Sequence record: SRR31156797_3690
DNA length: 64,000 bases
Direction: 5' to 3' (one strand)
A model generated the notes under the pieces. It had not been told where the DNA came from. It did no database searches and worked only from the letters and a program-made list of their open reading frames with translations. The translations under genes and the position numbers were made by a program. Shown here piece after piece: positions 1 through 64,000 of this stretch (within the stretch, counting starts at the first letter, position 1; every line of letters begins with the position of its first letter).

Positions 1-1
1 T

Positions 2-1384
2 ACTGGTAAAACCGCCGCATTTGGTTTGCCAATGTTAGAAAAAATCGACCCAGCGAACCATCAACTACAAGGATTAGTGATTGCCCCAACCCGTGAATTA
101 GCGATCCAAACCCAAGAAGAATTGTATCGTCTTGGTAAAGACAAAAAAATTCGCGTTCAAGCAGTTTACGGTGGAGCCGATATCGGCCGTCAAATCCGTC
201 AATTAAAAGATCGTCCCCATATCGTAGTTGGTACGCCAGGACGTATGTTAGACCATATCAACCGCCACACCTTAAAATTAGGTACGGTTGAAACGCTTGT
301 ATTAGATGAAGCAGACGAAATGTTGAACATGGGCTTCTTGGAAGATATTGAAAAAATCATCAGCCAAGTGCCAGATGTTCGTCAAACGTTACTATTTTCA
401 GCAACAATGCCGCCAGCAATCAAAAATATCGGCGTGAAATTCATGAAAGAGCCTGAACATGTTCAAATCAAAGCCAAAGAAATGACCGCTGATTTGATTG
501 ATCAATACTATGTTCGCTCAAAAGATTACGAAAAATTCGATGTCATGACTCGTTTGTTGGATGTGCAATCACCAGAATTGACGATCGTTTTCGGTCGTAC
601 GAAACGTCGTGTTGATGAATTGGCACGTGGTTTAGAAGCCCGTGGCTACAAAGCTGAAGGCATTCATGGGGACCTTTCTCAACAAAAACGGATGAGCGTT
701 TTACGTTCATTTAAGAGTGGTCAATTAGATATCTTAGTTGCCACAGACGTAGCAGCTCGCGGATTAGATATTTCTGGTGTTACACACGTTTACAACTACG
801 ATATCCCTCAAGATCCTGAAAGCTATGTTCACCGGATCGGACGTACAGGTCGTGCCGGAAAAGGCGGAATGTCAGTGACTTTCGTTACACCAAACGAAAT
901 GAGCTACTTGCATGTCATTGAAAACTTAACGAAAAAACGGATGACACCAATGCGCCCACCAACCGAAAAAGAAGCTTTTAAAGGTCAATTAGGTGCCGCA
1001 ATCGAATCTGTTGAAACAAAATTGGATGAAAATGGTTTGGATAAATACTTGCAAGCAGCCGACGATCTTTTGGAACGTTATTCTGCACAAGATTTAGCAG
1101 CACTGCTTCTAAAAACAATGGCGAAAGATCCAGCTGATTTAGAACCAGTCAAAATCACACCAGAACGCCCATTACCTCAAGGAAAAAAATCATTCAATAA
1201 AAACGGACGTCGCAGCAATAACAGCAATGGCGGCAATCGTAACCGCAAAGAAAACGGTGGGAACCGTAGCGGCGGCAACGGCAATAAAGCCCGTGGTAAC
1301 TATTCAAAAGATGGTGCCCGTAAAAACAATCGCCGTAGCAACGACAAAAAACGCGGTTTCGTTATCAGAAATAACCAAGACTAA
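2..1384 (+). CDS. cshA: DEAD-box RNA helicase CshA (5' end outside window)
   Basis: Frame open from base 2 (TGKTAAFGL, motif I); PTRELA, GTPGR, LDEADEM, SAT and HRIGRTGR motifs; basic Asn/Gly/Arg-rich tail. Confidence 0.95.
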
Positions 1385-1395
1385 TTGAGTTTGTG

Positions 1396-1427
1396 GACCT
1401 TGTAAGGAAACTTGCAAGGTCTTTTTT
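1396..1427 (+). terminator. Intrinsic terminator after cshA
   Basis: GACCTTGTAAG-GAAA-CTTGCAAGGTC hairpin followed by a T run. Confidence 0.85.
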
Positions 1428-1586
1428 ATATAAAAAACAAATACGAGCAAATGAAAATCTTAATCTCCGTATAAACTCGTCAGATTTGAATGGTAATTCG
1501 CCATTTTTTTGGTAGAATGGTAACTAGCTAAACAAGGGCCAATTCCAATTTGGAAACCCCTATCTTAAGTAAAGGTAGCGAGAAGA

Positions 1587-1952
1587 ATGATTAAAGGAAT
1601 CGGGATCGATGCAGTCGAGCTGCCTCGAATGAAAGAATTAATTGAAAAAAAACCTCAGTTTATAACGCGTATTTTAACAGAGAAGGAAGCAAAATTATTT
1701 GCCCGTTTGCCCCTGAAACGTCAGGTAGAGTTCCTCGGGGGGCGCTATGCCTGCAAAGAAGCGTTCTCCAAAGCTTGGGGGACGGGGATCGGCAAAGTTT
1801 CTTTTCATGATATTGAAGTCTTGACCAATGAATTCGGTGCACCGATCGTTACCAAAGCACCGCACCCTTTAGAAAAAACGTTTGTCAGTATCACCCATAC
1901 AAATGATACTGCCTTTGCACAAATTATCTTAGAAGTATCGGATAGTGAGTAA
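1587..1952 (+). CDS. acpS: Holo-[acyl-carrier-protein] synthase
   Basis: GIGID and GRYACKEAFSKAWGTG motifs, VSITH; conserved acpS-alr order. Confidence 0.95.
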   Translation: MIKGIGIDAVELPRMKELIEKKPQFITRILTEKEAKLFARLPLKRQVEFLGGRYACKEAFSKAWGTGIGKVSFHDIEVLTNEFGAPIVTKAPHPLEKTFVSITHTNDTAFAQIILEVSDSE

Positions 1953-2073
1953 CCTGAGTGGAAGTCGTCACTTGGTGAAAAAACTACGATACTTTATGGA
2001 CGAACAGCCGACTACATAAAACCAACTTAATTTGTTTGTCTGATCAAGCATTAGTAGAAAGAAGGAACTGGAA

Positions 2074-3195
2074 ATGGTGGTTGCTTACCATAGACCAACG
2101 AAAGCGATTATTGATACGACCGCGATTACCGAAAACATCAAAAATGAGATTGCTCACTTACCAAGCGAGACGTTTCTTTTTGCGGTGGTAAAAGCTAATG
2201 GGTACGGGCACGGAGCGGTACAAACTGCTCAAGCAGCCAAAGAAGGCGGTGCAGCCGGTTTTTGCGTTGCGACGATCGATGAGGCAATCGAATTGCGAGA
2301 AGCAGGAATCACTGACCCGCTGCTGATTTTAGGGGTTGTGAACGTGCAAGATATTCCCTTACTTGCAGAATACGATTTTTCTTTTCCAGTCGCTTCGATG
2401 GACTGGTTGGTAGAAGCCGGTACTTATTTGGAAGAGAATCCTATAAAGACACCGCTTAAAGTACATGTCAAAGTGGATACCGGCATGGGGAGAATCGGTT
2501 TTTTGACCCCAGAAGAAGTGCTTCAAGCCGTTCTTTGGTTGGAAACTCATCCCACATTTGATTGGGAAGGAATCTTTACCCATTTCTCCACAGCCGATCA
2601 AGCTGATACAACTTATTGGGAAACACAGCACCAGCGGTTTAAAGAAGTCTTAACTGTTTTGCCTTATTTGCCGACATATATACATACAGGCAATAGCGCG
2701 ACCTCCTTGTGGCACAAAGAGGCCGTTGGGAATATGGTCCGTTTTGGGATCGCGATGTATGGATTGAATCCGTCAGGTCATGCATTGAAGGAACCATTTT
2801 CCTTAAAACCAGCCCTTTCACTTGTTTCTGAACTGATCCAAGTGAAATTACTTGAAAAAGGAGCGGGGATTGGCTATGGTGAGACATATATCACGCCCCA
2901 TCAGGAATGGATCGGCACTGTGCCTATCGGTTATGCGGATGGCTGGTTACGAAAAATGCAAGGCTTCTCACTCTTAGTAGAAGGTGAACCTTGTGAAATC
3001 GTCGGTCGGGTGTGTATGGATCAACTGATGATTCGTTTGCCGCGAGCCTTTGCTGTCGGTACAACGGTCACGTTGATTGGTGAGAATCATGGGAAACGAA
3101 TTACGATGCAGGATGTTGCAGACCAGTTAGAAACGATTCACTATGAAGTAGCGTGCACCCTCTCAGCAAGGGTTCCGCGAGAATATAAAAGTTAG
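2074..3195 (+). CDS. alr: Alanine racemase
   Basis: AVVKANGYGHG PLP-lysine motif, KVDTGMGRIG, GYADG, GRVCMDQ. Confidence 0.97.
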   Translation: MVVAYHRPTKAIIDTTAITENIKNEIAHLPSETFLFAVVKANGYGHGAVQTAQAAKEGGAAGFCVATIDEAIELREAGITDPLLILGVVNVQDIPLLAEYDFSFPVASMDWLVEAGTYLEENPIKTPLKVHVKVDTGMGRIGFLTPEEVLQAVLWLETHPTFDWEGIFTHFSTADQADTTYWETQHQRFKEVLTVLPYLPTYIHTGNSATSLWHKEAVGNMVRFGIAMYGLNPSGHALKEPFSLKPALSLVSELIQVKLLEKGAGIGYGETYITPHQEWIGTVPIGYADGWLRKMQGFSLLVEGEPCEIVGRVCMDQLMIRLPRAFAVGTTVTLIGENHGKRITMQDVADQLETIHYEVACTLSARVPREYKS

Positions 3196-3204
3196 GGTGG
3201 TCCT

Positions 3205-3576
3205 ATGGTAAAAAGGGGAGATATTTATTTTGCCGATCTTTCACCAGTCGTTGGATCGGAGCAAGGCGGAATACGACCGGTCTTGATCATTCAAAATGAC
3301 TTGGGCAATCACTTCAGTCCCACCGTGATCATTGCGGCGATCACGGCAAAAATGGCGAAGCCAAAATTACCAACCCACATTGGGATTTCCGCTTCTTGCA
3401 CAGGGATTGGCAAAGACTCCGTCATTTTGATGGAACAGATCCGCACGATCGACAAAAGTCGGTTGAAAGAAAAAGTTTGTCATTTAGACGATAAAGTGAT
3501 GTGTGAAGTCGATGCTGCTTTGATGATCAGTATTGGTGTGGAGCCGACCTTTGCTACATCAACGATCGAGGTGTAA
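3205..3576 (+). CDS. mazF: MazF/PemK family endoribonuclease (EndoA-like)
   Basis: [30 protein letters not shown]...AAIT...EQIRTIDK closely resembles Bacillus EndoA; lies directly after alr. Confidence 0.93.
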
Positions 3577-3584
3577 AACAAGCA

Positions 3585-3881
3585 ATGGGGTATGTAGTAT
3601 TAATAGTAGTTGTCATTTTATTGATTCTCTTTACTTATAAACATATTCGCCGTTTTCTTTCAGAAACCAAAAAGCGCAACGAAACCATGGAACAAGGGTA
3701 TTACCTTGTCAGTCATACATATGAAGAGAAACGGGAACAGACCCATTATTACGGCGTTTTTCAACAAGGAGACAAAGAACTGATATTAGAAATGTCACTC
3801 CAGCTTTATTTACAGCTACAGCCACCGCAACGAGGGATGTTGACCGCCAAAGAAGGCCAAGTCCTTTCTTTTGAAGGGTGA
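3585..3881 (+). CDS. Small membrane-anchored hypothetical protein (DUF2500-like)
   Basis: 98 aa ORF with an N-terminal hydrophobic helix, 8 bp after the mazF stop. Confidence 0.7.
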   Translation: MGYVVLIVVVILLILFTYKHIRRFLSETKKRNETMEQGYYLVSHTYEEKREQTHYYGVFQQGDKELILEMSLQLYLQLQPPQRGMLTAKEGQVLSFEG

Positions 3882-4126
3882 TCATGTGAAGAAAGCAATG
3901 CCCATGAGAGAGTATCTCTTCAAGGAAAAGCAAACAAGCAGGAAAGAGCTGCTCCATTTATTTCACAGGAGTTGGTTCATTCGCTGCTTGTTTTTTATGA
4001 CTAAAATGTTTGTGAGAGCTATTTCAAGTAAGATGGCGTGATGGATGGGAACATTGAGCGTCGAAAAAAATGATCAACCAGCGCAGTAGAGCAACGGTTT
4101 CGCTTTGACAAACAACCAAGGTACGG

Positions 4127-4155
4127 TTGCTTTTCACAAAGAATTCAGTTATAGT
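4127..4155 (+). promoter_or_regulatory. sigma-A promoter of rlmN
   Basis: TTGCTT-17bp-TATAGT. Confidence 0.6.
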
Positions 4156-4187
4156 ATGTAGCGACTAGTTTGAAAAGAGGGAAAAAA

Positions 4188-5255
4188 GTGAACCCATCGA
4201 TTTATGGACTTACCAAATCAGATCTATCTTTGTGGATAACTGAACAAAACGAAAAGAAATTTCGAGCTAACCAAGTGTGGGAGTGGCTCTATGAAAAACG
4301 AGTAACCAGCTTTGAAGAAATGACCAATTTACCGAAACCTTTGATTGAGAAACTGACGGCAGCCTTTGTGATCAATCCCCTGAAGCAGATGGTGGTACAA
4401 GAAGCCAGTGATGGGACCGTCAAGTATTTATTTCAATTGCCCGACAATCACATGATTGAAACGGTCTTGATGCGTCAAGAGTATGGCATGTCGGTTTGTG
4501 TGACAACCCAAGTCGGTTGCAACATCGGCTGTACCTTTTGTGCCAGTGGGTTATTAAAGAAACAGCGGGATTTAACGGCAGGCGAGATCGTGGCTCAAAT
4601 CATGTTAGTACAACACTATTTTGATGAACGCAACGAGGGAGAACGGGTCTCTCACGTAGTCGTCATGGGGATCGGCGAACCCTTTGATAACTATGACAAT
4701 GTGATGCATTTCTTGCAGATCATTAACGACCCAAAAGGTTTAGCGATCGGTGCGCGGCATATTACCGTGTCAACCAGCGGCTTGGCGCATAAAATCAAAG
4801 AGTTTGCGGAGAACGGCTTGCAAGTGAACCTAGCGATTTCGCTGCATGCCCCAAATAATGAAGTCAGAACCTCCATGATGCGGATCAATCGGAGCTTCCC
4901 GATTGAAAAACTGATGGCAGCGGTCGATTATTATTTAGAAAAAACCAATCGTCGCATCACGTTTGAGTATATCATGCTGGATCATGTCAACGACCGACCG
5001 GAACATGCCCGTCAGTTGGCAGCATTATTGAAGGATAAAAAGAAATTGTCTTACGTCAACTTGATTCCTTATAACCCAGTGAGTGAGCATGACCAATATG
5101 CTCGAAGTAAAAAAGCCGATGTGTTAGCTTTTTATGACATTTTAAAGAAAAACGGCATCAACTGTGTGATTCGTAAAGAACATGGGACAGATATCGACGC
5201 AGCATGCGGACAGCTGCGAAGCAAACAAATGAAAAAAGAAGCTTCTGCTTCTTAA
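4188..5255 (+). CDS. rlmN: 23S rRNA m2A2503 / tRNA m2A37 methyltransferase RlmN
   Basis: Radical [26 protein letters not shown] at 4188 behind AAGAGG chosen over TTG at 4170. Confidence 0.95.
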
Positions 5256-5260
5256 ACAAA

Positions 5261-5309
5261 AAAAACCGAAAGAAGGACTGCACAAGCGCAGTTCTTCTTT
5301 TGGTTTTTT
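5261..5309 (+). terminator. Intrinsic terminator after rlmN
   Basis: AAAAACCGAAAGAAGGACTGC / GCAGTTCTTCTTTTGGTTTTTT inverted repeat. Confidence 0.8.
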
Positions 5310-5451
5310 ATTATCTAAGCAATTAAAAAACGCCTTAAAGAAAGCGTATTCCTGTAAAGAAAATTCAAAAAACATTGTTTTACAAGAAAAAAATAGATTA
5401 TACTAAAAGCTGGTATTCATTAAAAATAACTTACTGTGAAAGGATGATTTG

Positions 5452-6135
5452 ATGGAATGGATTAAATTAATTGGTATTCTAGTTATTTTAGTCGGCTTTT
5501 TGCTGAAGCTAGATACTATTGCTGTCGTAATCGTTGCTGGTTTTGTCACCGCGCTTGTATCGGGAATTTCTGTTGTTGATTTTTTAACAATGTTAGGAGA
5601 AGCGTTTGTCAATAATCGACTCGTTACACTGTTCTTGTTGACATTACCAATGGTCGGCTTGTCGGAACGTTTTGGCTTGAAACAGCAGGCCGTCATATTG
5701 ATTGAAAAAATCAAAGGCTTGACACCAGGGAAGTTTTTGAGTTTGTACTTATTTATTCGGGAACTTGCTGGCTTTTTCTCTATTCGGATCCAAGGACATA
5801 CGCAATTTATCCGCCCAATCGTTAACCCGATGGCGCAAGCTGCTGGGGAAAATAAATTTGGGGAACTGGATGAAAAAGATCAGGAAAAAATCAAAGCTCG
5901 GGCTGCCGCTAATGAAAATTTCGGGAATTTCTTTGCGCAAAATACCTTCGTGGCTGCTTCTGGTGTGCTGTTGATCGTAGGAACGTTGCAATCACTTGGA
6001 TATGATGTGGCAGCTAGTTCGATCGCTCAAGCATCATTGCCGATCGCATTGATCGTCTTAGTTATTGCCACGTTATCGAACTTGCTCTTTGATCGCAAAT
6101 TAGCAAAAAAATATGGCAAGAAGGAGGAGAAATAG
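5452..6135 (+). CDS. DUF969 family membrane protein (putative 5-oxoproline transporter subunit)
   Basis: Hydrophobic; LGEAFVNNR, ERFGLK, GHTQFIRPIVNPMA and ENFGNFFAQN motifs; coupled to the DUF979 gene and pcp. Confidence 0.85.
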   Translation: MEWIKLIGILVILVGFLLKLDTIAVVIVAGFVTALVSGISVVDFLTMLGEAFVNNRLVTLFLLTLPMVGLSERFGLKQQAVILIEKIKGLTPGKFLSLYLFIRELAGFFSIRIQGHTQFIRPIVNPMAQAAGENKFGELDEKDQEKIKARAAANENFGNFFAQNTFVAASGVLLIVGTLQSLGYDVAASSIAQASLPIALIVLVIATLSNLLFDRKLAKKYGKKEEK

Positions 6136-7056
6136 ATGGAAGGAATCGTTAACGGATTACTAGAATTCTTTTATATCTTGATTGGGCTGCTGTCGATCAT
6201 GACGGCTGTCCGGGTTTTTCGTGAAGCAGACCATCCTACACGATTAGGCACCTCTGCCTTTTGGTTACTGCTAGGGGTCGTCTTTGCTTTCGGAAATTTT
6301 TTGCCGTATCTTGTGGACGGAATTTTGATCGTTTTGATGGGCTGTTTGACCTTCTTCAAACAAGTACAGATCGGTAAAATCGTCGACGTTGATGATGAAA
6401 AAGCTGAAGCGTCAGCAAAACGGATCGGTAGTACGATCTTCGTACCATGTATCAGCTTGGCATTGATCGCTGTGGTGATTTCTTATACACCATTAGGGGG
6501 CCAAGTGGGGATCGGGATTGCCTCGATCTTAGCACTCTTGTTGGCAGTCGTGCTAACTTCCGCTAAACCAAAAACAGTGTTAGACGATTCCGACCGGATG
6601 CTTCGCCAAGTCGGAACTGCCGGTATCTTGCCGCAGTTATTAGCAGCACTAGGTGTCATTTTTAACGCTGCTGGTGTTGGTGATGTGATTTCTCAAGGAA
6701 TCTCTGGCGTCGTGCCAGAAGGCAATCGTTTTATCGGTGTCGTGGCTTACTGTTTAGGAATGATGATCTTTACTATGATCATGGGAAATGGCTTTGCAGC
6801 ATTTACCGTTATAACTGCCGGTATTGGCGTACCTTTCGTAATGGCGCAAGGCGGCGATCCAGTTGTTGCTGGTGCTTTAGCAATGACCGCTGGTTTTTGC
6901 GGCACGTTGCTAACCCCGATGGCAGCCAATTTCAATGCACTGCCAGTGGCTTTGTTAGAGATGAAAGACCCTAATGGTGTCATTAAAGCACAAGCCCCAA
7001 TTGCTTTATTATTGTTAGTGATCCACATCGCTTTAATGTACTTTTGGGCATTTTAG
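6136..7056 (+). CDS. DUF979 family membrane protein (putative 5-oxoproline transporter subunit)
   Basis: Multi-TM; ILPQLLAALG, TMIMGNGFAAF and GFCGTLLTPMAANFN motifs. Confidence 0.85.
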   Translation: MEGIVNGLLEFFYILIGLLSIMTAVRVFREADHPTRLGTSAFWLLLGVVFAFGNFLPYLVDGILIVLMGCLTFFKQVQIGKIVDVDDEKAEASAKRIGSTIFVPCISLALIAVVISYTPLGGQVGIGIASILALLLAVVLTSAKPKTVLDDSDRMLRQVGTAGILPQLLAALGVIFNAAGVGDVISQGISGVVPEGNRFIGVVAYCLGMMIFTMIMGNGFAAFTVITAGIGVPFVMAQGGDPVVAGALAMTAGFCGTLLTPMAANFNALPVALLEMKDPNGVIKAQAPIALLLLVIHIALMYFWAF

Positions 7057-7077
7057 TGGTAAAACAGAGATGGAAGG

Positions 7078-7734
7078 ATGATGGAAATGAAACTATTAAT
7101 TACCGGATTTGATCCATTTGGCGGAGAAGCAATCAATCCTGCCTTAGAAGCAGTGAAATTACTGCCAGATACAATTCATGGTGCACAGATCGTGAAAGCA
7201 GAGATCCCCACTGTATTTGGGAAATCAGCGGCGATCGTCGAAGAGAAAATTGAAGAGGTCCACCCAGATGTCGTCTTAAACATCGGTCAAGCGGGCGGCC
7301 GGTTTGCCATCTCACCAGAACGAGTGGCAATCAATGTGGATGATGCCCGGATTCCTGATAATGAAGGCAATCAACCCGTCGATGAAGCGATCCAAACAGA
7401 AGGAAAGCCTGCCTACTTCACACAACTGCCAATCAAAGCAATGGTAGAAAATATGAAAAAAGCAGGAATACCTGCAGCCGTTTCTAATACTGCTGGAACT
7501 TTCGTCTGCAACCACATCATGTATCAAGTACAATACATGATCGATACAAAATACCCTGAAATGAAAGGCGGTTTTATTCACGTGCCATTTATTCCTCAGC
7601 AAGTCGTCGATAAAGCAGGACAGCCTGCAATGAGCATCGAAGACATCGCCAAAGGATTAACTGCAGCAGTGGAAGCTATCGTTGATTATGCCGACAAAGA
7701 AGATTTAAAAGCGATTGGCGGCGCGATCCATTAA
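7078..7734 (+). CDS. pcp: Pyroglutamyl-peptidase I
   Basis: [29 protein letters not shown] (catalytic Cys), GGFIHVP; true start may be 7081 or 7087. Confidence 0.95.
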
Positions 7735-7781
7735 TCATTGAAGGACATCCTTTCGAGGACAAAACAAAAGTTCTTAAAATG

Positions 7782-7820
7782 AAAAGACCTGATCAGTAAG
7801 CATGCGATCAGGTCTTTTTT
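7782..7820 (+). terminator. Intrinsic terminator after pcp
   Basis: AAAAGACCTGATC...GATCAGGTCTTTTTT. Confidence 0.85.
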
Positions 7821-8082
7821 GTCTGAATTTGATAAGAAATCATCCTTGTTTTCTGCATGTTTACTTTTCTATCAGACATTTCTCATTTTGATGACTGAAA
7901 TGAAAAAAGCAGACAGAAAATGAATGTAAGTTACATTTAACCATGTTTTTTTATTATTTTTTTCGCTTTATTTCTTATAAATAAAGAAAGGAAAAATAGC
8001 ATTTAACGAATGTTTGATGAGAGTAAGGTAAGTAAATACCAAGAAAACTTTCTTCCAAAGGTGTTTTTTATCGAAAAAGGGA

Positions 8083-8111
8083 TTGCTTTTTTAATAATTA
8101 TTAATTAAAAT
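8083..8111 (+). promoter_or_regulatory. sigma-A promoter of oppA; spacer holds the candidate TldR target
   Basis: TTGCTT (8083-8088)-17bp-TAAAAT (8106-8111); the spacer contains TTTAA followed by TAATTAT. Confidence 0.7.
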
Positions 8112-8136
8112 CTTATCTAACTTCAGAAATCGAATG

Positions 8137-8151
8137 ATTATTCTGAAAATT
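8137..8151 (+). promoter_or_regulatory. Putative CodY box in the oppA leader
   Basis: ATTATTCTGAAAATT, 13/15 match to AATTTTCWGAAAATT; opp genes are typical CodY targets. Confidence 0.6.
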
Positions 8152-8175
8152 AATTCAATTAAGGGGTAGGACAGG

Positions 8176-9837
8176 ATGAAAAATAAATGGGCCTATGGTT
8201 TAGTAGCTGTGTGTGGCGTGGTGTTAGCCGGCTGTACAACAGGCGGAACAAATAGTTCAAGCAATGACACAGCAACTAGCGGCGATAGCAACGCAGAACA
8301 AGTATTTAACGTAGTGGTTTCACAAGAAATGCCAAGTGCGGATCTTTCATTAGCAACCGATACGATCAGCTTCAGTGCATTGAACAATGTATATGAAGGC
8401 CTGTATCGTTTGGATGCTGACAGCACACCACAACCTGCTGGTGCAGCTGAAGCAGCTGAAGTCAGCGAGGATGGACTAACTTACAAGATCAAATTGCGTG
8501 AAGATGCGAAATGGTCAAATGGTGACCCTGTTACAGCAGCGGATTATGTTTATGGCTGGCAACGGACGGTCAAACCTGAAACTGCATCAGAATATGCGTA
8601 TCTATTTTCACCAGTCAAAAATGCGGATGCCATCACAGCTGGCGATACGGATCCATCAGAGCTAGGCATCAAAGCAGTGGGGGATTACGAATTAGAAATC
8701 ACCCTAGAAAAAGCAACACCTTACTTTGATTACTTATTAGCATTCCCATCATTCTTCCCACAAAATCAAAAAGTAGTGGAAGAAAATGGCGATCAATATG
8801 CATCAACAAGCGACAATGCCGTTTATAATGGACCATTTGTCCTGACTGGTTTTGATGGACCAGGAACGGATACAGAATGGGCTTATGAAAAGAACGATCA
8901 GTATTGGGACAAAGACACTGTTAAATTACAAACGATCAACGTAAGCGTCGTGAAAGAATCCTCAACTGCCTTGAATCTTTTCCAAGATGGTCAAGCAGAT
9001 GATGTCATCCTAACAGGTGAACTGGCGCAACAGATGGCTAACGACGAAGCATTCGTTTCTCAACCAGAAGCAACGACTTCTTACTTAGAATTGAATCAAC
9101 GTGATGAAGATTCACCTTTCCGTAACGAAAATTTGCGTAAAGCAATCTCTTATGCGATCGACCGTGATGCCTTAGTAACATCGATCTTAGGTGATGGTTC
9201 AATTGCTTCAAGTGGTTTGGTTCCAGAAGGCATGACTTTCAGCCCTGGCGATCATACAGACTTCACAGAAGCAGCTGGCAGCGTCATTAGCTACGATCAA
9301 GAGAAAGCAAAAGAATATTGGGAAAAAGCCAAAGAAGAATTAGGAATCGATTCATTAGAATTTGATATCTTAGCTTCTGATACAGACTCAACCAAGAAAA
9401 TCATTGAGTACTTGCAAGACACGATCGAAAAAACATTGGACGGTGTGAAAGTCACGTTAAGTCCAGTTCCATTCTCTGTTCGTTTGGATCGTTCAAATGC
9501 GGGTGATTTTGATACAGTAATGGGCGGTTGGGGTGCTGACTATGCCGATGCAAGTAGCTTTACTGACTTGTTTACGACAGGTAACTCATACAACCGTGGT
9601 CAATGGAGCAGTGAAGAATACGATGCAGCTGTAAAAGCAGCAGGTACGACCAATGCCAATGACCCTGACAAACGTTGGGAAGATTTAGTCAATGCAGAAA
9701 AAATCATTATGAATGAACAAGGTGTCATTCCAGTTTATCAAAAAGCGGAAGCACATTTACGTGCAACAAAAGTCAAAGGTGTTGTTGCTCACGCAGCGGG
9801 CGCACAATACGACTACAAGTGGACATCAATCGAATAA
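8176..9837 (+). CDS. oppA: Oligopeptide ABC transporter substrate-binding lipoprotein OppA
   Basis: Lipobox VLAGC; SBP family 5 signature (YEGLYR...SEDGLTYKIKLREDAKWSNGDPVTAADYV), NGPF, GWGADY. Confidence 0.93.
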   Translation: MKNKWAYGLVAVCGVVLAGCTTGGTNSSSNDTATSGDSNAEQVFNVVVSQEMPSADLSLATDTISFSALNNVYEGLYRLDADSTPQPAGAAEAAEVSEDGLTYKIKLREDAKWSNGDPVTAADYVYGWQRTVKPETASEYAYLFSPVKNADAITAGDTDPSELGIKAVGDYELEITLEKATPYFDYLLAFPSFFPQNQKVVEENGDQYASTSDNAVYNGPFVLTGFDGPGTDTEWAYEKNDQYWDKDTVKLQTINVSVVKESSTALNLFQDGQADDVILTGELAQQMANDEAFVSQPEATTSYLELNQRDEDSPFRNENLRKAISYAIDRDALVTSILGDGSIASSGLVPEGMTFSPGDHTDFTEAAGSVISYDQEKAKEYWEKAKEELGIDSLEFDILASDTDSTKKIIEYLQDTIEKTLDGVKVTLSPVPFSVRLDRSNAGDFDTVMGGWGADYADASSFTDLFTTGNSYNRGQWSSEEYDAAVKAAGTTNANDPDKRWEDLVNAEKIIMNEQGVIPVYQKAEAHLRATKVKGVVAHAAGAQYDYKWTSIE

Positions 9838-9866
9838 TCACGAGTAGTTGACTTGAAATGCCGAAG

Positions 9867-9900
9867 AAAAGGCTGGGACAATTTCTTGTCTCAGCCTTTT
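9867..9900. terminator. Bidirectional terminator between oppA and the DUF3899 gene
   Basis: AAAAGGCTGGGACAA-TTTC-TTGTCTCAGCCTTTT between convergent genes. Confidence 0.85.
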
Positions 9901-9937
9901 GCTTCTCATTTCAATGAGTAAAAATATAAGAGTGAAA

Positions 9938-10273
9938 TTAACTAGTAGCAATCATTAAAAAGAGCAATGAAAGGAATAACAAGAAGACACCAGGCCATAA
10001 CCAAAAGGCGTAACTCTGTTTGCCGACTTGGGATAATTTCAGATAATCTGTTTTATTTTTGGAAAAAGCTTTCTTCATGGAATATTGAAAATGGTCAAAG
10101 AAACCAGAAGCAAATACCCATAAAAAACCGCCAATGATCAAAAAGAACAGCGCCCACAAGAAAAGGGCATCTGAAAGAGCTGCTATGGAAAATTCATTTT
10201 TTATGGCTAACCATCCGCCAGAAATTGCGAGGCATAGGAGGGGTATGAGCCCACTACTTTTTTTTATTTTCAT
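9938..10273 (-). CDS. DUF3899-like small membrane protein
   Basis: 111 aa with 3 hydrophobic segments and an SGFFDHFQYS motif; RBS AAGGAG; typical neighbour of opp loci. Confidence 0.8.
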   Translation of the reverse strand: MKIKKSSGLIPLLCLAISGGWLAIKNEFSIAALSDALFLWALFFLIIGGFLWVFASGFFDHFQYSMKKAFSKNKTDYLKLSQVGKQSYAFWLWPGVFLLFLSLLFLMIATS

Positions 10274-10357
10274 GATCTGACTCCTTTTTAATGATTCGTA
10301 CTATGTTAATTTACATAATTATTGAATAGAAGTCAAAATACTTAAGGGGGAAACTGC

Positions 10358-11299
10358 GTGAACAGCTTTTTGAAATATTTATTGAAACGAGTGTTCTACA
10401 TGGTCTTAACATTATGGCTGATTGCCACGATCACCTTTTTCTTGATGCAATTTTTGCCAGGAACACCATATACGAATGCTGAAAAATTAAGTCCAGAACA
10501 AATTGCCTTGCTAAATGAGCAAGCAGGATTGGACAAACCGATCATTACCCAATATTGGCTTTATTTGACCAATCTACTAAAAGGTGACTTTGGGATCTCT
10601 TTCCAATTTAAAAACCAGCCAGTAGCGAATTTATTATCAGGAAGAATCGGACCTTCACTGCAACTAGGACTACAAGCGATCATCTTTGGTACCTTCTTTG
10701 GGATTATTTTAGGAACGATCTCTGCAATGAAGCAAAATACTTGGGTCGACACAACGTCTACCTTAGTGGCGATCTTAGGGCGTTCGATCCCTAACTTTGT
10801 CTTTGCCGTTTTGCTGCAATATATTTTTGCCATCAAACTAGGGATCTTGCCGATTGCCAAGTGGGAGACCTTTGCCAGCACGATCTTACCGACCGTCGCC
10901 TTAGCGATGTCGCCGTTAGCGGATTCCGCTAGGTTTATTCGAACCGAGATGGTGGAAGTGCTGCATAGTGATTATGTCGAGTTGGCACGAGCAAAAGGTT
11001 TGAGCCGCTGGGAAATTGCCTTCAAGCACGGTTTGCGGAATAGTTTGATTCCGTTATTGACGTTGTTAGGACCGCTAGCTGTCGGTTTGATGACTGGTTC
11101 CCTTGTCGTAGAAAATATTTTTGCGATCCCGGGTATCGGTGAACAGTTCGTAAAATCAATCATGACCAATGACTATCCGACGATCATGGCGGTAACGATC
11201 CTTTATTCCGCAATGTTGGTCTTTGTGATTCTTGTTGTTGATATTTTATATGGAATCGTTGATCCGCGGATCCGAGTTTCAGAAGGGAGTCGTGGCTAA
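10358..11299 (+). CDS. oppB: Oligopeptide ABC permease OppB
   Basis: PGTP, GLDKP, GDFGIS, ARAKGL EAA-like loop, VENIFAIPGIG. Confidence 0.93.
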   Translation: MNSFLKYLLKRVFYMVLTLWLIATITFFLMQFLPGTPYTNAEKLSPEQIALLNEQAGLDKPIITQYWLYLTNLLKGDFGISFQFKNQPVANLLSGRIGPSLQLGLQAIIFGTFFGIILGTISAMKQNTWVDTTSTLVAILGRSIPNFVFAVLLQYIFAIKLGILPIAKWETFASTILPTVALAMSPLADSARFIRTEMVEVLHSDYVELARAKGLSRWEIAFKHGLRNSLIPLLTLLGPLAVGLMTGSLVVENIFAIPGIGEQFVKSIMTNDYPTIMAVTILYSAMLVFVILVVDILYGIVDPRIRVSEGSRG

Positions 11300-12342
11300 T
11301 GGCAGAGAAACCTTACACAGCAAATGATGTTGCTGCCATCGATGCAGCCAAATTTCAACCGTTACAAAAAAATACCAATGAAGAGCGTGAAGCGATCGCA
11401 ACCCCCTCATTAACCTTTTTCCAAGATTCGTGGCGTCGTTTGAAAAAGAACAAAGCCGCTGTTTTCTCAATCGTTTTGTTGCTGATCATTATTACGATCT
11501 CAATCATTACCATTTTTGTCTCGCCACATGATCCGACCGCGCAAAATGTGACCTTTACAAATCTGCCGCCGAAAATTCCCGGTATCAACATCAATGGCTT
11601 AAACGGCTATGCGATGGTGGGAGGCGAGCTAGTAGATAAGTATGCAGCTGCCAATGTACCTGACGGGACATATTTCCTTTTAGGAACGGATGGATTAGGT
11701 CGTGACTTATTGAGTCGTCTATTTGTAGGGACACGTATCTCCTTATTGATTGCGTTTATCGCAGCGATGCTAGATATCATCTTTGGTGTAACCTATGGTT
11801 TGATCTCTGGTCTTTTAGGTGGACGAATCGATAATGTGATGCAACGTTTCCTAGAAATCTTATCAGGTATTCCCAACTTAGTGGTAATGATCTTAATGCT
11901 GGTAGTTTTCGAACCTGGGATCTTCTCGATCGTGGCAGCAATGGCGATCACTAACTGGATTCCAATGGCGCGGATCGTACGGGCCCAAACAATGAAACTA
12001 AAAGATCAGGAATTCGTTTTAGCCGCAACAACGCTGGGGGAAAGCCGTCTCAAGATTGCGATGAAACACGTATTACCAAATATTTCCAGCGTGATCATCG
12101 TACAAATGATGTTCAGTATTCCCTCGGCGATTTTCTTCGAGGCCTTCCTAAGCTTTATTGGGCTAGGATTAAAACCACCTTCAGCATCTTTAGGGATGCT
12201 ACTAAGCGATGGCTACAAAACCTTCTTGTTCCTGCCTTACCAAATGTGGGTACCGGCTGTGACCTTGTCTGTGATTATGATTGGGTTCAATTTGCTGGCA
12301 GACGGTTTGCGTGATGCCTTTGATCCGAAAATGAAAGAGTGA
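11299..12342 (+). CDS. oppC: Oligopeptide ABC permease OppC
   Basis: WRRLKKNK, LGTDGLGRD, EFVLAA, FLSFIGLG, DGLRDAFDPK. Confidence 0.93.
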   Translation: MAEKPYTANDVAAIDAAKFQPLQKNTNEEREAIATPSLTFFQDSWRRLKKNKAAVFSIVLLLIIITISIITIFVSPHDPTAQNVTFTNLPPKIPGININGLNGYAMVGGELVDKYAAANVPDGTYFLLGTDGLGRDLLSRLFVGTRISLLIAFIAAMLDIIFGVTYGLISGLLGGRIDNVMQRFLEILSGIPNLVVMILMLVVFEPGIFSIVAAMAITNWIPMARIVRAQTMKLKDQEFVLAATTLGESRLKIAMKHVLPNISSVIIVQMMFSIPSAIFFEAFLSFIGLGLKPPSASLGMLLSDGYKTFLFLPYQMWVPAVTLSVIMIGFNLLADGLRDAFDPKMKE

Positions 12343-12347
12343 TTGCT

Positions 12348-13394
12348 ATGAAAAAAGTCTTAGAAGTGAAAAACTTAGAAATTTCTTTTGACACCTTTGC
12401 TGGGAAAGTCCAAGCAATCCGCGATGTCAGTTTCGATCTATACAAAGGAGAAACCTTGGCGATCGTGGGCGAATCCGGGAGCGGCAAGTCCGTGACAACC
12501 CGCAGTATCATGGGGTTGTTAGCCAGCAATGCCAATGTCGATAATGGCCAGATCCTCTTCAATGGGACGGACATTTTGAAAAAATCCGAAAAAGAACTGC
12601 AAAAAATCCGTGGCAAGGAAATCGCCATGATTTTCCAAGATCCAATGACTTCACTAGACCCAACGATGCCGATTGGCAAGCAAGTGGCAGAGTCATTGAT
12701 GAAGCACAACAAAATCAGTAAAAAAGAGGGCTTGCGACAAGCGTTGGAATTACTGAACCTTGTCGGCATCCCGAATGCTGAGAAACGCTTGAAAAATTAT
12801 CCGCATCAATTTTCGGGTGGTCAGCGGCAGCGGATCGTTATTGCGATCGCGCTGATCTGTTACCCACAGATCTTAATTGCAGATGAACCGACGACTGCAT
12901 TGGATGTAACGATCCAAGCACAGATCTTAGAGTTATTAAAAGATATTCAGAAGAAAATCAATTCGTCCATCGTCTTTATCACCCATGACTTGGGTGTCGT
13001 TGCCAATGTGGCTGACCGAGTAGCCGTGATGTATGGTGGGAAAATCGTCGAAGTGGGCACCGCAGAAGAAATCTTCTACAACCCGCAACATCCATACACC
13101 TGGGGCTTGTTGGGTTCGATGCCAACGTTAGAAGGGACAGGCGATCGTTTGTACGCGATTCCTGGTTCACCGCCGGATCTGTTGGACCCGCCAACCGGGG
13201 ACGCTTTTTATCCACGAAACGAATTTGCTTTGCAGATCGATGCAGAACAGCAACCGCCGTTCTTTGATGTTTCACCGACCCACAAAGCAGCAACGTGGCT
13301 GTTAGCGCCGCAAGCACCGAAGGTAACTCCGCCGGATGAGATCTTGATTCGCTGGAAAAAATTCCAAGAAAAAAATACTCAGGCATCTGTCTAA
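12348..13394 (+). CDS. oppD: Oligopeptide ABC ATPase OppD
   Basis: [30 protein letters not shown]; alternative GTG start at 12339. Confidence 0.93.
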   Translation: MKKVLEVKNLEISFDTFAGKVQAIRDVSFDLYKGETLAIVGESGSGKSVTTRSIMGLLASNANVDNGQILFNGTDILKKSEKELQKIRGKEIAMIFQDPMTSLDPTMPIGKQVAESLMKHNKISKKEGLRQALELLNLVGIPNAEKRLKNYPHQFSGGQRQRIVIAIALICYPQILIADEPTTALDVTIQAQILELLKDIQKKINSSIVFITHDLGVVANVADRVAVMYGGKIVEVGTAEEIFYNPQHPYTWGLLGSMPTLEGTGDRLYAIPGSPPDLLDPPTGDAFYPRNEFALQIDAEQQPPFFDVSPTHKAATWLLAPQAPKVTPPDEILIRWKKFQEKNTQASV

Positions 13395-13408
13395 AGGAGG
13401 AGAAACGG

Positions 13409-14347
13409 TTGGAAAAAGTTTTACTTGAAGTAAAGAATCTCAAACAATATTTTAACGTTGGCCGCAAAGACGAAGTCAAAGCCGTCGATGATATCTCCTT
13501 CCAAATCTATGAAGGAGAAACCTTTGGTCTAGTAGGTGAATCCGGAAGCGGAAAATCGACCACTGGACGGACGGTGATTCGTTTGAATAATCCTACCGGA
13601 GGCGAAGTTCTTTTTGATGGACAAGATGTTATGAAAATCAAAGGCAAGAAACCGCTGGCTGATTTTCGCCGGGAAGTTCAAATGGTCTTCCAAGATCCTT
13701 ATGCCTCCTTGAATCCACGGATGAAAGTTCGCGACATTATTGCCGAAGGGATCGATATCAACGGATTAGCTAAAAATGAAAAAGAACGTAATGATCGGGT
13801 GGATGAACTCTTGCGAACCGTCGGACTAAACCCAAGTCATGGGACCCGTTATCCTCATGAATTTTCAGGGGGACAACGTCAGCGGATCGGAATCGCCCGA
13901 GCATTAGCCGTCGATCCAAAATTCATCATTTGTGATGAACCGATCTCGGCATTGGATGTTTCGATCCAAGCCCAAGTTGTCAACTTGCTGCAAGATCTGC
14001 AAGAAGAACATAAATTGACGTACTTGTTTATCGCCCATGATTTATCGATGGTCAAACACATCAGCGATCGGATCGGCGTGATGCACAACGGCAAACTGCT
14101 AGAAGTAGGAACCAGTGATGAAATCTATCATTACGGGGTCCATCCGTATACTGAAAGTCTTTTATCAGCGATTCCGCTGCCAGATCCTGACCATGAGCGT
14201 CAACGCAAACGGATCAAATACGTCAGCGAACCAAACGATAACCAAGAACGAGCAATGGAAGAGATCGCACCAGGACATTTCGTTTATGCCACGAAACAAG
14301 AAGCCAAGATCTACCAAGAAAAGTTAGCACAAAAAAAGGGGAACTAG
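13409..14347 (+). CDS. oppF: Oligopeptide ABC ATPase OppF
   Basis: [34 protein letters not shown] start behind AGGAG. Confidence 0.93.
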
Positions 14348-14377
14348 CGTCAAAGGTATAGGGAGTGTTAGGAGGAG

Positions 14378-15376
14378 ATGAAACTGGGTGTTTTAAAAGC
14401 ATACAAATTTCGGATCTATCCTAATGGACAGCAAAAACAGTTTTTCATCGAAACCTTCGGCTGTGTTCGGTTTACGTACAATCAACTGCTGGAGGCGAAG
14501 ATGGAGGAGCTGGCCAACAATGAAGCAAAGCAAGGGTTGACGCCAGCCAAACTAAAAAAGGAGTATCCTTTTTTGAAGGAGACCGATAGTTTGGCATTGG
14601 CGAATGCACAAAGGAATCTGGACCGAGCGTTTCGAAATTACTTTCAAAAGCGGGCTGGCTTTCCAAAAATGAAAACCAAAAAAAGTATTTGGCAATCGTA
14701 TACTACGAATAATCAGCAGCACACCATTTACTTTGAAGAGGATCAAATCAAGCTGCCAAAGCTCAAAACACTGGTTCCAGTAAAAAAGCATCGGGAGATC
14801 AAAGGGAAAATCAAATCGGCAACGATCTCAGCGAAAAACAATGAAGAGTTTTATATCTCGATTCTTTGTTTGGAAGAGATCACACCACTCCCGAAACAGC
14901 AAGCGTCTATCGCGGTTGTTTATGATCCGCAGCAGCTGATCAAAGCCAACCAATCGGTACCGGTCACTTGTGAGCATGCGATCCAAACAAAACAGAAGCT
15001 GACACGAGCAGAACGCAAACTTCAGGTGAAAGCTACGGCGGTCAAACGGAAAAAAATCCTTTTGACTCAGGCACGAAATTATCAGAAGCTAAAAGGAAAA
15101 GTCGCTCGCCTCTATCGTTTTCACTGCTGTCAAAAGCGGGAATTCATCGATCAAGTCAGTTATCATCTCGTAAAACAGTACGATACAATCTATTTGGAAC
15201 AAATTGCTGAAGAAACGGTTCTAAAAGCCGGTCATTACAGCATCAGCGATTGGCATCAGTTTGTTCGCAAAATCCAGTACAAAGCGCAGTGGTACGGCAA
15301 AGAACTGCGTTTTGTCACGTTGGACACGCAGGACCAACAGAAGCTAGAGCGGCTCTCAGGCGAAATGAGCAGCTGA
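14378..15376 (+). CDS. tldR: Nuclease-dead TnpB homologue (TldR-type RNA-guided repressor), oppF-associated
   Basis: IS200/IS605 TnpB N-terminus (KAYKFRIYPN..FGCVRFTYN, LKKEYPFLKE.DSLAL, GFPK.K, LPKLK); RuvC-I GIDLG replaced by AVVYD; RuvC-II Glu kept (DTIYLE); ends without the CxxC zinc ribbon or RuvC-III; strong GGAGGAG RBS 30 bp after oppF; no tnpA. Confidence 0.85.
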   Translation: MKLGVLKAYKFRIYPNGQQKQFFIETFGCVRFTYNQLLEAKMEELANNEAKQGLTPAKLKKEYPFLKETDSLALANAQRNLDRAFRNYFQKRAGFPKMKTKKSIWQSYTTNNQQHTIYFEEDQIKLPKLKTLVPVKKHREIKGKIKSATISAKNNEEFYISILCLEEITPLPKQQASIAVVYDPQQLIKANQSVPVTCEHAIQTKQKLTRAERKLQVKATAVKRKKILLTQARNYQKLKGKVARLYRFHCCQKREFIDQVSYHLVKQYDTIYLEQIAEETVLKAGHYSISDWHQFVRKIQYKAQWYGKELRFVTLDTQDQQKLERLSGEMSS

Positions 15377-15477
15377 TCTGCTTGAACTGGAAGGAACGCC
15401 AGGGATCGCCTAGGGTATAGAAAAAATCTTTATGATTTTTGTTTCTAGGAACCACGTTCACTAATTATGATTAACCA
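15377..15477 (+). ncRNA. omega-RNA-like guide RNA of the TnpB/TldR (scaffold to 15461, guide from 15462)
   Basis: CTGG/CCAG stem whose loop GAACG (15394-15398) pairs with CGTTC (15455-15459) as a pseudoknot; CCTAGGG/TTCTAGG and AAAAATC/GATTTTT stems; scaffold ends in GTTCAC like IS605-group right ends; guide TAATTATGATTAACCA; exact ends inferred. Confidence 0.75.
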
Positions 15478-15478
15478 G

Positions 15479-15522
15479 CAACCCCCTGCCAAACTATGGT
15501 TTAGCAGGGGGTTGTATTTTTT
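15479..15522. terminator. Terminator closing the guide RNA, shared with the convergent NrtR-like gene
   Basis: CAACCCCCTGCCAAAC-TATG-GTTTAGCAGGGGGTTG then TATTTTTT. Confidence 0.85.
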
Positions 15523-16353
15523 TTACATTTTATCACCTAAAAATGCGTCATTTAAGCGATAGATCTTTGAGGGACGCCCGATGCCAACGGGCTTTTCGCC
15601 GACCTCCGTAAAATATTGAAGCATGGATTTTTTAAAGTTGGAATGATCGATCATTTTAAAATCGATCCCTAAAAACTTGGCGAATACTTTACGGGCTTCC
15701 GTGATCGTAAAGTCTTTGCCTAACACAAGAAGCACTTGCGGCTCGTGCTCCATCTTATTGGCAACCCGTTTGAAGGCTTTGAGAATGATCGCGCTGTGGT
15801 CAAAAGCCAGCGTATCTTTTCCAACAGAGGCACCAGTCACCAGGTCAAGAATGATCTCGATCTCACCGCTGGTCAAATAGATTTGATTGGCTTTTCTTTC
15901 CAGAGAAAACCAGCGTACCTGATTCGCATCGTCCCCAGCACTTAAGGGCTCTTCACCAATAAATGCCAAATAGCTGACGGTGATTACCCACCCACGTGGA
16001 TCACGACCAGGGGTGCTGAAGGTGTGCAGCTGTTCGATGTTTTGTTTGGAGATAGTGACCCCGATCTCTTCTTGGGTCTCACGGATCACACTTTGACCTG
16101 TCGATTCATTCGGATTGACGAAGCCCCCCGGCAATGCCCAAGAATTGCGGAAGGGATGGCCTTTTCTTTGGATCAGCGCAATTTTGAGTTGTTCTTCTTC
16201 TTTGTTGTAACACATCAACACCATATCGACGGTTACGGAGGGTTTCTCGTATTTCGGCTGATCTTGTGCCTGATACCACGTAAGAAAGTCTGCTTCAGAA
16301 GCTTCTTTCTCATAGTAGTGTTTTTCAGCTGATTTTGAGGTAAATTCTTTCAT
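15523..16353 (-). CDS. NrtR-like Nudix hydrolase / wHTH transcriptional regulator
   Basis: PSVTVD, WALPGGFV..NES....IRETQEEIG Nudix box, RDPRGW, LAFDH, C-terminal NFKK and GRPSKIYR. Confidence 0.85.
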   Translation of the reverse strand: MKEFTSKSAEKHYYEKEASEADFLTWYQAQDQPKYEKPSVTVDMVLMCYNKEEEQLKIALIQRKGHPFRNSWALPGGFVNPNESTGQSVIRETQEEIGVTISKQNIEQLHTFSTPGRDPRGWVITVSYLAFIGEEPLSAGDDANQVRWFSLERKANQIYLTSGEIEIILDLVTGASVGKDTLAFDHSAIILKAFKRVANKMEHEPQVLLVLGKDFTITEARKVFAKFLGIDFKMIDHSNFKKSMLQYFTEVGEKPVGIGRPSKIYRLNDAFLGDKM

Positions 16354-16403
16354 TGGTTTCTCCTGCCTTAGATAAAGTAAGTAACTGAGCGCGATGGTTT
16401 TCC

Positions 16404-16679
16404 TTAACGGAAAAAATAAGGAACGATCAAATTAATGAAAAACAGTGCGAGATAAAGCCAAGAAGACCGAGGGTGTTCTTTGAGTGCTAAATAGCCCCAA
16501 AGAGCGATCCATAGCAGAAAAGCTACCCGTAGGATTGCCAGCGCTGTCGCAAAAAGCGCCGCGTAATCATGGCTGTTGAAGTAAGCAAACAAAAAGGGGT
16601 AACCTGTGGTTGAAAAGAGCAAGTGCCCCACAGAAAGCGCGGTTAAAAGCAAAAAATGCTGTTTGTTTTTTCGAGTCAT
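16404..16679 (-). CDS. Small hypothetical membrane protein
   Basis: 91 aa hydrophobic ORF from ATG 16679 with an AAAGGA RBS. Confidence 0.65.
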   Translation of the reverse strand: MTRKNKQHFLLLTALSVGHLLFSTTGYPFLFAYFNSHDYAALFATALAILRVAFLLWIALWGYLALKEHPRSSWLYLALFFINLIVPYFFR

Positions 16680-17017
16680 AGCGTTCCTTTCTATAAGAGA
16701 AGTCTTCCTCATTATAGCAAAAGAAGTACCTGTTAATCAAAGAGAGATAAAACACCTTTATTTCTTATGAGATTCGTTGTCAGGATCAGATTCTTCCCCT
16801 AGAACATTGAAGTGAACGGCTATCTGCGCTATGATAACTAGTAGAAAAGAAATACTCAAATCTGCTGGTTTATTTGCTGCGTTTTAAGGACGAAAACGAT
16901 TCCTTTGCTTCTTTTAGAGCATGAAGAAAGGTCTTATTATGTCCGCTTTTTTGATTAAATTTATAGCATTTTTGGGTTGCGAACTGTATACTACCTAAGT
17001 ATACACTTTACTAGTGA

Positions 17018-19042
<2,025 letters not shown>

Positions 19043-19084
19043 TTTTTAGGAGAAATTCTTTGTTGAATTTCAGCGAAAATAAAA

Positions 19085-19113
19085 TTGCCAGACCCGAAAA
19101 GATTTTGTATAAT
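19085..19113 (+). promoter_or_regulatory. sigma-A promoter of the P-type ATPase gene
   Basis: TTGCCA-17bp-TATAAT. Confidence 0.75.
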
Positions 19114-19130
19114 GTAGGTTATTGATATGA

Positions 19131-19221
19131 ACATGAGGGAGTAATTGGCGGATTTTATCTGCGGCAGTATCACCATCCTGAAAGAAATTTCTGGTGCTGT
19201 CTTAAACAGTGAGACTTATGT
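19131..19221 (+). ncRNA. yybP-ykoY (Mn2+) riboswitch aptamer
   Basis: P1 ACATGAG/CTTATGT with GGGAGTA on the 5' side and GAGAC on the 3' side; internal helices; sits upstream of a cation P-type ATPase, the known context in lactic acid bacteria. Confidence 0.8.
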
Positions 19222-19257
19222 ATGCTTAGACAGTGCATACATAAGTCTATTTTTTTT
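19212..19257 (+). terminator. Riboswitch-controlled leader terminator
   Basis: Perfect 14-bp stem AGACTTATGTATGC / GCATACATAAGTCT plus T8; its 5' arm overlaps the 3' strand of aptamer P1. Confidence 0.85.
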
Positions 19258-19304
19258 CATATCATGTACAATAAAGGAAGAGTAAGTATAAAAGGAGGAG
19301 AAAC

Positions 19305-21983
19305 ATGTCAGAAGAAAACAAAAAGGAGCAGCTATCGCAGGCGTTTTATGCGCAAGAAGCGCAGCATGTTCTGGAAGAAATGCAAACAGATGCCAATGGA
19401 TTAACGAACGATGAAGCGCAAAAACGCTTATCTGAGTATGGTCCCAACGAATTAGAAGAAGGCAAAAAGAAATCGATGGCACAAAAATTCTTTGAGCAAT
19501 TCAAAGATTTGATGATCATCGTTTTGCTAGCGGCGGCGATTATCTCAGCAGTCGTTTCCCATGAAGTCGTGGACTCAATTATTATTTTAGCAGTTGTCAT
19601 TATCAACGCGATCATGGGTGTTGTTCAAGAGGCAAAGGCAGAGCAGGCCATCGAAGCACTAAGAGAAATGTCCACACCAAATGCCAATGTCCTGCGTAAT
19701 GGTCATACCGTCACCATCAAGAGCGATGAATTGGTTCCGGGGGATATTGTCCTATTAGAAGCTGGCGATGTCGTACCGGCAGATTTACGCCTCTTAGAAG
19801 CAAGTTCGTTAAAAATTGAAGAAGCCGCTTTGACCGGTGAATCCGTACCAGTCGAAAAAGAATTGACTGTCATCGAAGGGACGGATGTCGGGATCGGCGA
19901 TCGCGTCAATATGGCCTATTCAAACAGTAATGTGACCTATGGCCGCGGAAAAGGGGTCGTGGTCAATACAGGAATGGGAACCGAAGTTGGGAAAATCGCT
20001 GGCATGCTAGCTAGCGCCCAAGAAACCGAAACACCATTGAAACGTAACTTAAATGAACTAGGAAAATTCCTGACGATCGCCATCATTATCATTGCAGTGA
20101 TCATGTTCTTTGTTGGAACGATCTTTAACAATACGTCATGGGTCGACATGCTATTGACTTCGATCTCATTAGCAGTAGCGGCGATCCCAGAAGGGCTGCC
20201 AGCGATCGTAACGATCATCTTAGCCTTAGGTACGCAAGTAATGGCGAAACGAAATGCAGTGATCCGTAAATTACCAGCGGTTGAAACCCTTGGGGCAACC
20301 GATATTATCGCTTCTGATAAAACTGGTACTTTGACGTTGAATCAAATGACCGTGGAAAAATTGTATGTCAATAACAAACAACATGCTGCTTCAGAAGATA
20401 TTCCGTTAGACAACATGGCATTAAAAGTCATGAACTTTGCCAATGATACAAAATTTGGTGAAGAAGGCAACTTGATCGGTGATCCGACCGAGACCGCATT
20501 GGTGCAATTCGGGATGGATCAAGGATTCCATGTGCGGGATCTCGTCAATCAAGCACCACGGGTAGCGGATCTGCCCTTTGATTCTGACCGAAAACTTATG
20601 AGTACGATCCACCAACAAGAAGACGGCCGCTATTTAGTTGCTGTCAAAGGTGCACCGGATGTCTTACTAGGCAGAACCTCAAAAGTACTATTGGATGGCC
20701 AAGAGCTACCAATGACGAATGAAGAAAAAGAAAAAATCTTATTCAACAATACCGATATGGCAAAACAAGCGCTGCGGGTATTGGGAATGGCCTACAAATA
20801 CGTAGATCAAGTGCCAGAAAACTTAGAATCAGGAATCGTCGAAAATGATTTGGTCTTTGCTGGCTTAGTCGGAATGATTGACCCAGAACGGGCAGAAGCA
20901 GCCGATGCGGTACGTTTAGCCAAAGAAGCTGGGATTCGTCCCATCATGATCACTGGAGACCACCGGGATACAGCTGAAGCCATTGCGGGACGTTTAGGGA
21001 TCATCAAACCGGGCGATGATGATGCTGTCTTGACCGGCGCTGAACTCAATAAAATGAGCGAAGAAGAGTTTGCCCAAAAGGTAGCCCACTACTCAGTCTA
21101 TGCGCGGGTATCGCCGGAACATAAAGTCCGCATCGTCAAAGCTTGGCAGCAAGAAGGCAAAGTCGTTGCCATGACAGGTGACGGGGTCAACGATGCACCA
21201 TCACTGAAGCAAGCCGATATTGGTGTTGGCATGGGGATCACAGGTACCGAAGTTTCTAAAGGTGCTTCCGATATGGTCCTAGCAGATGACAACTTTGCTA
21301 CGATCGTCGTAGCAGTGGAAGAAGGACGTAAAGTTTTCTCCAATATTCAAAAAGCGATTCAATACTTGCTAGCCGCTAACCTAGGGGAAGTTTTGACCTT
21401 GTTCTTAGCAACCTTGTGGGGTTGGGACTCGCTATTGCCGATCCACTTGCTTTGGATCAACCTAGTAACCGATACCTTCCCAGCAATTGCCTTAGGAATG
21501 GAGCCTGCTGAAAAAGATCTAATGAAGCATGCACCGCGGGGACGCAGTTCCAACTTCTTCTCAGGTGGTGTGATGAGTAGTATCATCTACCAAGGGATCT
21601 TAGAAGCGGCAACCGTGCTGTTTGTTTATTGGTCAGCGATCCAATGGCCCGTCCACAATACGTATGATGCGATCCATGCCGATGCCTTAACGATGGCCTT
21701 TGCCACGTTAGGATTGATGCAATTGTTCCATGCCTTCAACGTCAAATCGATCCATCAGTCGCTCTTTAAAGTAGGAGCATTTAGAAACAAAGCCTTCAAC
21801 TGGGCGATCCTGTTGTCCTTTGCGTTGATGCTAGTGATCTTCATTGTGCCAGGATTAAACGATATCTTCCGTGTCGCACACCTTGACTTGTATCAATGGG
21901 GCATCGTTTTAGGCGCCTCCTTTGCGATCATTCCAGTCGTTGAGATCGTCAAAGCGATCCAACGAGCAATGGGACGCAAATAA
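19305..21983 (+). CDS. P2-type cation-transporting ATPase (Ca2+/Mn2+ exporter, YoaB/MgtA-like)
   Basis: TGES, IPEGL, DKTGTLT, KGAPD, GDGVNDAP. Confidence 0.93.
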   Translation: MSEENKKEQLSQAFYAQEAQHVLEEMQTDANGLTNDEAQKRLSEYGPNELEEGKKKSMAQKFFEQFKDLMIIVLLAAAIISAVVSHEVVDSIIILAVVIINAIMGVVQEAKAEQAIEALREMSTPNANVLRNGHTVTIKSDELVPGDIVLLEAGDVVPADLRLLEASSLKIEEAALTGESVPVEKELTVIEGTDVGIGDRVNMAYSNSNVTYGRGKGVVVNTGMGTEVGKIAGMLASAQETETPLKRNLNELGKFLTIAIIIIAVIMFFVGTIFNNTSWVDMLLTSISLAVAAIPEGLPAIVTIILALGTQVMAKRNAVIRKLPAVETLGATDIIASDKTGTLTLNQMTVEKLYVNNKQHAASEDIPLDNMALKVMNFANDTKFGEEGNLIGDPTETALVQFGMDQGFHVRDLVNQAPRVADLPFDSDRKLMSTIHQQEDGRYLVAVKGAPDVLLGRTSKVLLDGQELPMTNEEKEKILFNNTDMAKQALRVLGMAYKYVDQVPENLESGIVENDLVFAGLVGMIDPERAEAADAVRLAKEAGIRPIMITGDHRDTAEAIAGRLGIIKPGDDDAVLTGAELNKMSEEEFAQKVAHYSVYARVSPEHKVRIVKAWQQEGKVVAMTGDGVNDAPSLKQADIGVGMGITGTEVSKGASDMVLADDNFATIVVAVEEGRKVFSNIQKAIQYLLAANLGEVLTLFLATLWGWDSLLPIHLLWINLVTDTFPAIALGMEPAEKDLMKHAPRGRSSNFFSGGVMSSIIYQGILEAATVLFVYWSAIQWPVHNTYDAIHADALTMAFATLGLMQLFHAFNVKSIHQSLFKVGAFRNKAFNWAILLSFALMLVIFIVPGLNDIFRVAHLDLYQWGIVLGASFAIIPVVEIVKAIQRAMGRK

Positions 21984-22011
21984 GCCAAAAATAAACAGAA
22001 AAACAACGAAT

Positions 22012-22050
22012 GGTCTGCTGTCCTTCTCCATGGGCAGCAGGCCCTTTTTT
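22012..22050 (+). terminator. Intrinsic terminator after the P-type ATPase
   Basis: GGTCTGCTGTCC...GGGCAGCAGGCC plus T6. Confidence 0.8.
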
Positions 22051-22154
22051 GCTGGCTTATTTTCGATAAACCCTATGGCTGTTTCTTGACCTTTTCATTT
22101 GCAGCAAGAAACGGTAAAATAGAAGATAATAACAAAGAAAGTAGGGGACCCACT

Positions 22155-22583
22155 GTGCGACCAAACTTAGGTTTTTATGTACAAACAATCAACGATCTTG
22201 TCAAAGAAACAGAAGCAATCGGGGAGAAAATGAATCCCAATTATGAAGAGATCCGCAAAGCGATCGACGAGAAGAAAGAAGCAGAGGTAACACCTGAGCG
22301 GCTAGCTGAGATTACCAGAATTTTTAAAGAAGGCACGGACAAATACCGCTTGATGCTGGAAAAAATCAGCAAATTGCGTCCACCAGCGAATGTGATGGGG
22401 ATCCATAAAAAATTCGAGCGAGCGTATATGAAATATGTTGCCGGCTGTGATGAGATGATTTTGAGTCTGGATAACAAAATCGACCAAGAAGCCTTTGATG
22501 CAGCTGAAGCTAAGCAAGATGAAGCAACGGACGAAATTTCTTTTGCTATCCAACGGATGACCGCTTTATTGTTAAAAAAATGA
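22155..22583 (+). CDS. Hypothetical helical protein
   Basis: GTG start behind AGGGG, 142 aa, typical codon usage. Confidence 0.75.
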   Translation: MRPNLGFYVQTINDLVKETEAIGEKMNPNYEEIRKAIDEKKEAEVTPERLAEITRIFKEGTDKYRLMLEKISKLRPPANVMGIHKKFERAYMKYVAGCDEMILSLDNKIDQEAFDAAEAKQDEATDEISFAIQRMTALLLKK

Positions 22584-22669
22584 TAAACATTCAAGTTAAA
22601 CAAGAGTTATTTAATTTAACTGTTATGTTTTTCACATGTAAAGTTTTTTTATCGGAGGTATAATGAATT

Positions 22670-22743
22670 CACAACCAACAACCTTTTTATTTTTCATTTT
22701 ACTCCTTTTGCCATCAGGACTAACCAACCTGATGGTTTTTTTT
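22670..22743 (+). ncRNA. Candidate small RNA with an anti-RBS/anti-AUG tract (csRNA-like)
   Basis: TATAAT at 22659-22664; U/C-rich TTTATTTTTCATTTTACTCCTTTT; terminator CCATCAGG/CCTGATGG plus T8; standalone intergenic unit. Confidence 0.55.
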
Positions 22744-22825
22744 GTTTTTTAATGAAGTGTTTCCATCAAAAGCGGGGATAGTTTGTGAACAAAATATAAA
22801 GTTGAAATAGCAAGGAATAGCAAGC

Positions 22826-22855
22826 TTGCGCTTTTTTGTCGATCAATGCTATACT
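22826..22855 (+). promoter_or_regulatory. sigma-A promoter of the ABC-F gene
   Basis: TTGCGC-18bp-TATACT with an extended TG. Confidence 0.7.
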
Positions 22856-22874
22856 TAGGGCACTATTAAACGAA

Positions 22875-22994
22875 ATGAGGGATCCTCCATTGAAAAATTA
22901 ACCAATTTGTTGAAAGCTGCATGAAACTGTTCCTCCAAGGGGATAGTCTGCAGATTTTCAGGATTGGTTGACTTTTTCAATGGGGGATCTTTTT
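22875..22994 (+). promoter_or_regulatory. Ribosome-dependent attenuator leader (uORF plus terminator) of the ABC-F gene
   Basis: Long hairpin GATCCTCCATTGAAAAA...TTTTTCAATGGGGGATC plus T5; GAGG RBS and micro-ORF TTG-AAA-AAT-TAA (22890-22901) in its 5' arm. Confidence 0.7.
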
Positions 22995-23067
22995 GTGTAC
23001 CTCTAAAAACTGATTCTGAAAATAGCTTTAGTCTACTCTATTCCGTGAATAGAGACGAGGTATATTT

Positions 23068-24570
23068 ATGTCTAATATCAGTATTAATCATTTAACTTTT
23101 GGCTTTGATAGCCAGGAACGGTTGCTTTTTGAGGATGCCAACTTGAACCTTGATACTCAATGGAAATTAGGGTTGATTGGCAGAAATGGTCGCGGCAAAA
23201 CGACCTTGCTGCGTTTGCTGCTCAATGAATTGCCGTATAGCGGCTCGATTACCCATGAGCAGCAATTCGTTTATTTTCCCTTAACCGTCGCTGACGATCA
23301 GCAACTGACGCTTTTTGTTTTACAAGAATCAGGTGAATTTGAGCAGTGGCGTTTGGAACGAGAATTGAACCTGCTGCAACTTGATCCAGAAGTTCTTTGG
23401 CGGCCCTTTGCCACTTTATCTGGCGGCGAGCAAACGAAAGTTCTATTGGCGCGTTTGTTCGTTGATGAAGAGAATTTTGCTTTGATCGATGAGCCAACCA
23501 ACCATTTGGATGTGACCGCTCGCCAACATGTTGCCCGCTATTTGCAGCAAAAAACCGGGTTTATCGTTGTGAGCCATGATCGACAGTTTGTCGATGAAGT
23601 CGTCGATCATGTATTGGCGATCGAAAAAAGCCGCTTGGTGTTGTACAAAGGGAATTATTCAGTTTATGAACTGCAAAAGCAGCAAAAAGATGCCTATGAG
23701 CAAGAACAAAACAGCAAGTTGAAAAAAGAAATCGGTCGTTTGAAGCAGACGGCAGCCGAGAAAGCGGAGTGGTCCCGAGGACGCGAACGGGACAAATTAG
23801 GGTCGCCGACCAAAAAAGGCAGTGGGGCAATCTATGATACGGGGGCGATCGGTGCCCGAGCGGCACGGACCATGAAGCGCTCGAAAGCGATCGTTAAACG
23901 GATGGAAGATCAAATTCAAGACAAGTCTGCGTTGTTAAAAGACATTGAGTGGATCGATCCTCTGAAAATGACCCCGCTTGTTAGCCATCATGACGTGTTG
24001 CTGGAAGCAGAGCATTTTCAGCTCGGCTATGAGAAGCCTTTGTTTAAACCGCTGACGTTTGCGATCCGTCAAAAAGAGCGCTTGGGGATTCAAGGGGCCA
24101 ACGGATCTGGCAAGTCCAGTTTGATTGCGAGTATTTTAGGTACTTTCGAAGGACAGCAGACAGGGACGATCAAAACAGCCCATGGGATCACCATCAGTTA
24201 TGTTCGACAAAACTACGAGGACAATTGTGGGATGCTGACAGAGTTTGCCCAAGAACATGGCTTGAATTATCAAGATCTGCTAAATAATTTGAAAAAACTT
24301 GGCTTGGAAAGAGCTGTTTTTCAAACGCCGATCCAGCAAATGAGCATGGGGCAGCGTAAACGCGTGGAACTAGCCAAATCATTAGCAACACCAGCAGAAT
24401 TGTTTATCTGGGATGAACCTCTGAATTATTTGGATGTCTTCAATCAGAAGCAATTAGAGGAAGTAATCCATTTGGTGGAGCCTTCTATGCTGATCATTGA
24501 ACACGACCGTTATTTTCTTGAGCAAGTCTCAACGAAATTGCTGACGTTGACGATCGATGAAGTCGAATAA
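23068..24570 (+). CDS. lsa: Lsa/Eat-family antibiotic-resistance ABC-F ribosomal protection protein
   Basis: Two ABC domains and no TM; WKLGLIGRNGRGKTT N-terminus, AARTMKRSK linker and AELFIWDEPLNYLD resemble enterococcal Lsa(A)/Eat(A). Confidence 0.85.
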   Translation: MSNISINHLTFGFDSQERLLFEDANLNLDTQWKLGLIGRNGRGKTTLLRLLLNELPYSGSITHEQQFVYFPLTVADDQQLTLFVLQESGEFEQWRLERELNLLQLDPEVLWRPFATLSGGEQTKVLLARLFVDEENFALIDEPTNHLDVTARQHVARYLQQKTGFIVVSHDRQFVDEVVDHVLAIEKSRLVLYKGNYSVYELQKQQKDAYEQEQNSKLKKEIGRLKQTAAEKAEWSRGRERDKLGSPTKKGSGAIYDTGAIGARAARTMKRSKAIVKRMEDQIQDKSALLKDIEWIDPLKMTPLVSHHDVLLEAEHFQLGYEKPLFKPLTFAIRQKERLGIQGANGSGKSSLIASILGTFEGQQTGTIKTAHGITISYVRQNYEDNCGMLTEFAQEHGLNYQDLLNNLKKLGLERAVFQTPIQQMSMGQRKRVELAKSLATPAELFIWDEPLNYLDVFNQKQLEEVIHLVEPSMLIIEHDRYFLEQVSTKLLTLTIDEVE

Positions 24571-24579
24571 CTGAAGGGG

Positions 24580-24621
24580 AAAAAGGACGATTGTTTTCTT
24601 TGGGAAAACCGTCCTTTTTTT
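24580..24621 (+). terminator. Intrinsic terminator after the ABC-F gene
   Basis: AAAAAGGACG...CGTCCTTTTTTT. Confidence 0.75.
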
Positions 24622-24875
24622 GTTATTTTAATCGGAGAGATACTGACGATTTTAGTAAGTATTTAATAAGGGTGCTTTTGATAAAAAAGCTGTGTAAAAA
24701 TAGTGTTATTATACACAGGTATGTATATTTGATAAAATTCATTCATTTTTTCATGAAAATTTTCGAAAAATGACGAAATGTTCGGGATTAGCGGGTAGAA
24801 TTCCCTTTGAATCACTCATCGTTTTCTCATTGTTTGGTAAATTAATTAAAAATTCTTTCATAATTCCCATTGGTT

Positions 24876-24892
24876 TTTACAAAACATTTACA
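24876..24892 (+). promoter_or_regulatory. Putative Pho-box-like direct repeat
   Basis: TTTACA-N5-TTTACA upstream of an extended -10 TGTTATGAT (24921-24929) that lacks a clear -35. Confidence 0.45.
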
Positions 24893-25040
24893 ATAATAGT
24901 ATCGAATAAAAACATTCGTTTGTTATGATTAAAATCGAATTTCTTTGAGCGTTTGACCGAAACATCAAGAGTTCGTTTTTTTTGTGACTTGAAATGCCAG
25001 TCAACTATTCGGAGGAAAAAGAGAAAATGGAGGGGCAGTT

Positions 25041-26114
25041 TTGATAGAAGTAGTCGGGTTGAAGAAGGTTTTTGATAATAAGTTCGAAGCCTTGAAAGCA
25101 GTAGATTTTACAATAGAAAAAGGCGATTTGGTTTGTTTGTTGGGACCTAGTGGTTGCGGGAAATCGACGATATTGAATTTGATCGCGGGGTTGTTAAGTC
25201 CCACCGATGGTGATATCCGCTTTAATGGTACTTCCGTTGTTAAGACGGAGCCGAAAGACCGCAATATCGGGTTTGTTTTTCAGAACTATGCCCTTTATCC
25301 CCATATGACTGTGTTAGAAAATGTCATGTTTCCCTTGACAGTCGGAGAGAAAAAGATCAAGAAAAATGAAGCACAAAAAATTGCTGAAAAGTTCATGAAG
25401 CTGACCAATATTGAAGAATTAAGTCAGAAAAAACCAGGAACCCTTTCCGGTGGACAACAGCAACGGGTCGCCATTACTCGTGCTTTGGTGCAAAGTCCAG
25501 AAGTGTTACTGCTGGATGAACCATTGAGTAACTTAGATGCCCGTTTGCGCTTGAAGATCCGTGAAGAAATTCGTCGGTTAGTCAAAGAAGTAGGAATCAC
25601 TACGATCTTCGTGACTCATGACCAAGAAGAAGCTCTTTCTATCAGTGATAAGATTATTTTGATGAATGAAGGGATCATTCAACAAAATGATGATCCGCAA
25701 AACCTTTACTTAGAACCAAACAATCTTTTCGTAGCGAAATTCATTGGTAATCCAATCATCAACATCTTGCCAGTAGAAGTCAAAGAGGGACAAATGATCC
25801 ATCCAGCATTCACGATCCCAGTTGACCGCTTTACCGACATTCGCTTCAAGAAACCATTGACAGACGGCCAATATACGTTAGGTATTCGTCCAGAAGATGT
25901 GCTGACCACCTTACAAACGGGGTTGTTCCAAACAGAAATCAAGAGTGTGGAGCTGATCGGACGAGAACGAATCTTGAACTTTGATCTGGCTGCAAAACAT
26001 ATGAAATCGATCGTTAGTATTGAAGAGATCATTGAAGAAGGCGCGCAAGTGTCATTTGATTTTCATTACAAAAAAGCCTTTATCTTTGATGAAAAAGGAG
26101 AGCGGGTCTACTAA
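25041..26114 (+). CDS. Carbohydrate/organophosphate ABC ATPase (UgpC/MsmK-like)
   Basis: GPSGCGKST, VFQNYALYPHM, LSGGQQQR, LLDEPLSNLD, C-terminal GIRPED. Confidence 0.9.
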   Translation: MIEVVGLKKVFDNKFEALKAVDFTIEKGDLVCLLGPSGCGKSTILNLIAGLLSPTDGDIRFNGTSVVKTEPKDRNIGFVFQNYALYPHMTVLENVMFPLTVGEKKIKKNEAQKIAEKFMKLTNIEELSQKKPGTLSGGQQQRVAITRALVQSPEVLLLDEPLSNLDARLRLKIREEIRRLVKEVGITTIFVTHDQEEALSISDKIILMNEGIIQQNDDPQNLYLEPNNLFVAKFIGNPIINILPVEVKEGQMIHPAFTIPVDRFTDIRFKKPLTDGQYTLGIRPEDVLTTLQTGLFQTEIKSVELIGRERILNFDLAAKHMKSIVSIEEIIEEGAQVSFDFHYKKAFIFDEKGERVY

Positions 26115-26995
26115 TGTTCAAAAAAAATTATAACCCTGAGAATCAACCAAAGGCGTGGCTGTTTTTACTGCCTTCATTGGTCATTATTTTCTTATTCAGT
26201 GTGTATCCGCTGTTTCGTTCTTTCATCATGAGTTTCCAAAAAGGAACCTTGATTAACCAACAGTATGCTGGGCTTGAGAACTATCAAAGGGTTTTAACGG
26301 ACCCCGTATTCTTTCGAGCACTGCAAAACACAGCACTGTTTGCTTTTGCGGTCGTGCCGATCTCGCTGATTCTCTCATTAGCGATTGCTTGGATCATTTT
26401 TGAAAAAGTCAAATACAAAAGTTTTTTTGAAACGATCTTCTTTATGCCCTATGTCACAAGTACGATTGCGATCGGGATCGTGTTTCGTTACTTTTTCAAT
26501 GGCTCTTACGGGATCATTAATTATCTGCTAGGTCTTGTCGGCATTGCGCCAGTCAACTGGCTAGATAACGTCAACATGAGTATGACGACCTTGATCATCT
26601 TCGGCGTTTGGACGAGCCTCGCCTTCAACATTATTATCTTGTTGGCAGGAATGCGCAACATCGACAAAGAACATTATAAAATCGCAAAAATGTTTGGCGC
26701 TACCGATGGCGAAATTTTTCGGAAAATCACCTTTCCGCAATTGATCCCGACCTTTGCTTTCTTGTTGACGGTCAATCTGATCAGTGCCTTTAAAGTTTAT
26801 ACTCAAGTATATGCTTTGTTTGGCGGCCAGCCAGGGATCGCTCGTAGTGCAACGACGGCAGTCTTTTATATTTATGACAAATTCCATATCGCCGGACGTC
26901 CGGGGATTGCAATGGCGGCAACCGTGATCTTGTTCATCATTATTTTGCTCGTCACCTTTATCCAAAATAAACTTTTGAAGAAAGTGGGCGAATAA
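26114..26995 (+). CDS. ABC permease (UgpA-like)
   Basis: Multi-TM with an EAA-type loop (AKMFGA). Confidence 0.88.
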   Translation: MFKKNYNPENQPKAWLFLLPSLVIIFLFSVYPLFRSFIMSFQKGTLINQQYAGLENYQRVLTDPVFFRALQNTALFAFAVVPISLILSLAIAWIIFEKVKYKSFFETIFFMPYVTSTIAIGIVFRYFFNGSYGIINYLLGLVGIAPVNWLDNVNMSMTTLIIFGVWTSLAFNIIILLAGMRNIDKEHYKIAKMFGATDGEIFRKITFPQLIPTFAFLLTVNLISAFKVYTQVYALFGGQPGIARSATTAVFYIYDKFHIAGRPGIAMAATVILFIIILLVTFIQNKLLKKVGE

Positions 26996-26999
26996 ACGA

Positions 27000-27818
27000 A
27001 TGAAAAAAATTGTCACGATTGTTTCGATGCTGTTTTTAGCAATTTTAGCAGTGATCACGCTATTTCCCTTTGTCTATATGATTTTAGCTGGTCTAATGAC
27101 CTACAGTGAAGCAACCAGTATTCCACCGACGATCATGCCAGAGTCCTTCCAATGGAGCAACTACGGGGAAGTCTTTACCCGAGCACCGTTTTTACGCTAC
27201 TTCTTCAATACGGTCTTTGTTTCAGCGGTCACTACCATAGCGACGCTGATCACGGCAATTTTAGCTGCTTTTGCATTAACGAGTCTTGAATTCAAATACA
27301 AGCGTCTCGTGATTGGTTTGATGATCTCCTTACTGATGGTTCCATATGAATCGATCATCTTTACCAATTACAATACGATTGCTCGAATGGGCTTATTGAA
27401 TACGTATAGTGCCTTGATCATTCCCTTTCTGACCAGTATTTTTTACATCTATTATTTAAACGGTTATTTACAAAGTATTTCTAATACCTTTTATAAGGCA
27501 GCCAAAATTGACGGTGCCAGCGACCTAGCTTATATCCGCCGAATTTTGATCCCCATGTCTAAACCAGCCTTGGTGACAGTCGGGATTCTGACGTTCATCT
27601 CTAGCTGGAATTCTTTCTTATGGCCGTTGTTAGTGACGAATGAGAAAAAATACCGTCTCTTAAATAATGGATTGGCTGCCTTTACCACAGAAAGCGGCAG
27701 TGACGTTCATTTACAAATGGCGGCAGCGACCTTGACCGTCATTCCAATTCTGATCATTTACTTGATCTTTAGAAAAGAAATTATCAAAGGAGTGGCTAAA
27801 GATGGCATCAAAGGATAA
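27000..27818 (+). CDS. ABC permease (UgpE-like)
   Basis: AAKIDGAS loop, SWNSFLWPL. Confidence 0.88.
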   Translation: MKKIVTIVSMLFLAILAVITLFPFVYMILAGLMTYSEATSIPPTIMPESFQWSNYGEVFTRAPFLRYFFNTVFVSAVTTIATLITAILAAFALTSLEFKYKRLVIGLMISLLMVPYESIIFTNYNTIARMGLLNTYSALIIPFLTSIFYIYYLNGYLQSISNTFYKAAKIDGASDLAYIRRILIPMSKPALVTVGILTFISSWNSFLWPLLVTNEKKYRLLNNGLAAFTTESGSDVHLQMAAATLTVIPILIIYLIFRKEIIKGVAKDGIKG

Positions 27819-29094
27819 AACAACGATCACCTTCCATAGCGGAATTTTAACGATTGGAGGAACCGTCATCGAAGTTGCGTACAAAGATGCCCATATCTTT
27901 TTTGATTTCGGTTCGGAGTATCATCCAGAAACACCCTTACCAGATGAAGAATTACAAACGTTAGTTGCGCATCGCTGGATACCAGAACTGAAAAATGTCT
28001 ACGATCCACGCTTAGACTACACGTACCAAGGAAGCGAAACGAAAGAATACCAAGAAACAGCAGTTTTTCTTTCCCACGCCCATCTGGATCATTCCAAGAT
28101 GATCAACTTTTTAGACCCAAATATTCCTATGTACACCTTGAAGGAAACCAAAGCGATCCTCGAAGTGTTGAATCAAAAAGGGGACTTCTTGCTGCCCGTT
28201 CCTCATGAGGAAAAAAGCTTTGTCCGTGAATTGATCGGCTTAGAACCCCATGATGTGATTCGGATCGGGGAAATCGAAGTCGAGATCATTCCAGTCGATC
28301 ATGATGCGTACGGTGCGGCGGCCTTGTTAATTCGCACGCCGGATCATTTTATCGCTTATACCGGTGATTTGCGTTTGCATGGCTATCATCCAGAGCGTAC
28401 CAAAGAATTCTGTCAATTAGCCAAACACACGGATCTATTGATGATGGAAGGGGTCAGCATCAGCTTCCCAGAAAGAGAACCGGACCCCAAAGCGATCACG
28501 GTGGAAAGTGAAACAGAATTGATTGAGACCTTCGTGCGTTTGGTCAAAGAAAATCCCCAACGACAAATTACCTTCAATGGCTATCCAGCCAATGTTGAGC
28601 GCTTTATGGCACTTGTTGAAGCCGCGCCACGGACGGTTGTTTTAGAGGCGACCCAAGCTGCTTTATTGAAAGAAATTTTCAATAAAGATGTACCGTTCTA
28701 TACGATCGATGATCAAGTACCAGCGACTCTCGATCCAGCCTTCGCCATTTCTTATCAGGCATTATGTGCCGACACGAGCCAGTACCTTTGGCAAGCAGTC
28801 GCGCATTTTGAAAACTTGCAGCCGGGTGGTTTGTATATTCACAGTGATGCGCAGCCGTTAGGCGATTTTGATCCAGCTTATCAAGTCTTTTTGGATCAAC
28901 TGGCAGCACTGGAGATCGAATTTGTCCGTTTGCCAAACTCGGGACATGCGAAACCAGCTGATTTAGATCAGATCATTGCATGGATCGAGCCCCAACGATT
29001 GGTTCCAATCCATACGCTGAAACCAGAAAATCTGGTGAATCCGTATGGTGAAAGAATATTGCCGCAACGCGGTGAAAAAATTATTTTAGAGTGA
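27802..29094 (+). CDS. MBL-fold beta-CASP metallohydrolase (RNase J-like)
   Basis: TIGG, DFG, SHAHLDH, VDHD, YTGDLRLHG, MEG, SGHA, VPIH motifs; overlaps the permease stop; no signal peptide. Confidence 0.85.
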   Translation: MASKDKTTITFHSGILTIGGTVIEVAYKDAHIFFDFGSEYHPETPLPDEELQTLVAHRWIPELKNVYDPRLDYTYQGSETKEYQETAVFLSHAHLDHSKMINFLDPNIPMYTLKETKAILEVLNQKGDFLLPVPHEEKSFVRELIGLEPHDVIRIGEIEVEIIPVDHDAYGAAALLIRTPDHFIAYTGDLRLHGYHPERTKEFCQLAKHTDLLMMEGVSISFPEREPDPKAITVESETELIETFVRLVKENPQRQITFNGYPANVERFMALVEAAPRTVVLEATQAALLKEIFNKDVPFYTIDDQVPATLDPAFAISYQALCADTSQYLWQAVAHFENLQPGGLYIHSDAQPLGDFDPAYQVFLDQLAALEIEFVRLPNSGHAKPADLDQIIAWIEPQRLVPIHTLKPENLVNPYGERILPQRGEKIILE

Positions 29095-29110
29095 TAGAGG
29101 AGAGGAAAAA

Positions 29111-30394
29111 ATGAAAACAAAGAAACTTGCATTTGCAGCAGCTGCAGCCGCGACATTGGTATTAGGGGCTTGTGGAAACAACAACGATTCATCTGGTTCT
29201 ACCGAAAGTGATGAAATCGTTACAGAACTAAGCGATGATACGACTGTCACCTTTTGGCATGCAATGAATGGCGCGCAAGAAGAATCATTGACGAAATTGA
29301 CGGAGCAATTCATGGACGAAAATCCAAACATCAAGATCGAATTGCAAAACCAATCCAGCTACTCTGATCTACAAGCAAAGGTGAATTCAACCTTGCCTTC
29401 ACCAAAAGATCTACCAACTATCACCCAAGCATATCCTGGTTGGTTATGGAATGCTGCCCAAGATGACATGTTGGTTGATCTTGGCGAATACATCAACGAT
29501 GATACTATCGGTTGGGGTGACCAAGAAGAGATCCGCAGTGCCCTTTTAGAAGGCGCGCAGATCGACGGCGTGCAATACGGGATTCCTTTCAACAAATCAA
29601 CAGAAATGCTGTTCTACAATGCAGACATGTTAGACGAGTATGGTATTGACGTACCGACAAACCTTGAAGAATTAAAAGAAGCTTCTCAAGAAATCTATGA
29701 AAAATCAAACGGTGAAGTAGTAGGTGCTGGTTTTGACTCATTAAACAACTACTACGCCATCGCAATGAAAAACCAAGGTGTTGATTTTGACAAAGACTTG
29801 CAACTAGACAGCGATGAATCAAAAGAAGTCATCAACTACTACCTGGATGGTGTCAAAGAGGGCTACTTCCGAATCGCTGGTTCTGATCAATACTTGTCTG
29901 GACCATTTGCCAACGAGCAAGTCGCAATGTATGTCGGCTCAATCGCAGGGGAAGGTTTTGTTAAAAAAGATACCGAAGGCAAATTTGAATATGACGTAGC
30001 AGCTCGTCCAGAACCAATCAACTTGCAACAAGGAACTGACTTGTACATGTTCAACAGCGCAACACCAGAGCAACGCACCGCTGCTTTTGAATACATGAAA
30101 TACTTAACTTCTCCAGAAGCGCAAAAAACATGGGCGATCGATACCGGCTACATGCCAGTTGTTGAATCTGTTTTGGAAAGCGATGAATACAAAAACAATC
30201 CTGAAACAAAAGTAGCTGCCAAATTAGAAGATGCAACCAAAGAATTGTTCTCGATCCCAGTGATTGAAAATGCTGATCCTGCTTACAATGAAATGCGCTC
30301 AATCATGGAAAACATTTTGTCTAATACAGATCAAGATGTCGATCAATTGATTGAAAACGCAAAACCACAATTAGAAGATGCTTGGAACCAATAA
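29111..30394 (+). CDS. ABC substrate-binding lipoprotein (UgpB-like, family 1)
   Basis: Lipobox VLGAC, VTFWHAM, GIPFNKST, TGYMPV. Confidence 0.9.
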   Translation: MKTKKLAFAAAAAATLVLGACGNNNDSSGSTESDEIVTELSDDTTVTFWHAMNGAQEESLTKLTEQFMDENPNIKIELQNQSSYSDLQAKVNSTLPSPKDLPTITQAYPGWLWNAAQDDMLVDLGEYINDDTIGWGDQEEIRSALLEGAQIDGVQYGIPFNKSTEMLFYNADMLDEYGIDVPTNLEELKEASQEIYEKSNGEVVGAGFDSLNNYYAIAMKNQGVDFDKDLQLDSDESKEVINYYLDGVKEGYFRIAGSDQYLSGPFANEQVAMYVGSIAGEGFVKKDTEGKFEYDVAARPEPINLQQGTDLYMFNSATPEQRTAAFEYMKYLTSPEAQKTWAIDTGYMPVVESVLESDEYKNNPETKVAAKLEDATKELFSIPVIENADPAYNEMRSIMENILSNTDQDVDQLIENAKPQLEDAWNQ

Positions 30395-30569
30395 TTCTGA
30401 ATTTCTTCGTCAAAATAGGGTATAATCAGGGAAACACCTGAGATGAAACACCAAAGGGTTTGTATCATAAGGTTTGAAGACGCAAGGAAGCAGAATTTGC
30501 TGGCTTTCGAGGGTTTTCGACTTATGCGCATGCCCTTTTGGTGTATTGAGGGGAAAAGGAGTCTTTTGA

Positions 30570-32117
30570 ATGAAAATCACGTTTTTAGAAACGAGCGATA
30601 TGCATGGCTATGTCTATCCAACCAATTTTGCCGATGACACGGAACAAGGATTCGGCGTGGCAAAAGTTGCCACCAAAATGAAAGAACTGCGCCAAGCAGC
30701 CACCGGACCGGTCGTAACGATCGAAAATGGCGACTTTATCCAAGGCTCGCCCTTAAGCTATTACATTGCCAAAAGCCAGCACTCCGTTGCCGCATTGACC
30801 GCTGTCGTCAACCACCTAGACGTTGATGTTCATGTCTTAGGCAATCATGAGTTCAACTACGGTCTGCCTTATTTGCAAGAAGCGATCGCCAGCTACCAAA
30901 CACCAGTACTGGCAGCGAATATTTTAAATGAAGCGGGAGAACCATTTTTTGGACAAGCCTACACCATCATTGAAAAAGAAGGGGTCAAGATCGCGATCTT
31001 AGGAATGGTGACGCCGTATATTCCTCACTGGGAACAACCTGCGACGATTCGCGGGATGCAATTTGTCAGTATTGTTGAGACGGCGAAAAACTATGTACCT
31101 TACTTACGAGAACAAGCCGATATCGTTGTCATCAGCTACCATGGCGGCTTCGAGCGTGATTTAGTCACTGGGGAACCGACCGAATTATTGACTGGCGAAA
31201 ATGAGGGCTATCAATTACTGCAGGAAGTTTCAGGAATCGATGCCTTCTTCACAGGACACCAACATCGTGAGATCGCCACAAAAATCAATGGTGTCCCTGT
31301 TGTGCAGCCCGGTTATCGTGGAAGCTTTATCGGCGCCATCGAATTGACGGTTGAAAAAAATCAGACAGGGGTTCATGTCACAAACAGTACGGCTGCGTTG
31401 ATCCCTGTTGCGGATGCTGTCCCAGATCAAGAGACGTTGGCTTTGTTAGCACCCATCGAAGAAGAGTTACAAACATGGCTAGATCAGCCGTTAGGCAAAG
31501 TCAGTGGGGATATGCGAATCAACGATCCGATGGGGGCACGCTTGAAAGAGCATCCTTATATTGAATTCATCAATCGTGTTCAGATGGCTGCCAGCGGTGC
31601 TAAAATTTCTGGCACTGCTCTTTTCAACAATGAAGGCAAAGGCTTTGGCGCAACCATCACGATGCGGGATGTGATCACCAATTATATTTACCCAAATACA
31701 TTAGCTGTAGTCAAAATAACAGGTGCCGAATTAAAAGCTGCTTTAGAACAAACGGCGGATTATTTAGCCGTTGTTGACGGTCAGATCGTTTTCAATCCTG
31801 CTTTTATTGAACCAAAACCGCAATATTATAACTACGATATGTATGAAGGCATCGAGTATACGATCGATCTTAGTCAACCCGTTGGTCAACGAATCACCCG
31901 TTTGGACTTTGAAGAAAAAGCCATTGCGATGGACCAAGAATTAGAGATCGTCATCAACCAATACCGTGCCGTGGGCGGTGGCAACTACGCCATGTTTTCT
32001 GCCGAAAAAATCGTTCGTGAGATACAAGTCGATATGACGGAACTGATTGCTGTCTATTTGAAACAGCATCCTCAGATCGAAGCTACGACGAATCAAAACT
32101 TTCTAGTGACGTTATAA
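30570..32117 (+). CDS. Bifunctional metallophosphatase / 5'-nucleotidase (2',3'-cyclic phosphodiesterase family), cytoplasmic
   Basis: TSDMHG, NGDFIQGSP, GNHEFNYG, YHGG, TGHQH, YIYPNTL, YRAVGGG; no signal peptide. Confidence 0.9.
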   Translation: MKITFLETSDMHGYVYPTNFADDTEQGFGVAKVATKMKELRQAATGPVVTIENGDFIQGSPLSYYIAKSQHSVAALTAVVNHLDVDVHVLGNHEFNYGLPYLQEAIASYQTPVLAANILNEAGEPFFGQAYTIIEKEGVKIAILGMVTPYIPHWEQPATIRGMQFVSIVETAKNYVPYLREQADIVVISYHGGFERDLVTGEPTELLTGENEGYQLLQEVSGIDAFFTGHQHREIATKINGVPVVQPGYRGSFIGAIELTVEKNQTGVHVTNSTAALIPVADAVPDQETLALLAPIEEELQTWLDQPLGKVSGDMRINDPMGARLKEHPYIEFINRVQMAASGAKISGTALFNNEGKGFGATITMRDVITNYIYPNTLAVVKITGAELKAALEQTADYLAVVDGQIVFNPAFIEPKPQYYNYDMYEGIEYTIDLSQPVGQRITRLDFEEKAIAMDQELEIVINQYRAVGGGNYAMFSAEKIVREIQVDMTELIAVYLKQHPQIEATTNQNFLVTL

Positions 32118-32122
32118 TAGCA

Positions 32123-32159
32123 AAACAGCCTGCGATGAATGAATCATCGCAGGCTGTTT
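32123..32159. terminator. Bidirectional terminator
   Basis: AAACAGCCTGCGATGA / TCATCGCAGGCTGTTT between convergent genes. Confidence 0.85.
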
Positions 32160-32160
32160 C

Positions 32161-32322
32161 TTAATTTTCTACATTACGTACATAGTCATCAAAGTATTTT
32201 ACCAAATCCGCTTTGACTTGTTGATAGTCTTCTTCGGAATAGTCTTTGTCTTCTAGTTTTGCTTCGAAAAATGGCATGGCCAATTCTTCTCGTAAACGAT
32301 CCAACACTTGTTCTTGGTTCAT
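32161..32322 (-). CDS. Small acidic hypothetical protein, 53 aa (absent from the ORF track)
   Basis: MNQEQVLDRLREELAMPFFEAKLEDKDYSEEDYQQVKADLVKYFDDYVRNVEN; AAAGGTG RBS; stop abuts the terminator. Confidence 0.75.
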   Translation of the reverse strand: MNQEQVLDRLREELAMPFFEAKLEDKDYSEEDYQQVKADLVKYFDDYVRNVEN

Positions 32323-32355
32323 AACGTCACCTTTTTCACTTTTGATTTGATTTCA

Positions 32356-32706
32356 TCATAACAAATGAAATGAGGCTGTCAATGCTTCGTAAGTGTCTTT
32401 CATTTTTTCTAAACGATTTTTTAAAGAAACAAAATCATCGTCATCATGAAAAAGGACTTGTTTTAATTCAAAATAATAGATCTCAAAAGCATCAAAGAAA
32501 GCAATGACTTCCGCTGTTTGCAGCTCTTTGGCAGTATCGCAGCGAATATAGGCTTTTTCAGCGATCGCATACGTTTCCGCAGTCGTTAATAGGACCAATG
32601 ATTCATTGTATTTGCGGCTCGTCACTAGTTCAAAGGTTGATTGACATTTATTGTAGATATTAGAAAAATCTTTGAGCACGAGTTCCTTTGGTGTTTTATC
32701 AAACAT
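32356..32706 (-). CDS. Hypothetical protein
   Basis: 116 aa from ATG 32706 behind GGAGG; follows pgl on the same strand. Confidence 0.75.
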   Translation of the reverse strand: MFDKTPKELVLKDFSNIYNKCQSTFELVTSRKYNESLVLLTTAETYAIAEKAYIRCDTAKELQTAEVIAFFDAFEIYYFELKQVLFHDDDDFVSLKNRLEKMKDTYEALTASFHLL

Positions 32707-32725
32707 GGGGGAATCCTCCAAAACT

Positions 32726-33748
32726 TTATTTTTTGAATAAGACGCAGACACATTCTGGTGCGTAGATGTCTTTTTCTAAGACAGTCAATTTGCCAGTGGC
32801 TTCATCGCGTTTGTATAACGTTAGGTTATCAGAATTTTGGTTGGCACAAACCAGATAATCGTTTGTCGGGTCCAAATCGAAATCGCGAGGGAAGTCGCCT
32901 TCTGTTGAGATTGATTGAACAAAAGCCAGGCCAGCGCCTTCATCGGTTACTTCAAAAACAGCGATTGAATTATGGCCGCGATTTGAGCTGTAAACAAAAC
33001 GTCCATCGTTCGAGATCCGTACCGCAGCGCCACTGTTGAAATCCGTAAAGTCCGCAGGGATCGTTGGCACCTTTTGGATTTTCTCAAAACTGCCATCTGC
33101 TTGATTGTAGCGTAAAACAGTCAATGAGCTGTCTAATTCGCCCACTAAGTAAGCGTATTGGTTATTTGGATGGAAGACTAAGTGACGAGGACCAGTTCCG
33201 TCTTCTGCCACATAGACAGCTACTTCTGTCAGTTTGCCATCTTCTGAAATATCATAAGTATAGACCCGGTCCGTTCCAAGGTCACAAACTGCTAAACGTT
33301 GGTCTGGTGTTAAGTCAGTATAATGGACATGAGGTTTGTCTTGGTTTTCATGAGAGCCGACGGGTTCATCATGGTAGATGCTGTCCGTTGCTTCGATGCT
33401 GCCATCTTCTAGAATTTTATAAACATTCACTTCACCTTTGTGGTAGTTGGCACCATATAAAAGCTGACGGTTTTCATCAACTGCTACATAGCAAAGGGGT
33501 GCGCCTTCTTCCGTTGCGGTATTCAGCAAGGTAAAGTCTGGGGTATAAGCAGCGGCACCGCCGTTGCCAGCTACTTCTGTGACGCTGTAAACTGCTTCTT
33601 TTTTACTGCGGGCAAGATAAGTCGGACTTTTTTCTTCCGCACATAAGGTCAAATCGGTCAGTGTTCCTTTTTCCGTATCTAAAGCGATCGAATAGATCCC
33701 CTTACTTTCGCGACGAGTGTACGTACCTAAATAAATCGTTTGCAACAT
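32726..33748 (-). CDS. pgl: 6-phosphogluconolactonase (lactonase, 7-bladed propeller)
   Basis: YLGTYT, ANYHKG, PHVH, DLGTD, GPRH, SNRGHNS, FPRDF; ATG 33748 behind AGGAGG. Confidence 0.9.
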   Translation of the reverse strand: MLQTIYLGTYTRRESKGIYSIALDTEKGTLTDLTLCAEEKSPTYLARSKKEAVYSVTEVAGNGGAAAYTPDFTLLNTATEEGAPLCYVAVDENRQLLYGANYHKGEVNVYKILEDGSIEATDSIYHDEPVGSHENQDKPHVHYTDLTPDQRLAVCDLGTDRVYTYDISEDGKLTEVAVYVAEDGTGPRHLVFHPNNQYAYLVGELDSSLTVLRYNQADGSFEKIQKVPTIPADFTDFNSGAAVRISNDGRFVYSSNRGHNSIAVFEVTDEGAGLAFVQSISTEGDFPRDFDLDPTNDYLVCANQNSDNLTLYKRDEATGKLTVLEKDIYAPECVCVLFKK

Positions 33749-33866
33749 AAAAAAACCTCCTAATAGTTTCATTCCTCTTTAATTCTACCATAGAATGCGG
33801 TTTTGGGCGGGCAGAAAAACTCTTTATGTTATAATAAACGAGAAGATAGAAAGGGGAGTTTGTCAT

Positions 33867-34220
33867 ATGAAAAAAGGGACGATCAAAGAAATCGGTCCAC
33901 AGGCGATCGATTCGCAAGAAAGAATGATCATCTTCTTTGGGGAAGAAGCGACCGATACATTGCGAGAATATTCAGTCATCCAAACGATTCCTGATTCGCA
34001 AGCGTTAGTCGTAAAGAAAGAGGATCAGATTACTTTTGGTGATCAGACCTATCAAGTCCAATATGTAGGAACGGTGGCTAACCAAATCCTGCAAACGATC
34101 CAGCATGTGACCTTTGTCTTTGACGAAGTGCCGGCTGAAGAACCGCTTTCAAGTGCGATTTATTTAACGCCAACTGTTTTGCCGAACCTAGAAGTCGGCA
34201 TGCAAGTGACGTACAACTAG
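33867..34220 (+). CDS. PTS glucitol/sorbitol-family EIIA component
   Basis: 117 aa; MIIFFGE, LREYSVI, VGTVANQ..TIQHVTFVFD pattern; ATG behind AAGGGGAG. Confidence 0.75.
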   Translation: MKKGTIKEIGPQAIDSQERMIIFFGEEATDTLREYSVIQTIPDSQALVVKKEDQITFGDQTYQVQYVGTVANQILQTIQHVTFVFDEVPAEEPLSSAIYLTPTVLPNLEVGMQVTYN

Positions 34221-34235
34221 GAGGCAAAGAATGTC

Positions 34236-35417
34236 ATGAAAGAAACGCAGAAAAAGCCGCATTCCTGGTTTTGGAAATGGTTTTTAAACAATCAAGCAGT
34301 GACCAGCTTGCTGGTCATTTTATTGATTCTCTTAATTTTGCTGCTCTTCACGAAAGTTTCATATTTGTTTGAGCCTGTCTGGCAATTTTTAGCCATCGTC
34401 GGATTGCCAATCATTTTGGCTGGGATCTTGTATTACTTGATGAATCCCACTGTTGACTATTTGGAGCGCAAAGGAATCAAACGAATTTACAGTATTTTTG
34501 GTCTTTTTGTTTTGGTGGTTGGTCTGATTGTCTGGGGGGTGGTGGTCATCATTCCTAAGATTCAAGAGCAATCCATGAGTTTTGCGGATAATCTGCCGGG
34601 GTATTTGACGATTATTGAGAATAAGGTGAATGAAATCTTGTCTGATCCAATCTTCTCGCAAGTCCAAGATCAGATCGAAGCTTCCAATGAGAAGTTGATT
34701 TCTTCTCTGACGGATATCGTCCAAAATCTTTCCCGCAGTACGATTCAAAATCTAGGTAGTTTCTTCGGGGCCGTTGCGACGATCGTTTTAGCGGTCATTA
34801 CCATGCCGTTTATTTTGTTCTACCTACTGAAAGATGGCCGCAAACTAGCCCCTTATTTTGTCAAATTTTTACCAACCAAAATGCGCCAGCCGTCACTGAT
34901 CGTTTTAAAAGAAATGAATGACCAGGTATCCTCCTATATTCGGGGACAGCTGACAGTGGCGTTTGCGGTCGCAGTGATGTTTATGATCGGCTTTAGTATT
35001 ATTGGCTTAGATTATGCCATCACACTGGGGATTGCAGCGGGATTTCTAAATTTGATCCCTTATTTAGGCTCCTTTTTGGCCATGATCCCTGCGGTCTTTT
35101 TAGGAATCGTCGGCGGACCAGTGTTACTGATCCAAGTTCTGATCGTTTTTGTTATTGAGCAAACCATTGAAGGACGCTTGATTTCGCCATTAGTTCTAGG
35201 AAATGAGTTGTCGATCCATCCTGTCACGATCCTGTTAGTCCTCTTGACTTCAGGAAAATTGTTTGGTCTTGTTGGGGTCATTTTAGGGATTCCTGTCTAT
35301 GCGGCTGCCAAGGTGATCATTACCCATGTGTTTGAATGGTATACGCGGGTTTCCTCCTTGTATGAAGAGGAAGAACCAATCCTCGAAGCACCACCAGAGG
35401 ACACCCCAGAAGTTTAG
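34236..35417 (+). CDS. AI-2E family transporter
   Basis: FYLLKDG, YIRGQ, NLIPYLG, EQTIEGRLISP, IHPVTI motifs. Confidence 0.9.
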   Translation: MKETQKKPHSWFWKWFLNNQAVTSLLVILLILLILLLFTKVSYLFEPVWQFLAIVGLPIILAGILYYLMNPTVDYLERKGIKRIYSIFGLFVLVVGLIVWGVVVIIPKIQEQSMSFADNLPGYLTIIENKVNEILSDPIFSQVQDQIEASNEKLISSLTDIVQNLSRSTIQNLGSFFGAVATIVLAVITMPFILFYLLKDGRKLAPYFVKFLPTKMRQPSLIVLKEMNDQVSSYIRGQLTVAFAVAVMFMIGFSIIGLDYAITLGIAAGFLNLIPYLGSFLAMIPAVFLGIVGGPVLLIQVLIVFVIEQTIEGRLISPLVLGNELSIHPVTILLVLLTSGKLFGLVGVILGIPVYAAAKVIITHVFEWYTRVSSLYEEEEPILEAPPEDTPEV

Positions 35418-35455
35418 CAGCTTCGAGTGCAAAAGAGTCCATACGTATTATCAAC

Positions 35456-35489
35456 GGTACAGCCTTTTTCTGTGGGCTGTACCTTTTTT
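35456..35489 (+). terminator. Intrinsic terminator
   Basis: GGTACAGCC...GGCTGTACC plus T6. Confidence 0.8.
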
Positions 35490-35699
35490 GTGCGGATAAA
35501 AGAGCCAGCAATCATTGGAAAGTAACGGAAGATTTACAACCTATGAACGATGATTTGGGAGAAATCGACAGCTCTTTATTCAATAGAAAGAGCGAGGGAG
35601 TAGTGTCTTGGACCCGATTGACTTCGCAGGAACAAAAGAATATAATCGAGTTATATAAATCGTTTATATAATGTGACTTGTGCTTAAGGAGGGGCTTGG

Positions 35700-36275
35700 A
35701 TGCCAAAACAACGAATAACAAAGGAAATGGTGGTTGATGCCGCTTTTGAGATTGCTCGAAAAGGCGGTATGGAGCAAGTGATTGTCAAAAATATTGCGGA
35801 AAGGTTAGGCTGTTCAGTCCAGCCCATTTATAGTTATTGCACCAATATGGAAGGACTGCGGACAGAAGTAGAGCAGAAAGCACGGCAATTTTTACAAGCG
35901 TATCTAGAAGCCCATAGCGACCCCCAGGATCTGTTTCGCAGTACCGGACACGCGTATTTGCAATTGGCGAAAGAAGAACCCCAAATTTTGAGAATTTTTG
36001 TCTTACAAAAAAGAGCGAATGTTTCGTCATTAGAAGAGCTGTATCAGTTGGAGACGAATCCTCAAGTAGCAAAGAGGATTGCCGCCGATTTGAACATCAG
36101 CATAGAAACCGCCAAACAGCTGCACTTGCATATGCTCATTTACACGATCGGAATCGGCACGATTTTCGCAGTAACGACACCAGGTATTCCATTAGGTGAA
36201 ATCTATGCACAACAGGAAGAAGCTTACGAGATGTTTTTGAAACAGGCAATAGATGGCACAAAAAGTAGGTCGTAG
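35700..36275 (+). CDS. TetR/AcrR family regulator
   Basis: N-terminal HTH (AAFEIARKGG...IAERLGCSVQPIYSY). Confidence 0.88.
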   Translation: MPKQRITKEMVVDAAFEIARKGGMEQVIVKNIAERLGCSVQPIYSYCTNMEGLRTEVEQKARQFLQAYLEAHSDPQDLFRSTGHAYLQLAKEEPQILRIFVLQKRANVSSLEELYQLETNPQVAKRIAADLNISIETAKQLHLHMLIYTIGIGTIFAVTTPGIPLGEIYAQQEEAYEMFLKQAIDGTKSRS

Positions 36276-36300
36276 TCCTAACTGCAGGGAGGAATTCCTC

Positions 36301-36837
36301 ATGAAAAATGGCATTATTGTTTATCAATCGAAATACGGCGCTGTCAAAAAGTATGTCCACTGGCTTCAAGAAGCAACAGGTTTTCCCTGCCTAGAAACCC
36401 CAAAAGCCAAAATAGCTGAAGTAATGGATTATGACACAATTATCTTCTGTGGGGGAATCTATGCTTCGGGTATTGCTGGACTGTCCTTTTTAAAAAAGAA
36501 TAGCAATCAGCTAAAAGGCAAAGAGATACTCATCTTTTGTGCGGGAGCTTCTGTTACTGAAAAAGTGGTAGTGAAAAAACTCAGAGAACAGAATCTCACG
36601 GGTCCGCTAAAGGACATCCCCTTTTTTTACGGAAGAGGACAATGGCAGGAAAGCAAAATGAACTTTTTCGATCGAACCTTAGTGAAAATGTTAAGAAAAG
36701 CGGCCGCTAAAAAAGAGCCACACACCTATGACCCACAGACGAAGGTACTCATGGAAGCCAATGGACAAGATTGCGATTGGACGGATAAAAAATACTTGGT
36801 TCCGTTGGTGGATTATTTGGAGCAGGAATTGTATTGA
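36301..36837 (+). CDS. Flavodoxin-domain protein (HemG-like)
   Basis: IIVYQSKYGAVKKY, YDTIIFCGGIYA, DWTD; ATG 36301 behind GGAGG. Confidence 0.85.
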   Translation: MKNGIIVYQSKYGAVKKYVHWLQEATGFPCLETPKAKIAEVMDYDTIIFCGGIYASGIAGLSFLKKNSNQLKGKEILIFCAGASVTEKVVVKKLREQNLTGPLKDIPFFYGRGQWQESKMNFFDRTLVKMLRKAAAKKEPHTYDPQTKVLMEANGQDCDWTDKKYLVPLVDYLEQELY

Positions 36838-37016
36838 ACGAGCACAAGCGCTTTATTGAGGTTTTATGAATCAAATGAGCAATAAGTGACCAGAGTGTAA
36901 GAACAGAACAAAATTAGTTTACTGCGAATAGATTTTTTGTTGTGACACCAAGAGTCTGCAACTAAGTTCTTAAAATTGTTTGATCTATTCCTAAAATTCA
37001 ATGAGTAAGTAGAATG

Positions 37017-37059
37017 CCGATCACGCATGAGAGGATGTCTTATGCGTGACGGTTTTTTT
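37017..37059 (+). terminator. Intrinsic terminator
   Basis: CCG-TCACGCATGAGA / TCTTATGCGTGA-CGG plus T7. Confidence 0.75.
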
Positions 37060-37403
37060 GTTTATAGCTTATCTTAATAGAAAAAACGGGAGTAGCTGAT
37101 TCCTTTGTTTATAAAATTCTCAGACATTGTATCTAATAGTTCTATTTTTTAGCTTTGCATGATGAACATTTTTGTGAAGCTGAACGTTAAACCAGGTCTT
37201 TCAAGTGCTAAAAAAATAAGCAGAGAAGCTATCTCTGTATGTACAATGTATATTCTTTCTAAATGCAAGATATCTTTCGTTGCGGGCTTTTTTATGGCTT
37301 GGACGGATTTGACATATTGTTGCAAGAAATACATATGGTCGCTGAAAACATTGGTTGCGTATACTGAATGCAAGACAAAAGAAAACCTTGCGAGGTCAAG
37401 AAA

Positions 37404-38294
37404 ATGTGGATTTTAGCAATTGATATTGGCGGTACTGCTATTAAATGTGGGTTAGTGAATAGTCAAGGGGAACGCAGACAATTGACTCAATTTCCTATGA
37501 ACAAGGAATATTCCACAGTCACGCAACGTATATGTCGACAGATCGATGCATTCTATGCAGCAGCATTTGATGGCATCGCTATTAGCTCAACGGGACTGGT
37601 TGATCCACAAAGCCAAGAAATCGGGATGACATCACCTTTATATGAAGGATTTGGTAAAAGACTGGTTAAGCATTTGCGCAGTACATACCAATGTCCAGTT
37701 GCTGCCGAAAATGATGGCAACTGTGCGCTATTGGCAGAAAAATGGTTGGGTCACGCTCAAAATTGTGCGTCCTTTGCGACAATTGTCCTAGGTACATCCG
37801 TTGGCGGTGGCTTGATGATCGATCATCAATTGATTCGCGGCAAACACTTACTAGCAGGAGAGTTTGGTTATCTGCTTTTTCCGACCGAAAGGAAGGATTG
37901 GGAACTTTGGAGCATCGCAGGGTCAACCAGAACATTAGTAGAGAAAACAGCAAAACGTATCGGAGACCCAACAATCAATGGCCAGCGTATTGATACACTG
38001 GTTCAAGAACAAGATCCGCGATGTCTGCCAGTAGTAGCTGATTTTGTCGATAAACTGGCGGCGGCTTGCTATAGCCTGCAATATATGATTGATCCGGAAA
38101 TCATCTTGATTGGCGGTGGAATCAGTGCGAGCCGTTTCTTGATCCCACATGTAAACGCACGATTAGCTATGATTGCTGAGCAGATTCCTAGTACTGTTAT
38201 CGTGCCAAACATTTGTGCCTGTCGTTTCGGCAATGAATCTAATTTATTGGGCGCTTGTTATAACTGGTTAAGAAAATACAAGCCTGATAGCTGA
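37404..38294 (+). CDS. ROK family sugar kinase
   Basis: AIDIGGT, ENDGNCALLAE, LGTSVGGG, AGEFG, IGGGIS; no HTH. Confidence 0.88.
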   Translation: MWILAIDIGGTAIKCGLVNSQGERRQLTQFPMNKEYSTVTQRICRQIDAFYAAAFDGIAISSTGLVDPQSQEIGMTSPLYEGFGKRLVKHLRSTYQCPVAAENDGNCALLAEKWLGHAQNCASFATIVLGTSVGGGLMIDHQLIRGKHLLAGEFGYLLFPTERKDWELWSIAGSTRTLVEKTAKRIGDPTINGQRIDTLVQEQDPRCLPVVADFVDKLAAACYSLQYMIDPEIILIGGGISASRFLIPHVNARLAMIAEQIPSTVIVPNICACRFGNESNLLGACYNWLRKYKPDS

Positions 38295-38382
38295 CTTGTA
38301 AAAAAGCATTGTTTTTTATTAAAATAAAGCGTATTTTATTAGAGTATCATACATTCTTTTCTCCTAAATAAGTACCGATAAA

Positions 38383-38396
38383 TGAAAGCGTTTTTG
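38383..38396 (+). promoter_or_regulatory. Putative cre (CcpA) site
   Basis: TGAAAGCGTTTTTG versus consensus TGWAANCGNTNWCA, upstream of the AraC gene. Confidence 0.5.
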
Positions 38397-38420
38397 AGCT
38401 TTCGAAATAACAGAGAATAG

Positions 38421-40691
38421 GTGATGCAAATGGGAAAGTACACGGAACTGAATCGTCAAAAACTATTTAGGGGAATCATTCGTGCCATCAGCTCTTATTT
38501 AATCGTGTTTTTAGTGCCTTTTTTAGCCGTGTCATGGATTTGGTATGATACATCTGTCAAAAGTATCAATGAACAAGTGATGCTGACCGCTAGAAATCAA
38601 TTGATTCAGTTGAAATATTCTTTAGAAAATACGTTTATTCAATTGAATTATCTGACGCAAAAAATGACCAATGATCATGTTGTCTCATTGAAATATTTGC
38701 AGCATCCTTACTTGACCAAAGAAGCAAGAGAGGCCATGCAAACGTACAAAATCACCAACGACTTAGTCGAAGAAGTCTATTTATATTATAAAGAGTCCCC
38801 AGCAACCTTGTATTCAACCGTAGGATCATTCTCTTTTGACACATTTTTGAAAAAAGTACTGCCGAAAAATGAAATGGGCCAGGAACAGTTAGCCGCACAA
38901 TTGGATTCCTCAGCGCCTACATTGTTGACATTAGAAGGCGCCGGTGAGGAGCAGCGATATTCCCGTTTCTTTTATATCGTTCCCATTCAAAGTGAAGAGA
39001 TGACTGTCTATGGCTCAGCGATCTATGAAATCAAAGAGAACAATTTGAAGAGAATTCTTGATCTCAGCAATAACGATGGGATCAGTAACACCTATATTAT
39101 CAATGATGAGTACCAGTTATTAGCCAGTACCACCAATGATGAGTTAGCGCGCTTTTTAAATCATCCCGAACGCATGAAAAAAGGCATTCAAACAGGACGA
39201 ATGCGGTTTGAACAATCAACGTATTTTGTTCAAGCGATTGCCAATAATGAATTGAATATTTCAGTGGTAGCCGTTGCTAATCCGAATCAAGCGCTGGCAT
39301 CGGTCAACCGTGTACAAGAGCAGTTCGTCCTAGTATTTATCGCCATATTATTTACGGGTATCACTGCAGTCGTGATGCTTGGGTTACGTAGTTATCGCCC
39401 AATTCGCAAAATCGAAAATCTGGTTCAGGAGTTTCATCGGGACCCCAAAATGACCCTTCATTCGATGGATGATGTCCATAATACCTTGGCGGCATTTTTG
39501 GTTGAGCACCAAGAACTGCATCAGGAAGTCCGCCTGCAAACACCTCATGCCAGAGAGCAAGTGCTGCGCAAATTAATGAGCGGACGTTTTCGGTCCGAGC
39601 AAGAACTGGCTTTGCTTTTAGAAGCGGTTCATGTCTGCTTTCCTAAGTCAAATTACTTTGTGATCGCCATCGATACGAAAACTGTGGATTCCAAAGCCAA
39701 GCAAGGAGATAAAAAATTTCTGATCGATTATATCGAGGAAATCAAAGAGGCGGATTATACGGCATATGCGACGGAAATTTTATCCAAAGAAATGTTAGCC
39801 TTGACCGTAGGGTTTGTTGATGGCAAAGAACAACAAGAAATTGTGGATGCCATTGCGGAAAAAATTACCCATGCGATCTCCCTAACACCCACAATGGGTG
39901 TCGGTATGACGGTCGATCAACTAACCGCCATCAATGAATCCTATATCGAAGGGTTGGCAGCACTGGAAAATCAAGGGAGTCAAGGCAAGCAAATCAGCTA
40001 CTATGCGGAGCTTTCCAAAGAGACCAATCATTTGCCAATCAATTATCCAGACAATCAAAAATTAAAATTGATCCAAGCCTTGAATCAAGGAAATATTGAG
40101 ATTGCCAGTGAAACGATCCAGCGGTTGATCGAAGAAGGCGAGAGTAAACAGACTTCGCCTCGTGTCCAAAAAATGTATGGCTACTACTTGTTGAATACGA
40201 TCGCGCAAGTCGGCGGTGAATTGGTGGGGGCAGAAGTACTGCATACCGCTTCTGAAAGTGCTGATTTCAACAGCTTGAATCAATTGCAGTCTGCCTTGTT
40301 AACGATTGCCCAGCAGATTTGCACGAAGGTGCAGAAACAGCCGCTGGATGATGAGTCGGAAATGAATGAGAAAATCTTCAGTTTTATCCAAGAAAATTAC
40401 CATTCCTCACAGCTCTCCTTGGAATCGGTGGCAGAGGAGGTTGGTGTTTCTGTCTCTTATGTCAGCCGTTTTGTAAAAAAAGAAAGCGGCAAAACCTTCT
40501 CCAAATATATTCAAGAACTAAGACTGAAAAAAATCAAAGAGGAACTGATTGAAACAGATTTGCCAATCAAAGAAATTATTCGCAACAATGGGTATTATGA
40601 TGTTTCCAATTATACGAGAAAGTTCCGAAAAATAGTGGGTGTGACACCAGGGCAATACCGTGAAATGAACCAAAAAATGAGAAATTATTGA
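38421..40691 (+). CDS. Membrane-anchored AraC family regulator (YtdP-like)
   Basis: Two TM segments around an extracytoplasmic domain; C-terminal AraC HTH (LSLESVAEEVGVSVSYVSRF...GYYDVSNYTRKFRK..GVTPGQYR). Confidence 0.88.
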   Translation: MMQMGKYTELNRQKLFRGIIRAISSYLIVFLVPFLAVSWIWYDTSVKSINEQVMLTARNQLIQLKYSLENTFIQLNYLTQKMTNDHVVSLKYLQHPYLTKEAREAMQTYKITNDLVEEVYLYYKESPATLYSTVGSFSFDTFLKKVLPKNEMGQEQLAAQLDSSAPTLLTLEGAGEEQRYSRFFYIVPIQSEEMTVYGSAIYEIKENNLKRILDLSNNDGISNTYIINDEYQLLASTTNDELARFLNHPERMKKGIQTGRMRFEQSTYFVQAIANNELNISVVAVANPNQALASVNRVQEQFVLVFIAILFTGITAVVMLGLRSYRPIRKIENLVQEFHRDPKMTLHSMDDVHNTLAAFLVEHQELHQEVRLQTPHAREQVLRKLMSGRFRSEQELALLLEAVHVCFPKSNYFVIAIDTKTVDSKAKQGDKKFLIDYIEEIKEADYTAYATEILSKEMLALTVGFVDGKEQQEIVDAIAEKITHAISLTPTMGVGMTVDQLTAINESYIEGLAALENQGSQGKQISYYAELSKETNHLPINYPDNQKLKLIQALNQGNIEIASETIQRLIEEGESKQTSPRVQKMYGYYLLNTIAQVGGELVGAEVLHTASESADFNSLNQLQSALLTIAQQICTKVQKQPLDDESEMNEKIFSFIQENYHSSQLSLESVAEEVGVSVSYVSRFVKKESGKTFSKYIQELRLKKIKEELIETDLPIKEIIRNNGYYDVSNYTRKFRKIVGVTPGQYREMNQKMRNY

Positions 40692-40695
40692 AAGT

Positions 40696-42012
40696 ATGGG
40701 GGAAAATGAGATGAACAAACAAGTTGATTTGACAAAAGTTCAGCAACGAGCAGCCGTCTTTTTTGAGGAAATAGGTTGGCAGTCGGCGAAAGATCCGTTA
40801 CCGAAAATAGTGATCGATCCGCAGCTGGATGCTGATTTTCGATTTGAAAACCAAACAATCAGTGTGTCCTCGCCAGAACATGCCTTTTACGCGTTAACCA
40901 AATATGGCCGAGATCAGGCGACGGGTCAATTAGCACAGAAAAGCTATCTAGCAGCGCTTAAAGAACGCTGTCTGATGATCGATATCGGGCGCAAATTTTA
41001 TTCGCTAGCTGATTTGAAAGCAATCGTCCGCAGCATGGCTTGCTTCCAATTCACGCATCTGCAACTTCATTTTTCGGAAAACGAAGGCTTTCGGATTGAA
41101 TCCCAGCAATTTCCAGAAATTGTTTCGGAAGAATGTTTGACCAAGCAAGAAATTCGTGAATTGATTGCGTATGCTCGAAATCATGCAATTGCCATTATCC
41201 CTGATTTTGATTCTCCTGGTCATTTGCGTCAAGTCCTAGCACAAAAACCTCAATGGCAATTGCCGACAGCAGATGGCACTCGTGATGATCGAGCACTGAA
41301 CATTTTGGATTCAGAAGCGGTAGCCTTTATTCAGGAAGTTTATCGAGAATATGCGCAACTGTTTGAAGACAGCACCTATTTTCACATCGGGGCCGATGAG
41401 TTTATTGATTTTGACCAGTTAGAAAACTTTCCACAAATGATCGAAGCTGCCCGCGAGCGTTATGGGGAAAAAGCCAGCGGAATCGAAGTCTTTATTGATT
41501 ATGTCAATGAGCTGGCGGCCTTTGTTGAAAGTCTCGGCTTTGTTGTGCGGGTCTGGAATGATGGTTTTTACCGCTTGAATCGCCAAGAGCAGACAACGTT
41601 GACGGAGAATTGTCAAATCTCCTATTGGACCCGTTGGAACCAGAATATGGCGCCGGCGGATGTCTTTTTTGAAAAGGGCTATACCATGATCAATCACAAT
41701 GATAATTTTTTCTATTATGTCTTAGGAGAAGCGGCAGGGTATACCTACCCAACTTACGAAAAAATCAGCAATGAATTCCAGTTGACTACGTTTGCCAATG
41801 GACAACAAGTTGCACAGGAACAGCTTGCCCAAACACAGGCGATCGCTTTATCCGTCTGGGCGGATGTACCTGAGGCTCAGACTAGTCGTGAAGTGATCCA
41901 AGCGATTTTTTGGCTCCAAACGGCCATTAGCCAAAAAGTTTATAATGAGCCAAATCGACCAAAAGAGACATTTCGAAAGCTTTATGATGGGTGGGAAGCG
42001 ACATTTAGCTGA
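40696..42012 (+). CDS. GH20 glycoside hydrolase (beta-hexosaminidase / lacto-N-biosidase-like)
   Basis: DIGRKFY, HFSENEGFR, DFDSPGH, HIGADE catalytic pair, WNDG, SVWAD. Confidence 0.85.
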   Translation: MGENEMNKQVDLTKVQQRAAVFFEEIGWQSAKDPLPKIVIDPQLDADFRFENQTISVSSPEHAFYALTKYGRDQATGQLAQKSYLAALKERCLMIDIGRKFYSLADLKAIVRSMACFQFTHLQLHFSENEGFRIESQQFPEIVSEECLTKQEIRELIAYARNHAIAIIPDFDSPGHLRQVLAQKPQWQLPTADGTRDDRALNILDSEAVAFIQEVYREYAQLFEDSTYFHIGADEFIDFDQLENFPQMIEAARERYGEKASGIEVFIDYVNELAAFVESLGFVVRVWNDGFYRLNRQEQTTLTENCQISYWTRWNQNMAPADVFFEKGYTMINHNDNFFYYVLGEAAGYTYPTYEKISNEFQLTTFANGQQVAQEQLAQTQAIALSVWADVPEAQTSREVIQAIFWLQTAISQKVYNEPNRPKETFRKLYDGWEATFS

Positions 42013-42162
42013 TTGTTAGAGGAATTGGGTGAAAGGGCACATCGCTGACAATCCCTGTTGTTTTCTTTATGATGAATAAGTTTAGCGACAAGTGAAACAA
42101 AAGCCAATAGTATTTTGATAAAATGAACGTAACTCCGAGTGAGGGGAGAAATGGAGCAATAA

Positions 42163-42663
42163 GTGATCATAGACATTCAACCGTTGAAGAAAAAAGATAT
42201 CCTTGAAATGGATCAAATGTTTTTAAAGCAAGGGTGGCCTTCTCGCCAGCAGCTCTTGATGGAGTATTTAAACGAGCAAGAAGCGGGGGAGAGATACATT
42301 TTGCTTGCCAAAATAAACAACAAAACTGCCGGGTATTTGACATTGGTCCCTCTAGCAAAGCACGGACCATTTAAAGTCTTGTACCCAGAAATTGTGGATT
42401 TTAATGTTTTTGAATCTTATCAAAAACAAGGGGTAGGCAGTCAGCTTTTAAAAGCAGCCGAAGAAAAGGCACGAGAAATAGCTGCCGTGGTGACATTAGG
42501 GGTAGGTTTACACAATGGTTATGGATCGGCCCAGAGACTGTATGTAAAACAAGGCTATATTCCAGATGGATCTGGTGTTTGGTTCAATAATCAGAATTGT
42601 GCGATGAATGTGCCTTGTTGTAACAATGACGATCTTGTTCTTTATTTGTCTAAGGAACTTTGA
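42163..42663 (+). CDS. GNAT family N-acetyltransferase
   Basis: YQKQGVGSQLL acetyl-CoA motif, LGVGL, AQRLYVKQGYIPDG. Confidence 0.88.
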   Translation: MIIDIQPLKKKDILEMDQMFLKQGWPSRQQLLMEYLNEQEAGERYILLAKINNKTAGYLTLVPLAKHGPFKVLYPEIVDFNVFESYQKQGVGSQLLKAAEEKAREIAAVVTLGVGLHNGYGSAQRLYVKQGYIPDGSGVWFNNQNCAMNVPCCNNDDLVLYLSKEL

Positions 42664-42795
42664 CCCTCCCGTGGTAAGTACCTTTAAAAAAGGATTAATC
42701 CCACAGCTTGTTTGCATGTTCTCATCACCTGTTCAACAAGCTAGCTCGCTACTTTCGTATAAGCGAATTTGGGGAGTTTTTGAAAAAATAGCCAT

Positions 42796-42835
42796 AAAAA
42801 ATGACTAGAAACGATCAGTTTCTAGTCATTTTTTT
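42796..42835. terminator. Bidirectional terminator
   Basis: AAAAAATGACTAGAAAC-GATCA-GTTTCTAGTCATTTTTT. Confidence 0.85.
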
Positions 42836-42901
42836 GTAAAGAAAGTAAGGACAATGTTTTTGTATCAATAAGATATTCATTTAGTACAGTGCAATAGGCG
42901 C

Positions 42902-44206
42902 TTATATTTCTTTTAAAGTGATTTCGACCACTGGTACCAACACATCTGGGGGGCAGACGGGTAAGCTGAGAACAAGGTCCTCTTTGTTGATGATGGCTTC
43001 CGTTGACGTGAGAACTTCCTTGGGATCAAATCCTCGATAAAACAACTCGGAGCCATCATGTAAGAAACGGATATGCTTCACGCATCCTGCAAGTCCCGGA
43101 AGATGCAAGGATTTGTAGGGGTAGGAGAAGAGGTGCAAGTAAAGTTTATTCCCGTTTTGGGTGTAACGACTGTCAATAGGCGGTTGAAAAGTGCTGGCAC
43201 CACAGCCGATAATCGCTTGCTGATGATAATGCATCCATGAACCGATGGCTTCTAAATGGCCACGAGTTGGTAAGTTGATTTCTCCACGAGCATTCGGGCC
43301 GATATTTAAGAGAAAGTTCCCATCTTTTGCTACTGTGTCAATCAGCATTTTGGTCATCATTTCACTGGATTTCCAGTGCTGAGCATCACGATCATAGCCC
43401 CACGTTTCGTACATCGTTTGGCACGCTTCCCATATTAAAGGCAATCCATTCGCTTCTAATGGTTTGTCTGGTTGGAATTGCTCAGGGGTGGTAATCCCGC
43501 GGCCCAAATCCAAACGGTCATTCAGCAGCATGTTCGGTTGCAGGTTTCGACAAATTTTTTCGATCCGTTCGCTATCCCAGTCGGCGGCACCTTTGCCTTT
43601 TGACCAGCCCCAATCTCGATGGCTATAAGGAAAATCAAACCACATATAATCAATGGTCCCATAATTGGTCAATAGTTCGGTGACTTGACCAGCCAAAAAA
43701 TCTTGATAACGGCGCATGTCCCGCTGGTCATTAGTTTGACGGGCTTGAATAGTCTCTCGTTGCGGATGCAGGCCGTCGAGCGTGAAATCTGGATGATACC
43801 AATCGATCAGCGAATGATACAGTCCGACCTTAATGCCGACCTTGCGAAATGCCGGCAGCAGTTCTGCTAAGAGGTCTCGCTTGAATGGGGTGTTGGTTAC
43901 TTTGTAGTCGCTGAGCGCGGTGTCCCAAAGGGCAAAGCCTTCATGATGTTTCGTCGTGAAGACCATGTATTTAAAACCGGCCTTCTTTGCGGTTTGAGCC
44001 CATTCCTCCGCGTTGAAAAGATCAGGATCAAACTGAGAAAAATAGTTCTCGCGATAGGTGGTGGGTTCAATTTTTTCTGTCGTCATAAACCATTCGTGTC
44101 GAGCGCCAATACTGAATAGGCCGAAATGGATGAATAAGCCAAACCGATCATGGAGGAACCAGTTTGGATCAGGGTAGTTGGCAGGCCAATTCTTATACGT
44201 TCTCAT
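42902..44206 (-). CDS. GH29 alpha-L-fucosidase
   Basis: RFGLFIHFG, TTKHHEGF, YHSLIDW, MWFD nucleophile, GNFLLNIGP. Confidence 0.92.
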   Translation of the reverse strand: MRTYKNWPANYPDPNWFLHDRFGLFIHFGLFSIGARHEWFMTTEKIEPTTYRENYFSQFDPDLFNAEEWAQTAKKAGFKYMVFTTKHHEGFALWDTALSDYKVTNTPFKRDLLAELLPAFRKVGIKVGLYHSLIDWYHPDFTLDGLHPQRETIQARQTNDQRDMRRYQDFLAGQVTELLTNYGTIDYMWFDFPYSHRDWGWSKGKGAADWDSERIEKICRNLQPNMLLNDRLDLGRGITTPEQFQPDKPLEANGLPLIWEACQTMYETWGYDRDAQHWKSSEMMTKMLIDTVAKDGNFLLNIGPNARGEINLPTRGHLEAIGSWMHYHQQAIIGCGASTFQPPIDSRYTQNGNKLYLHLFSYPYKSLHLPGLAGCVKHIRFLHDGSELFYRGFDPKEVLTSTEAIINKEDLVLSLPVCPPDVLVPVVEITLKEI

Positions 44207-44231
44207 TAAAAATCACTCCTTTTTCACTCAC

Positions 44232-44729
44232 TTAAAGAAATTCTGTATTCGTCATGACTGTTTCTTGAATTTTCCAGCCATCTGCTTCCTTAACGAAAGT
44301 ATGGTAAGCCTCTGTGATGTGATCACGGTAGGAAGAATCTTTTGGGCTGATCGTTTTCTGCTGCGCCGCGACCAGCATGGATCCTGTCTCTTGTTTAACG
44401 ACTTCAAAAGAAAGCAGCGTGTGCTGCAGCTGTTCTTCTGCAAAAAAATCAGCCAATTCTTGGCTCGTCTCTGCTCGCGCCGCTGCCACGAGCGTGGCGG
44501 CATAAGCTGTCGCATCTTGGTCAGAGGCTGCTTGTAAATTTTCTTTCAGCACTGCCAAACAAGCCTCCGCCGCTGCTTGATTTGTAATATTACCTGTCAT
44601 CTCCAGTTTTTCTGAAGGTTGGGCATGAACTGGAGCAGAAGAATCGGTTGTTAGAAAATAGAGAAAGAATAGGCTAACAACAGCCAGCAAACTCACGATG
44701 ATGGTTCGGCGCAGCAAGGATGTTTTCAT
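44232..44729 (-). CDS. Membrane-anchored hypothetical protein (possible NTF2-like fold)
   Basis: N-terminal TM helix; C-terminal HTFVKEADGWKI pattern; inside the glycosidase operon. Confidence 0.7.
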   Translation of the reverse strand: MKTSLLRRTIIVSLLAVVSLFFLYFLTTDSSAPVHAQPSEKLEMTGNITNQAAAEACLAVLKENLQAASDQDATAYAATLVAAARAETSQELADFFAEEQLQHTLLSFEVVKQETGSMLVAAQQKTISPKDSSYRDHITEAYHTFVKEADGWKIQETVMTNTEFL

Positions 44730-44747
44730 AAGTTCTCACTCCTTCTT

Positions 44748-46619
44748 TTAAACATCAGAAATTTTCCCCGCACTATAGATTCCATGAAATAAATTGCGAC
44801 CCACAGAAGTGTTGCCGCTGAAAGGGGTCACCATTGGTAAGGACGGTTGAGTCAATTCTTCCAAAGTATCGAGCTCCCCGTCCAAGAAGGCAGTAAGCCG
44901 CCAGAGTGTCGTGTCACAGCGCATCAGCAGGGCCCCATAGCGCAGATCGATAATCTCAAAACCGAAAGGTCGATTCCAGTCGAACCAGACTTGACGATGG
45001 GCTTCATAAAGGGATTGCAAGGCGGATTTATAGACACTGAGCTCATCGACTGCTTGGCGCAATTCCGTGAAGTCCTTGCTTTTATAGGCACTGGTGATTT
45101 GGTCGGTAATACAGGCTTTTTGTGCCAAAACATCAGCCAGCTGCTGATAAAAGGCAAACATCGTTTGTGTGTCCCGTGTTGATTTCACAGCGGCCAACTC
45201 TTGAGCCAATGCTTGATAGTGGGATGCTAAAGAAAGATCGGTTAAGTTTTCCTGATACAAACCATACAGCAAGTCTTGGTAGAGCAGTAGCTTGCTGGGG
45301 TTTTCTCCGTGAGGATTGTTTTCTGGTACACCTGCAGTTTGATCAAAACGATCAAGCAGCAAGAAATCGCTACTAACTGACTGGTGAAAGAGCTGGAATT
45401 TTTCATTTAATTTCTCTAACGAAAGGTCGTTTCCAAACTGCGCTTCACTGAAATATTGCAAACCTAGTAGCGCAGCAATCAATGGTGTTTCGGCTCCGTC
45501 GTCGCCCCAAAGTGTGGCATAAACTTCCTGAACATCGTTTTCTTTGGCGGCTTGCAAGGCATGACGCATGGTGGCAAAACTTTTGCCATAGTTCGGCGCC
45601 AAACCGTTCCAAGTCCAGATACCTCCAGCAAAGACGATCGGCTGTTTTAATTCCCGATGTTTCGCAAACATTCGCTGATAAGAGGCATGATCATGGTGGT
45701 AATAATCCCAGTAAACCATTTTGACAGCAGGAAGGTCAGCAAACAATTCTGTTGGAAAACACACGTCTGGATCGTAATAATCACCAGTAGGTGCACCGAT
45801 CCTAAAAAACATATCGCTCCACATCATCGGCTTAAAACCCACTTTTTGACAAAGCGCAGCTACCCGCTGCAGATGTTCGGCCATAATCGAGAAACGGTCT
45901 TTTAAACCGTGCAATACCAAATATCTTCCTTTCCCCAATTGGTGTGCTTCATCCATGCCAATGTGTAGCTGATCCGTCGTAAAACACGAACGGATCGAAC
46001 GGATCGCTGCTTCCAAAAAGGTATACGTTTCTTCTTCTCCCACCAGTAAAATATCTTCCGTGTCCCGAATGTTTTTAGCAAATCCCCATTTTAAGGGATT
46101 CGTTAAGTGTGCCAATGTTTGAATCGCCGGAATCAAAGTTACACCTATAGATTGCGCGTAGCTATCAAGCTTCTTTAACTCACCTTGTGTATAACGGCCT
46201 CGTAAATGACCAAAATAAGGATACTCTGGAATTTCATAAGTGTCTTCCATATAAAGCGTGAGACGATTAAGCCCCATCTTGCTTGTCAATAGAATAAAGC
46301 GTTGCAGTTTTTCAACGGTCATTACTGCATTGCGGGACAGATCGATCATTGGTCCAATTGCTTCAAAATGCGGCTGTTCTTCTAAGACATAGACTGGGCG
46401 GTCTTCATGCACCCATAAAGTTAATGCCCGAAATAAATGGGCCTTTTCTTGATAGTAAATGATTGTTTCTAGCGGACCGTGACAAATTTTCAGAGAACCG
46501 GGCCGTTGAATCAGCTGTAATGGATGCCCTTGCGGTGATTCTCGCAACGCTAGTTCCGGTAGTATGTGACTAAAAAAATCATCAAGATTTTCATTACTTT
46601 GGATAAAAATGTCTTTCAT
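44748..46619 (-). CDS. GH20 beta-N-acetylhexosaminidase (GcnA-like)
   Basis: MIDLSRNAV, YMEDTYE, IQTLAHL, HIGMDEA, MWSDMFF, TLWGDDG. Confidence 0.9.
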   Translation of the reverse strand: MKDIFIQSNENLDDFFSHILPELALRESPQGHPLQLIQRPGSLKICHGPLETIIYYQEKAHLFRALTLWVHEDRPVYVLEEQPHFEAIGPMIDLSRNAVMTVEKLQRFILLTSKMGLNRLTLYMEDTYEIPEYPYFGHLRGRYTQGELKKLDSYAQSIGVTLIPAIQTLAHLTNPLKWGFAKNIRDTEDILLVGEEETYTFLEAAIRSIRSCFTTDQLHIGMDEAHQLGKGRYLVLHGLKDRFSIMAEHLQRVAALCQKVGFKPMMWSDMFFRIGAPTGDYYDPDVCFPTELFADLPAVKMVYWDYYHHDHASYQRMFAKHRELKQPIVFAGGIWTWNGLAPNYGKSFATMRHALQAAKENDVQEVYATLWGDDGAETPLIAALLGLQYFSEAQFGNDLSLEKLNEKFQLFHQSVSSDFLLLDRFDQTAGVPENNPHGENPSKLLLYQDLLYGLYQENLTDLSLASHYQALAQELAAVKSTRDTQTMFAFYQQLADVLAQKACITDQITSAYKSKDFTELRQAVDELSVYKSALQSLYEAHRQVWFDWNRPFGFEIIDLRYGALLMRCDTTLWRLTAFLDGELDTLEELTQPSLPMVTPFSGNTSVGRNLFHGIYSAGKISDV

Positions 46620-46634
46620 TACGAACGTCCCTTC

Positions 46635-47264
46635 TTAAGTTTCTTTTATCAGCAATGATTCTGAACGTTGGATCGCTTGAAAAGAGAACCAACTATTTGG
46701 AAAAAGGAAAAAAGGAACAAAGCCGATGACTAATAAAATCGGTAAAAAAGTCAAAATGATTGTAGTTACTAAGATTCCCAAAATCATCGCAATCGTTTGG
46801 GGAATACTGATAACCATCAGTATTACTGCTTGCTTAAAATAGTGAAGAAGGGGCAAGTCATAACGCAAATACACTGGCAGCAGATACAAGCTGATCAAAA
46901 GGGCACTGATAAACAACAGCAGCAAAAAAAAGTGAATCAAGCTATTTTGGATAAAGGTACTAGAGATGCGCAATTCTAGCCATAAGAAAAGCAGCAAACC
47001 CGCCTGCATGGCTCCTAATTGATTGGCGCGACGGAAATTTTTTTTCACGACAGTTCTGAACCAAGGCTTCAAAGCCGCTGGGCGTTCCTTTTTTTGGAAA
47101 CTGTTGAAAAAAGCTTGGATAATCGTAGCGGTGGCAGGGAAAATGCCTAAAAATATCCCATATCGAAATACCCAATAAAACCAAAGAAACTGCAATTTTA
47201 GGCAATGGAGGAGCCATTCACCGACTTGATAGGAAACATGATAAAGACCATTGGATTGTTTCAT
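46635..47264 (-). CDS. YesL/DUF624 family membrane protein
   Basis: GIFLGIFPAT motif, multi-TM, typical of sugar ABC loci. Confidence 0.8.
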   Translation of the reverse strand: MKQSNGLYHVSYQVGEWLLHCLKLQFLWFYWVFRYGIFLGIFPATATIIQAFFNSFQKKERPAALKPWFRTVVKKNFRRANQLGAMQAGLLLFLWLELRISSTFIQNSLIHFFLLLLFISALLISLYLLPVYLRYDLPLLHYFKQAVILMVISIPQTIAMILGILVTTIILTFLPILLVIGFVPFFLFPNSWFSFQAIQRSESLLIKET

Positions 47265-47560
47265 AAAATCCTCACTTTCTTACGGATTACCATTTTGTAT
47301 CCGCTTTAATTGTTGTCCTTATCGTACCATTGATCCATGGATAATGGGCATGGATGAAAAAATCACACATCCCATACAGGAAAAACACAGCAAATATGTT
47401 TGACCCGCTTTATTTCTCCTCACGTTTTTATGGAAGGAAGCTTTCTTCATTACAAATTTTGCAAACGCTCTTGCTTGGTTTAACACAGTGAAAAAAGTTA
47501 CATATTGTTAGATGGACTTTTTTTCGCTTACATTTAGAACAAAGAAAGGAGTGCAAATGC

Positions 47561-48919
47561 ATGACAAAAATTCGCGGCGATATTGAAGAAGCCAAGGAGA
47601 GAGAGCAAGCAGCGTGGGTCCCAGAAACAGAAATGCTCAAGCAGCGTCTGGAATGGTTTCAAGACTTGAAATTCGGAGTAATCTTCCATTATGGGCTGTA
47701 TGCTGAAGCGGGGATCGTTGAATCATGGCAATTATCTGAAAAAGATGAATGGGCTAGAGAAAACCAGCCCTATCGAGAAACTATCGAAGCACTGCGTTTG
47801 GATTATTGGCAGTTGATTAATCAATTTGAGCCGAAGAAGCTGGATACCCGTAAATGGGCCAAGATCTGTAAGAAGGCGGGATTTAAGTACTGTTTATTCA
47901 CAACAAAGCATCATGATGGGTTTTCGATGTTCAACACAATGGAGTCAGAGTTTAAAATCGGCGGGAAATTAAGTCCCTTTAAACGCGACATTTTACAAGA
48001 AGTGTTTACGGCGTTTCAAGAAGCAGGGATTGCAACAGGAGCCTACTATTCTAAAGCTGACTGGTATTCTCCTTTTTACTGGTTGGATGATGATACCGTC
48101 AAAGGCCGTCATGCCAGCTATGACACCCACCTTCACCCAGAAATCTGGGCGCGCTATGTGTCATTTGTGCATCGTCAGATTGTAGAGATTACTTCCAATT
48201 ACGGAAAAGTCGATTTTCTTTGGCTAGATGCCGGTTGGTGCGGGCAAGGAAAAGAAGACCTACAAATGGATCGTTTAGCTGAGATTGCACGTGAGAAACA
48301 GCCGGAATTGATCATCGTTGATCGAATGATGGGTGGCCGTCATGAAAACTATGTGACACCAGAACGCAAAATTCCTGCATTAGCAGAAATTCCTAAAAAA
48401 GTTTGGGAAAGCAATATCCCGATTGGGAATGATTGGGGATATGTGCCAAATGATACCTTCAAGAGCAGCCAAGAACTGCTGGAAACCTTGATTGAGGTAG
48501 TCAGCAAAGGGGGAAATTTGATTTTAGGTGTCGGCCCAACACCTGATGGCGAATTTACATTCGAAGAGACCCAACGCTTAGAAGAAATCGGCAATTGGTT
48601 GGCGCTATATGGTGAAGGCATCTATGAAACGCGGGCGAACCCAATAGCTTGGCCAAATGAATGGCATTTGACCTATCAAAAAGAGGGCAAGGCTCATTTT
48701 GCATTTCGCAGTATCGCTGCAGGCGCTTTCGAACAGATTCCTTTAACAGAGATTGGCGCAACTGAAGAAGACGAGCTAATTGATCTAGCCACTAAAAAAG
48801 CGTTGCCAGTCTATAAAAACGCTACCGAACCGTACCTCTTATGGTCGGATATCAGTCAGCCGAACGTTGGGGCAGTTGGGATTCGCGTTTCGACACATAG
48901 GGAAAAAAATACACATTGA
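47561..48919 (+). CDS. GH29 alpha-L-fucosidase
   Basis: KFGVIFHYG, TTKHHDGF, YYSKADW, LWLDAGW nucleophile, GGNLILGVGP. Confidence 0.92.
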   Translation: MTKIRGDIEEAKEREQAAWVPETEMLKQRLEWFQDLKFGVIFHYGLYAEAGIVESWQLSEKDEWARENQPYRETIEALRLDYWQLINQFEPKKLDTRKWAKICKKAGFKYCLFTTKHHDGFSMFNTMESEFKIGGKLSPFKRDILQEVFTAFQEAGIATGAYYSKADWYSPFYWLDDDTVKGRHASYDTHLHPEIWARYVSFVHRQIVEITSNYGKVDFLWLDAGWCGQGKEDLQMDRLAEIAREKQPELIIVDRMMGGRHENYVTPERKIPALAEIPKKVWESNIPIGNDWGYVPNDTFKSSQELLETLIEVVSKGGNLILGVGPTPDGEFTFEETQRLEEIGNWLALYGEGIYETRANPIAWPNEWHLTYQKEGKAHFAFRSIAAGAFEQIPLTEIGATEEDELIDLATKKALPVYKNATEPYLLWSDISQPNVGAVGIRVSTHREKNTH

Positions 48920-48921
48920 TT

Positions 48922-48935
48922 TGAAAGCGAATACA
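48922..48935 (+). promoter_or_regulatory. Putative cre (CcpA) site
   Basis: TGAAAGCGAATACA, close to the cre consensus, just upstream of the ABC permease. Confidence 0.6.
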
Positions 48936-48974
48936 ATTCATGATAAGGCTAACACCAAGCAAGGAGGAGGAAGA

Positions 48975-49928
48975 ATGGAAACAGCGCCAATCAGACAAAC
49001 CGTTTCAGTACCTAAAACAAAGAAACAGGATATAAAAATGAAAATCAAGAAAAATCGGCAATTGTACTTGTTTGTGTTGCCAGCATTTTTGATTATTTTG
49101 ATTTTCTCTTATGGACCGATGTATGGAATCATTATTGCATTCAAGGATTATATGCCTTCATTAGGGATTTTGGGCAGTCCTTGGGTTGGATTTAAACATT
49201 TTCAACGTTTCTTCGATTCCTATTATTTTTGGGAACTCATCAAAAATACTTTAGGAATCAGTATCTATTCATTGGTTGTCGGTTTTCCGCTGCCGATCAT
49301 CCTGGCATTGGCTTTGAATGAGATCAAAGACGGCCCGTTTAAAAAGATTACCCAAACAGTCACCTATGCCCCAAACTTTATTGCTGTGGTGGTCATGGTT
49401 GGTATGGTCATTGCTTTCTTATCTCCTTCAACAGGGATCATCAATCACCTATTAGAATTTTTGGGTTTCGAGCGGATCAGCTTTATGACTAATCCCCGTT
49501 GGTTTAAAACGATTTATGTCCTGTCCGGAGTTTGGCAAGGAACGGGATGGGGGTCTGTGATTTATCTGGCAGCTCTATCTGGAGTCGATACGCAACTGCA
49601 CGAAGCGGCAACGATCGATGGCGCTTCTCGTCTGCAACGCGTTTGGTATATCAATATTCCAACGATCATGCCCACGATGGTGATCTTATTGATAATGAGC
49701 TTCGGCAGCTTGATGTCAGTTGGGTTTGAAAAAATCATCTTGATGCAGAATCCTTTGAACATGCAATCCTCGAATGTGATTGCGACCTTTGTTTACCAGC
49801 AAGGGCTGTTAGATGCGCAGTACAGTTTTGCTGCGGCAGTCGGCCTATTTAACTCATTGATCAATTCCGTATTGTTGATCGTAGTCAATCATATTGCCAA
49901 ACGTTTAAGCAATTCTAGTCTATTGTAG
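48975..49928 (+). CDS. Oligosaccharide ABC permease (LplB-like)
   Basis: YGPMYGIIIAFKDY, GWGSVIYLAAL, EAATIDGA; ATG behind AGGAGG. Confidence 0.9.
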   Translation: METAPIRQTVSVPKTKKQDIKMKIKKNRQLYLFVLPAFLIILIFSYGPMYGIIIAFKDYMPSLGILGSPWVGFKHFQRFFDSYYFWELIKNTLGISIYSLVVGFPLPIILALALNEIKDGPFKKITQTVTYAPNFIAVVVMVGMVIAFLSPSTGIINHLLEFLGFERISFMTNPRWFKTIYVLSGVWQGTGWGSVIYLAALSGVDTQLHEAATIDGASRLQRVWYINIPTIMPTMVILLIMSFGSLMSVGFEKIILMQNPLNMQSSNVIATFVYQQGLLDAQYSFAAAVGLFNSLINSVLLIVVNHIAKRLSNSSLL

Positions 49929-49943
49929 GAGGGAGGACCAAAA

Positions 49944-50858
49944 GTGAAAACAACTTCTTTAATAAAAGATACCCGTGCTGATAAAATCTTTTTGATCTTT
50001 GTTTATGTGTTTTTAGCAATTTCATTGCTGATCGTTTTATATCCGCTGATCTATATCGTCAGTGCTTCGATCTCAAATCCGCATCTGGTAAACTCAGGTG
50101 AAATGTGGCTTTTACCAAAAGGAATCACCTTCGAAGGCTATCGAACATTATTGGGCAACAGCAGTATCTGGCGTGGCTATTTGAACACGATCTACTATAC
50201 AGTGTTAGGAACATCGATCAATCTCTTGGTAACCTTGCCTTGTGCCTATGCGTTATCGCGAGAAGATTTTTATGGGCGACGAGCCTTCACCAATTTTATG
50301 CTGGTTACCATGTTCCTGTCTGGTGGCTTGATTCCCAGCTATTTGCTGATTCGCAGCTTAGGTATGCTGAATACCGTTTGGGCACTGGTGATTCCAGGGG
50401 CCGTCTCGGTTTACAATGTGGTTGTCACACGAACGTTTTTTCAATCCACAATTCCGCGAGAGATGGAAGAAGCAGCGATTGTGGATGGTTGTTCCGATTT
50501 TCGTCTATTCATGCAGATCGTTTTACCATTATCAACGCCGATCATTGCGGTAATGGCTTTGTTCTATGGCGTCGGACATTGGAACAGCTTCTTTAACGCA
50601 TTGATCTATCTTTCTGATCGATCGATGTACCCGCTGCAGATGATTTTAAGAGAAATTTTGATTCTTCAAGATATGTCTTCAAATACCGTCAGCAATGTGA
50701 CTTCAGAAATGGCGAATATGCTATACAGCAAACAGCAACTCGCTCAAGTCATCAAATACGGCGTCATGATCGTTTCTTCGTTACCGGTAATCATCGTCTA
50801 TCCGTTCTTACAAAAGTATTTTGTCAAGGGCATGATGGTCGGTTCAATTAAAGGATAA
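49944..50858 (+). CDS. Oligosaccharide ABC permease (LplC-like)
   Basis: SGGLIPSY, EEAAIVDG, HWNSFF, YPFLQKYFVKG. Confidence 0.9.
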   Translation: MKTTSLIKDTRADKIFLIFVYVFLAISLLIVLYPLIYIVSASISNPHLVNSGEMWLLPKGITFEGYRTLLGNSSIWRGYLNTIYYTVLGTSINLLVTLPCAYALSREDFYGRRAFTNFMLVTMFLSGGLIPSYLLIRSLGMLNTVWALVIPGAVSVYNVVVTRTFFQSTIPREMEEAAIVDGCSDFRLFMQIVLPLSTPIIAVMALFYGVGHWNSFFNALIYLSDRSMYPLQMILREILILQDMSSNTVSNVTSEMANMLYSKQQLAQVIKYGVMIVSSLPVIIVYPFLQKYFVKGMMVGSIKG

Positions 50859-50879
50859 AAAAATCAAAGGAGGAAGAAA

Positions 50880-52532
50880 ATGGGATTAAAAAAGAAACTT
50901 TTAGGAATGGCGGGTGTCGCTTTATGCAGTACCCTCGTCTTGGGTGCCTGCGGCAATTCTTCAGATGAGGGAACTGGAGAAAAGAAAGAGGTTGCTATCA
51001 ATCATGACAGCCAATTTCCAATCATCAAAGAAGGCGAAGAGCTGACCTTGAATATCATGGCACCAGGTGTGGGAATGGCCGAGTGGGAAGACATGCCGAC
51101 GCTACAGGATTACCAAGAAAAAACCGGTATCAAACTGACTTATACGACACCGCCATCGGCTGACTTTAGTACGAAACTGAACTTAGCTTTTGCTTCCGGC
51201 GACTTGCCGGATATCGTTTACGGTGCTGGTTCGCAAGCACTGACGGCTTCGATGGAGATCGATTACGGTTCACAAGGGATTTTACTTCCCTTAGAGGAGT
51301 ATATCACGCCAGAAATCATGCCAAATCTTTATGCACTGACGCAAGAAGATCCTTCTATTTTAAAATCGATCACCACGCCAGATGGGCACATTTACTCCTT
51401 ACCAATGATCTCTCGGAATGCGACTTCAATCTGGTGGCAAGGCCCGATGTGGTACAACGGCACGTGGCTAGATAATTTAGGTGTATCAGAACTGCCGAAA
51501 ACCACAGAGGAACTGCAAGAATTGTTGACGCGTTTCAAAGACGAAGATCCTAACGGAAATGGTCAAGCAGACGAGATTCCATTGACGGATGTCGATATGA
51601 ACTCGACACGTGTTTGGTTGATGGCCGCCTTTGGCTTACGGACTCGCGGGATTCAAGTGGACGATGATGTGGTCTCCTACACACCGACATCAGAAAACTA
51701 CAAAGCATTCTTGGAATACATGAATACACTTTACGATGAAGGCTTGCTGGATAAAGAAGTTTATGGACAGTCAGATGAGCAGAAAAAAGCGAAGGGTGAA
51801 AACAATCAACTAGGGCTTTTTGCCGACTATTTCAGCTTCTTTACTACTGGTCGCAGTGAGGCAGAGGCGATGAACGATCCGATGTTCCAACCGTTGACCT
51901 CTGAATGGGCACCAGAAGCCAAGATTCCTGGCAGTCCACGAATCTCTCGGGGAACTTTTGCATTGACCAATGTCAATCCTTCCCCAGAAGCTTCCATGCG
52001 TTGGGTGGATTACTTCTATTCGGAAGAAGGCACAAAATATATTGAACAAGGGCCAGAAGGTGTTCTTTGGGAGTACCAAGAAAATGCGGATGGCGAAAAA
52101 GTCCGGGTTTATGTGGATGGCATTGATACAGACAACACGGAAGACGAACGCGGCAAAATCACGCCGGCATATGGATTGACTACACCAAACATAGTCATTG
52201 ATACAACAGGTGAATACCATATTCGCAAAACGGCTGATGAAGAACCAGATACTCGTTTTAGTGATTGGGTTGCACAAGAAACGGCAGAAAAGATGGAAGA
52301 CATCGCTGAAGTACCATTCCCGCTACTGTATTTAACGATTGAAGAAAATGACAAAGTAGCAGCCACTGCCACTGATTTGACAACTTATGTAGAACAAATG
52401 GAAGCGAAGTTTATCACAGGTGTCGAGCCATTAGACAATTGGGACGATTATGTGAAAACGATCGAAGCAATGGGCATTGACGAATATGTCGAAGTCTATC
52501 AAACGGCCTATGACCGCTGGAAAGCAAACTAA
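50880..52532 (+). CDS. Oligosaccharide ABC substrate-binding lipoprotein (LplA-like)
   Basis: Lipobox VLGAC, ASGDLPD, DGHIYSLP, DPNGNGQADEIP. Confidence 0.9.
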   Translation: MGLKKKLLGMAGVALCSTLVLGACGNSSDEGTGEKKEVAINHDSQFPIIKEGEELTLNIMAPGVGMAEWEDMPTLQDYQEKTGIKLTYTTPPSADFSTKLNLAFASGDLPDIVYGAGSQALTASMEIDYGSQGILLPLEEYITPEIMPNLYALTQEDPSILKSITTPDGHIYSLPMISRNATSIWWQGPMWYNGTWLDNLGVSELPKTTEELQELLTRFKDEDPNGNGQADEIPLTDVDMNSTRVWLMAAFGLRTRGIQVDDDVVSYTPTSENYKAFLEYMNTLYDEGLLDKEVYGQSDEQKKAKGENNQLGLFADYFSFFTTGRSEAEAMNDPMFQPLTSEWAPEAKIPGSPRISRGTFALTNVNPSPEASMRWVDYFYSEEGTKYIEQGPEGVLWEYQENADGEKVRVYVDGIDTDNTEDERGKITPAYGLTTPNIVIDTTGEYHIRKTADEEPDTRFSDWVAQETAEKMEDIAEVPFPLLYLTIEENDKVAATATDLTTYVEQMEAKFITGVEPLDNWDDYVKTIEAMGIDEYVEVYQTAYDRWKAN

Positions 52533-52548
52533 TATCATACGATAAGGG

Positions 52549-52586
52549 AAACGGGTCGAGACAATCAATCTCCACCCGTTTTTTTT
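52549..52586 (+). terminator. Internal terminator or stabilising hairpin after the SBP gene
   Basis: AAACGGGT.GAGA...TCTC.ACCCGTTT plus a T run. Confidence 0.7.
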
Positions 52587-52616
52587 CAAAAAATAGATAG
52601 AGGAGTCAAATGAAAA

Positions 52617-55600
52617 ATGAGAGTTATGCAGCCTTACGAGTTTGAACGCATCCGAAAAATTTTCTACAAATTAAAACAGTACCGTGTACGCTATCAACAG
52701 CCAATAGACCCACTTTTTTTAAAACAAGAGGATTGGGTACCGTATGAGCAAGGGAGTTATTTCGGAGAAAAAAACACCTATTATCAGCTGAAAGGCAGCT
52801 TTCAAGTTCCCAATGATTGGGTAGGGAATCCTTGTGTCTTACAAGTCTATTCAAGCCTCTCAGAGTGGGACAACACCACCAATCCCCAAATCAAAATTTA
52901 TTTGGACGATACCTATGTCCAAGCTATCGATGTCAATCATCGAGAGGTCACTTTGGCTGAAGGATATCAACAAAAAGCAGTCAAACTGAAGATTGATCTG
53001 TTCTCGGGCCGTTCCGATAAACCATTCCCACTGCATATCAACTTATTGGCATTGGATCCTGTCGTCAATGAACTCTGGTTTGATTTTTATACGCTGTTTG
53101 ATAGTTGGCGTGCCATTCGTGCGTTTGGCGGTGACGAAGCATTTTATCAACAAGTTCTTGGTCAAGTCGCCAATGTCTTGGATTTTCGTACGCCCTACTC
53201 AGCGGCATTCTATGAAAGTCTCGCAAAAGCCAAGCAACTGCTTGCGTCATGTTACTTACCAGCGCATACACCAAAACAAAAAGTGACGGCTGTCGGCCAT
53301 ACCCACATCGATCTGGCGTGGCTTTGGACGGCACAGCAAGCAATTGAAAAAGGTGAGCGCAGTTTCCAGACGGTCTTGAAATTGATGGAGGAGTATCCAG
53401 ATTACACGTTTTTTCAAAGCCAACCACAACTGTATCTCTCCATGAAAACACATTATCCTGAACTTTACGCTGCAATCAAAGAAAAAGTTCGAGAAGGAAG
53501 ATGGGAAGTTGACGGGGCGATGTGGGTGGAAGCCGATTGCAATTTGACTTCAGGGGAATCACTGGTTCGTCAGATCCTTTATGGCAAACGGTTTATGAAA
53601 GAGGAATTTCAAGTCGATAGCCGAGTCTTATGGCTTCCAGACGTCTTCGGTTATTCAGCCGCCTTACCGCAAATTTTACGCAAAACAAATACGCCCTACT
53701 TTATGACGACGAAGCTGTCATGGAACCAGTTCAATCAAATTCCTTTTGATTCTTTCTACTGGCAAGGAATTGATGGCAGCCGAGTTTTGACGCATTTTAT
53801 TACCACCATCAGTGAAGGGTACAGTCCCAGAGATTATTACACGACATATAATGGATTGCTAGATCCTTACACGATCAAAGGCAGTTTTGAACGTTATCAG
53901 CAAAAAGATCAGCACGACGAAATTTTGATTGCCTATGGGTATGGTGACGGTGGCGGAGGCCCGACGAAAGAGATGCTAGAAGTCCAGAAACGGCTGCAAA
54001 AAACATTGCCGGATATGCCGACGATTACTGGCAATCATGTGGGGGGCTTTTTTGATCGACTGGCAGATTCTTTTAAGGAAAAATCTGGCCCAGTCTGGTA
54101 CGGCGAATTGTACTTTGAATACCATCGTGGAACACTGACTTCGATTGGCAAAAACAAGAAGGCCAATCGCCAAGGAGAATTTTTCTTACAGACGATTGAA
54201 AAACTTTATAGTATTTGTGCAATCAATCGTTATCCGCAAGCTGAATTAGAACAACTTTGGAAACAGCTGCTATTTAATCAATTCCATGACATTCTGCCGG
54301 GAAGCTCGATCAAAGAAGTTTATGATCAGACGGATCAAGAGTATCAACAGCTCTTTGATAAAGGCTGCAAGCTGATCGAAACTTTGTTTCCAGCGGTGCA
54401 AGCAGCCGAAGCTACGTCATGGCATGTCTTTAATCCGCTGGGACAAGAGCGGACGGGTCTGGTCTATTTATACGATCAGACAGGGATCAAAGAAGCTTAC
54501 CTGACTCAGCGGACCTATGATGACCGGCTCTTAGTCAAAATTCCCGCCATGGCTGGATTGAGCTGCAAAACACTGACCCCTGTCTCAGCTGTGCCTCAAT
54601 CAAAGCAAGTGGCAATGCGGCTGGAGGAATCGTTTGAAACGGTTGATTTTAAAGTGATTTTTGACGAACACTTTGACATCATCTCTTTATTTGACAAACG
54701 GCAGCAGCGAGAAATCGTGCCAAAAGGCGAGCGGTTGAATCAGTTAGTGGCTTACGAAGATCTGCCAATGGATTATGATGCGTGGGACATTGATATTTAT
54801 TACCAGAAGAAGCCTTATCCTGTGAAGCAAGTTCTCTCAGCTGAGGTTGTTGAGCAAGGGGAGATTCGCGATACCTTGAAGATCAAACGTCAGTTTGAAG
54901 ATTCTTTTATTACGCAATGGCTGCATTTTTACCATGGCACGGGAAGAATCGATTTTGAAACAGCGGTTGATTGGCACCAGCATCAACTGCTGTTAAAGGC
55001 ATTGATGCCGATTGATGTTAACACATTGGAAGCAACGTTTGATATTCAATTCGGGCAGGTAAAACGACCTGTGCATCAAAACACGACATGGGACCAAGCA
55101 CGTTTTGAGAGCTGTGGTCAAAAATGGGTTGATCTCTCAGAAGGAAATTATGGGGTTAGTATTTTGACAGATTCGAAATATGGGTTCAATACGGATTATC
55201 AAAAGATCGGGCTTTCTTTGATCAAATCGCCGATCGATCCGTATCCAGAAGCGGATCAAGGCTTTCATGAGTTTACCTACTCCTTGTACGCCCACGAAGG
55301 GACTTGGCAAGACGCGCAAACGATGGAAGAAGCTTTGGCATTGAATGTTCCCGTTCTAACCGTTCCAAGTGTGCCACAACTATCAGCAGAAGCTTTTCTA
55401 GCAGTCGATCAAAAGAATGTCTTGCTGGATACGGTGAAAAAAGCCGAAGATGAAGAGGCACTGATCGTGCGGTTGTATGAATATCACAATCAAACCACCG
55501 CCTGTCAATTGCGTTGCCAAAAAAGAATCAAAAAAGCGGTTTTAACGAATCTTTTGGAAGAAACCGTCGCTGAACTGCCGGTCGAGCCGCTGGATGCCCA

Positions 55601-55664
55601 AAGCATCACAATCCATTTCCAGCCTTTTGAGATCCAGACCATCATGCTTTATTTAGAAGACTAA
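52617..55664 (+). CDS. GH38 alpha-mannosidase
   Basis: GHTHIDLAWLW, GESLVRQ, WLPDVFGYS, GYGDGGGGP, QFHDILPGS. Confidence 0.95.
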   Translation: MRVMQPYEFERIRKIFYKLKQYRVRYQQPIDPLFLKQEDWVPYEQGSYFGEKNTYYQLKGSFQVPNDWVGNPCVLQVYSSLSEWDNTTNPQIKIYLDDTYVQAIDVNHREVTLAEGYQQKAVKLKIDLFSGRSDKPFPLHINLLALDPVVNELWFDFYTLFDSWRAIRAFGGDEAFYQQVLGQVANVLDFRTPYSAAFYESLAKAKQLLASCYLPAHTPKQKVTAVGHTHIDLAWLWTAQQAIEKGERSFQTVLKLMEEYPDYTFFQSQPQLYLSMKTHYPELYAAIKEKVREGRWEVDGAMWVEADCNLTSGESLVRQILYGKRFMKEEFQVDSRVLWLPDVFGYSAALPQILRKTNTPYFMTTKLSWNQFNQIPFDSFYWQGIDGSRVLTHFITTISEGYSPRDYYTTYNGLLDPYTIKGSFERYQQKDQHDEILIAYGYGDGGGGPTKEMLEVQKRLQKTLPDMPTITGNHVGGFFDRLADSFKEKSGPVWYGELYFEYHRGTLTSIGKNKKANRQGEFFLQTIEKLYSICAINRYPQAELEQLWKQLLFNQFHDILPGSSIKEVYDQTDQEYQQLFDKGCKLIETLFPAVQAAEATSWHVFNPLGQERTGLVYLYDQTGIKEAYLTQRTYDDRLLVKIPAMAGLSCKTLTPVSAVPQSKQVAMRLEESFETVDFKVIFDEHFDIISLFDKRQQREIVPKGERLNQLVAYEDLPMDYDAWDIDIYYQKKPYPVKQVLSAEVVEQGEIRDTLKIKRQFEDSFITQWLHFYHGTGRIDFETAVDWHQHQLLLKALMPIDVNTLEATFDIQFGQVKRPVHQNTTWDQARFESCGQKWVDLSEGNYGVSILTDSKYGFNTDYQKIGLSLIKSPIDPYPEADQGFHEFTYSLYAHEGTWQDAQTMEEALALNVPVLTVPSVPQLSAEAFLAVDQKNVLLDTVKKAEDEEALIVRLYEYHNQTTACQLRCQKRIKKAVLTNLLEETVAELPVEPLDAQSITIHFQPFEIQTIMLYLED

Positions 55665-55670
55665 ATAGAA

Positions 55671-57926
55671 ATGGAGAAGCATATGATTGAGACACTTTTA
55701 CGGCAAATGACGTTGAAAGAAAAAATCGGCCAGCTGAATCAGCGTCTGTATGGTTGGGAAGTTTATGAAAAAACTAACGGAAAAATTATGTTGACTGAAA
55801 CCTTTAAAAAAGAAGTAGCTCGTTTTGGCAGTCTTGGCTGGATTTACGGCGTGTTTCGAGCTGATCCTTGGTCAGGTAGAAATCAGCAAACAGGCCTGAC
55901 GACCACGGAGTCCTATGAGCTGTCCCTTATGATTCAAACTTATTTGCAGGAGCACACTCGGCTGGGGATTCCGGCCCTTCTCAGTGAAGAGTGTCCTCAC
56001 GGGCACCAAGGTTTAGAAGCGACGACGTTTCCGGTCAATTTTAGTGTTGGTTCTAGTTGGAATCCAGAGCTGTATCAAGCGGCCCAAACTATCACTGCTC
56101 AAGAGATTCGGGCAAAAGGAGCCCATGTTGGCTTGGTTTCCGCATTGGACATTGCTAGAGATCCGCGTTGGGGGCGAACTGAAGAATGTTTCAGTGAAGA
56201 TCCGTTTTTAACCAGCAGCTTTACCAAAGCGGCCGTCAGAGGATTACAAGGATCAAAAACAACGATAGAAAAGCAGAACGTTTTAGCGGTATTGAAGCAC
56301 TTTGCTGCCCAAGGTGCAGGAATGGGGGGACACAATGCAGGGCCAGTGGCAATCGGTGATCGGGAATTCCGCGAGATCCATCTGCCACCAATGAAAGCAG
56401 GGATTGCTGCTGGGGCCTTGGGGTGTATGGCTGCATACAATGATCTAGATGGTGTTCCTTGCCATGCTAATGCTTATTTGTTACAAGAGGTTTTACGAGA
56501 AGAAAGTGGCTTTACGGGAATTGTGATGGCCGATGGGTGCGGGCTAGATCGGATTGCTGACTGGCTGGGGAGCCGCCCGCAAGCGGCCGCCAAATCCTTG
56601 ACCAGCGGTGTGGATGTTAGTTTATGGGATGAAGTTTTCCCAGTGTTAGAAGAAGCTGTCCTTGAGGGGCTACTTGCGGAAACGGCGATCGATGATGCAG
56701 TCCGTCGTGTGCTTCTTTTGAAAGAAAAACTTGGCTTGTTTAAAGAAGCAACGCCCCGTGTTTCATTGCCCCGTAAAGAAAAGGCGCAACAAGTTGCCTT
56801 GAAATTGGCGGAGGAATCGATTGTTTTACTAGAGAACAATGGTATTTTGCCTTTGAAGAAAACGCGACAAAAGATTGCCGTCATCGGTCCTCACGTTAAA
56901 CAGCTCTATCATCAGCTGGGGGATTATACGCCATTCAAGGAAGAAACAACATGTACGACCCTTTGGGAAGGTTTGACCAGTTTAAGTACGCATCAAGCTG
57001 ACTTCTTCTACGAGAAAGGCTGCGAAATCTCTAGTGGCACACTGGCTCAACGAAGGCAAGCCTGTCAGATTGCAGAAAAAGCGGATGTCGTCTTAGTGAC
57101 GATCGGCGGCTCCAGTGCCCGTGATTTCACAACGGATTTTGACAAAAACGGTGCCGCCTTAAGGGGATCTCAGGAAATGACCAGTGGAGAAAACATCGAC
57201 TTGGCTACCCTCGATTTGCCGCAATGCCAGTTGGATTTACTGTTTGCGTTGAAGAAGAGTAAAAAGCCGCTGATTGGGATCGTGATTTCCGGTCGACCGC
57301 ATTGCTTAGCTCCTTTGAAAGACTTGTTCGATGGGGTGCTTTACGCTGGCTATCCCGGCCAATATGGAGGGGAAGCGATTGCTCGGATCCTTTTTGGCGA
57401 AACGGTACCTAGTGGGAAATTAGCAGTTTCTATTCCTGATACAGTTGGACAACTGCCTGTCTGTTATAATTATCGCAACACAGCGTTTCAAAAAGACTAC
57501 CTCGATCAAAAAGGCGCACCAGTATATTTTTTTGGTTATGGGCTTAGTTATGCCTCTTTTATTTGCAGCTCGGTTTCGGCTGAATATGCAGGGGAAGGCA
57601 TTATCGTCAGTGGCACACTTGAAAATCATTCTACTGTGTCTGGTAAAGAAGTGGTCCAATGCTATCTAAAAGAGTATACAAAAGCATATGTGCCGAGGAA
57701 AAAAGTCTTATGCGGCTTTCAAAAAGTATGGGTGCCTAGTCAAGGACAAGCAACTTTTCAACTCGTGATCGGTGAAGCATCATTGCAGCAGCTGGCAATT
57801 TCCTTGGAAGAAACAACATCGTTTTGTCTGGAAGTCGAAACAGCAGGTCAGCGGTATCGATTTGTATTTCAACGGTCCAACCCTGACCGCACGTGGCAGG
57901 TAATTCAGAAAGGAGCAAAAGAATGA
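55671..57926 (+). CDS. GH3 glycoside hydrolase (beta-glucosidase/beta-xylosidase)
   Basis: TRLGIP, EECPHG, RDPRWGR.EE, KHFAA, IVMAD nucleophile, FGYGLSY. Confidence 0.9.
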   Translation: MEKHMIETLLRQMTLKEKIGQLNQRLYGWEVYEKTNGKIMLTETFKKEVARFGSLGWIYGVFRADPWSGRNQQTGLTTTESYELSLMIQTYLQEHTRLGIPALLSEECPHGHQGLEATTFPVNFSVGSSWNPELYQAAQTITAQEIRAKGAHVGLVSALDIARDPRWGRTEECFSEDPFLTSSFTKAAVRGLQGSKTTIEKQNVLAVLKHFAAQGAGMGGHNAGPVAIGDREFREIHLPPMKAGIAAGALGCMAAYNDLDGVPCHANAYLLQEVLREESGFTGIVMADGCGLDRIADWLGSRPQAAAKSLTSGVDVSLWDEVFPVLEEAVLEGLLAETAIDDAVRRVLLLKEKLGLFKEATPRVSLPRKEKAQQVALKLAEESIVLLENNGILPLKKTRQKIAVIGPHVKQLYHQLGDYTPFKEETTCTTLWEGLTSLSTHQADFFYEKGCEISSGTLAQRRQACQIAEKADVVLVTIGGSSARDFTTDFDKNGAALRGSQEMTSGENIDLATLDLPQCQLDLLFALKKSKKPLIGIVISGRPHCLAPLKDLFDGVLYAGYPGQYGGEAIARILFGETVPSGKLAVSIPDTVGQLPVCYNYRNTAFQKDYLDQKGAPVYFFGYGLSYASFICSSVSAEYAGEGIIVSGTLENHSTVSGKEVVQCYLKEYTKAYVPRKKVLCGFQKVWVPSQGQATFQLVIGEASLQQLAISLEETTSFCLEVETAGQRYRFVFQRSNPDRTWQVIQKGAKE

Positions 57927-59308
57927 TTCAATTTCCAAAAAACTTTTTATGGGGAGCGGCCGCGTCAGCACCACAAACCGAGGGGGCCGCAGTGGTTGAC
58001 GGCAAAAGTCCCTCTACATGGGACAAATGGTTTGAGTTGGAGCCGTCACGCTTTTACGATGGTGTCGGACCAAGCGACACCTCAAATACCTACTATCAAT
58101 ACCGGGAAGACGTAGCAAACATGAAGGCCATGAACTTGAATTCCTATCGGACATCGATTGCATGGACCCGCTTATTACCAGATGGAAAAACATTGAATCA
58201 GACGGCAGTCCGGTTTTATCGGGCATATTTTCAGGAAATGCTGGATCAAGGCATCGAACCGATCATTAATTTGTTTCATTTTGACATGCCTTGGTGGCTG
58301 ATGGAAAAAGGAGGCTGGGAGGCGCGGGAATCCGTGGACCATTTTGCATTTTATGCAAAAACTGCTTTTGAACAATTTGGCGATTTAGTGAAAAAATGGG
58401 CGACCTTTAATGAACCATTGGTGCATATTGAATGTGGGTATTACGGAGATGCTCATTGGCCGCAAGTGCGTGATTTCAAGCGGGCAATTCAAGTTGGTTA
58501 TCATACCTTGTTAGCCCATGCGAAGGCAGTTGCTGAGTTTCGTAAAATCGCACTTCCTGATGGAGAAATCTGTATCATCTTGAATTTGTCACCTGTTTAT
58601 CCAAAAAGTCAAGAAGCGGCTGATCGAGAAGCCGCTGAATGGGCAGATCTCTTGTATATTCGCAGTTTTTTGGACTGTGTCGTTTATGGACAATTTCCAG
58701 AAAAGCTAACGAGCTTATTCAAGGAGCATCACTTGTCCCCTGAATGTGAAGCAACAGATGCGGAAATTTTTCGTGAAAATACCGTAGATTTTATTGGTTG
58801 CAATTATTATCAACCGTTGCGGATCCAAGCACCACTTCCGCAGAAGGCAGCATCCGGTCCCTTTGAGCCACGTCAGTTATTTCGTGGGTACGATTGGCCA
58901 GAGAAAAAAATCAATCCTCATCGCGGCTGGGAAATCTATCCAGAAGGGATTTACGATATCGCGATGCGTCTAAAGAATGACTATCAAAACATGCCATGGT
59001 TTGTTTCCGAAAATGGCATGGGGGTATCTGAGGAAGAACGGTTCATGGACGCCACGGGGCAGGTCAATGATACGTATCGGATCGCCTTTGTTGAAGACCA
59101 TTTGCGTCAGCTGCATCATGCAATCGAAGACGGGTCTCCTTGTTTCGGTTACCATATGTGGACCTTTATGGATTGCTGGAGCTGGTTGAATGCATATAAA
59201 AACCGTTATGGGTTTTATCGAGTGGATTTGAAAAATGACTTCAAGCGTTATCCCAAAGCGTCCAGTTTTTGGTTGGCAGAAGTAGCTGCCAAGAATGCCC
59301 TTGATTGA
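57923..59308 (+). CDS. GH1 glycoside hydrolase
   Basis: FLWGAAASAPQTEG, TFNEP, SENG, DCWSW.NAYKNRYG; ATGA overlap with the GH3 stop. Confidence 0.92.
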   Translation: MIQFPKNFLWGAAASAPQTEGAAVVDGKSPSTWDKWFELEPSRFYDGVGPSDTSNTYYQYREDVANMKAMNLNSYRTSIAWTRLLPDGKTLNQTAVRFYRAYFQEMLDQGIEPIINLFHFDMPWWLMEKGGWEARESVDHFAFYAKTAFEQFGDLVKKWATFNEPLVHIECGYYGDAHWPQVRDFKRAIQVGYHTLLAHAKAVAEFRKIALPDGEICIILNLSPVYPKSQEAADREAAEWADLLYIRSFLDCVVYGQFPEKLTSLFKEHHLSPECEATDAEIFRENTVDFIGCNYYQPLRIQAPLPQKAASGPFEPRQLFRGYDWPEKKINPHRGWEIYPEGIYDIAMRLKNDYQNMPWFVSENGMGVSEEERFMDATGQVNDTYRIAFVEDHLRQLHHAIEDGSPCFGYHMWTFMDCWSWLNAYKNRYGFYRVDLKNDFKRYPKASSFWLAEVAAKNALD

Positions 59309-59334
59309 TCAAAGTGTCCTTAGAAGAAAAAATA

Positions 59335-59364
59335 CCGCAGGAAAACTTTCCTGCGGACTTCTTT
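59335..59364. terminator. Hairpin between convergent GH1 and RpiR genes
   Basis: CCGCAGGAA...TTCCTGCGG. Confidence 0.65.
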
Positions 59365-59377
59365 GGCTATGAATATT

Positions 59378-60238
59378 TTATAAATACTTCTCACGAAAAT
59401 CGGCAATGGCTTGGCGTGAGGCATAGATATTGCGTGCCAGCTTTTCATTCTTGCTTAAAAAGACATAGAAAAGGACATCGACCGCCAATAGGTGGGCGAT
59501 AATCGAATTCGTAGCAGCACTACGTTGGTTGGCTTCTTTGGAACGGGACACTTGCAGGGGAACATCCGCCAACTTTGTTAATGGATTACTGCCAAATCGG
59601 GTGAGTGACAGAATCGGGACGCCAAGATTTTTAACGATTTCTGCTAAGTGAACCATCTCAGGCGTGTGTCCACTGTTGGAAATGACCCAGAGGAGACTTT
59701 TTTTCTCGTTTTTGACGAGTTGCGGCAACAAGAGATTGTAGTCATTTTCAAACACGACGATTTTGCCTAAACGGGTCCATTTTTGTTGGATATCTTGTGC
59801 GATCAATGAAGAAGCACCGATCCCGCAGACAAAGATTCGCTCACGAGTCGCGATCAGTTCAGCGGCAGCCAACATCAGCTGTTCTTCTAACAATTGGGCC
59901 GTCTCATTCATAGTCACCTGTGCATTGTGGCTTAATTTAGATGTGATGGCATGAAAGGGCTCATTTAATTCAACATCGGCATAGCCCAAGTTTTCATTGG
60001 CATTTTGGCGCAAGCCGGATTCCGCAGATAATTGTATTTTTAAATCTGTCAAACTAGCAAAGCCGGTTTTTTTCGCAAAGCGTACGACAGTCGGCGCACT
60101 GATCCCAGTGGCTTCTGCTAATTGACTCGCAGTCATCGACGGCACTTTTTCAGGATTGGCCTCCATGAATGCGAAGAGTTTCTTCTCAGAAAGCGATAAT
60201 TCATTTTTCATGCTCTCGATTCGGGAAAGAACGCTCAT
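59378..60238 (-). CDS. RpiR/MurR family regulator
   Basis: HTH SAPTVVRFAKKTGF; SIS domain GIGAS, ISNSG. Confidence 0.9.
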   Translation of the reverse strand: MSVLSRIESMKNELSLSEKKLFAFMEANPEKVPSMTASQLAEATGISAPTVVRFAKKTGFASLTDLKIQLSAESGLRQNANENLGYADVELNEPFHAITSKLSHNAQVTMNETAQLLEEQLMLAAAELIATRERIFVCGIGASSLIAQDIQQKWTRLGKIVVFENDYNLLLPQLVKNEKKSLLWVISNSGHTPEMVHLAEIVKNLGVPILSLTRFGSNPLTKLADVPLQVSRSKEANQRSAATNSIIAHLLAVDVLFYVFLSKNEKLARNIYASRQAIADFREKYL

Positions 60239-60330
60239 CCTTACACTTCCTTTAGATAGAGTAGTATCCTAAGTATAACATAAGTTTTGGAGGAGCTTTC
60301 AAAAGAAACGAAAAGAATAGGTAGATAAAC

Positions 60331-60454
60331 TTGCTTTTTTCCTTAGAATCAAGTAAAGTAATTACGTGTGAAAAGCACAGTACCTGTTACTTGGTTTAAC
60401 GAATCACCAACGTTTTACTCAGTCGCAGGGGAAAAAGAAAAAGAGGTGAAAAAC
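60331..60454 (+). promoter_or_regulatory. rpsO promoter and structured leader (probable S15 autoregulatory RNA)
   Basis: TTGCTT-17bp-TAAAGT, then about 90 nt of leader with CCTG...CAGG and TTGGT/ACCAA pairings; Firmicutes rpsO leaders bind S15. Confidence 0.55.
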
Positions 60455-60724
60455 ATGGCAATTTCAAAAGAACGCAAAAACGAAATCATCAACAAATTTG
60501 CACGTCATGAAGGAGATACTGGTTCTCCAGAAGTTCAAATCGCTGTTTTAACAGAAGAAATCAACCATTTGAACGAACATGCACGTATGCACAAAAAAGA
60601 CCACCATTCATACCGTGGGTTGATGAAAAAAGTTGGACATCGTCGTAACTTATTAGCTTACCTACGTCAAAAAGACGTACAACGTTACCGCGAATTAATC
60701 CAAGCTTTAGGATTACGTCGTTAA
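60455..60724 (+). CDS. rpsO: 30S ribosomal protein S15
   Basis: [26 protein letters not shown]. Confidence 0.98.
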
Positions 60725-60734
60725 TCAAACAAAG

Positions 60735-60767
60735 AAAAGTGAGGTTCAACCCGAATCTCACTTTTTT
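60735..60767 (+). terminator. Intrinsic terminator after rpsO
   Basis: AAAAGTGAGGTTC-AACCC-GAATCTCACTTTTTT. Confidence 0.8.
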
Positions 60768-60772
60768 GCTAT

Positions 60773-60963
60773 GAATCACTGCGACTGGGCGGCGCAAGCC
60801 GCACAGAGCAGATGATGAATAGTACTAGGCGAGGGAAACGAGCGTAGTGACCAAGCAGCGGAATCACTGCGACTGGGCGGCGCAAGTTGTACAGAGCAGA
60901 TGATGAAACCTACTAGGCGAGAGCAGCGAGCGTAGTGATCAAGCAGCGGAATCACTGCGACTG
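60773..60963. repeat. 88-bp tandem repeat (2 full units plus 15 bp)
   Basis: Units start GAATCACTGCGACTG at 60773, 60861 and 60949; units 1 and 2 differ at 10 of 88 positions by eye. Confidence 0.9.
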
Positions 60964-61194
60964 CAGTGTCGGCTAAAACAGCTGATGCAGTCTGACAGGT
61001 GATCTCGAGTCATCTAAAAAGTGAAACACCGAAAGAGCGGCCTTTTGACTGGTGAATCAAAAAGCGCAGCTAAAAAGAATTTTGGGTCCTTGTAAGCAGC
61101 ATCCTACTAACCAAATGAAAGCAGCGGAACGACATTCCGATTTTTTCATTTGTTTAGTAGTGACTTGCTGGGATCCGATGAAAAGGAGCAGAAC

Positions 61195-63312
61195 ATGACA
61201 GAAAAACAAGTATTCAAAACAACTTGGGGCGGCCGCCCATTAGAAGTAGAAGTTGGCCAATTAGCCAAACAAGCAAACGGAGCTGTATTGGTTCGTTATG
61301 GCGATACGGTTGTCCTAAGTGCAGCGGTTGCATCTAAGGAAGCAAAAGATACCGACTTTTTCCCATTAACAATCAATTACGAAGAAAAAATGTATGCCGT
61401 AGGGAAAGTACCTGGTGGCTTTATCAAACGGGAAGGACGTCCAAGTACGGAAGCAACCTTGACTGCCCGCTTGATCGATCGTCCGATCCGTCCAATGTTT
61501 GCGGAAGGTTTCCGTAACGAAGTACAAGTAACAAACATCGTAATGAGTGTTGAACAAGATTGTACGCCAGCAATGGCGGCAATGTTAGGTTCTTCTTTAG
61601 CATTGTCTATTTCAGATATCCCGTTTGACGGACCGATCGCTGGTGTTGATGTTGGTCGGGTCAATGGTGAGTACGTCTTGAATCCAACAGTAGAACAAGC
61701 AGAACAAACTGATATCGAATTGACAGTAGCTGGAACGAAAAAAGCTATCAACATGGTTGAATCAGGCGCGAAGGAAGTTTCTGAAGAAGACATGTTAGGT
61801 GCGTTATTATTCGGTTTTGATGCTATCCAAGAATTGGTTGCCTTCCAAGAAGAAGTTGTCGCAGCTGTGGGTAAACCAAAAATGGAAGTCAAATTGTTAC
61901 AAGTAGATGCTGACTTGAAAAAAGAAATTTTCGACGGCTACTACCAAACAATGAAAACTGCTGTTATGACTGAAGAAAAATTGGCTCGTGAAGACGAGAT
62001 CGATAAAGTCAAAGACACAGTGAAAGAAGTGTATGCAGAAAAATTTGCTGGACATGAAGAGGAAGCACAATTCTTGAAAGAAGTGAAACAAATCGCGGAA
62101 GATCTTGAAAAAGATGTGGTTCGCGAATTGATCACCATCGACAAGATTCGTCCGGATGGCCGTCAATTAGACGAAATCCGTCCATTGGCATCAGAAGTTG
62201 GCTTATTGCCACGTGTTCATGGTTCTGGTCTATTTACTCGGGGACAAACCCAAGCATTGTCTGCTTGTACATTAGCACCTTTAGGCGAACACCAAATCAT
62301 TGATGGATTAGGGGTTGAAGAATCAAAACGATTCATCCACCATTACAACTTCCCTCAATTTTCTGTTGGTTCGACTGGTCGTGCCGGCTCACCAGGACGT
62401 CGTGAAATCGGTCATGGTGCATTAGGCGAACGTGCCTTAGCACAAGTGATTCCTGATGAAACAGACTTCCCTTACACAATCCGTCTCGTTGCAGAAGTAT
62501 TAGAATCAAATGGTTCTTCTTCTCAAGCAAGTATCTGTGCAGGAACCTTAGCATTGATGGATGCAGGGGTGCCAATCAAAGCACCAGTTGCAGGTATCGC
62601 AATGGGACTTGTATCTGATGGTGAAAACTACACGATCTTAACTGATATTCAAGGCTTAGAAGATCACCTTGGCGATATGGACTTTAAAGTTGCTGGAACC
62701 AAAGATGGGATCACTGCGTTACAAATGGATATCAAGATTCAAGGAATCACTGAACAAATCTTGACAGAAGCATTAGATCAAGCGAAAAAAGCACGGATGG
62801 AAATCTTAAATGAATTGACATCAACATTGGCTGCTCCTCGTGAAGAGTTAAGCCAATACGCACCGAAGATCGAAATGATCCAAATCGATCCTGCGAAGAT
62901 CAAAGATGTAATCGGTAAAGGCGGCGACACCATCAATGGCATCATTGATGAAACTGGCGTGAAAATCGATATTGATCAAGACGGAAAAGTTTCGATTGCT
63001 TCTGCTGATGCAGAAATGATCCAAAAAGCTATCAAGATCATTGAAGAATTGACGAAAGAAGTAAAAGTTGGCGAAGTGTACCTTGGGAAAGTTGTCCGTG
63101 TTGAAAAATTCGGTGCGTTTGTCAACTTGATCAAAGGCAAAGACGGCTTAGTTCACATTTCACAACTTGCGAACGAACGGGTCAACAAAGTAGAAGACGT
63201 TGTCAAAGAAGGCGACGAAATCTTAGTGAAGGTCACAGAAATCGACAAACAAGGCCGTGTGAACCTTTCAAGAAAAGCACTATTGAACGAAGATAAAGCA
63301 GAGCAAAAATAA
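61195..63312 (+). CDS. pnp: Polyribonucleotide nucleotidyltransferase (PNPase)
   Basis: [51 protein letters not shown] and S1 domains. Confidence 0.98.
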
Positions 63313-63338
63313 GCTGCTATTTCTAAATTATCGCATTG

Positions 63339-63377
63339 AAAAGCAAAGTCTAGGAAACTAGACTTTGCTTTTTTTTT
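63339..63377 (+). terminator. Intrinsic terminator after pnp
   Basis: AAAAGCAAAGTCTAG-GAAA-CTAGACTTTGCTTTTTTT. Confidence 0.9.
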
Positions 63378-63531
63378 GTCTAAGTAGCACATCTTCAAAA
63401 GGGTCTTACTTGACAGGAGTTATTTTTTGCTTTAGTGCGAAAAATAAGAGATAATTCAGAATATTGTCTTTGCCATGCAAGCAATAATTCTAAGATGTTA
63501 AACGCATCTTATTTAGGATAAGGAGTACGAT

Positions 63532-64000
63532 ATGAAACAAACATTTCCAACTGATTTTTTATGGGGAGCATCGATTTCCGCTCACCAAACCGAAGGAGCG
63601 TATCAAACCGATGGCAAGGGACTGAGTGTCCAAGATACTCGTCCAAGAGACAACCACAAGATCGCGGATTTTACTGTGGCTGTCGACCATTACCACCAGT
63701 ACAAAGAGGATATCGCCTTGTTAGCAGAAATGGGGATCAAAATTTTCCGTTTTTCGATCGCTTGGTCGCGAATTTTTCCAGAAGGGCGCGGTACTATTAA
63801 TCAAAAAGGATTGGATCATTACAGCGATGTCATTGATGAATTGCTGAAACACGGCATTCAGCCCTTTGTAACGTTGAACCATTTTGACTTGCCGCAAGCA
63901 TTGGAAGACGAAGGCGGCTGGACAAAACGCAGCACCGTTGAGGCATTTGCCGCATACGCCAAAACGCTGTTTACAGCCTATGGGGATCGAGTGACGCACT
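63532..64000 (+). CDS. GH1 (6-phospho-)beta-glucosidase, 3' end outside window (absent from the ORF track)
   Basis: AAGGAG RBS; MKQTFPTDFLWGASISAHQTEGAY...DHYHQYKEDIALLAEMG..FRFSIAWSRIFP...TLNHFDLP. Confidence 0.9.
   Translation, partial: MKQTFPTDFLWGASISAHQTEGAYQTDGKGLSVQDTRPRDNHKIADFTVAVDHYHQYKEDIALLAEMGIKIFRFSIAWSRIFPEGRGTINQKGLDHYSDVIDELLKHGIQPFVTLNHFDLPQALEDEGGWTKRSTVEAFAAYAKTLFTAYGDRVTH

Follow-up and report, generated by a model that had tools for sequence, protein, structure and literature searches.

The closest described systems to the one presented here are the oppF-associated TldRs of Enterococcus (bioRxiv 10.1101/2023.11.30.569447). According to the available part of that preprint, their TAM was obtained as TTTAA from ChIP-seq motifs together with related TnpBs, the guides are 9-11 nt long with a seed of ~6 nt as judged by ChIP-seq, and the predicted targets overlap the -35 and -10 elements of oppA on either strand. 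RIP-seq of the E. casseliflavus homologue (EcaTldR) indicated a variable guide length (same preprint, available part). A second preprint (bioRxiv 10.64898/2026.09.22.753285), likewise in its available part, describes a 9-bp heteroduplex by cryo-EM and a ~40-fold repression of oppA in E. faecalis V583 when TldR and guide RNA are overexpressed, and reports that deletion of tldR and the guide RNA gave no significant de-repression of oppA in standard culture. There the target lies downstream of the transcription start in E. faecalis and overlaps the promoter in E. faecium, and 2,125 assemblies were searched with TTTAA + TAATTATTT, mismatches being tolerated outside the 6-nt seed. RNA-guided DNA binding and repression of oppA have been reported in E. 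faecalis and with reporters in E. coli in the accessible text of these two sources. An earlier note, made from the letters of the present sequence alone, had given TTTAA as the TAM of oppF-linked TldRs and oppA promoters as their targets, and both statements are found in the available text of both preprints. The fliC_P-associated TldRs of Enterobacter prophages are likewise nuclease-dead relatives of TnpB with RNA-guided promoter repression; they differ in having the TAM GTTAT and a 16-nt guide, in being prophage-borne and in targeting the host flagellin promoter (available part of bioRxiv 10.1101/2023.11.30.569447).

The DNA analysed here is a stretch of 64,000 nucleotides (the window), and judged by its sequence the source organism is a member of the Enterococcus casseliflavus group. 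With the protein genes named by Pfam, its order is oppA / antisense DUF3899 / oppBCDF / tldR / structured RNA / terminator, which is the order oppA / DUF3899 / oppBCDF / tldR / guide RNA of Efa1TldR, the V583 homologue, as far as the published text available describes it. The window's TldR shares 98% identity with the protein of E. casseliflavus NBRC 100478 and 99% with the one of E. innesii GAL7, and because of the former identity it is probably the same orthologue as EcaTldR of the 2023 preprint in its available part. Very probably the species has already been sampled in published work, and the site described below is most likely an instance of the published oppF-associated TldR system and in that sense already known; it would pass the TTTAA + TAATTATTT filter as given in the available part of the 2026 preprint.

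The window shares with the oppF-TldR of E. faecalis, within the accessible description of the latter, the predicted TAM TTTAA, a guide beginning TAATTAT, a target at oppA and 10 of 11 contact residues. In contrast to the E. faecalis type, the protein has 332 instead of 356 aa and is ~40% identical to it, and the guides diverge from position 8 on (G in the window, T in E. faecalis). In the window the target is on the coding strand, inside the predicted promoter spacer; the E. faecalis target, according to the published text available, is on the opposite strand and comes after the transcription start. The E. faecium AUS0004 locus resembles the window in that the predicted oppA promoter is overlapped by the TAM and the target, ahead of the transcription start (available part of the published description), although target positions 9-11 and the -10 hexamer differ from the window; loci L064-L074 of our sample have this AUS0004-like layout with TAATTATTCAT and the -10 TAAACT. 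For the source species itself, TldR binding and repression of oppA are what we infer by homology to the E. faecalis and E. coli experiments.

The probable target motif in the predicted oppA promoter

It is likely, and we hold this with good confidence, that the complex of TldR and guide RNA, encoded 6.3 kb further down at the end of the oppBCDF-tldR unit, has a genuine, selected natural target in the DNA of positions 8090-8101. On the + strand, a -35-like TTGCTT (8083-8088) is followed by one T, the putative TAM TTTAA (8090-8094), the sequence TAATTAT that equals guide positions 1-7 (8095-8101) and, after a spacer of 17 nt from TTGCTT, a -10-like TAAAAT (8106-8111). The earlier note had placed these elements in the oppA promoter and had drawn from them a perfect 7-nt seed match to a guide starting at 15462; the former are present base for base and the latter is identical over positions 1-7. 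Position 8 (8102) is a mismatch, T in the target and G in the guide, with agreement again at positions 9 (8103), 11 and 13. The partial pairing claimed beyond the seed can thus be seen in the window, but it is not conserved in the relatives. In the same way, the core 8091-8104 (TTAATAATTATTAA) forms a perfect palindrome and TAATTAT can be read on the - strand behind ATTAA, as had been pointed out, but this second reading is not a conserved one, the palindrome being kept in only 10 of the 36 opp-linked loci.

In the mechanism that we propose, TldR, a TnpB presumed to have lost its nuclease, would read TTTAA at 8090-8094 in the duplex, and the guide RNA starting at 15462 (UAAUUAU...) would pair over 7 nt (8095-8101) in the direction from the TAM toward the -10. 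As the guide reads like the coding strand, its partner would be the - strand, which is the template of oppA. The bound complex would then cover the 17-nt spacer between 8083-8088 and 8106-8111 and exclude the sigma-A holoenzyme RNA polymerase, by which the OppBCDF transporter core, through its co-encoded repressor, would turn down its own cognate OppA.

The predicted oppA promoter at 8083-8111 owes its assignment to conservation across related loci, and the transcription start is a deduced one. The hexamers agree with the consensus at 8 of 12 positions (TTGCTT 3/6, TAAAAT 5/6), and the pair is absent from the output of a promoter consensus scan, which lists instead the overlapping TCGAAA-16-AATAAT at 8071-8098. 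Both hexamers are conserved in the related loci: column identity is at least 0.9 for TTG and most of the -10, as it is for the TAM and the seed, compared to 0.3-0.6 upstream of the -35. RNA data were taken from 4 of 21 listed runs; two metatranscriptome contig sets span the whole 7.7 kb at flat depth and may contain DNA, and two raw-read runs gave just 3 and 6 partly fitting reads; transcript ends could be seen in none of the four.

The intergenic region (7735-8175) between a pyroglutamyl peptidase gene (7078-7734) and oppA is 441 nt long with 72% A+T. The 12-mer of TAM and seed, TTTAATAATTAT, has a single copy in the window when both strands are searched. Its expected number per window is 0.06 and at least one copy appeared in 6 of 100 dinucleotide shuffles, close to the earlier rough estimate of 0.05 per 64 kb. 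When the 441-nt region alone was shuffled by mononucleotides, the 12-mer was obtained in 778 of 200,000 shuffles and the 11-mer (TAM plus 6 nt) in 2,147 of 200,000.

The nearest of the genomes compared, G001, which shares 84% of the window's words, was used as a stand-in for searches on a genome scale. The 11-mer is not a common word there: it has 3 copies, one of them the oppA promoter site, against 7 for the reversed control. By these counts TAM plus seed showed no genome-wide enrichment in G001, and neither did TAM plus seed with one mismatch and A or T allowed at TAM position 5 (396 against 478 in the control). A second target for a long guide was also looked for in G001 and rejected, as a search for the 16-mer from 15462, allowing up to 3 mismatches, returned 44 hits and its reversed control 45; the sole perfect match is the guide RNA gene, and both matches with 2 mismatches break the seed. 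The other two TTTAA+TAATTAT sites of G001 (L006 1501-1512 and L007 1501-1512) are likewise situated at loci for nutrient uptake. A POT/PTR2-family peptide transporter gene begins 219 nt downstream of one of them, in an intergenic region that also carries a CodY-box-like AATTTTCAGAAAAAT, and the other falls at the very 3' end of a gene for a branched-chain amino-acid permease (livH-like), within its final codons and 56 nt before the next permease gene. With 3 sites against 7 in the control, these two may be chance matches.

The TldR protein and its guide RNA

The oppA gene (8176-9837, +, ATG at 8176) codes for an oligopeptide-binding lipoprotein of 553 aa (Pfam SBP_bac_5, E 1.1e-85). Behind it are a terminator-like hairpin on the + strand (9867-9900; 15 pairs, then a T-rich tail), the DUF3899 gene on the - strand (9938-10273; Pfam PF13038, E 3e-11) and, again on the + strand, oppB, oppC, oppD and oppF (10358-14347; Pfam BPD_transp_1 twice, ABC_tran with oligo_HPY twice). 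The tldR gene (14378-15376, +) starts 31 nt past the oppF stop, and no terminator-like site was found between the two. The earlier view that oppA is transcribed separately from oppBCDF-tldR fits this arrangement. Because oppA has its own terminator-like hairpin and an antisense gene precedes oppBCDF-tldR, the repressor would be made together with the permease genes and act back on oppA.

The 332-aa product of tldR is a TnpB homologue, and it lacks the C-terminal zinc-finger/RuvC-III part. Pfam finds HTH_OrfB_IS605 (58.8 bits, E 3.6e-16), and OrfB_IS605 and the TNB domain stay below their cut-offs. With phmmer, the protein matches ISDra2 TnpB (PDB 8h1j, 8bf8) at E 4e-33, residues 7-310 aligning to ~5-320 of 408-410. 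As the alignment stops at about residue 320 of ISDra2 TnpB, the window protein lacks the segment that bears the zinc finger and the final RuvC motif. The catalytic triad of ISDra2 TnpB is, we presume, D191/E278/D361, and judged by the alignment the segment with the third catalytic Asp is absent. Of the remaining motifs, the first RuvC motif GxDxG is degenerate (VVYDPQ vs GIDLG) and the second acidic residue is retained (E274). The TNB profile gives the same picture, since the window protein covers positions 1-22 of 60 and a related enterococcal TnpB positions 1-60. To such a TnpB, of 383 aa with a full TNB domain and an IS200-type TnpA neighbour, the window protein is 46% identical. Sequence comparison therefore points to a domesticated TnpB, presumed to be nuclease-dead. 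No TldR structure was found in the PDB at E up to 0.01, where the matches are TnpBs only.

The N-terminal HTH/WED-REC part and the RuvC core of the window protein are homologous to those of IS200/IS605 TnpBs (ISDra2; enterococcal copies L082-L092), and with the enterococcal copies it shares the predicted TAM TTTAA and a guide RNA right end ...GTTCAC that is followed by the guide. The TnpB nucleases are encoded next to a Y1 TnpA, possess a full TNB/zinc-finger and take their guides from variable flanks, whereas the window gene has none of these and occupies a fixed chromosomal place. The context of tldR is non-transposon and constant, directly downstream of oppF and with no TnpA, unlike that of the related IS copies. 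In those 11 copies, which come from two genomes, TTTAA is directly 5' of the element in 11/11, and the right end ...GTTCAC (...GTAGTTCAC) is followed by unrelated flank in all of them. TTTAA and the fixed right end thus indicate the TAM and the scaffold-guide junction, as is normally deduced for TnpB. The TAM of the window TldR is predicted from these relatives together with the contact residues: when the window protein was aligned to that of a locus in which each of the 11 residues named for Efa1TldR is found at its own number, 10 of the 11 TAM/heteroduplex contact residues were kept, including Q116 (Q113 here) and L75 (L72 here), and one was lost (V82 of Efa1TldR is R79 in the window protein). 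In E. innesii GAL7 (L005 8001-8995; the contig is also G004:C7), the match to tldR changes frame at about residue 225 and contains one stop, and neither the guide RNA nor the oppA target is damaged. Either tldR is a natural pseudogene there, or the assembly is in error.

The guide RNA follows tldR on the + strand. Its scaffold (15381-15461) may begin ~20 nt earlier, inside the end of tldR; the guide region TAATTATGATTAACCA (15462-15477) comes next and an intrinsic terminator (15478-15524; stem 15478-15515, T run 15517-15524) completes it, with a convergent gene for a Nudix/NrtR-like regulator (15523-16353) after the terminator. From scaffold end to terminator stem there are exactly 16 nt. In the predicted fold 15461-15477 are unpaired, the whole RNA has a z-score of -3.19, and compensatory changes are present in 6 of 14 predicted scaffold pairs. 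Searching with nhmmer, the scaffold was found after all 46 oriented sequences tested. Over the guide, on the - strand (15492-15464), there is an antisense sigma-70-like match (TTGGCA, 17 nt, CATAAT; 10/12) that is the best in 9800-15600. An RNA made from it would be complementary to the guide RNA, and the match may be due to chance.

From 15462 the sequence reads TAATTATGATTAACCAG, and the earlier placing of the guide boundary at this position agrees with three lines of evidence. Firstly, Rfam RF02841 (Ref70, 'Enterococcus sRNA 70') matches 15381-15473, if weakly (36 bits against a gathering score of 115); on the E. faecalis-type RNA (L099 8613-8722) it scores 117.6 bits, and its consensus ends CAC-UAAUUAUUA. 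Secondly, in the guide RNA alignment A1 of 53 distinct sequences (the window and 52 loci), the junction CAC+TAATTAT is invariant (53/53). Thirdly, the TnpB elements described above end on the same GTTCAC (11/11). The guide start at 15462 is deduced from the three together. The Rfam family Ref70 represents the E. faecalis type of TldR guide RNA; a literature search on Ref70 in Enterococcus found no link between the two. Past the seed, guide position 8 of the alignment is divided between G (33 sequences), A (12) and T (8), position 9 is A in 53/53, and positions 12-15 read AACC in 44-46 of 53, with mainly the 8 E. faecalis-type RNAs deviating. The guide tail (15470-15477) is conserved without matching the oppA target, and by analogy with the published guides the mature guide is probably ~9-11 nt long.

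Conservation of the proposed target and the competing explanations

A protein search of 134 family genomes found a relative in 103. Around the best match, ~9 kb were fetched in 44 distinct genomes chosen by hand down the ranking, and 8 lower-scoring genomes and 4 extensions were added. In 35 of the 44 genomes tldR comes after the genes for OppA (at least 67% identical) and OppF, with TldR identity going down to 47%; together with the window these make 36 opp-linked loci, which are related, not independent, and hand-picked from the 103 genomes with a match. In every one of them (36/36), TTTAA+TAATTA is on the + strand at a fixed offset before the first oppA. TTGnnn and one base are followed by TTTAA, an 11-nt target and then TAAAAT, TACAAT or TAAACT, the -35 of one locus (L080) being off the contig end. 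In our sample of enterococcal genera, no other form is as frequent as this promoter-spacer one. The remaining nine genomes comprise two with tldR behind another ABC transporter, where the 11-mer is on the - strand upstream of the binding-protein gene, and seven with no opp genes within 9 kb. In the E. faecalis-type loci the same 11-mer is on the - strand, downstream of the -10 in the 5' leader (8/8), with an 8-nt match to a guide reading TAATTATTA... The 11-mer keeps its identity while its strand and its position in the promoter change, which argues that it is recognised as a unit, as a target of TAM plus seed predicts. Covariation of guide and promoter, another check that had been proposed, was not found: both seeds are invariant, and there are no compensatory guide-target changes within the promoter-spacer architecture.

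A genus-level group (g5; L052, L055, L060-L062, L066 and L069; L106-L108, L110 and L114) has tldR and guide RNA away from the opp genes. In the 5/5 genomes of this group that were searched, TTTAA+TAATTA stands ~340 nt before the matched part of a binding-protein gene whose product is 27-29% identical to OppA and which is hundreds of kb from tldR. The match reaches 9 nt in 3 of the 5 genomes (guide TAATTATAAC, target TAATTATAAA), and a second conserved site, ...CCCTTTTCTT TTTAA TAATTATATG..., is found in all 5.

Among the other explanations, the one that survives best is that the site is a real docking site of TldR which is weak or conditional in this clade, with OppA mainly under other regulators, for example CodY at 8137-8151. 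The 7-nt pairing and the fixed mismatch at position 8 would then give low occupancy unless TldR is induced. Such a reading draws on the extent of the guide match, which is contiguous over 7 nt in 25 loci and over 6 nt in 11, with position 8 matching in 0/36, and also on the CodY-box-like sequence conserved downstream. That sequence, ATTATTCTGAAAATT (8137-8151, +), is located in the presumed oppA 5' leader and has 2 mismatches to the CodY-box consensus. A weaker element, AACTTCAGAAA, is just upstream of it (8119-8131). Both are kept in most of the related oppA promoters, so oppA is probably under a second, protein-based nutritional control besides TldR; window-wide, CodY-box-like matches are not above chance (15 vs 10.3 expected). 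Against weakness of the site speak the strict retention of TAM and seed across the opp-linked loci, implying selection, and the finding that a TAM with a seed of ~6 nt sufficed for ChIP-seq peaks of oppF-associated TldRs (bioRxiv 10.1101/2023.11.30.569447, in its available part). We regard a weak or conditional site as unlikely compared to the selected target proposed above.

Less probable still is that the conserved A+T-rich spacer serves as a protein operator or matters to the promoter in itself, for example through its curvature or the palindrome TTAATAATTATTAA, and that it resembles the guide by coincidence or as a relic. The perfect palindrome of 8091-8104 does resemble many protein operators, and the region is rich in A+T. 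However, it is not the palindrome but TTTAA+TAATTA on the + strand that all the opp-linked loci have in common, and a motif that is found on the other strand in the 5' leader of the E. faecalis-type loci, and also upstream of other binding-protein genes where tldR is unlinked, does not easily fit either a simple promoter element or a protein operator of palindromic form. That A+T-rich intergenic DNA gave rise to the match by chance is very unlikely: the 11-mer does appear in ~1% of the intergenic shuffles and has two further copies in G001, but the position is kept in all 36 loci over 13 GTDB genera' worth of divergence and the target sits at the very gene cluster that encodes the guide.

Significance for the oppF-TldR circuit

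The preferred reading, a selected TldR target in the oppA promoter, leaves two features of residual interest: the fixed mismatch at position 8 in the promoter-spacer architecture and the conserved guide tail that has no target. Since pairing is held at 6-7 nt, position 8 stays unmatched and the untargeted tail is conserved, it could be that selection keeps TldR binding weak and TAM-dominated, tunable instead of tight, and that the guide tail serves another purpose (3' processing or termination). We put this forward as a tentative and rather doubtful idea; neither deliberately weak binding nor another purpose of the guide tail was found in the available parts of bioRxiv 10.1101/2023.11.30.569447 and 10.64898/2026.09.22.753285.

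A recently described RNA-guided transcription factor together with its target was in this case correctly recovered from raw sequence alone. The analysis documents the E. casseliflavus group with the form of the oppF-TldR circuit in which the target is inside the promoter spacer, the natural match being the TAM and 6-7 nt. If TldR switches off the cognate OppA, one OppBCDF permease could be re-equipped with other binding proteins, as is proposed in the available part of bioRxiv 10.64898/2026.09.22.753285.

Follow-up and report, generated by a model that had tools for sequence, protein, structure and literature searches.

The opp cluster carried by the window (the whole stretch of 64,000 nucleotides that was analyzed, from sequence record SRR31156797_3690) ends with a gene related to tnpB, which raises the question of whether this gene encodes the nuclease of a live transposon, the stranded remnant of a decayed one, or a regulator that the host has made its own, and, in the last case, which promoter it would control. 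Nuclease-dead TnpB homologues acting as repressors (TldRs), including a clade associated with oppF in Enterococcus, have been defined (Wiegand et al. 2023, bioRxiv 10.1101/2023.11.30.569447). According to the accessible part of that preprint, gRNA binding was demonstrated by RIP-seq, with the E. casseliflavus homologue EcaTldR among the proteins tested, the guides are 9 to 11 nt long, specificity is set by the TAM together with a seed about 6 nt long, and the predicted targets overlap promoter elements of oppA. The accessible part of a second preprint (Xiao et al. 2026, bioRxiv 10.64898/2026.09.22.753285) reports a cryo-EM structure, a survey of 2,125 assemblies, the TAM TTTAA for Efa1TldR, and a repression of oppA of about 40-fold upon TldR over-expression in E. 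faecalis V583. The class is therefore not new, as the initial annotation of the window had acknowledged: the oppF-associated clade has been characterized biochemically, genetically and structurally.

The analysis presented here confirmed the observation made in that annotation and supports its reading, within a system that is already known. We conclude that the gene very probably encodes an oppF-associated TldR of a casseliflavus-group Enterococcus, that is, a domesticated TnpB which would have lost DNA cleavage and kept RNA-guided binding.

Organization of the locus

The open reading frame of 332 amino acids (14378..15376, + strand) is intact, as verified on the window sequence, and begins 30 nt after the oppF stop at 14347, on the same strand, so that coordinates and frame agree with what had been described. 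The ribosome-binding site ascribed to it corresponds to an AGGAGG located in the gap directly upstream of the ATG, though the spacing to the ATG is only about 2 nt. A scan of the oppF-tldR gap for terminator-like sites found none, as had also been claimed.

The order of the genes on the + strand is oppA, oppB, oppC, oppD, oppF and tldR, with an antisense DUF3899 gene placed between oppA and oppB (Table 1); the same interruption of the opp cluster by DUF3899 is reported for E. faecalis V583 (Xiao et al. 2026, accessible part). Downstream of tldR, a convergent NUDIX/NrtR gene is followed by metG. The flanks of tldR, with oppF at 30 nt on one side and the NUDIX/NrtR gene on the other, contain no tnpA, and neither transposon ends nor room for them could be found at the locus, in accordance with the initial remark that tnpA was missing and that the left end of an insertion sequence could not be accommodated.

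Table 1. Coordinates of the genes, RNA elements and predicted regulatory sites of the opp-tldR locus (positions of the window)
Feature	Position	Strand	Basis
Predicted -35 of oppA, TTGCTT	8083..8088	+	Read from sequence; tentative
TAM TTTAA	8090..8094	+	Equals the TAM published for Efa1TldR
Predicted gRNA target TAATTATTAAT	8095..8105	+	Guide match at positions 1-7; mismatches at 8 and 10
Predicted -10 of oppA, TAAAAT, 17 nt past the -35	8106..8111	+	Sequence and leader conservation; tentative
CodY-box-like 15-mer ATTATTCTGAAAATT, right half of the palindrome CTTCAGAAA...TTCTGAAAA (8121-8149)	8137..8151	+	Conserved in oppA leaders
oppA, substrate-binding protein, predicted regulated gene	8176..9837	+	PF00496 SBP_bac_5, E=1.1e-85
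Terminator-like hairpin 3' of oppA	9867-9900		Scan
DUF3899 gene, antisense, between oppA and oppB	9938..10273	-	PF13038, E=3e-11
Near-cognate site TTCAA-TAATTATGT in the promoter-like oppB region (10310-10339)	10313..10326	-	Probably not a target
oppB	10358-11299	+	Pfam BPD_transp_1/OppC_N/ABC_tran/oligo_HPY set across oppBCDF
oppC	11299-12342	+	Same Pfam set across oppBCDF (10358..14347)
oppD	12339-13394	+	Same Pfam set across oppBCDF
oppF	13409-14347	+	PF00005 ABC_tran + oligo_HPY
tldR, nuclease-dead TnpB homologue, 332 aa	14378..15376	+	Profiles, alignment, AlphaFold2/Foldseek
gRNA scaffold (predicted)	~15362..15461, conserved core 15385-15461	+	Alignment; 5' end placed from the published 97- to 100-nt scaffold
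Guide TAATTATGATT (predicted)	15462..15472 (first 9 nt 15462-15470)	+	Follows the conserved ...GTTCAC junction
Predicted intrinsic terminator, 38-nt hairpin (15478-15515) then U-tract	15478..15525	+	RNA fold

TnpB homology and state of the catalytic site

The NCBIfam model guided_TnpB recognizes the protein with 139 bits (cut-off, 100), and the IS200_TnpB model aligns with it over profile positions 2 to 309 of 360, reaching 229.8 bits, below its cut-off of 425. Among the Pfam models, HTH_OrfB_IS605 is found with E=3.6e-16, and both OrfB_IS605 (RuvC) and the TNB zinc ribbon give sub-threshold matches only, that of TNB being confined to profile positions 1 to 22 of 60. With phmmer, the ISDra2 TnpB structures are retrieved at E values of about 4e-33; a search of the PDB sequences yielded no TldR entry, the best matches being TnpB structures. 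The AlphaFold2 model, obtained from a 16-sequence alignment, has a pLDDT of 88.5, and its top Foldseek matches are again ISDra2 TnpB, with 8h1j as the best (E=1.9e-23, TMq 0.64). The profile comparison and the structure prediction, both suggested as checks in the initial annotation, thus support the membership of the protein in the TnpB family and a predicted fold of the WED/REC/RuvC type.

The catalytic residues were read from a MAFFT alignment in which 19 orthologues were combined with two TnpB paralogues from related genomes, both intact (382 and 380 amino acids). The Asp of the GIDLG motif of the paralogues, in RuvC-I, aligns with V181 in the SIAVVYD stretch of the window TldR, and the Glu of RuvC-II is retained (IYLEQI). 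The protein stops at residue 332, before the zinc finger (CxxC...CxxC) and before the RuvC-III Asp, and a stop ahead of both elements is common to all the members of the clade. In a pairwise HMMER alignment to ISDra2 TnpB, it is D183, and not V181, that falls under the catalytic Asp; however, since the clade has D, H, C or S at this position, we do not regard D183 as catalytic. On the basis of the alignment, the RuvC DED triad is disrupted, with the first Asp replaced by V181, the Glu kept and the third Asp missing; the replacement in RuvC-I and the absence of zinc ribbon and RuvC-III had both been noticed on first inspection of the window, and they stand.

These data bear directly on the possibility that the gene encodes an active RNA-guided TnpB nuclease belonging to a live transposon. 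The closest proteins bear the NCBI names "RNA-guided endonuclease TnpB family protein" or "transposase," which would indicate such a function and correspond to the mis-annotation that had been anticipated; the retained RuvC-II Glu and the pairwise placement of D183 could be read in the same sense. On the contrary, the IS200_TnpB score lies below the cut-off, the zinc finger and the third catalytic Asp are missing, D183 is unconserved, tnpA and space for transposon ends are lacking, and each genome has a single copy of the gene, in a fixed location. Moreover, TldRs related to the one in the window gave no plasmid interference and mediated programmable repression in the experiments described in the accessible part of the first preprint (Wiegand et al. 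2023). We therefore assign almost no probability to an active nuclease.

The residues of Efa1TldR in contact with the TAM or the heteroduplex, as listed in the accessible part of the structural study, are L4, S74, L75, N79, Q81, V82, N114, Q116, L167, Y307 and W311 (Xiao et al. 2026). We mapped them through locus L155, whose protein has all 11 at the published numbers, and 10 of the 11 are identical in the window TldR, the exception being V82, which corresponds to R79. In particular, the TAM readers Q116 and L75 are kept as Q113 and L72.

Conservation, synteny and selection

For the comparative work, the nearest genome (G001), in which an identical TldR protein is encoded in single copy (one match), was used as a stand-in for the assembly of the window. 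All eight species of the GTDB genus possess tldR, with the frame intact in seven; the exception is E. innesii GAL7 (G004), where a run of seven adenines is shortened to six. Among the closest named relatives, the protein of this strain is 99% identical to that of the window, frameshift aside, and that of E. casseliflavus NBRC 100478 is 98% identical. Phase variation at the A7 run was also considered and rejected, the run being absent in three of the seven other loci of the genus.

The order oppA, DUF3899, oppBCDF, tldR occurs in 18 of 20 ten-kilobase loci, distributed over at least eight genera, and in all five further loci that we examined, E. faecalis-type ones included, for a total of 23 out of 25 Enterococcaceae loci. 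In a set of 58 loci from named genomes, an orthologous oppF lies upstream of tldR in 43 and a paralogous one (48 to 50% identity) in 5; of the remaining loci, 9 show no oppF in the adjacent 1.5 kb and 1 lacks flanking sequence, which leaves 57 usable. The dN/dS of tldR (NG86) ranges from 0.027 to 0.175 in eight species pairs and from 0.027 to 0.096 in the six pairs with dS<1, to be compared with 0.011 to 0.029 for oppF, and its dN is 3 to 4 times that of the neighboring genes, oppF among them. Judging from these sequence comparisons, tldR is under purifying selection, more relaxed than that acting on oppF, and not in neutral decay. The conserved order and the dN/dS values, which had been proposed as checks, agree with the first reading of the gene.

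The alternative to be weighed here is that of a decaying IS200/IS605 remnant, namely a truncated and functionless tnpB pseudogene stranded by oppF. A truncated C terminus and a degenerate RuvC-I would be equally expected in such a case, one close relative does carry the A7-to-A6 frameshift, and the elevated dN would be in line with loss of function. Furthermore, E. faecalis V583 from which tldR-gRNA had been deleted showed no phenotype in standard culture, oppA not being de-repressed, and repression was observed upon over-expression only (Xiao et al. 2026). Nevertheless, the intact frame extends beyond the genus to several other genera, dN/dS is far from neutral, and every member of the clade is truncated at the same point and has likewise lost the zinc finger. 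The patchy presence, frameshifted orthologues and neutral evolution that would characterize a decaying insertion sequence are not what we found, a single copy of the eight in the genus being frameshifted. Two further elements, the RNA scaffold and the pair formed by guide and target, also speak against this alternative, as detailed in the following sections.

The guide RNA and its relation to Ref70

Immediately 3' of every orthologue, we could notice the occurrence of the pattern AACTGG..CCAGGGATCGCCTAGGG.ATAGAAAAA..TTTTGTTTCTAGGAA..CAC, followed by a sequence starting with TAATTAT. The alignment of this region contains 52 invariant columns across 19 loci, a degree of constraint at variance with a decaying remnant, and a recognizable scaffold end with a TAATTA... 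guide is present in 52 of the 58 named-genome loci. In the window, the hairpin of the terminator that follows the guide has a predicted energy of -27.2 kcal/mol (z=-5.5), with none of 200 shuffled sequences equally stable, and had been missed by the simple scan. As for the scaffold itself, RNAalifold assigned a compensatory change to 1 of 16 pairs, in an alignment whose variable stem-loop is poorly aligned, and the single-sequence fold gave z=-1.1; because of these two values, the structure of the scaffold receives no independent support. Taken together, the sequence comparison points to a conserved gRNA with a short guide adjacent to tldR, the ends of which are predicted.

The Rfam family RF02841, Ref70 ("Enterococcus sRNA 70"), matches the window at 15381-15473 with 36 bits (E=0.0019), below its gathering threshold of 115 bits, and for this reason we consider the RNA of the window a diverged Ref70 homologue. 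In two E. faecalis-type loci, Ref70 is found right 3' of tldR at 117.6 and 124.1 bits, above the threshold. Rfam lists Ref70 as a plain sRNA, but its position equals that of the gRNA in the window, and, as far as sequence and position indicate, Ref70 appears to be the TldR gRNA in E. faecalis-type loci. A literature search on Ref70 in Enterococcus found no relevant paper.

The predicted target at the oppA promoter

The initial annotation had inferred a guide and a target; the present analysis located both. The sequence TTTAA-TAATTATTAAT sits on the + strand, 71 to 86 nt ahead of the oppA ATG, and the TAM and the target together occupy the 17-nt spacer between the conserved hexamers TTGCTT (8083-8088) and TAAAAT (8106-8111). 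In the 19 aligned oppA leaders, the TAM is invariant, as is the 11-mer TTTAATAATTA, which comprises TAM and seed, a TTG(C/A)(T/A)T hexamer precedes the TAM at constant distance in all 19, and the predicted -10 is kept as TAAAAT, TACAAT or TAAACT; farther upstream, the sequence is unalignable. The -35 at 8083-8088 is treated here as tentative because it agrees with TTGACA at 3 of 6 positions and the promoter scan omits it; the promoter that the simple scanner proposes for oppA, TCGAAA-16-AATAAT at 8071-8098, likewise overlaps the target site. Downstream of the promoter, the conserved 15-mer ATTATTCTGAAAATT (8137..8151) matches what we take to be the CodY consensus at 13 of 15 positions.

Exactly one site consisting of the TAM and the 6-nt seed is present by the linked oppA in each of the 17 opp-linked loci with a recognizable guide, about 80 to 86 nt upstream of the gene, and the same holds for the window. 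In E. faecalis-type loci, the same motif is carried by the opposite strand, past the promoter. This placement, which agrees with the architecture published for V583 (Xiao et al. 2026), suggests that the motif tracks the guide and not a fixed position of the promoter. The guide (15462) and the target (8090) are 7.4 kb apart, and the claim that protein, guide and target all lie within 7.5 kb is therefore correct. On this sequence evidence, the TTTAA-flanked 7-nt seed match at 8090-8105 is the predicted target of the gRNA. Since both the seed of the guide and its TAM-flanked target are invariant, a functionless remnant, already difficult to reconcile with the selection on tldR, becomes highly improbable. 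The picture of a domesticated, degenerate TnpB fixed beside oppF is instead sustained by synteny, purifying selection, the conserved guide RNA and the TAM-flanked match at oppA.

Other candidate targets

It is possible to hypothesize that the protein is a functional TldR whose main target lies elsewhere, either at the oppB promoter (10313-10326), in a sort of autoregulation, or at a locus matching guide positions 8 and 9 (GA). These two positions are conserved yet unpaired at oppA, and the G at position 8 of the window guide is mismatched to the target in every locus of the subclade to which the window belongs. At the site near oppB, 8 of the 9 guide positions find a match, G8 included, but the TAM there is one base off (TTCAA) and hence non-cognate, and the site is conserved in the genus of the window only, differing in other genera; we rejected it. 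The sequence TTTTA-TAATTATGA, a full 9-nt match with a variant TAM, recurs as an orthologous intergenic site in just two of five genomes of the genus and was also discarded. The same applies to TTTAATGATTATGA, present in three of the five genomes in non-orthologous places, and to two further sites in G001 with the TAM and the 7-nt seed, one after ackA and the other inside a permease gene, which were not retained as conserved targets.

A perfect site with the TAM and all 9 nt was found in none of the five genus genomes, where match counts equal those of the reversed-pattern control. With the TAM and the 7-nt seed, three sites are counted in G001 against three for the reversed control, so that the specificity of the target rests on conservation and not on rarity. 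Only one TAM-flanked site, that of oppA, is common to all five genomes. Additional putative targets of TldRs are mentioned in the accessible part of the first preprint (Wiegand et al. 2023); over-expression of TldR in V583 left the opp genes downstream largely unaffected, according to the accessible part of the second (Xiao et al. 2026). A main target other than oppA appears improbable to us in the light of these data, and from the sequence comparisons we conclude that there is a single conserved target, the oppA promoter; the plural "candidate targets" of the initial annotation has to be reduced accordingly.

Proposed mechanism

Computation established here that the protein is homologous to TnpB and has lost catalytic residues, that the gene keeps its neighbors and is under purifying selection, and that the gRNA as well as the TAM with its seed site is conserved. 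RNA binding, the absence of cleavage and repression of oppA would extend to the window TldR by analogy with its relatives, as described in the accessible parts of the two preprints. In such a TldR, tldR is probably transcribed by read-through from oppBCDF, given the 30-nt gap devoid of a terminator, and the transcript would run on into the scaffold of about 100 nt and the guide of 9 to 11 nt (15362-15472), ending at the strong terminator. The complex of TldR and gRNA would then recognize the TAM TTTAA (8090-8094) and form a 7-nt pairing (TAATTAT) with the top strand in the spacer that separates the predicted -35 and -10 of oppA. RNA polymerase would be blocked, with less of the operon's own substrate-binding protein being made, and oppBCDF would keep its own promoter. 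In the published model, as far as accessible, the permease is thereby freed for other OppA paralogues.

A distinctive feature concerns position 8 of the guide. In the subclade that includes the casseliflavus/gallinarum group, Tetragenococcus, the faecium/durans group and others, this position is fixed as G or A and remains unpaired in all cases, the oppA target having an invariant T there; pairing in the promoter spacer would thus be capped at 7 bp. One may speculate, though we hold it doubtful, that the fixed mismatch is a selected "weak-by-design" setting, or that the unpaired guide bases have a second role. In the former case, repression of oppA would be dose-sensitive to read-through of the operon; in the latter, the conserved unpaired bases (GA..AACC) would represent a processing signal or serve another target.

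Comparison with known systems

The locus shares with the oppF-associated clade (Efa1TldR, EcaTldR, EceTldR and others), as documented in the accessible parts of the literature, the placement of tldR behind oppF at the end of the cluster (oppA, DUF3899, oppBCDF, tldR, gRNA), together with the degenerate RuvC, the truncated C terminus and a scaffold of about 100 nt (97 to 100 nt as published), as well as the short guide starting with TAATTAT, the TAM TTTAA and a target upstream of oppA. EcaTldR belongs to E. casseliflavus, and the window to the same species group. Compared to E. faecalis-type TldRs, however, the protein of the window is only about 41% identical, its RuvC-I is more eroded (AVVYD versus GITLG or GICSS), and position 8 of its guide is a G that does not match the target, the corresponding base in E. 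faecalis-type guides being a T. Its target lies on the top strand in the promoter spacer, as described for E. faecium in the accessible part of the literature, different from the E. faecalis-type site, which is located in the 5'-UTR on the bottom strand.

With IS200/IS605 TnpB (ISDra2; PDB 8h1j, 8exa and 8bf8), the predicted WED/REC/RuvC fold, a guide RNA encoded both at the 3' end of the gene and past it, and a 5-nt T-rich TAM are held in common. The window TldR differs from it in lacking the RuvC-I Asp, the zinc finger, the RuvC-III Asp, tnpA and transposon ends, in being single and fixed, and in a guide of 9 to 11 nt as against 16 nt in TnpB. The fliC-associated TldRs of Enterobacteriaceae prophages are likewise nuclease-dead TnpBs that repress a host promoter by means of a guide RNA; they constitute, in the accessible part of the report, an independent, prophage-borne lineage with a 16-nt guide directed at host fliC (Wiegand et al. 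2023).

The value of this locus is one of annotation rather than of discovery, and no question arises from it beyond those posed in the two preprints. It offers a compact mapped example of promoter-spacer targeting, with protein, guide, TAM, target, promoter and terminator, several of them predicted, within 7.5 kb. Some local details are worth recording, namely the top-strand architecture in the promoter spacer, the fixed mismatch at position 8, with a predicted pairing of 7 bp, and the apparent identity of Ref70 with the gRNA in E. faecalis-type loci. As a whole, the evidence favors a regulator of the host equipped with a guide RNA, against the names of nuclease and transposase under which such proteins stand in public records.

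Genomic context of tldR

Among the 57 named-genome loci with usable flank, no oppF-type gene precedes tldR and its guide RNA (gRNA) in 9, and in 5 other named-genome loci the gene preceding tldR is a paralogous oppF with 48 to 50% identity. A GNAT acetyltransferase gene takes the place of oppF upstream of tldR in Enterococcus asini and E. diestrammenae. Both genomes also have a TAM with a seed site about 220 to 240 nt before a gene for a distant OppA-family binding protein (28 to 29% identity).

In the tldR gene of E. innesii GAL7 (genome G004), otherwise 99% identical, an A7 run has lost 1 nt, so that the reading frame ends early, at 228 aa. This deletion could stem from an error in sequencing or reflect a recent loss; the A-run is not a conserved feature of the genus.

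Features discussed in this section (loci other than the window are comparison loci from related genomes)
Feature	Locus	Position	Strand	Remark
Unusual tldR upstream context	L047, L049; also L070, L072, L077, L078, L085, L087-L089, L094; L139, L140
A7 run, deletion region	L041 (= L059, E. innesii GAL7)	8750-8779		window equivalent 15050-15056
Guide position 8	window	15469
oppA target position 8	window	8102
TTTTA followed by TAATTATGA	L146 and L148	1501		about 67 nt from start of divergent gene of 259-264 aa
Palindrome CTTCAGAAA...TTCTGAAAATT	window	8121-8151		oppA leader, between predicted promoter and RBS
Contig ends in gRNA scaffold	window	15400-15429
Ref70 match	L155	9113-9222
Ref70 match	L153	402-523	-
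Ref70 match, weak	window	15381-15473		36 bits

Guide pairing and the oppA leader

Position 8 of the guide is G across the window's TldR subclade and A in some genera, whereas the facing position of the oppA target is always T, so that the pairing between guide and oppA target ends at 7 bp in this subclade. The E. faecalis-type loci (L152 to L155) feature a T at guide position 8. All 9 guide nucleotides are matched, next to a variant of the TAM, at an orthologous intergenic site present in two of five genomes of the window's genus, and this match is probably due to chance.

The leader alignment shows that the palindrome is conserved upstream of oppA in other genera as well. Its right half, ATTATTCTGAAAATT, agrees at 13 of 15 positions with a CodY-box consensus, and this suggests that oppA may additionally be controlled by CodY.

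Ref70 and the guide RNA

In two assemblies of metatranscriptome libraries, contigs end within the gRNA scaffold. The mean word depth, calculated on contigs only, was 335.6 on the opp-tldR side versus 38.5 on the other side in one assembly, and about equal (93.5 versus 86.1) in the second.

The Rfam family RF02841 (Ref70, "Enterococcus sRNA 70") has a gathering score of 115 bits, which is exceeded in two E. faecalis-type loci, L155 and L153 (117.6 and 124.1 bits); the weak match at the window's gRNA falls below it. A full-text search found no relevant literature on Ref70 in Enterococcus. Since both matches above gathering coincide precisely with the gRNA on the 3' side of tldR, the orphan sRNA family Ref70 appears to be the guide RNA of TldR.

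Follow-up and report, generated by a model that had tools for sequence, protein, structure and literature searches.

What is specified by the 146 nt that follow a TnpB-like gene at the end of an enterococcal opp operon, and on what does it act? The stretch of DNA analysed here (the window; 64,000 nt from sequence record SRR31156797_3690) carries this region at positions 15377-15522, directly after the stop codon of the gene, and a preliminary description of the window had taken it for an immobile omega-RNA-like guide locus with a pseudoknot and its own terminator. Our results indicate that the region very probably encodes the fixed guide RNA (gRNA) of a TldR protein, which would bind within the spacer of the oppA promoter and hinder RNA polymerase. 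Homology, covarying RNA structure, decay of the catalytic site, synteny and a conserved site composed of TAM and seed were all observed in the present analysis.

The chromosome belongs to the Enterococcus casseliflavus group, and the TldR protein of the window is 98% identical to its homologue in the type-strain genome, E. casseliflavus NBRC 100478; compared with the E. innesii homologue, whose open reading frame (ORF) is split into two segments, identity reaches 99% in the best segment. The genes upstream of the guide RNA are arranged in the order oppA-DUF3899-oppBCDF-tldR. The presumed regulated gene, oppA, encodes a solute-binding protein (8176-9837, plus strand; Pfam SBP_bac_5, E 1.1e-85), and is separated from the remaining opp genes by an antisense DUF3899 gene that interrupts the operon (9938-10273, minus strand; Pfam DUF3899, E 3e-11). 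An identical gene order, with the DUF3899 gene likewise antisense, is described for E. faecalis V583 (bioRxiv 10.64898/2026.09.22.753285). The oppBCDF genes follow on the plus strand at 10358-14347 (oppB, 10358-11299; oppC, 11299-12342; oppD, 12339-13394; oppF, 13409-14347), with Pfam matches to BPD_transp_1, OppC_N, ABC_tran and oligo_HPY across them. From the end of oppF at 14347, tldR begins at 14378, and on the far side of the guide RNA a NUDIX/NrtR-like gene (15523-16353, minus strand; Pfam) runs convergently. The neighbours are these opp genes and the NUDIX/NrtR gene, and no tnpA-like ORF was found among the neighbouring ORFs of the window. For genome-wide searches we used the nearest genome (G001), which shares 84% of sampled words with the window; the tldR-gRNA locus occurs as one copy in each. 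In 33 of 35 loci of relatives, oppF adjoins tldR, and this synteny, together with the single copy, bears out the description of the guide as immobile. A protein search of 134 genomes of the family gave matches in 106, TldRs and TnpBs being counted together.

The protein encoded by tldR (14378-15376, plus strand; 332 aa) is TnpB-like and, according to Pfam, structure matching and alignment, predicted to be nuclease-dead. Pfam gave a match to HTH_OrfB_IS605 (E 3.6e-16) and a weak one to OrfB_IS605, and the match to the Cas12f1-like TNB (zinc-finger) domain was confined to profile positions 1-22 of 60. The structures of ISDra2 TnpB (PDB 8h1j, 8exa) align with residues 7-310 at an E-value of about 4e-33. 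Motifs were compared in a MAFFT alignment of the window TldR with four related full-length TnpBs, two E. faecalis-type proteins and two other TldRs. All four TnpBs contain GIDLG, CIEDL, HHDRD and CxxC...CxxC, whereas the window TldR has VVYDP in place of GIDLG, retains the Glu, and lacks both the third RuvC motif (DRD) and the CxxC...CxxC zinc finger, because its ORF ends about 20 aa past WYGKEL. The first RuvC Asp is ambiguous, as HMMER aligns a D at this position and MAFFT disagrees. Judged from the sequence, the RuvC DED triad is broken, its third residue being lost unambiguously.

All the stems and motifs listed in the preliminary description are present in the sequence, at the positions given there. 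Stem A pairs CTGG (15387-15390) with CCAG (15399-15402) around the loop AAGGAACG; the outer part of stem B pairs CCTAGGG (15409-15415) with TTCTAGG (15443-15449), the conserved pairs being 15409-15414 with 15444-15449, and encloses an inner part formed by AAAAATC (15422-15428) and GATTTTT (15434-15440). The pseudoknot joins 15394-15397 to 15456-15459, within the segments GAACG (15394-15398) and CGTTC (15455-15459). For comparison, we collected the regions following the stop codon from the window and 35 further loci, removed six exact duplicates (L007-L010, L013, L034), and aligned the 30 distinct orthologous gRNA sequences (alignments A1 and A2), which lie directly 3' of the TldR gene at all 30 distinct loci. 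Conservation across the alignments extends from GAACTGG (15384) into the guide, and the conserved scaffold core, with GTTCAC (15456-15461) as its 3' end, is placed at 15384-15461 on the plus strand by the alignments, the pair counts and a covariance model (R1) built from A2, which scores the window at 107 bits.

Folding energy alone gives no proof of this structure, and covariation does show it. The 78-nt scaffold (15384-15461) has a z-score of -1.15, with 24 of 200 shuffled sequences folding at least as well; the whole 146 nt reach -3.48, with none of 200 shuffles as good, because the terminator drives the folding energy. In A1, by comparison, 95.5% of 688 cells pair across the 30 orthologues, both partners are changed in 9 of 23 pairs, and the covariation score was reached by 0 of 500 column shuffles. 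Shifting the partners by 1-3 columns lowered pairing to 35-62%; the structure was written from the window sequence, one of the 30, which favours this slide control, while the compensatory changes are independent of that choice. The covariation that the preliminary description had set as a test was thus found. The pseudoknot helix is paired in 100% of cells (30/30), with compensatory changes in two of its four pairs (AU 14, GU 10 and GC 6 at one; AU 19 and GC 11 at another). Five pairs had been proposed for it, of which these four stand; the fifth, G15398-C15455, forms in 18 of 30 sequences without compensation, and position 15398 alternatively pairs with 15391 in 11 of 30 (AU 8, UA 2, CG 1). 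Likewise, the second stem, CCTAGGG/TTCTAGG, holds overall, except for its outermost pair, G15415-T15443, which fails in 4 of 30. Covariation in 30 orthologues thus shows the pseudoknot to be genuine, and the proposal of a guide RNA descended from an omega RNA, with a TnpB-derived protein encoded directly upstream, is upheld.

On the window, R1 gave a single match at E <= 0.01 (107 bits), the second having a non-significant E-value of 0.69. Beyond the window, it matched all 10 loci examined from relatives, namely nine TnpB omega RNAs and one E. faecalis-type locus. The TnpB loci are of the IS200/IS605 type and come from Enterococcaceae (L036-L042, L044, L045). Nine copies of the TnpB element from different genomes are alike through ...TAGTTCAC and diverge directly after it, which marks the right-end boundary of the element, and the GTTCAC that ends the TldR scaffold before TAATTAT is the same hexamer as that of the TnpB element right end. 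Furthermore, these omega RNAs share with the window the first stem with its GGAAC loop, stem B, the 3' end ...TAGTTCAC, and a guide that begins immediately past the element boundary. The accompanying TnpB proteins are 45-48% identical to the window TldR; they differ in having GIDLG, the Glu, DRD and CxxC...CxxC and in being multi-copy, with up to 9 matches per genome, and their guide varies with the flank, whereas that of TldR is fixed.

The three RNA types are distinguished by the tail that links stem B to GTTCAC. All nine TnpB omega RNAs have 52 nt there, including a hairpin of about 45 nt (-13 to -19 kcal/mol) that ends 7 nt before the element boundary, and their core measures 146 nt. The five E. 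faecalis-type gRNAs have 22-23 nt with a hairpin of 7-8 bp, and a core of 106-107 nt. In the clade of the window (30/30), the linker from CTAGGAA to GTTCAC is reduced to 4-6 nt without a hairpin, and the core to about 76-78 nt. The initial proposal that a hairpin was lost upstream of GTTCAC, after the second stem, therefore holds, because both related RNA types (9/9 and 5/5) keep a hairpin at this place and the window clade lacks it in 30 of 30. We infer solely from its position, 7 nt from the boundary, that the lost hairpin may be the one bound by TnpA, a reading which we take the ends of IS608 and ISDra2 to support. Two interim readings were discarded during this comparison: in the first covariance-model alignment of the TnpB loci the omega RNAs seemed free of a hairpin after stem B, which was overturned by reading the loci to the boundary, and the identification of stem B with the right-end hairpin was dropped once they had been read to the true element boundary.

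The Rfam family Ref70 (RF02841), recorded by Rfam as an Enterococcus sRNA, matched the window with 36 bits (E 2.7e-4), below its gathering threshold of 115 bits; the alignment covers 15381-15473 end to end, with CUAAUUAU included. On sequence grounds, the window RNA is homologous to Ref70 and lies outside the family as delimited by the Rfam threshold, the family model spanning only the longer E. faecalis-type scaffold, unlike the window gRNA. Ref70 reaches its cut-off in 21 of the 134 family genomes, and in the pairs examined (G098, G116) its match lies directly downstream of the TldR match. As an observation added here, Ref70 is identified from these comparisons as the TldR guide RNA of the E. 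faecalis type. A literature search for Ref70 with Enterococcus found no paper tying Ref70 to TldR in the library searched, and the words 'sRNA', 'hairpin' and 'pseudoknot' do not occur in the 2023 preprint (bioRxiv 10.1101/2023.11.30.569447).

The guide region, TAATTATGATTAACCAG (15462-15478, plus strand), begins at a junction that corresponds to the right-end boundary of the related TnpB elements. Comparison of the 30 sequences showed that positions 1-7 (TAATTAT), 9 (A) and 12 (A) are the sole invariant ones (30/30); at position 8, 21 sequences have G and nine have A, and positions 14 and 15 are C in 29 of 30 each. The invariant positions lead us to predict a functional seed or guide of nine nucleotides, TAATTATGA (15462-15470), followed by a spacer (15471-15478) with a conserved AACC at guide positions 12-15, which the target does not account for. 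In the nearest genome, the full 16-mer had 44 matches with up to three mismatches, as against 45 for the control, and its sole exact match was the gene itself. A working guide of 16-17 nt, as first suggested, is therefore unsupported, given that the full 16-mer matches at chance level and few positions are invariant.

Directly after the guide, as had been described, lies an intrinsic-terminator-like structure (15479-15522, plus strand), in which folding gives a G+C-rich hairpin of 12 bp followed by T8. Among 34 distinct relatives, a scan found a hairpin and a T-rich tail downstream of the guide in 30, and the terminator can for this reason be considered a conserved feature; in the four loci missed, hairpins without a T-rich tail are visible by eye. 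The stem starts at +17 in six loci, the window and its nearest kin included, and at +20 in five; by eye, hairpin starts in the relatives range from about +16 to +32, several earlier ones (+7 to +11) being weak outer pairs added by the scan, which is crude. A 'predicted gRNA terminator' is also mentioned in the literature (bioRxiv 10.64898/2026.09.22.753285). The further claim that the terminator fixes the length of the guide did not hold, because the spacing varies, the conserved part of the guide does not fill the spacer, and the mature ends published for E. faecalis lie 9-11 nt past the scaffold (bioRxiv 10.1101/2023.11.30.569447). Since the hairpin of the window reaches right up to the stop codon of the converging NUDIX/NrtR-like gene, the terminator may serve both this gene and the gRNA. 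Regarding expression, contigs from two ant metatranscriptome runs cover the whole stretch evenly, and such contigs reveal neither transcription nor RNA ends. Of two gut metatranscriptomes searched as raw reads, one yielded none and the other two reads, which match partly on 15344-15471 and then continue into unlike sequence; these probably derive from the scaffold of a relative.

A match to the guide is located 73 nt ahead of the oppA start codon, where a TAM, TTTAA (8090-8094), is followed by the target TAATTATTA (8095-8103). This predicted TldR binding site (8090-8103, plus strand) agrees with the guide at positions 1-7 and 9 (8/9), with G against T at position 8. Both TAM and target fall within the spacer of a promoter-like block (8083-8111, plus strand) composed of TTGCTT (8083-8088), a 17-nt spacer and TAAAAT (8106-8111); these hexamers are our own reading, the pair having been omitted by a promoter scan (8/12 matches, threshold 9). 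We aligned 13 oppA upstream regions chosen for containing TTTAATAATTA, so that the presence of the motif is itself no test. In 12 of 13 rows the motif lies inside the block cTTG(C/A)(T/A)T-TTTTAATAATTA(T/A/C)T(A/G)ATTA(A/C)AAT, and the flanks further upstream have diverged; we read this conserved block as a putative -35 element, 17-nt spacer and -10 element. The complementarity kept in all aligned clades is limited to the 6-nt TAATTA, in agreement with the published 6-nt seed. Downstream of the promoter block, an element that we call CodY-box-like, ATTATTCTGAAAATT (8137-8151, plus strand), forms an inverted repeat with TTCAGAA (8122-8128), and the pair is conserved in 13 of 13 aligned regions; the name is based on what we take to be the CodY consensus, AATTTTCWGAAAATT.

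Sites combining the TAM with the 7-nt seed are not enriched in the nearest genome (4 Mb), with five occurrences versus eight for the reversed control; the five include the oppA site, which lies there as far from tldR as it does in the window. A second candidate in the window, TTCAA followed by TAATTATGT (10313-10326, minus strand), lies between DUF3899 and oppB and matches guide positions 1-8 behind a non-canonical TAM. Besides the window, it occurs in 4 of the 5 close relatives compared with 8-kb flanks; L002 and L011 lack it. In oppD of distant relatives, TT(C/T)A(A/G) followed by TAATTCTAA was judged to reflect conservation of the coding sequence, being a weak match with a seed mismatch, and was rejected. 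The 13-mer composed of TTTAA and TAATTATA also occurs about 220 nt upstream of a gene for a POT-family di/tripeptide transporter. Of 8 genomes of the genus, 5 retain it there, although its flanks can no longer be aligned. This site falls outside the published target survey, which used a 150-bp window (bioRxiv 10.64898/2026.09.22.753285).

In the mechanism that we propose, the gRNA would be transcribed with tldR or just after it, and end at the terminator (15479-15522). It would fold into two stems and a 4-bp pseudoknot, the latter formed by the first stem's loop and the GUUC that immediately precedes the guide, and would be bound by TldR (14378-15376), its 3' end being trimmed by host RNases. 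The complex would recognise the TAM TTTAA and a seed of 6-7 nt, TAATTA(T), in the oppA promoter spacer (8090-8103), and once bound would hinder RNA polymerase, such that oppA would be repressed and the DNA left uncut.

RNA binding, the guide of 9-11 nt, repression and the lack of nuclease activity have been described for homologues, and would apply to the window by analogy. RIP-seq has been reported for oppF-associated TldRs, including one from E. casseliflavus, with a mature guide of 9-11 nt in the E. faecalis homologue and of variable length in that of E. casseliflavus, and interference assays revealed no nuclease activity for TldRs (bioRxiv 10.1101/2023.11.30.569447). The TAM of these proteins is TTTAA or TTTAT and their seed comprises about 6 nt, and overexpression in E. 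faecalis V583 repressed oppA about 40-fold (bioRxiv 10.1101/2023.11.30.569447, 10.64898/2026.09.22.753285). Deletion of tldR-gRNA in E. faecalis led to no de-repression of oppA in standard culture, and cryo-EM of the E. faecalis-type gRNA revealed a pseudoknot, a triplex and two stems (bioRxiv 10.64898/2026.09.22.753285).

Three other explanations were considered, and all are contradicted by the comparative data. The RNA could be a free-standing, trans-acting sRNA of the Ref70 family that pairs with mRNAs independently of the TnpB-like protein, as would fit the label of Ref70 in Rfam, which is simply Enterococcus sRNA, the terminator-like hairpin at its 3' end, and an A/U-rich single-stranded guide that could in principle pair with A/U-rich leaders. 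Such an origin is very unlikely for a scaffold homologous to TnpB omega RNAs in sequence, structure and right-end boundary, encoded directly after the TldR gene at 30 of 30 aligned loci, and matched by a conserved complementary site that bears the TAM expected for DNA recognition; moreover, homologous RNAs were found bound to TldR by RIP-seq (bioRxiv 10.1101/2023.11.30.569447) and cryo-EM (10.64898/2026.09.22.753285).

Two further possibilities concern the insertion sequence from which the locus descends. That tldR and its RNA represent a functionless, decaying remnant of the IS200/IS605 type, a dead tnpB with a relic of the right end, is in line with the broken RuvC site and truncated C-terminus, with the absence of recognisable transposon ends at the locus, with the two-segment ORF of E. 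innesii, and with the lack of a deletion phenotype in E. faecalis under standard culture (bioRxiv 10.64898/2026.09.22.753285). Nevertheless, most of the 30 loci, which span several genus-level groups, have an unbroken ORF, compensatory changes keep the RNA helices paired, and guide positions 1-7 are invariant (30/30) with a matching TAM and seed conserved at oppA; this explanation is highly improbable, because neutral decay would not keep ORF, helices, guide and target site. For a mobile insertion sequence with a still active TnpB/omega RNA nuclease, the clear homology of both protein and RNA would speak, along with the retained Glu and the disagreement between MAFFT and HMMER over the first RuvC Asp. 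Its probability is nonetheless negligible: the protein lacks the third catalytic motif and the zinc finger, the locus occurs in a single copy and keeps its synteny, the hairpin near the right end is absent and no tnpA-like ORF adjoins, guide positions 1-7 do not vary among the 30 loci as a flank-derived guide would, and TldRs showed no nuclease activity in interference assays (bioRxiv 10.1101/2023.11.30.569447).

A fixed TldR guide RNA directed at oppA is thus the reading we retain, and the oppF-associated TldR/gRNA system to which it belongs is already known, biochemical, genetic and structural evidence for it being in print; a version of the study is said to have appeared in Nature in 2024. 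Efa1TldR of E. faecalis and EcaTldR of E. casseliflavus share with the window the order oppA-DUF3899-oppBCDF-tldR-gRNA, the TAM TTTAA, the seed TAATTAT, a target upstream of oppA, a pseudoknotted gRNA, and the absence of the zinc finger and third RuvC motif. Given its 98% identity to the protein of the E. casseliflavus type strain, the window TldR may essentially be the published EcaTldR. The E. faecalis type, for which the structure was solved, differs more: its protein is only about 42% identical to the window TldR, and the window gRNA has a core of about 76-78 nt compared with 106-107 nt, lacks the 7-8-bp hairpin before GTTCAC, and is shorter at the apex of stem B. At guide position 8 the window has G, mismatched to the oppA site, and E. 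faecalis has U; the site of the window falls within the promoter spacer, that of E. faecalis V583 downstream of the TSS (bioRxiv 10.64898/2026.09.22.753285). The fliC_P-associated TldRs resemble that of the window as nuclease-dead TnpB derivatives whose fixed guide represses a host gene promoter, and differ in belonging to another clade, residing in enterobacterial prophages, and using a 16-nt guide against fliC (bioRxiv 10.1101/2023.11.30.569447).

With low confidence, we put forward the proposal that the casseliflavus-type TldR uses a naturally minimised scaffold of about 78 nt, from which the long apex of stem B and the guide-adjacent hairpin would both have disappeared, and that a further gene for peptide uptake, that of the POT-family transporter, may be within reach of its short seed. 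When mapped onto the solved E. faecalis complex, the lost hairpin probably corresponds to 'Stem 2', which is contacted by the WED domain.

RNA-guided transcription factors domesticated from transposon nucleases are a system of high general interest; a homologue from the same species group has already been tested in published work, and our additions to it are minor. They include the identification of Ref70 as a TldR gRNA and a second conserved TAM and seed site upstream of the POT-family transporter gene. In addition, the three-step reduction of the scaffold, from 146 to 106-107 to about 76-78 nt, marks parts of the RNA that are dispensable in nature, and this series could help in designing programmable repressors of smaller size.

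Approximately 220 nt in front of a peptide transporter gene of the POT family (PTR2), the TAM followed by a guide match recurs as TTTAA+TAATTATA(C/T), located at positions 984-997 of locus L060 (G001:C18:40383-40396, in the genome nearest to the window) and present also in the L064-L068 set of relatives. Among eight genomes of the genus, the TTTAA+TAATTATA 13-mer was conserved in five, altered in one, absent in one and lost to a contig end in one; its flanks gave no BLAST alignment in two of the five retaining genomes, namely the more distant L067 and L068. This site could be a second target of TldR, or simply a promoter element. In the genome-wide count, the total of sites combining a TAM with the 7-nt seed in G001 was no higher than in the control. 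The remaining three sites of this genome (L061:1009-1022, L062:1002-1015 and L063:992-1005) include TTTAT+TAATTATGG, which matches the guide at 8 of 9 positions and sits at the 5' end of a PTS EIIBC gene, overlapping its ribosome-binding site as well as the start codon; another lies within a branched-chain amino-acid permease gene, and another about 20 nt 5' of an ornithine carbamoyltransferase gene.

Within the opp operon, a candidate site on the minus strand, TTCAA+TAATTATGT (window 10313-10326), matches guide positions 1-8 next to a non-canonical TAM; it is located in the intergenic region between DUF3899 and oppB, where it overlaps promoter-like hexamers on both strands, and is limited to close relatives. 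The oppA leader contains an inverted repeat, TTCAGAA ... TTCTGAA (window 8122-8151), conserved in all 13 aligned leaders and including ATTATTCTGAAAATT, which resembles the CodY-box consensus; on this basis, a CodY-type control probably also acts on the oppA promoter.

In the alignment of 30 distinct orthologous gRNA regions, the AACC at guide positions 12-15 (window 15473-15476) was nearly invariant, with A in 30/30 and 26/30 sequences at positions 12 and 13, and C in 29/30 at both 14 and 15. This motif displays no complementarity to the oppA site, and may serve as a signal for processing or belong to the terminator context.

In E. innesii GAL7 (L005 / L013, genome G062), the tldR frame consists of two segments that overlap, covering residues 1-226 and 225-332, and contains one internal TGA, while the gRNA is intact. 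The split reflects a sequencing error or a frameshift that has made tldR a pseudogene. In loci L011 and L012 (genomes G061 and G064), the tldR frame extends into the gRNA scaffold, with its stop inside stem B, and a long insertion interrupts the post-guide hairpin.

Lastly, two loci carrying TldR with its gRNA, from a single genus-level group (L028 in genome G049 and L033 in G051), had neither oppF nor oppA within approximately 7 kb upstream, yet both retain a TAATTATAA-type guide, so the TldR-gRNA system can reside outside an opp operon.
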